A DNA stretch of 17,068 nucleotides from Campylobacterota bacterium (GCA_034722955.1 JAYEOM010000044.1:1-17068); one strand, 5' to 3'; counted from the first letter of the stretch, positions 1 to 17,068 are shown. The notes: generated by a model not told the origin, from the letters alone. Made by a program: numbers and translations.

Positions 1-132
1 GGTTATGTGACATTTTTTATTTTAGCGTATTTTTGCTTTCACTATTCATAGTGTGAGTTGTCATTGTTACCCCTCTACCAAAGAGATCTATCCATATTTT
101 GTTTTTGGCAACTTCCTTGGTGCAGATCTCTC

Positions 133-594
133 TTATATTTTTGCAATGACCTCTTCAAACTCTCTGGTTATCTTCTCTTTCTCTCCTCTGTCGAGACACT
201 CGATAGTGTGGATGTAGAGAGTCTCTCCCTCAATATCCAGTGTTAGTGTACCGGGTGTTAGAGTTATGGAGTTTGCCAGCAGCAGCTTCTTCCAGTCACT
301 TGTCAAGTCTGTTTTGACTGCGACTATAGCCGGAGAGAGTTTCATATCTCTACTGAGTACTCTATGTGCAATACTTATATTGGATTTTACGAGATTTTTG
401 ATAAGAACAGATAGATATGCCACTAGCCAGACAGGAGTGATCCACCCATAACTCTCACCCTCAAATATCCTCGTGTAGAGCAGTGCCACACCCACGCTTG
501 CCAACACTCCTATAGTGATATTTTGCATATCAACTCTGTCACTCAACACCATCCATATCACAAACAAAAATAGTGACCAAAATAGGATTCTCAT
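133..594 (-). CDS. mbsA: Na+/H+ antiporter subunit E family (MrpE/MnhE); MbsA/MbxA-like subunit, last gene of the operon
   Basis: N-terminal TM helices plus the MrpE signature LLANSITLTPGTLTLDI...LYIH. Start moved from the ORF-track 642 to ATG 594 (MRILFW), which follows AAGGGG and lies just after the mbsN stop. Confidence 0.9.
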   Translation of the reverse strand: MRILFWSLFLFVIWMVLSDRVDMQNITIGVLASVGVALLYTRIFEGESYGWITPVWLVAYLSVLIKNLVKSNISIAHRVLSRDMKLSPAIVAVKTDLTSDWKKLLLANSITLTPGTLTLDIEGETLYIHTIECLDRGEKEKITREFEEVIAKI

Positions 595-604
595 AGATAC
601 CCCC

Positions 605-997
605 TTACCTGTTTTTTGGCATATATAAAAAATCAGAAGCATACTTGGTCACACCCAAATACTCCTCATCTAGCTTCAGTGAATCCGGAGGGCAGACATC
701 TGTACAGAGAGAGCACCAACAGCATCGTCCATAGTCTATACGGGGTATACATTGAGAGTTGTTCTTTGTATTGTACTCTCTATCTGTCTTGATCATATCT
801 ATCGCATCATTCATACATACATCTTGACAGTTGGCACACCCTATGCAGTCAACTAGCAGATTGGTATGAAACCCTCTATATCCTAACGCTGTCTCTTTTT
901 TGACATCAGGATAAGCGATAGTGTTTGGTTTTTGAAAAAAAGCCCCCCATATACTCAAGGGTGATACTACTCCGCTGATATCTATCTTCCACTTCAT
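605..997 (-). CDS. mbsN: 2x[4Fe-4S] ferredoxin-type subunit (NuoI-like); MbsN/MbxN
   Basis: YP...GYRGFH motif, CIGCANCQDVC and IDYGRCCWCSLCTDVCP cluster motifs; RBS GAGGTG; follows the NuoD-like gene. Confidence 0.9.
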   Translation of the reverse strand: MKWKIDISGVVSPLSIWGAFFQKPNTIAYPDVKKETALGYRGFHTNLLVDCIGCANCQDVCMNDAIDMIKTDREYNTKNNSQCIPRIDYGRCCWCSLCTDVCPPDSLKLDEEYLGVTKYASDFLYMPKNR

Positions 998-1010
998 AAA
1001 CTCACCTCTC

Positions 1011-2114
1011 TCATCTCTCTATCTCAGGAGGACATATGCCCAGTGAGTTCATGATCAGAGCTACATCACTCAGCTCTGCTCCTACTAGTAGCTCCTCTAA
1101 CAGTGTAAAGGCATGCACTAGAGATGGGCCTCTAACCTGCATACGCCTGATCTTTTCACTGCCATCTCCTGCCATATAGTAGGCGAACTCTCCTCTGGAG
1201 CTCTCTACTTTGACCCAAGTATCATCTTTGGGAAGTTTGAACTTTCTGTGAGTGGGCATCTTGGTCATGATCTCGCCTTTTGGCATCTTGGATATCACTT
1301 GATCCAAAATATGAATACTCTGATCCATCTCTGCACGCCTGACCAATGCTCTAGCATAGACATCACCTGCCTGCTCTATGGGTACTTCAAACTCCAGCTC
1401 ATCATAGACTAGATAGGGAGCATCTTTTCGGACATCTGCTTGGATACCGCAACCACGAAGTACTTGACCCACATATCCATTTTGGATACAATCTTCAGGA
1501 GTGACTACACCTACACCTACTGCTCTAGCCTTGAAGGAGGCGTTGTTGATGAAGATATCATCATAGACCTTGAGTCTGGTTTTGAAATGCTCCAACACCC
1601 TCTCTACTCTCTCTAGGAATCCATCAGGCAACTCTCTCCTGACACCACCGGGATATACATACATATGATAAACCCTGCCGCCTGTCAACTCTTCGAAAAG
1701 ATCAAGGATGAGATCTCTATCAGCTATCGCCCACTGACCTACTGCATAGAGTCCTATCGAACCACTCTGACCGGCAAGCCATAGACACTGTGAAGCCAAA
1801 CGGGAGAGTTCCAGTATCATCACTCGGATATAGTTGGCTCTTGGTGATACCTCTATACCTGCCAACTCCTCTACTGCCAATGCGAAGTTGACCTCATTGG
1901 GGTCTGGCTCCGGTACACAGATACGACAGACGATCGTAAAGGCTTGGATCACGGTGCGTCTCTCAATCAGCTTTTCAAAACCGCGATGTAGATACCCTAC
2001 ATGTGTAGTTGCTCTCTGGATCGTCTCACCTATCAGATCAAGCTCTATACTCATGTTACCTGTGATACCCGGGTGTTGGGGACCATGAAAGATCGTAATA
2101 TGTCTACTTCCCAT
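1011..2114 (-). CDS. mbsL: NuoD / hydrogenase large-subunit homolog lacking a complete Ni site; MbsL/MbxL
   Basis: GPQHP, GYLHRGFEKL, RICVPEPD, ELSRLASQ, VESSRGE, RGPS and C-terminal ICPPEIER. Start set to ATG 2114 (MGSRH), downstream of AAGGAG at 2122-2127. Confidence 0.92.
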   Translation of the reverse strand: MGSRHITIFHGPQHPGITGNMSIELDLIGETIQRATTHVGYLHRGFEKLIERRTVIQAFTIVCRICVPEPDPNEVNFALAVEELAGIEVSPRANYIRVMILELSRLASQCLWLAGQSGSIGLYAVGQWAIADRDLILDLFEELTGGRVYHMYVYPGGVRRELPDGFLERVERVLEHFKTRLKVYDDIFINNASFKARAVGVGVVTPEDCIQNGYVGQVLRGCGIQADVRKDAPYLVYDELEFEVPIEQAGDVYARALVRRAEMDQSIHILDQVISKMPKGEIMTKMPTHRKFKLPKDDTWVKVESSRGEFAYYMAGDGSEKIRRMQVRGPSLVHAFTLLEELLVGAELSDVALIMNSLGICPPEIER

Positions 2115-2685
2115 CAGAACTCTCCTTGGCATCTTCTTTGGCCTTTTGGGCTGCTGCTTTCTGTGCTTTTTTTAGGGCTCTGAGCCGTTTCATCTCTTTC
2201 TTGACATCTATATTGTCATCACGACCCTCTCTAAATGCGAGATGATCGTTGACAAACTCAAGTGTATCAAACTCCCGTCTGAGTGGGGGTGTATGTACCC
2301 AGTTCTCCAAGCTCAACTCTGTGAGGTTATCATTGCCAGGGAACTCTATACCATACATCTCATGAAGATCCCTCTCCATGATCTCAGCTTGTCTAAATCT
2401 CTCTCTCAGCGATCTTATCTCGGCACTCTCTCTGCTGATCATAGTCTGCACCATCATAGTATGTTTTCGATCGTAAGTGGTCAGCACATAGGTGATAGCG
2501 AAATGATCCTCCTCTATCCAGTCTGTACATGTGATGGCGTTGAGTGTTTTGTAGCTATAGTGATCGCTGAGCATATATATCAGCTCAAAGATACGGTGTC
2601 TCTCTACTGCAACTTTCGCCAAGTCTACTCTCTTGACCTCTATATCGTCAGTGGCAAAACGATTTTTGATTTCATTGAACATCAT
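2104..2685 (-). CDS. mbsK: NADH-quinone oxidoreductase subunit C family (NuoC-like); MbsK/MbxK
   Basis: AITCTDW, ERDLHEMYGIEFPG and PPLRREF motifs of the NuoC family; ATGA overlap with the mbsJ stop; GGAGG RBS (start 2685 or 2682). Confidence 0.9.
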   Translation of the reverse strand: MMFNEIKNRFATDDIEVKRVDLAKVAVERHRIFELIYMLSDHYSYKTLNAITCTDWIEEDHFAITYVLTTYDRKHTMMVQTMISRESAEIRSLRERFRQAEIMERDLHEMYGIEFPGNDNLTELSLENWVHTPPLRREFDTLEFVNDHLAFREGRDDNIDVKKEMKRLRALKKAQKAAAQKAKEDAKESSDGK

Positions 2686-3299
2686 AAGCCTCCATCATAT
2701 AGATACCAGTCTGCATCATAAGCGGGTGAGACGATATCACCCAGTACTGCCTCTTGGTTCTTTCGATAAAAGGGATAGTTCTCTTCATATCTCTGCCAAG
2801 AGGAGGCTTTGCCCTCTGCGATCTCTCTTTGCAGTTCTATAAACCCCTCTAGTATACTCTCGGGACGAGGCATACATCCATTGACATAGATATCTACAGG
2901 GAGATAATCTTCAAGTCTCTTGATCGTATTGTAGGAGTCCCAGTACATTCCTCCATTGACAGTACAGGAGCCAAGTGCCAAAATATATTTGGGATTTGCC
3001 ATCTGCTCATATGTACGGATGATGCGTCTGAGTGTCTTGTAGGAGCAGTACCCTGATACTATGATCACATCAGCCTGTCTAGGTGTCGCAGCTCCGCGAA
3101 TACCCAATCTCTCAGCATCGTAGCGACTAGTAAAGGTCGGGGGCATCTCTATAGCTCCGCACCCTGTACCATAGGCGAGGACAAATATCGATCTCTTGCG
3201 AAACCAATCCATCAGAAAATCTACACTGCTTTGGTGTGAAGTGTCCGAGTTGAGATCGCTCTCCATCATCTGCTGCTCTTTTAGAAAACCTTCATCCAT
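2682..3299 (-). CDS. mbsJ: NuoB / hydrogenase small-subunit homolog with [4Fe-4S] cluster; MbsJ/MbxJ
   Basis: GTGCGAIEMPP, RYDAERLG, TPRQAD, EQMANPKY, GSCTVNGG and PVDIYVNGCMPRPE. ATG 3299, just after the mbsM stop, is preferred over TTG 3314. Confidence 0.92.
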   Translation of the reverse strand: MDEGFLKEQQMMESDLNSDTSHQSSVDFLMDWFRKRSIFVLAYGTGCGAIEMPPTFTSRYDAERLGIRGAATPRQADVIIVSGYCSYKTLRRIIRTYEQMANPKYILALGSCTVNGGMYWDSYNTIKRLEDYLPVDIYVNGCMPRPESILEGFIELQREIAEGKASSWQRYEENYPFYRKNQEAVLGDIVSPAYDADWYLYDGGL

Positions 3300-3301
3300 A
3301 C

Positions 3302-4198
3302 CTACTGCCCCCAATCTGTTGCTAAGATAAGCCCGACTATAGCGATAACTGTCGGTACTCTCATCAGAAAATCTACACTTTGCGGTGTCTTAAATCGTCC
3401 ATATAGTGCACCCAAAGCTGTCACCAGCAGAAAGAGCATAAAGGTTTTGCCGATCAATGATAAAAATCCATCCGCACCTCCCAAAAAGAGATTGACCATC
3501 AGAACTAACTTTGCAAAAGTGAAGATAGCACTTTGGCTCATCAAGAGTGCCAAAAATTTACCACTAAACTCTGCTGCCGGTCCAGAGTATACTTCGACTG
3601 GTGCCCCCACTACATCGAAAGGTGACTGCCCCATCATCGCAACAAAAGAGAAGAGAGCAGCTACAAAGAGGAGGGGATAGGCAAAAGCGTTGATAGTTTC
3701 GGCTTGCTGGGATGCTATGGTAGCGATATCTGCACTCTGGCTGAGACTCATCAGAGCGATCACTGAGATATAAAATGGTAACTCCATCGCAAACATACGA
3801 GTAAGCCCTCGCGTGACACCCATCACACCAAAGGGATTTCCACTCACTCCTACTCCCATCGCATTGCCTAGGGGGCCTAGCAGCATCAGGTAGAGTACCA
3901 AAAATAGGTTCCCATGCTCACTCAAACCGCTAAAGCTCTCACTCTGGTAAAAGAGAGGGACAAAAAAGAGGGTCATTATCGCCCCTGTCATCATGATGAC
4001 GGGTCCTAGATAGAACATCCAGCCATGCGAAATACTCTCTTTTTTTCCAAAGAATTTGATGCTGTCGTAGAGTGATTGAAAAACTGTTGGTCCTATCCTC
4101 CTCTGGAATCTTGCCGTGATATTACGATAGAGACCATAGTATAGAAACCCAACTATATAGGCTGTAAGCAGTGTACCTATCAAATTTAACAGTATCAT
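3302..4198 (-). CDS. mbsM: Complex I subunit 1 family (NuoH-like) membrane anchor; MbsM/MbxM
   Basis: RNITARFQRRIGP...DSIKFFGKKE and SPFDVVGAPVEVYSGPAAEFSG motifs; multiple TM helices; ATG 4198 overlaps the mbsH' stop (ATGA). Confidence 0.92.
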   Translation of the reverse strand: MILLNLIGTLLTAYIVGFLYYGLYRNITARFQRRIGPTVFQSLYDSIKFFGKKESISHGWMFYLGPVIMMTGAIMTLFFVPLFYQSESFSGLSEHGNLFLVLYLMLLGPLGNAMGVGVSGNPFGVMGVTRGLTRMFAMELPFYISVIALMSLSQSADIATIASQQAETINAFAYPLLFVAALFSFVAMMGQSPFDVVGAPVEVYSGPAAEFSGKFLALLMSQSAIFTFAKLVLMVNLFLGGADGFLSLIGKTFMLFLLVTALGALYGRFKTPQSVDFLMRVPTVIAIVGLILATDWGQ

Positions 4199-5946
4199 TT
4201 TATACCCCACCATAATAGAATCAAAGCAAACACTACTGCTATGTTAAAATTTTGTACTAGATTTCCAGAGTAGATCCTTCTGACAAACTCAGAGGTAGCC
4301 CAGAGCTGCTTGGCGATATAGTCATAAAAAAAACTGCTGGAGTTTTTGAGTATGATAGCGACAAACCATACTCTCTTTAGCTCTCTGCCCATAGAGTAGC
4401 CATAGTGTAGATGAGTACCTTCGTTAGGAACCTCTCCGCAATAGGCAATATCAAACCGATCTTTTGCCTCTTTGACCTTGGATGAGAGAGAGAGGAGGAG
4501 AGAGAGTACAATAATAAAGAGTATCATAAATGCACTCATAACTACCAAACCGTTGTAGCTGGCTATCGCTGTCCCTAGAGTCTCATAAGCAGCAAAAGGC
4601 AACTGCTCTACACCCAACTCAACAAGTATGGTATTGAGATATGGAACAATCAAGCCCGGAAATACTCCCATCACTATCAATATGAGAGATATGATATATT
4701 GTGGCAATAGAAAGATGAACGGTACCTCTGCTACACTCTCCAGACTCTTGGAGGTAGGATGTCCCAGATAGATACCATAGATCATCTTGTATATGTAGAG
4801 GAAAGCAGAAGCACCTGCGAACATCATAGCAGCAAGCATCAGTAGATTTTTCCCCTCTAGCAGTGTAGTATACATGAGAAATTTAGAAGCGAAACCACCC
4901 AATGGAGGCATACCTGCCAAGACGATGATCCCTATCAGGAGCAGTACGAATGATTGGGGCATACGATATATCAAACCACCCAGTTGGCTATATTTTGATC
5001 GTGCAGTGACATAGATGATCCCTGCTATATTGATAAAGAGCATGAGTTTGACTAGGGTATGGATGAGAGAGTGATAGAGAGCAGCACTAACGCCATCTGC
5101 CAGAGACAGTACAGTGACGATATATCCCAATTGGGCTATAGATGAGTAGGCGAGAGCTCTCTTCATGCTATCTTCATTGAGTGCTTTAAATGCTGCGATG
5201 ATCGAACTCAACAGACCCATAACCCCCAGTGTATATCCTAACCAGTGATGCGAGAGTGTAGAGATATCAACCACATAGATCAAGAGTATGATCATAGCAT
5301 ATATGCCCATCTTGGAGAGAACTGCCGAGAGAAAAGGGGTGAAGAGATCAGCAGACTCGTCATAGCTATCTACTAACCAATAGTGAAACCCTATAGTCCC
5401 AAGTTTGACAAAAAAAGCAAAAAGCATCAAGATGATAAAAATAGTACGCATGTTGTCAGACAACAAGAGAAAGGCTTGATGTGCATCTGCATATAGAAAA
5501 CTATGAGAAGTTGAGTAGAGTATCATGATGCCCGCTAGCAGACTCATGGCAGAAGCCATAGCAAAGATGACATATTTGAGCAGAGCTTTACGGCTCAAAT
5601 CATAAGAGAGCAGGAGATAGGTTGTCACACTCATAACTTCCCAACCGACAAAAAAGAGTAGATAGTCCTCCGCATATACGATCAGGAATAGTCCTGCACT
5701 CAGCAGATAAAATAGAAGATAGAAACTCTTTGTCTGCCTATATTTAGGTGTGGCGATAGAGAGGATCATGATAGAAAAAGCTATCAATAGTGCAAAGAAG
5801 TTTGCCAAAGCTGTAGCCCTCAGACCTATCACAACCTCATCCAACCCCACTCTGCTCAAATCATACTGCCAAGAGAGTGAAGTATCAAAAAGAGATGTGA
5901 CGACCCAGAGTATAAAGAGTGAAATGACAAAAGGTATATATCTCAT
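4195..5946 (-). CDS. mbsH': Proton-conducting antiporter-like membrane subunit (MrpA/D, NuoL-like) with C-terminal extension; MbsH'/MbxH'
   Basis: FFVGWEVMS, FVKLGTIGFHYWL, SAVLSKMG, KRALAYSSIAQLGY, HTLVKLMLF and LAGMPPLGGFASK; 583 aa with a long C-terminal tail ending in a TM segment; RBS AGGAG. Confidence 0.9.
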   Translation of the reverse strand: MRYIPFVISLFILWVVTSLFDTSLSWQYDLSRVGLDEVVIGLRATALANFFALLIAFSIMILSIATPKYRQTKSFYLLFYLLSAGLFLIVYAEDYLLFFVGWEVMSVTTYLLLSYDLSRKALLKYVIFAMASAMSLLAGIMILYSTSHSFLYADAHQAFLLLSDNMRTIFIILMLFAFFVKLGTIGFHYWLVDSYDESADLFTPFLSAVLSKMGIYAMIILLIYVVDISTLSHHWLGYTLGVMGLLSSIIAAFKALNEDSMKRALAYSSIAQLGYIVTVLSLADGVSAALYHSLIHTLVKLMLFINIAGIIYVTARSKYSQLGGLIYRMPQSFVLLLIGIIVLAGMPPLGGFASKFLMYTTLLEGKNLLMLAAMMFAGASAFLYIYKMIYGIYLGHPTSKSLESVAEVPFIFLLPQYIISLILIVMGVFPGLIVPYLNTILVELGVEQLPFAAYETLGTAIASYNGLVVMSAFMILFIIVLSLLLSLSSKVKEAKDRFDIAYCGEVPNEGTHLHYGYSMGRELKRVWFVAIILKNSSSFFYDYIAKQLWATSEFVRRIYSGNLVQNFNIAVVFALILLWWGIK

Positions 5947-7400
5947 GAGGAGACTCCTAAAAGTGCCGTGATATAGCTTTGACTATCGAGCAAGGCTGCT
6001 GATGCCTGCTCTATAGAGCCGGAGATCAACCATGGTGCAGTACCTATAACGACCAGTATCAATGCCAGCAGAGTAAATAGACTCTTCTGACCAAGCGTGA
6101 GAGAGAGCTCTGTTCTCTCTCTCTCTCTACTCAGTAGTCTGCCCGAGATCTTAAAGTAGTAGATACTCTCTATGAGTGATGCGATGATGATCATAGCCAA
6201 TACTATAAACTCTCCACTAACTGCAAAACTCTTGAGTGCCAAAAACTTCCCTGTAAAACCCAATAGAGGCGGTATACCCAAGAGAGAGAGCATAGCTAAA
6301 AACATGATCACCATCAAAAATGGTGAACTAAGCTCCTTGAGTATATCTATGTCTTCACTCTGATATGCCTGCTCTATAGAGGCGATAGCCAAAAATAGCA
6401 TCATCTTTGCTACAGAGTGTGCCAATATAATAAAGAGTGCCGCTATGAGAGCATCGCTATTTTGCAGTGCCATCACAGAGAAGATCAATCCAACCTGTCC
6501 CAATGAGGAGTAGGCAAAAACTCTCTTGAGGTTCGTCTGTTTGAGAGCAACTACCTCAGCCACCAGCATGCTCAATGCACCTATATAGAGTAGAAAGATA
6601 CCAAACTCACCATTTGGCATAAATAGATATAGAATATGAAAAAAGAGAAAGAGATAAGCCTTGACAACAATAGCAGAGAAGAGTGCATCTACAGGGGCAG
6701 AGGAGCCTTCATAGATATCACTAACCCAAAAGTTGAGAGGAAATATCTCTACCTTGAGACCAAATCCCAATAGCAGCAGGAGGGTGATCACTATCTTGAT
6801 ATTGTATGGCAGTGTCACAAACGATTCACTCAAGATAGCAAGATTTAGTGAGCCTAGATAGATATATATCATAGCTATCGCAAAGATCAAAAATACCGAA
6901 GCTAGCATACCGGTCAACAGGTACTTGATCCCTGCTTCGAGTGCCTTGGGTGTTTTGCGGTAAGCACTCAGGATATAGGCAGTGATACCGGCTATCTCAA
7001 AAAAGACATAGATGTTGAAGATATCACTGCTCAATACCAACCCTATACTAGATGCAAGCAGCATATTGATCAAGATGAAAAATTTATTCTCATTCTCATA
7101 GGGATTGACTCTTCTAAGCCTCAAGTAGTAGAGAGAAAATATAGTCATCAGAAATGTGAAGAGTACCACAAAAAAGAGTGATGCTTTGTTCAAAACAAAA
7201 GAGATACCCAAGGGAGGATTGATAGCTATGACCTCTACATGCCAAGAGGTAGAGAGTATCAGTGAGAGGGAGAGTAGAAAGAGAGATGCCTGCATCAATG
7301 TAGAGGTATACGCAACACCATTTTTGCCTAGTTTTGATACTATGGGTGTAGCAAACCCAAAGAGAAGTGGCAGTGCTACAAAATATATACTGCTCATCAT
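5943..7400 (-). CDS. mbsH: Proton-conducting antiporter-like membrane subunit (MrpD/MnhD family); MbsH/MbxH
   Basis: DIFNIYVFFEI, LEAGIKYL, FGLKVEIFPLNFW, LKRVFAYSSLGQVG, HSVAKMMLF and LLGIPPLLGFTGK; ATGA overlaps at both ends. Confidence 0.92.
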   Translation of the reverse strand: MMSSIYFVALPLLFGFATPIVSKLGKNGVAYTSTLMQASLFLLSLSLILSTSWHVEVIAINPPLGISFVLNKASLFFVVLFTFLMTIFSLYYLRLRRVNPYENENKFFILINMLLASSIGLVLSSDIFNIYVFFEIAGITAYILSAYRKTPKALEAGIKYLLTGMLASVFLIFAIAMIYIYLGSLNLAILSESFVTLPYNIKIVITLLLLLGFGLKVEIFPLNFWVSDIYEGSSAPVDALFSAIVVKAYLFLFFHILYLFMPNGEFGIFLLYIGALSMLVAEVVALKQTNLKRVFAYSSLGQVGLIFSVMALQNSDALIAALFIILAHSVAKMMLFLAIASIEQAYQSEDIDILKELSSPFLMVIMFLAMLSLLGIPPLLGFTGKFLALKSFAVSGEFIVLAMIIIASLIESIYYFKISGRLLSRERERTELSLTLGQKSLFTLLALILVVIGTAPWLISGSIEQASAALLDSQSYITALLGVSS

Positions 7401-7786
7401 CTTCCCATCTCATTCATCTTGTCGATATCTCTTTTGCCTGTCAGCTTGTGGTATTCGATCGCAAAACTGACACCTAGTGCAAAAACAGCCATCCCTATAA
7501 CGATAGCTGTCAATATCATCGCATGAGGGACTGGATCGTTCATAGCGACAAATTCAGTATATCCATCACCCAATATAGGAGCTGTAAAGCCCTTGACAAA
7601 AGTACCCCCTATAAAAAAGAGAAAAACCGCACTCTCCATGATCGCGATGCTGATAAAGACTTTGATAAAATCCCTCTGTGTCAAGAGTCCAAACAGCCCT
7701 ACAAAAAAGAGTGACATAGAGCCTACCACAACTATAGTATCTATCACCTCTTTTTGGTCAAGATATGCAAAGATCATCTCAGTCAT
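7397..7786 (-). CDS. mbsG: Na+/H+ antiporter subunit C family (MrpC/MnhC, NuoK-like); MbsG/MbxG
   Basis: GLFGLL...IKVFISIAIME and DPVPHAMILTAIVIG signature. ATG 7786 is well spaced from GAGGAG, whereas the ORF-track GTG 7792 overlaps that RBS. Confidence 0.92.
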   Translation of the reverse strand: MTEMIFAYLDQKEVIDTIVVVGSMSLFFVGLFGLLTQRDFIKVFISIAIMESAVFLFFIGGTFVKGFTAPILGDGYTEFVAMNDPVPHAMILTAIVIGMAVFALGVSFAIEYHKLTGKRDIDKMNEMGR

Positions 7787-8486
7787 CTTCACTCCTCATG
7801 AGTAGATTTTGAACTATGAGACTCATCTCACTTCCCACTTTGACCCCTACTATGATATAGATCAGAGGGATGATACCTCCACTTAGCAACATACCCATCT
7901 CGGAGATATCATGAGGCAGAAAATTGCCCAAGAAACGATCAACTGTCCATAATCCTATCAAACCGATCAAAACATATGATACACCTGCTAGAGTCTCTAG
8001 TATAGAGATCAGTGAGTGTAAAACTTCAAACTCCCTATATGAGATCAGCAGTAGCAGTACACCGCTAGCTATGATAACACCTCCCTGAAAACCGCCACCG
8101 GGACTCAAATGTCCATAGATCATCACATATATACCAAAGAGAGTGATAATAGGAAAAAGTAACTTTGCCGTTACTTGGAGGATAAAGTTACTCTCTTCTC
8201 TCTGCGATACAGCCTCTTGCGAAGTGAGCATCACCCCTATCCCCAGTGCAGCGATGAAGAGTACAGCGATCTCGCCTAGCGTATCAAATCCACGAAAGTA
8301 TACGACTACAGAGGTGACAGCATTTGCCACTCCATCCTGACTGTTGATAGATAACAATCTATCGCCGGCACGCTCTATAGTTTTGGGCATATTTTCCAGT
8401 AGGATAGTCAGTATAGTCAGTACCAGCAGTGCACTCAGAGCAAAACCACTATAGGTTTGAGTAGGGATATCCCTCTTGAGATTCAT
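7779..8486 (-). CDS. mbsE: MrpB/MnhB-domain subunit fused to an MrpA C-terminal (MbhE-like) segment; MbsE (MbxF)
   Basis: NAVTSVVVYFRGFDTLGE (MbhE / MrpA C-terminal motif) and GHLSPGGGFQGG (MrpB motif) in one 235-aa protein. Confidence 0.9.
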   Translation of the reverse strand: MNLKRDIPTQTYSGFALSALLVLTILTILLENMPKTIERAGDRLLSINSQDGVANAVTSVVVYFRGFDTLGEIAVLFIAALGIGVMLTSQEAVSQREESNFILQVTAKLLFPIITLFGIYVMIYGHLSPGGGFQGGVIIASGVLLLLISYREFEVLHSLISILETLAGVSYVLIGLIGLWTVDRFLGNFLPHDISEMGMLLSGGIIPLIYIIVGVKVGSEMSLIVQNLLMRSEDD

Positions 8487-8722
8487 GGTTCTGCCTTTAA
8501 GTGTTTGAGTGCCATCAAAAAGATCAAAGAGCTGATCCCAACACCGATAACCGCTTCTGTCATAGCAACATCAGGAGCTTGAAAGAGAAAGAATAGCACC
8601 ACACTCCCCAATCCCACCCCCATAAAGAGGATGATAGCATCAGCAACCCTCTCTTGGGTCACAGCAGCAAAAGCGATAACAACAATAGCGATAAAAGATC
8701 CCAATATGATCATCCCTATCAT
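8483..8722 (-). CDS. mbsD: Small membrane subunit, DUF4040 / MbhD family; MbsD/MbxD
   Basis: Three hydrophobic segments with the QAPDVAMTEAVIG motif; RBS GAGGAG; ATGA overlaps. Confidence 0.9.
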   Translation of the reverse strand: MIGMIILGSFIAIVVIAFAAVTQERVADAIILFMGVGLGSVVLFFLFQAPDVAMTEAVIGVGISSLIFLMALKHLKAEP

Positions 8723-9048
8723 CGATGCTCCTCTTGAAAATCCTTCAACTCATCTATCTTTTTGGGGTTGAAATAGGGTATATCTATCTTGTGTGAAGCT
8801 CTAGCGATCACCGAAGAGGAGATGGGATTTGTCAAAAATACAAATGCCCCCAGTAGTATAAGCTTGAATGCCCAAGATGGCTCTAGGCATACAGCTCCTA
8901 TGATCACCAGCATAGTACCCATTGTCGTGGTTTTGGCTCCAACATGCATGCGAGTATAGACATCTGGCATACGAAGCAGACCTATGGCACTAATGACAAA
9001 TGCTATAACCCCTAAAAAGATAAATATAGATCCAATGATTGTTAACAC
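8719..9048 (-). CDS. mbsC: Na+/H+ antiporter subunit G family (MrpG/MnhG); MbsC/MbxC
   Basis: IGLLRMPDVYTRMHVGAK and FLTNPISSSVIARA motifs; GTG start directly abutting the mbsB stop. Confidence 0.92.
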   Translation of the reverse strand: MLTIIGSIFIFLGVIAFVISAIGLLRMPDVYTRMHVGAKTTTMGTMLVIIGAVCLEPSWAFKLILLGAFVFLTNPISSSVIARASHKIDIPYFNPKKIDELKDFQEEHR

Positions 9049-9297
9049 TTATATGCCTTTTTCGATATATCGTCCAAAAATCGTCGTTCCTAGAAATCCT
9101 ATCAATCCAAACACCAGAGCGATATCTATATAGATACTTCGTCTGAAGTAGAGGGATAGGAGTACCAGCAGTGAGACTGCCATGATACTGATGGTATCAA
9201 ACGCCACAACTCTATCACTCAGAGTAGGTCCCTTGAGAAGCCTTATCGATGCTAGTGCCATTGCAAACAGTAGTACTATGCTTACTATTTCAAACAT
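9049..9297 (-). CDS. mbsB: Na+/H+ antiporter subunit F family (MrpF/MnhF); MbsB/MbxB, first gene of the operon
   Basis: RLLKGPTLSDRVVAFD and IDIALVFGLIGFLGT motifs. Start set to ATG 9297 (MFEIVS), downstream of AGGAGAG. Confidence 0.92.
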   Translation of the reverse strand: MFEIVSIVLLFAMALASIRLLKGPTLSDRVVAFDTISIMAVSLLVLLSLYFRRSIYIDIALVFGLIGFLGTTIFGRYIEKGI

Positions 9298-9325
9298 TAT
9301 CTCTCTCCTATATAGTTTGGGCAAA

Positions 9326-9331
9326 AGTATA
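9326..9331 (-). promoter_or_regulatory. Candidate sigma70 -10 box (TATACT) for the mbs operon
   Basis: TATACT on the minus strand about 30 nt upstream of the mbsB ATG, in AT-rich DNA; no clear -35. Confidence 0.4.
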
Positions 9332-9370
9332 CTCAAATTTACAAAATAGTATGATGAAATAGAGATAATT

Positions 9371-9419
9371 TATCCCGAAATATGCGATAGAGATTATTAT
9401 CATTGCATAATTCGGGGTA
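9371..9419. repeat. Imperfect inverted repeat between ppk2 and the mbs operon (possible terminator/attenuator or operator)
   Basis: CCCGAAaTATGC (9374-9385) pairs with GCATAaTTCGGG (9405-9416), with an inner GATA/TATC stem; no strong U-tract. Confidence 0.55.
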
Positions 9420-9446
9420 GCCTTACTCACAAAGCAGGGTGATCTC

Positions 9447-10358
9447 TTACATATCTTCGCTGTGTGTTCTTCTGTGATATCGTTCGACTATTTCAGGGTC
9501 ATGGTGCAGATTGATCTTGGCATCCTCTTTCCCCTCATAGTTGATCTTGGCAAGAGCATAACGGATCGACTCTAGTCTAGCTCTCTTTTTGTCATTGCTA
9601 TCGACCATGATCCATGGAGCATAACCTGTATGTGTACGACTGAACATCTCCTCTTTATAGTATGTTACTTTGTCCCACATCTCCTGAGCTTTTTGATCTA
9701 CTGGGCTGAGTTTCCAATGTTTTAAAGGGTTACTCATACGCTCCTTAAATCTCTTCTTCTGATTCTCTTTGGTGATACTAAACCAAAATTTGATCAAGAT
9801 GATCCCATCATCGATCAATGCATGCTCTATCTCAGGTACCTCTTTCATAAATCTATCATACTGTACAGGTGTACAGAAGTCAAATACCGGCTCTACGATA
9901 GCTCTATTGTACCAGCTCCTATCAAAAAAGACTATCTCTCCCTCATTTGGCAAATGTTGGAAATAACGCTGAAAGTAGAACTGTCCTGTCTCTACATCTG
10001 TTGGTTTTGGCAGTGCTACAACTCTGAATTTTCTAGGGTTTAGATATTGAGTAAAGCGTTTGATAGCTCCACCCTTTCCTGCTGCATCACGCCCCTCAAA
10101 GATGATCATAACTCTCTTATTGTTATCATATACCCAGTTTTGCAATTTGATCAGCTCAACCTGTAGCTCTACCAACTCCTGCTCATACTCTACATTGCGT
10201 GTGATCTTAGCAAGCTTCTTCTTTCTCATCAATTGGGAGAGACCGCTCTTGGTTTTCAAAAGATGAAATTTTTGCTCCAACTCTTTGATGACACTTTGTG
10301 CCTTTTTATCCTCTATATGACCCTTCAGATAGTCCAAATCTTGAAAAATAGTTTTCAT
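9447..10358 (-). CDS. ppk2: Polyphosphate kinase 2 (single-domain)
   Basis: Walker A FEGRDAAGKGG, YFQRY, Walker B FDRSWYNRA and lid WKLSPVD; RBS AAGGAG. Confidence 0.96.
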   Translation of the reverse strand: MKTIFQDLDYLKGHIEDKKAQSVIKELEQKFHLLKTKSGLSQLMRKKKLAKITRNVEYEQELVELQVELIKLQNWVYDNNKRVMIIFEGRDAAGKGGAIKRFTQYLNPRKFRVVALPKPTDVETGQFYFQRYFQHLPNEGEIVFFDRSWYNRAIVEPVFDFCTPVQYDRFMKEVPEIEHALIDDGIILIKFWFSITKENQKKRFKERMSNPLKHWKLSPVDQKAQEMWDKVTYYKEEMFSRTHTGYAPWIMVDSNDKKRARLESIRYALAKINYEGKEDAKINLHHDPEIVERYHRRTHSEDM

Positions 10359-10380
10359 AAAACTCCTTTGATTTTTTAGG

Positions 10381-10422
10381 TATAAAGTTTAAGTCTATTA
10401 TCTATCAACTTCAAGTCTATTA
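10381..10422. repeat. Tandem direct repeat with 22-bp period upstream of ppk2 (candidate regulator site)
   Basis: TATAAAGTTTAAGTCTATTA (10381-10400) vs TATCAACTTCAAGTCTATTA (10403-10422), 17/20 identical. Confidence 0.6.
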
Positions 10423-10540
10423 AAATAAAAGGTAATTCTATACTTAGATCTTATAAGTGCTACACTACAGGACAACATCTCTCTTTGAAGAGGAAAAATA
10501 TTTATCTGATTAGAGTGATGTATAACTTTATATATAATAT

Positions 10541-10549
10541 TGATATAAT
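10541..10549 (+). promoter_or_regulatory. Extended -10 sigma70 promoter (TGnTATAAT) for the histidine kinase
   Basis: Perfect TGATATAAT about 85 nt upstream of the TTG start, with AT-rich upstream DNA. Confidence 0.55.
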
Positions 10550-10633
10550 TAGGTTCAAGCAGGTAAGGAGTCGATCAAGATTCTGAGGAGTGGTCTTAGA
10601 GATACTATTTGTTACTATATATGAGGAATCATT

Positions 10634-13600
10634 TTGAAAGTACTTAATACACAATACCATAGTTCTAGTGAGTTAAAAGCATTTATCATCAAAAATTCTA
10701 TAGCTGAAAATAGAGATATTTTACTGCAAATTTTTACCGGGATTTGCGATACTGAATTTATCGAAAACTTAATATTGGGGATTAAAAACTTAATACCGCA
10801 TATCAAGATCATAGGGAGTACAACTAGTGGAGAGATCCTAGAAGAGAGAGCTTGTGAAGATTCAACAATCTTATCGTTTTCACTCTTTGAGGATACAACA
10901 GTTAGAACCTATTGTACCCAGCTAATTGACGATAGCTATCAACTTGCCAAGAATCTTACTGACCAATTTGATCCAAAGCAGAGTCCAAAAGTGGCTATAA
11001 GCTTTGTAGATGGTCTTCATGTGAATGGTGAAGAGTATATCAATGGCTTTAATGATTATGATAAAGATTTGATCGTTGCGGGTGGATTGGCAGGTGATAA
11101 TGCTCAGTTTGTCGATACTATTGTCTTCACAGAAGAGAGAGTGGCATCAAATGGTGCGGTTGTGGCACTTCTCTTTAGTGAAAAACTTGAGATACATACC
11201 AAAGCCAGCTTCGGCTGGGAAAATATTGGTAAGTCGATGACCATCACAAAAGCAGTAAAAAATAGAGTTTATGAGATAGATGATGTAAAACTTGTCGACA
11301 TCTATGCCAAATATCTAGGAGAGGATGTCGCACTTCGGCTTCCTGAAACTGGGATAGAGTTTCCACTGATTGTAAAACGAAATGGTATAAATATTCCAAG
11401 AGCTGTTATCCATAAAAACAGTGATGGCTCTTTGGTCTTTGCGGGCAACCTCAATGTAGGTGACAAGGTAACATTCGGCTATGGAAATATTGAAACTATT
11501 GTGGATTGTGGAGAGGCTATATATACCGACAGTGATATTCATAACAGTGAAGCTATCTTTGTCTACTCCTGCATGGCGAGAAAAAATCTACTCCAAGAGA
11601 GTATCGATGAAGAGTTAGCTTCTTTGGCCGGCATCAGTAGTGTGAGCGGATTTTTTACCTATGGAGAGTTCTATTCAGGTGGCAACTCATCAACTAACCA
11701 ACTCTTAAATCAGACGATGACTATATTGAGCTTGAGTGAGAATCATTCTAGCAAAAGAGGTAGCACCGTACCTAAACAGAGAGAGACTAATGAGAGTAAA
11801 CCTAAACATATTCACAGCTTGACACTTAAAGCTCTATCGCATCTGATTGCTCAGACTTCAGCAGAGCTAGAGGAGATAAACAGTTCACTTCACTCTAGAG
11901 TGAAGATAGAAGTAGAAAAAAACCGATATAGAGATCAACAACTCAATCAACAACTCAATCATCAGACAAAGTTATCACAAATGGTAGAGTTGATCGATGC
12001 TACAGGGTTGTTTGAAGAGCGTGAAAACTTACAAAAAAGTTTAGAGAAGATCATAAGGATATCTTCTGAGGCACTGAATATATCAAGAGTAAGTATATGG
12101 CTCTACAATGAGGATAGGAGTGCCATGGAGTGTATTGTGAGTCTTCAAAAATCAAAAGATCAAAAATACTCGGCATATTTGCATGTGGAGGCCAAAAATC
12201 ATACAAGTTATTTCAGAGCATTAGATAGTGGAGATCCCATTGTTATCAATGATGCCGAGCACCATAAAATCACTCTTGACTTTATGGAAAATTATCTCAA
12301 ACCACTCAATCTAAAATCTATGCTTGATGTTCCTATCAGGAGAGGAGGTGAGACGATCGGTGTCATATGCAATGAAGAGGTTGACACTATCAAGGAGTGG
12401 TCAAGATATGAGATCAATTTTTCCAAATCTATTGCAAAATCCATATCACTTCTACTAGAGATTGATCAGAGAAAAAAATCCGATCGTCTCTTGAGGGAGC
12501 AGACAGAGGAGCAGCAGCTACTTTTATCTCTATTTGATATAGGAAATAGTGTACTATTCAAGTGGAATAACGATGACCGCTGGAGTGTGAAATATGTATC
12601 AAAAAGTGTTACCAACCTTCTCGGTTACTCTCAAAGTGATTTTCAATCAGGTAGGATTAACTATATCTCCTGTATTCATGCAGATGATTTGGAGATGGTG
12701 ACATATGAAGTTGAAGAGGCTACGACATCAGACAAGAAATTCGTTCAACACACTCCCTATAGAGTTATTACAAAAGATGGTGATATAAGATGGGTACTTG
12801 ATTATACCGTTATCGCTAGATATATGGATAGAGTAATTCACTACATAGGCTATATTTCAGATGTGACGAAACAGAGAGAGAAAAACGAGCAACTATTTGA
12901 GCAGTCTCGCCTTGCACAGATGGGGGAGATGATGGCTATGATCGCTCACCAATGGCGACAACCGCTCTCTGCTATCGCTGCTATGAGTGGAGCCATTACC
13001 CTGAAGGCGAAACTAAATAGCCTTGATATAGATACTACGATTGAATTTGCAGATAAAATCAACTCTTATACACAACACTTGAGCCAAACTATTGATGATT
13101 TTAGAGCATTTGCCAAATCAGATAAAGAGACAAAAGAGACAAATTACACTAAAATGGTTCAAGAAGTTTTAGAGATAGTAGAGCCATCAATCAATATAAA
13201 AAATATTGATCTAATCAAAGAGTTTTATTGCGAATGCAGCTTTAACTCTTATCCAAGAGAGATCAAACAGGTTCTGCTCAATATTATTAAAAATGCTGAA
13301 GATGTTTTACTGGAGAGAGAGGTCAAAAAACCCTATATTAAGATAGAGACTTTTGAAGAAGATGGTAATTTTATCTTAACTATCAGCGATAATGGCGGGG
13401 GAGTACCTGACGAGATTATAAGACAGATTTTTGATCCCTACTTTTCAACAAAATTGGAAAAACATGGCACTGGATTGGGACTCTATATGTCAAAAACTAT
13501 TATCGAAGAGCACTGCAACGGTCAATTGACTGTTGCGAATGGTGAAGATGGTGCAGTATTCTCTATATCATTGCCAAACGTTCACATCGATGAAAACTAG
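10634..13600 (+). CDS. Cytoplasmic sensor histidine kinase: FIST_N/FIST_C - GAF - PAS - HisKA - HATPase
   Basis: FIST motifs (IIGSTTSGEI, AGGLAGD, GW, EFPL, YSCMAR, GFFTYGEF); GAF (SRVSIW, SMLDVPI, GVICNE); PAS (YVSKSV..LLGY, IHADD, YRVITKDGDIRWV); H-box IAHQWRQP; N-box QVLLNIIKNA; DNGGG, FDPYFSTK and GTGLGL. No TM helix evident. TTG start after GAGGA. Confidence 0.93.
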   Translation: MKVLNTQYHSSSELKAFIIKNSIAENRDILLQIFTGICDTEFIENLILGIKNLIPHIKIIGSTTSGEILEERACEDSTILSFSLFEDTTVRTYCTQLIDDSYQLAKNLTDQFDPKQSPKVAISFVDGLHVNGEEYINGFNDYDKDLIVAGGLAGDNAQFVDTIVFTEERVASNGAVVALLFSEKLEIHTKASFGWENIGKSMTITKAVKNRVYEIDDVKLVDIYAKYLGEDVALRLPETGIEFPLIVKRNGINIPRAVIHKNSDGSLVFAGNLNVGDKVTFGYGNIETIVDCGEAIYTDSDIHNSEAIFVYSCMARKNLLQESIDEELASLAGISSVSGFFTYGEFYSGGNSSTNQLLNQTMTILSLSENHSSKRGSTVPKQRETNESKPKHIHSLTLKALSHLIAQTSAELEEINSSLHSRVKIEVEKNRYRDQQLNQQLNHQTKLSQMVELIDATGLFEERENLQKSLEKIIRISSEALNISRVSIWLYNEDRSAMECIVSLQKSKDQKYSAYLHVEAKNHTSYFRALDSGDPIVINDAEHHKITLDFMENYLKPLNLKSMLDVPIRRGGETIGVICNEEVDTIKEWSRYEINFSKSIAKSISLLLEIDQRKKSDRLLREQTEEQQLLLSLFDIGNSVLFKWNNDDRWSVKYVSKSVTNLLGYSQSDFQSGRINYISCIHADDLEMVTYEVEEATTSDKKFVQHTPYRVITKDGDIRWVLDYTVIARYMDRVIHYIGYISDVTKQREKNEQLFEQSRLAQMGEMMAMIAHQWRQPLSAIAAMSGAITLKAKLNSLDIDTTIEFADKINSYTQHLSQTIDDFRAFAKSDKETKETNYTKMVQEVLEIVEPSINIKNIDLIKEFYCECSFNSYPREIKQVLLNIIKNAEDVLLEREVKKPYIKIETFEEDGNFILTISDNGGGVPDEIIRQIFDPYFSTKLEKHGTGLGLYMSKTIIEEHCNGQLTVANGEDGAVFSISLPNVHIDEN
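11934..11961 (+). repeat. In-frame 12-bp tandem duplication (QQLN x2) in the kinase coiled-coil linker
   Basis: ATCAACAACTCA ATCAACAACTCA ATCA. Confidence 0.8.
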
Positions 13601-14370
13601 ACCCATCTCACTAAGCCATTTTCTATACATATCACCCCCTCTAGCTCTGCCTCATAGATACGATCACCAAAACGATCTACTGTTTCATCAAAAGTTGGAG
13701 ATTTTTGACAGAAGTAGAAAAAATCATCCTTGATAGTCGTATCATCAACCGCTTGCCCGAACTCTGAAGCAAAAGCTTCGATATCATAGATAGGCTCTGC
13801 CAACCCATCCTTCAAGAGCTGGGTAGTTCCATCACTCTCTCCTAGGCGATGAGGCAAGACAAAAACTCTCTTCTCCATCTTTAGTGCATACTCTACACTA
13901 CGCATCGATCCACTATCTATAGCTGCCTCAGTCACTACGAGAAACTCTCCCAATGCTACTACGATCTCGTTTCTCAAGACAAAACTCCAAGCTGTCGCCT
14001 TGAACCCAGGATCAAACTGGCTCAATGTCAATCCATTGACCTCTATCTCCTCTATCAATGTTCTGTTGACAGATGGATAGCGAACATCTAGGCTATTTGC
14101 CATCACAGCGATGGTATTTGCCACTCCAGCTCCCTGATGTGCTATAGCATCTACACCCATAGCTGCACCACTCACTATGCAAACTCCTCTGCTAGAGAGA
14201 GCTTTAGCCAACTCATAGGTCAATTGTCTGGTGTATGCCGATGGTCTTCTAGTCCCTACGATAGAGACTTTTGGACGGCCCAATAGCCCAAGATCCCCTT
14301 TGGCATAGAGAGATGCAGGGTATTTTTTCATCGACTCCAATTCGGTCAAGGTAAAATCAACTATTCTCAT
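13597..14370 (-). CDS. dprA: DNA-processing / protecting protein DprA (Smf)
   Basis: YP..LYAKG, VSIVGTRRPSAY, IVSGAAMGVDAIAH, RNEIVVAL and EAAIDSGSMRS; RBS GAGG; the stop overlaps the convergent kinase stop (CTAG). Confidence 0.95.
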   Translation of the reverse strand: MRIVDFTLTELESMKKYPASLYAKGDLGLLGRPKVSIVGTRRPSAYTRQLTYELAKALSSRGVCIVSGAAMGVDAIAHQGAGVANTIAVMANSLDVRYPSVNRTLIEEIEVNGLTLSQFDPGFKATAWSFVLRNEIVVALGEFLVVTEAAIDSGSMRSVEYALKMEKRVFVLPHRLGESDGTTQLLKDGLAEPIYDIEAFASEFGQAVDDTTIKDDFFYFCQKSPTFDETVDRFGDRIYEAELEGVICIENGLVRWV

Positions 14371-14458
14371 AATGTAGCCTCGTAAGTAAAAATATAACCC
14401 ATTTTATCTAAACTACTCTCATCTCATCATAAAGATCTCAAATTGAGATAAAATAGTA

Positions 14459-15556
14459 TTATAAAGCTCCACTCATCAACTCATCGAGATAAACTACCTC
14501 TACTTCTGCTAGTATATCCGGAGAATTTTTAAGTGACTCAAGTGTGATGTTGTGAGGATGCCCGATAGCGATCGCATACCCTCTGCTCTTTGCTTTTTTG
14601 ATAGCTAGTTTCAACTGTTTGCGTATAGCACTGTATTTTCTGATGTTATCGAGAAAAATATCGCGATGAAGATAAAAATCCCCATACTCCTTTGCTACTC
14701 TCTCTGCTTTGCTTCTGTGGCTGGTTCGACTATCTAGAAAGAGAAAACCCTCCTCTTTTAGAACACCATATAGAGTATGCATTGATCTATGATCGGAGGT
14801 AAAGAGACTCCCCGTATGGTTGTTGACATAGAGTGCAGATGGAAACCACCGGCGTAGTGCTTGGACTCTGTGGCGAAATATATCTTTTGAATCTTTGATC
14901 TTCAATGTATTGGGCATCGCACCACTAGGATGATTGACTGCCTGCATAGGAAGATGGATCATATAGTGCTTTAGATTTTTTGCCATTTTTGCAGTGGATT
15001 TCAAGCGTTTTGATGGGGGGAAGATCGAAGGAGTCAACTTAAATGGTACTGCCAAGATTTTCTTGAGTTGCTTGGGTGTTGCTACATCATCGATGATGAT
15101 CACCAGCTTTGGGTATCCATTTCGTTCCAATATAGGTGCTTTTGTATGCTCTCTGCCTGAAGCGGTTTTAGCTCTATCTCTTGTGCTATCTACCTCTATA
15201 TCCAACTCTTCAGGCTCAACTCTGCAGTATCCGACATCCGGCTCTTTAGATTCAAACAGCCACAGACGAATCTTTGAGGGTTTAGCTTTGCAGTATCCGA
15301 CATCCGGCTCTTTTAGTGACCTATCTCTCTCTATAGGCAGCTTATCTTTTTTTAGCAAAATCTCTTTTTTCAATGGTTTAGTTTTGGCTTCTGCAGCAGA
15401 GAGACTACTCTTCCCCCAATAGTACCCGGTACCCACAGCAATCACCAAAACTATCAATAGAGATAGTATCAAAAGATCTCTCTTTATCCCACTATCTGTT
15501 TTTTTGTAAATTCGTTTTCTTTTTTTAGGAGTTTTTTTCCGAGCTTGAGAAGGCAT
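14459..15556 (-). CDS. Divergent polysaccharide deacetylase family protein (YibQ/DUF610-like), membrane-anchored
   Basis: Basic N-terminus plus one TM helix; PKLVIIIDD, MIHLPMQ, NNHTGS, FLDSRT, RDIFLDN and AIAIGHP motifs. No clear RBS before ATG 15556. Confidence 0.9.
   Translation of the reverse strand: MPSQARKKTPKKRKRIYKKTDSGIKRDLLILSLLIVLVIAVGTGYYWGKSSLSAAEAKTKPLKKEILLKKDKLPIERDRSLKEPDVGYCKAKPSKIRLWLFESKEPDVGYCRVEPEELDIEVDSTRDRAKTASGREHTKAPILERNGYPKLVIIIDDVATPKQLKKILAVPFKLTPSIFPPSKRLKSTAKMAKNLKHYMIHLPMQAVNHPSGAMPNTLKIKDSKDIFRHRVQALRRWFPSALYVNNHTGSLFTSDHRSMHTLYGVLKEEGFLFLDSRTSHRSKAERVAKEYGDFYLHRDIFLDNIRKYSAIRKQLKLAIKKAKSRGYAIAIGHPHNITLESLKNSPDILAEVEVVYLDELMSGAL
15223..15313. repeat. Two exact 25-bp direct repeats, 66-bp period, inside the deacetylase linker
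   Basis: TGCAGTATCCGACATCCGGCTCTTT at 15223-15247 and 15289-15313; encodes KEPDVGYC twice on the minus strand. Confidence 0.9.
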
Positions 15557-15586
15557 TTGATTCGCTAGTGTTTAAATTGGATCACT

Positions 15587-15595
15587 ATAGTAGCA
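15587..15595 (-). promoter_or_regulatory. Candidate extended -10 (TGcTACTAT) for the deacetylase gene
   Basis: TGn plus TAnnAT pattern about 30 nt upstream of ATG 15556. Confidence 0.3.
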
Positions 15596-15731
15596 CATCA
15601 GTTGTTAAAAGCAGAGAACTTCTGCATAAACTTTCACTTTTGGATTCCGTAAAAGTAACAACTATATGCACTCCTGCTAAATCCAAATAGATATATGATT
15701 AGTCCTATATCTATTTTTATCAAAATTTATA

Positions 15732-15737
15732 TATAAT
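15732..15737 (+). promoter_or_regulatory. Candidate -10 box (TATAAT) for the receiver-domain gene
   Basis: Consensus TATAAT about 20-30 nt upstream of the start, in AT-rich DNA. Confidence 0.4.
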
Positions 15738-15759
15738 TACGGGTCAAAATAATAGAAGG

Positions 15760-16866
15760 ATGATAACTGTGCAGATAAACTATGGTAGTGAAATATCGTA
15801 TGCCAAAAAAACTTTGGCTCAATCTATAGGTAATTTATCAGAGATTATCATTACACTAAAAGAGTTGACTTTAGCTGATAGTGTTGACCTGCTCTTTTAT
15901 AATGAGGAGCATAAACACTATTATGATAAAATAAAAAATAACAATATCCCCATACAATTTCTAGAGAATGATACCATCAGTATGATAGGTAAAGCCTATT
16001 TAGAAAAAAGAGCTTATCGTAGTTCACATACACTTTATGATAAATACTACAACATTTCACTCGATAATCCTTTCAAAATAGATATTTCGTCTCAACTTAT
16101 TTTTCCTATAATAAATCAAGAGCAAGTGATAGGGATGATTCGCTTTTCAAAAAATAAATATATGTTTGAAAACCATATAGTAGATAAATTAACCAAATTA
16201 GAAGGTTCTTTTTTTGACATCTTCTCATCAGAGATCTACCGAAGAGTGGAGAAGCCAAACAGTAAACTCTTCTCTATCAGAGAGGAGGAAGTCAACAGAT
16301 CACTCTATATACTAAAGAGAGAGCTTGATAGATTATCAACAGATACTCACAATCCAGAGATCAAAAAACTGCTTCTTAGGGCTGAAGAGAATATCGATTC
16401 AGTTTATGACTATATCAATCTAGTTCCCAACGACACAAATATCCTCAAGCAAGAGGTTCGCAGTAGTTCTGACCATAGCAGTATAAAAGTTATCATAGCA
16501 GATGATGTTCATATGAATGTGAAAATACTCAATGCTATGATCAAGGGAGATAATATATCGGAGATCAATTTTGCTTATGATGGTAATGAAGCGTTAGATA
16601 AGATCAAGCAAGTGAAAAAAGATGCAAGTGGTATCAATATACTCTTTTTAGATCACTATATGCCAGGAAAGCTGGGTCTTGAAGTTGCCGAAGAGATAAG
16701 AGAAGATGAAAAAAAGGATCAGAATAACAATACTATCATCATCTCTATTACCAATGACCCCTCTGCCATAGAAGCCAAAAAGGGTCTATATGATTACCGT
16801 ATTTCCAAACCTTTCGTAAAGTCAGATGTCACTATGGTGATGAACAGAATCCAACAGAGTTGTTAG
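15760..16866 (+). CDS. Response regulator-like protein: N-terminal GAF-like region, helical linker, C-terminal receiver domain
   Basis: Receiver motifs VIIADD, AYDGNEAL, FLDHYMP (phospho-Asp), ISIT and SKPF. GAF-like features: SMIGKAY, YNISLDNP, SQLIFPII..QVIGMI. GTG 15769 is better spaced from AAGGA and may be the true start. Confidence 0.8.
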   Translation: MITVQINYGSEISYAKKTLAQSIGNLSEIIITLKELTLADSVDLLFYNEEHKHYYDKIKNNNIPIQFLENDTISMIGKAYLEKRAYRSSHTLYDKYYNISLDNPFKIDISSQLIFPIINQEQVIGMIRFSKNKYMFENHIVDKLTKLEGSFFDIFSSEIYRRVEKPNSKLFSIREEEVNRSLYILKRELDRLSTDTHNPEIKKLLLRAEENIDSVYDYINLVPNDTNILKQEVRSSSDHSSIKVIIADDVHMNVKILNAMIKGDNISEINFAYDGNEALDKIKQVKKDASGINILFLDHYMPGKLGLEVAEEIREDEKKDQNNNTIIISITNDPSAIEAKKGLYDYRISKPFVKSDVTMVMNRIQQSC

Positions 16867-17066
16867 CACTTTTTATCCCCATCTATATCACAATATTTTC
16901 TCTTTAAAAATATTTTCATGATCACATCCTTTGTCAGCATTGCAAATGAGATGACCCAAGTGATATCCATTAGTGTATTGGGTGGATAGTCAAATAGATA
17001 ATAGAGAACAGGGATACCTACAAAGAGTATGATTTTGGTAGAGATCAGAAATAGTTCCTTGGTTGA
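16863..17066 (-). CDS. 3' end of a hypothetical membrane protein (truncated by the window edge)
   Basis: Open minus-strand frame ...STKELFLISTKIILFVGIPVLYYLFDYPPNTLMDITWVISFAMLTKDVIMKIFLKRKYCDIDGDKKC* with two hydrophobic segments; its stop overlaps the convergent receiver-gene stop. Confidence 0.6.
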   Translation of the reverse strand, partial: STKELFLISTKIILFVGIPVLYYLFDYPPNTLMDITWVISFAMLTKDVIMKIFLKRKYCDIDGDKKC

Positions 17067-17068
17067 GT

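Follow-up and report, generated by a model that had tools for sequence, protein, structure and literature searches.

An MBS/MBX-Type Operon in a Sulfurovum-like Campylobacterota Bacterium: A Candidate Ferredoxin-Linked Sulfane-Sulfur Reductase

Introduction

Archaea respire sulfur with MBS (formerly MBX), a membrane pump that resembles complex I but is free of nickel. The biochemistry of the MBS family comes only from a hyperthermophilic archaeon, Pyrococcus furiosus, whose L subunit is ~45% identical to the one reported here. As described in PMC7684303, P. furiosus MBS consists of 13 subunits, with A, B, C, D, E, G, H, H', and M in the membrane arm and J, K, L, and N in the peripheral arm. 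Also characteristic of the type is a ferredoxin-dependent reduction of polysulfide or dimethyl trisulfide that ferricyanide treatment abolishes and iron brings back. The class defined in PMC6349859, of which Mbx is one type, is related to the group-4 hydrogenases, lacks the Ni-Fe ligands, and carries Mrp-like subunits.

Bacterial Mbx has already been published, in Thermotoga and proteobacteria (PMC4758237, PMC9431562) and in the Riftia symbiont (PMC11636981). The 13-subunit MBX of T. maritima, for which PMC9431562 reports that mbxA and nsr go up together on S0, and the Thermotoga and proteobacterial operons that PMC4758237 terms "mbx-like" are, like the complex reported here, bacterial homologues of MBS with an Mrp module. 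For them, as for the present complex, the proposed role is to reduce S0 in concert with a flavoprotein of the NSR/CoADR type, but going by these descriptions, a GltD-type flavoprotein replaces NuoI or is fused to it, whereas our N subunit is unfused. Similarly, the putative Mrp-Mbx complex of the Riftia symbiont, annotated from homology only and likened here by its description in PMC11636981, belongs to a sulfur-oxidising autotroph with the rTCA cycle; that host is a gammaproteobacterium, whereas ours belongs to the Campylobacterota.

Results

Operon Organization

The window, that is, the whole stretch of DNA analysed (17,068 nucleotides; GCA_034722955.1, JAYEOM010000044.1:1-17068), is an entire contig. 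ORF calling combined with Pfam and NCBIfam searches placed on its minus strand, from 9297 to 133, 13 co-oriented genes that overlap or abut and run, in the direction of transcription, in the order B-C-D-E-G-H-H'-M-J-K-L-N-A, leaving 132 bases of the contig downstream of gene A. All 13 MBS subunit types could be assigned (Pfam and NCBIfam), in agreement with the preliminary description, whose end coordinate of 9297 proved to be the first ATG of B. When the longest ORFs are taken, the 13 span 133 to 9336, and ten of the 12 junctions overlap, B/C abuts, and L/N leaves a 13-base gap. Pfam detected no homologue of NuoE, NuoF, NuoG, NuoA, or NuoJ within the cluster; the absence of NuoEFG and NuoA had been claimed before and holds.

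The Mrp-like part comprises six genes, all on the minus strand like the rest: the mbsB-like gene (MrpF family, 9049..9297; PF04066, 68.7 bits), whose longest ORF reaches a TTG at 9336; the mbsC-like gene (MrpG family, 8719..9048; PF03334, 88.3 bits, and NCBIfam NF009314, 110.6 bits against a cut-off of 102); the mbsD-like gene (MbhD/DUF4040, 8483..8722, 79 aa; PF13244, 69.5 bits); the mbsE-like gene, which joins the N-terminal part of MbhE to an MnhB domain (7779..8486, 235 aa; PF20501 and PF04039); the mbsG-like gene (MrpC/NuoK, 7397..7792; PF00420); and the mbsA-like gene (MrpE family, 133..642; PF01899, 126.5 bits), whose start is probably the Met at 594. Two antiporter-type pump subunits follow G, namely mbsH-like (5943..7400, 485 aa; PF00361, Proton_antipo_M, 200.8 bits) and mbsH'-like (4195..5946, 583 aa; Proton_antipo_M and PDB 6u8y_X), the latter with a C-terminal extension. 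The mbsM-like gene (NuoH family, 3302..4213; PF00146) encodes the predicted membrane anchor of the peripheral arm, which would be formed by the products of the mbsJ-like gene (NuoB family, proximal [4Fe-4S] carrier, 2682..3314; PDB 6u8y_J, 218 bits), the mbsK-like gene (NuoC family, 2104..2685; PF00329, 81.2 bits), the mbsL-like gene (NuoD/[NiFe] large-subunit family without the Ni-Fe site, 1011..2132; PDB 6u8y_L, 325 bits), and the mbsN-like gene (NuoI family, two [4Fe-4S] motifs, 130 aa and unfused, 605..997; Pfam Fer4 families).

The arrangement is conserved. All 15 related loci covering the operon in full have the identical 13 genes in the identical order, and each shorter locus is a sub-string of it, with an alternative order in none. 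The flanks of the 16 compared loci all differ, and any one flank family occurs in at most 3 of the 16.

Structural Matches and Phylogeny

The top PDB match was the corresponding P. furiosus MBS chain of 6U8Y for all eight subunits searched (L, J, H, H', M, N, D, and G), ahead of any MBH, complex I, NDH, Mrp, or FHL chain. L scored 325 bits against 6u8y_L, with complex I at 245 and MbhL at 148, and J scored 218 bits, compared with 130 for the next-best chain. Similarly, H matched 6u8y_H at 204 bits (MbhH, 139), M matched 6u8y_M at 152 bits (MbhM, 78), and G matched 6u8y_G at 73.5 bits (MbhG, 47.8). H' scored 185 bits against 6u8y_X, which is MbsH', versus 114 against MbhH, in an alignment reaching residue 578 of 583. 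N matched 6u8y_N at 65.5 bits, with the next-best at 43.9 and both CxxCxxCxxxC motifs aligned, and 6u8y_D was the sole PDB match of D (40 bits). MBH (PDB 6CFW) and the other group-4 [NiFe] hydrogenases share with this complex the ancestry of the J, K, L, M, and N module and the Mrp-like subunits, but for the six subunits that match both, the scores against MBH are 26 to 177 bits lower than those against MBS; furthermore, MBH has four Ni-Fe cysteines, a four-Cys proximal cluster, and a single antiporter-like subunit, none of which is seen here.

In a tree of 145 L sequences, the window's L falls in a clade with Chromatiaceae, Spirochaetales, and a representative sequence, P0123 (SH-aLRT 99), and this clade is nested in a 22-member MBS-like group (SH-aLRT 90) that excludes FpoD, the host's own NuoD, and all 18 of the true group-4 hydrogenases. 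The best PDB match of two members of the group, P0123 and P0125, is 6u8y_L. P. furiosus MbsL is absent from the tree, and the anchor to MBS is therefore provided by the PDB scores and the motifs. Taken together, the 6U8Y matches, the L and J motifs, and the L tree support an assignment to the MBS/MBX type rather than to Nuo, Fpo, or a true hydrogenase, as first proposed from the sequence, and the Pfam inventory and L motifs fit the class definition of PMC6349859. Public records name the L protein "NADH-quinone oxidoreductase subunit D", which bears out the warning that annotation would mislead. Real as it is, the operon is a rather unremarkable bacterial representative of a known family with little biochemistry.

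Catalytic-Site and Pump Residues

The motifs RICVPEPD and CPPEIER of L align to the same motifs of 6u8y_L, and their cysteines correspond to MbsL C85 and C385. Of the four Ni-Fe cysteines, only the first of each pair is left, so that two vestigial ones are kept and two are lost, and these motifs are common to the entire Campylobacterota/Chromatiaceae clade. In an alignment with the ovine 49-kDa subunit, a His and a Tyr that we take to be quinone ligands line up with Thr and Val of L. In J, Cys52, Cys117, and Cys147 correspond to MbsJ C28, C93, and C123 and do not vary among the 28 sequences compared; the position of MbsJ C25, which is dispensable in the archaeal enzyme, is Gly in all 28. J also aligns without gaps to 6u8y_J across the shortened loop, which thus has the MbsJ length.

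The charged residues are retained in part. H' has the equivalents of E128, K248, and H336 (3/3), and D and G have those of MbsD E58 and MbsG E37 (1/1 each). H keeps E138 and K250 (2/3), and M keeps D196, E203, and E211 (3/5); MbsH H330 is replaced by Ile, MbsM E104 by Leu, and MbsM E193 by Ser, which sets these subunits apart from P. furiosus MBS and counts against the sulfane-reductase reading.

Host and Distribution

Judging from its sequences, the host is a Sulfurovum-like member of the Campylobacterota, a vent or brine bacterium; the named best matches of its RpoB (85–91% identity) are Campylobacterota, Epsilonproteobacteria, and Sulfurovum, and the phylum claimed beforehand was therefore correct. 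Its genome encodes ATP-citrate lyase (an rTCA marker), one [NiFe] hydrogenase, three PsrC-like genes, and three ferredoxin oxidoreductases of the POR_N type, including a single-chain form of 1188 aa; Rnf and nifH were looked for in the genome, and neither was found. A separate, true NuoD lies on contig C5 and falls in the Nuo part of the L tree.

Of the 250 genomes of the host's family, 34 carry the L gene, as do 5 of 401 across the phylum; within the host's family, the cluster is common as an accessory trait. One carrier, Sulfurovum sp. CS9, is in culture. Chromatiaceae and Spirochaetales harbor near relatives of L, and the wider family is spread broadly through the Bacteria; its other clades belong to fermentative anaerobes, e.g., Clostridiales and Peptostreptococcaceae, which is consistent with an electron-sink role. 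The novelty claimed for the operon holds in part: the literature searched yielded no paper naming MBS/Mbx in Campylobacterota, but the cluster is common in this family, and the bacterial Mbx reports cited above preceded it.

A CoADR/NSR-like flavoprotein gene adjoins the operon in 3 of the 16 loci, and in the window's genome it lies on a separate contig. Such a gene is present in 15 of the 34 family genomes with L and in 25 of the 216 without it, counts that come from related genomes and are not independent, and the subclade whose L is 70–73% identical to ours mostly lacks it. The association of the NSR-like gene with the operon is partial, a point against the sulfane-reductase reading.

Discussion

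We favor, with a probability of roughly 0.6, a bacterial MBS-type complex that would couple the transfer of electrons from ferredoxin to sulfane sulfur with ion pumping and would serve as an accessory electron sink. The donor (ferredoxin), the acceptor (sulfane sulfur), the forward direction, and the pumped ion are what we infer. Ferredoxin, reduced most likely by the host's 2-oxoacid:ferredoxin oxidoreductases, would feed electrons into the pair of [4Fe-4S] clusters in N, from where they would reach the proximal cluster in J. This cluster has three Cys ligands only, and one iron would therefore be free; in a pocket to which J, L, M, and a loop of H' contribute, it may reduce an S-S bond in polysulfide or in a different sulfane-sulfur compound. 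A chain of charged residues would relay the energy released both to H and H', the antiporter-like pumps, and to the Mrp-like Na+/H+ module (A, B, C, D, E, and G), giving rise to an ion gradient. In this Sulfurovum-like autotroph, such a complex would act alongside periplasmic Psr-type enzymes, disposing of low-potential electrons on the cytoplasmic side and conserving energy whenever sulfur is abundant and oxygen or nitrate is scarce.

An MBS-type pump with an acceptor other than inorganic polysulfide, such as an organic persulfide or disulfide (of CoA or another thiol carrier), thiosulfate, or NAD(P)+ reached via an unlinked partner, is an unlikely alternative. According to PMC4758237, many bacterial relatives have N fused to a GltD-type NAD(P)H flavoprotein, and the redox partners of the family therefore vary. 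The best NCBIfam match of our N is to such a fused model, NF010590, over the N-terminal 130 of its 611 positions, and a CoA-disulfide-reductase-like gene is an occasional neighbor of the operon. However, our N itself is a simple protein of 130 aa with two clusters, flavoprotein genes are not conserved neighbors in the 16 loci, and the pocket motifs of J and L are almost the same as in P. furiosus MBS, all of which speaks against this alternative.

Could the complex instead run mainly in reverse? Autotrophs of the host's group are generally held to use the rTCA cycle. As an rTCA autotroph, our host consumes reduced ferredoxin, and a pump that burns ferredoxin is thus not obviously useful in autotrophic growth, which counts against the forward reading that we favor. 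In reverse, an Na+/H+ gradient built by aerobic or nitrate respiration would drive electrons from sulfide or polysulfide to ferredoxin for the rTCA cycle. The ATP-citrate lyase and the ferredoxin-dependent oxoacid oxidoreductases of the host, the failure to find Rnf in its genome, and the position of the sulfur-oxidising Chromatiaceae as the nearest relatives outside the Campylobacterota are in keeping with this. On the other hand, Chromatiaceae use the Calvin cycle, related clades are found in fermenters, and the L gene is carried by only the 34 family and 5 phylum genomes noted above; from this rarity among rTCA autotrophs it follows that a reverse complex is not the general solution. In favor of reversal, the source of reduced ferredoxin in chemoautotrophic Campylobacteria is called unclear in bioRxiv 10.1101/717884, and PMC11636981 reports that the putative Mrp-Mbx of the Riftia symbiont has co-expression neighbors in common with the rTCA cycle and not with the Calvin cycle. 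Reversal of MBS is not demonstrated in the literature examined. We regard reverse operation in this host as improbable, and we are just as doubtful of the broader idea that in sulfur-oxidising rTCA autotrophs the MBS-type complex is an ion-gradient-driven sulfide/polysulfide:ferredoxin oxidoreductase. If true, it would be an unrecognized route to low-potential ferredoxin for CO2 fixation in organisms without Rnf or a known bifurcating enzyme.

Two further identities, a cryptic group-4 hydrogenase that evolves H2 and a ferredoxin:quinone oxidoreductase in the form of an additional, simplified complex I or an Fpo-like enzyme, are extremely unlikely, for although L exceeds the cut-off of NCBIfam NF004739 (NuoD; 413 bits versus 360), is called NuoD in public records, and has a weak Pfam NiFeSe_Hases match, the true NuoD of the host lies elsewhere and groups with Nuo, the tandem CC of NDH and complex I is replaced by GC in J, L has Thr and Val at the presumed quinone-binding positions, NuoA and NuoJ genes are absent from the cluster, L retains two of the four Ni-Fe cysteines where the 18 true hydrogenases keep RxCGxC and DPCxxC, and the 13 operon genes gave zero Pfam matches to hydrogenase maturation families.

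Returning to the MBS-type sulfane-sulfur reductase that we favor, its likeness to the P. furiosus complex extends to the 13 subunit types, the two vestigial cysteines of L, the three-Cys proximal cluster and short loop of J, the two antiporter-like pumps, the C-terminal extension of H', the full Mrp-like module, and a plain NuoI-like N. The differences, among which the short N and the missing tail of D speak against this reading, are that our host is a mesophilic bacterium and not a hyperthermophilic archaeon, that N has 130 aa rather than 208, and that gene A stands at the end of the operon, the subunit listing in the MBS paper being alphabetical. As for the dimer contacts, which in MBS involve helix HL of H' and the tail of D, H' could be aligned through its C-terminal region, whereas D (79 aa, compared with 94 aa in MbsD) lacks the Trp-rich C-terminal tail that MBS uses for dimerization; this tail is a feature of the archaeal assembly and not of catalysis.

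Gene Content of the Operon

The window is an entire 17,068-base contig (C44) from a 2.51-Mb genome of 140 contigs that is 99.97% complete. Between positions 133 and 9336, the ORF listing of the window contains 13 ORFs, all on the minus strand and in the same orientation, which were assigned to families with Pfam and NCBIfam profiles. In transcription order, they are B (MrpF), C (MrpG), D (MbhD), E (MbhE plus MnhB), G (MrpC/NuoK), the antiporter-like H (485 aa) and H′ (583 aa), M (NuoH), J (NuoB), K (NuoC), L (NuoD), N (NuoI-like, two-cluster) and, last, A (MrpE). The same profiles detected no NuoE/F/G, NuoA or NuoJ homologue within the cluster. The preliminary description of a complete, co-oriented 13-gene cluster lacking NuoEFG and NuoA is thus confirmed.

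When the longest ORFs are considered, 10 of the 12 gene junctions overlap, B and C abut, and a 13-base gap separates L from N. The longest ORF of B reaches 9336, and its first ATG lies at 9297. Gene A probably starts at 594, and 132 bases lie between its end and the end of the contig. Scans around both operon ends found no terminator, and promoter sites there were no commoner than in shuffles. No RNA sequencing run containing the stretch was listed; the runs listed instead were four DNA runs from a single brine metagenome study, in which 70–99% of the sampled words of 133–9336 were present; the assembly may derive from one of these runs.

Likeness to the P. furiosus MBS

How closely does this complex resemble MBS, the sulfane-sulfur reductase of Pyrococcus furiosus (structure 6U8Y)? 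Eight subunits were compared with the PDB, and in every case the matching 6U8Y chain was the best match by a clear margin. L scored 325 bits, followed by complex I at 245 and MbhL, the large subunit of the membrane-bound [NiFe] hydrogenase, at 148. Similarly, the scores were 218 bits for J (next, 130), 204 for H (139), 185 for H′ (114), 152 for M (78), 73.5 for G (47.8) and 65.5 for N (43.9), while D scored 40 bits and had no other PDB match.

According to Yu et al. (2020, PMC7684303), MbsJ binds the proximal cluster through three cysteines only (C28, C93 and C123), the fourth (C25) being too distant because the loop is short, and MbsL retains two vestigial Ni-Fe cysteines (C85 and C385). The alignment of the window's J is ungapped across this short loop; Cys52, Cys117 and Cys147 occupy the three ligand positions and a Gly stands at the position of C25, all four residues being invariant in the window and 27 relatives. 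L carries RICVPEPD and CPPEIER, compared with RICVPEPD and CPPDIDR in MbsL. Furthermore, in the alignment with the ovine 49-kDa subunit, L has Thr and Val in place of the His and Tyr that we take to be quinone ligands.

The pump residues named in PMC7684303 appear to be largely preserved. H′ retains E128, K248 and H336; H retains E138 and K250, with H330 replaced by Ile; M retains D196, E203 and E211 and lacks E104 and E193; and D and G retain E58 and E37, respectively. The donor subunit N is unfused, as in Pyrococcus. On the other hand, the window differs from archaeal MBS in that D lacks the Trp-rich dimerisation tail, N has 130 aa rather than 208, and gene A stands at the operon end.

Phylogeny of L

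L was searched against 1.84 billion cluster representatives, which yielded 9457 matches at E ≤ 0.001. Among the matches listed, the only full-length representatives above 285 bits were P0123 to P0126, at 41–48% identity; those below them, FpoD included, had at most 38%, and no Thermococcales member could be named among the representatives listed. The best PDB match of both P0123 and P0125 was the L chain of 6U8Y. The named matches of a search based on P0125 were bacterial and Thermoplasmatota only.

A quick IQ-TREE analysis (LG+G4, SH-aLRT) was run on 129 of 150 listed representatives, the other 21 being dropped for covering fewer than 330 query residues, together with 16 further rows made up of the window, named relatives and two NuoD proteins, one from the host itself and one from Ignavibacteria. 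In the tree, L of the window grouped with eight other Campylobacterota and three Chromatiaceae rows (SH-aLRT 97), joined next by one row from Spirochaetales together with a Fibrobacter-labelled MAG (95) and then by P0123 (99). This clade adjoins that of P0124, P0145, P0125 and P0240 (96), both lying within a 22-row group (90). The P0125 sister clade spans Clostridiales, Peptostreptococcaceae, Helicovermis, Deltaproteobacteria, Myxococcota, WOR-3, Gammaproteobacteria and Thermoplasmatota. The host NuoD and FpoD fall elsewhere, as do 18 proteins in which the RxCGxC and DPCxxC motifs are intact. L stands apart from all of these in this tree, built without P. furiosus MbsL; the link of its clade to MBS proper comes from scores and motifs.

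Distribution and Host

The survey of Campylobacterota genomes foreseen in the preliminary description recovered the L gene in 34 of 250 species-level genomes of the host's family (about one in seven; E ≤ 1e-120), in 19 of its 122 high-quality genomes and in 6 of its 11 genera; within the host's genus, 8 of 13 other genomes carry it. In the phylum sample, 5 of 401 genomes had an L with 69% identity or more, another 85 had matches of at most 41% only (NuoD-type), and 311 had no match at E ≤ 1e-60. Two copies in the family stand out (G515:C283:3112-4224 and G514:C117:233-1327), one with an in-frame TGA and the other divergent (54% identity).

Among named species genomes, 36 of the 44 L loci are titled as Campylobacterota, including Sulfurovum, Sulfurimonas, Sulfuricurvum and Arcobacteraceae, and the complete genome of the cultured Sulfurovum sp. 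CS9 is one of the carriers. Three loci with 65% identity belong to Spirochaetales or a 'Fibrobacter' MAG, and the rest are four NuoD-type Ignavibacteria loci and one other. Named relatives of L occur in Allochromatium warmingii (72%), Thiocystis minor (71%), Sulfurospirillum sp. 1612 (70%) and Thiohalocapsa (69%). Five genomes of another family of the same order (f4; G296, G031, G043, G007 and G045) encode a 365–377-aa L-like protein with 34–35% identity over nearly its full length, which may be the simplified Nuo/Ech-like form of Nautiliales described in PMC4758237.

The Campylobacterota origin of the host was upheld by RpoB, whose best named matches are Campylobacterota, Epsilonproteobacteria and Sulfurovum at 85–91% identity. 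The host genome encodes a true NuoD separate from the operon's L, one [NiFe] hydrogenase large subunit, an ATP-citrate-lyase domain, three NrfD/PsrC-like genes and three oxoacid:ferredoxin oxidoreductases of the POR_N type, including a 1188-aa form. Neither Rnf nor nifH was found in it. SoxZ is present and no SoxB passes the cut-off (108.7 bits against 550), so that the Sox system (contigs C58 and C48) may be incomplete or unusual.

Gene Order and the NSR/CoADR-like Flavoprotein

The order of the 13 genes is the same in 15 full-length loci, whereas the flanks are dissimilar across all 16 loci compared; the operon thus has the character of a self-contained cassette with a patchy distribution. 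No flank family is common to more than three of the 16 loci, and the idea of a fixed partner gene, such as a GltD-type flavoprotein, was therefore rejected. Genes inserted in relatives' operons were likewise rejected as extra subunits and regarded as unrelated cargo: a PAS-GGDEF-EAL gene (locus L017, 11202-13217) and a YhcG/DUF1016 nuclease gene (L030, 11145-12158), both between L and N, and, between J and K, a 189-aa ORF without a Pfam match (L025, 8788-9357). Locus L041 has a similar J-K gap.

In Pyrococcus and Thermotoga, MBS/MBX is paired with NSR, as stated in PMC9431562, and a CoA-disulfide-reductase-type flavoprotein gene (NSR/CoADR-like) echoes this pairing here. It adjoins the operon in 3 of 16 related loci. 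The host's copy lies on another contig (C138, 5923-7272, minus strand; locus L062), 300 bases from the end of that 7.6-kb contig, and is 74% identical to the operon-adjacent copy in locus L035; no end overlap was found between C138 and the window's contig. Within the family, the gene occurs in 15 of 34 carriers of L versus 25 of 216 non-carriers, genomes that are not independent of one another. The gene is mostly missing from the subclade whose L shares 70–73% identity with that of the window.

Function and Direction

Campylobacterota sulfur respiration is customarily ascribed to molybdenum enzymes that face the periplasm. A putative cytoplasm-facing, ferredoxin-linked, ion-pumping complex would come in addition to these in about one in seven genomes of the family. 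In which direction might it run? The reading best supported by the sequence comparisons is the forward MBS reaction: electrons from reduced ferredoxin would reduce sulfane sulfur at the proximal cluster's open iron, with coupled export of H+ and Na+. We favor it because the catalytic signatures, most of the named pump residues and the unfused N are preserved, because related clades occur in fermenters, and because of the flavoprotein's echo of the Pyrococcus/Thermotoga pairing. Vent, cave and brine autotrophs would then have one more way to dispose of low-potential electrons while conserving energy.

An attractive alternative is that an ion gradient drives the complex backwards to reduce ferredoxin for the reductive TCA (rTCA) cycle, which would bear on how these autotrophs obtain reduced ferredoxin. 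Its source is stated to be unclear in a preprint (bioRxiv 10.1101/717884), and in the Riftia symbiont a putative Mrp-Mbx shows co-expression with the rTCA cycle (PMC11636981). The patchy distribution, on the other hand, speaks against such a core role, and we consider reversal unlikely. Both forward sulfane reduction and its reversal can be tested in a mesophile, far more easily than in Pyrococcus, because the carrier Sulfurovum sp. CS9 is in culture and its genome is complete.

As anticipated, public annotation hides the complex under the labels 'NADH dehydrogenase' and 'Mrp antiporter'. In line with the earlier remark that no description of MBS in this phylum was known, a search outside subscription journals found no literature naming Mbx/MBS in Campylobacterota, Epsilonproteobacteria or Sulfurovum. 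Marreiros et al. 2013 reportedly concerns Ehr complexes. The operon joins the bacterial Mbx-type complexes already described from Thermotoga, proteobacteria and Endoriftia (PMC9431562, PMC4758237, PMC11636981).

Upstream of the operon by 110–150 bases, on the same strand, lies a polyphosphate kinase 2 gene (9447-10358, minus strand; PF03976, 316.8 bits); among the related loci compared, this gene does not neighbour the operon. The window also encodes a sensor kinase of 988 aa (10634-13600, plus strand), in which FIST, GAF, PAS, HisKA and HATPase domains are recognised, and a 368-aa protein (15760-16866, plus strand), whose ~240 N-terminal residues have no Pfam match and whose sole match is a C-terminal receiver domain (residues 244–357).
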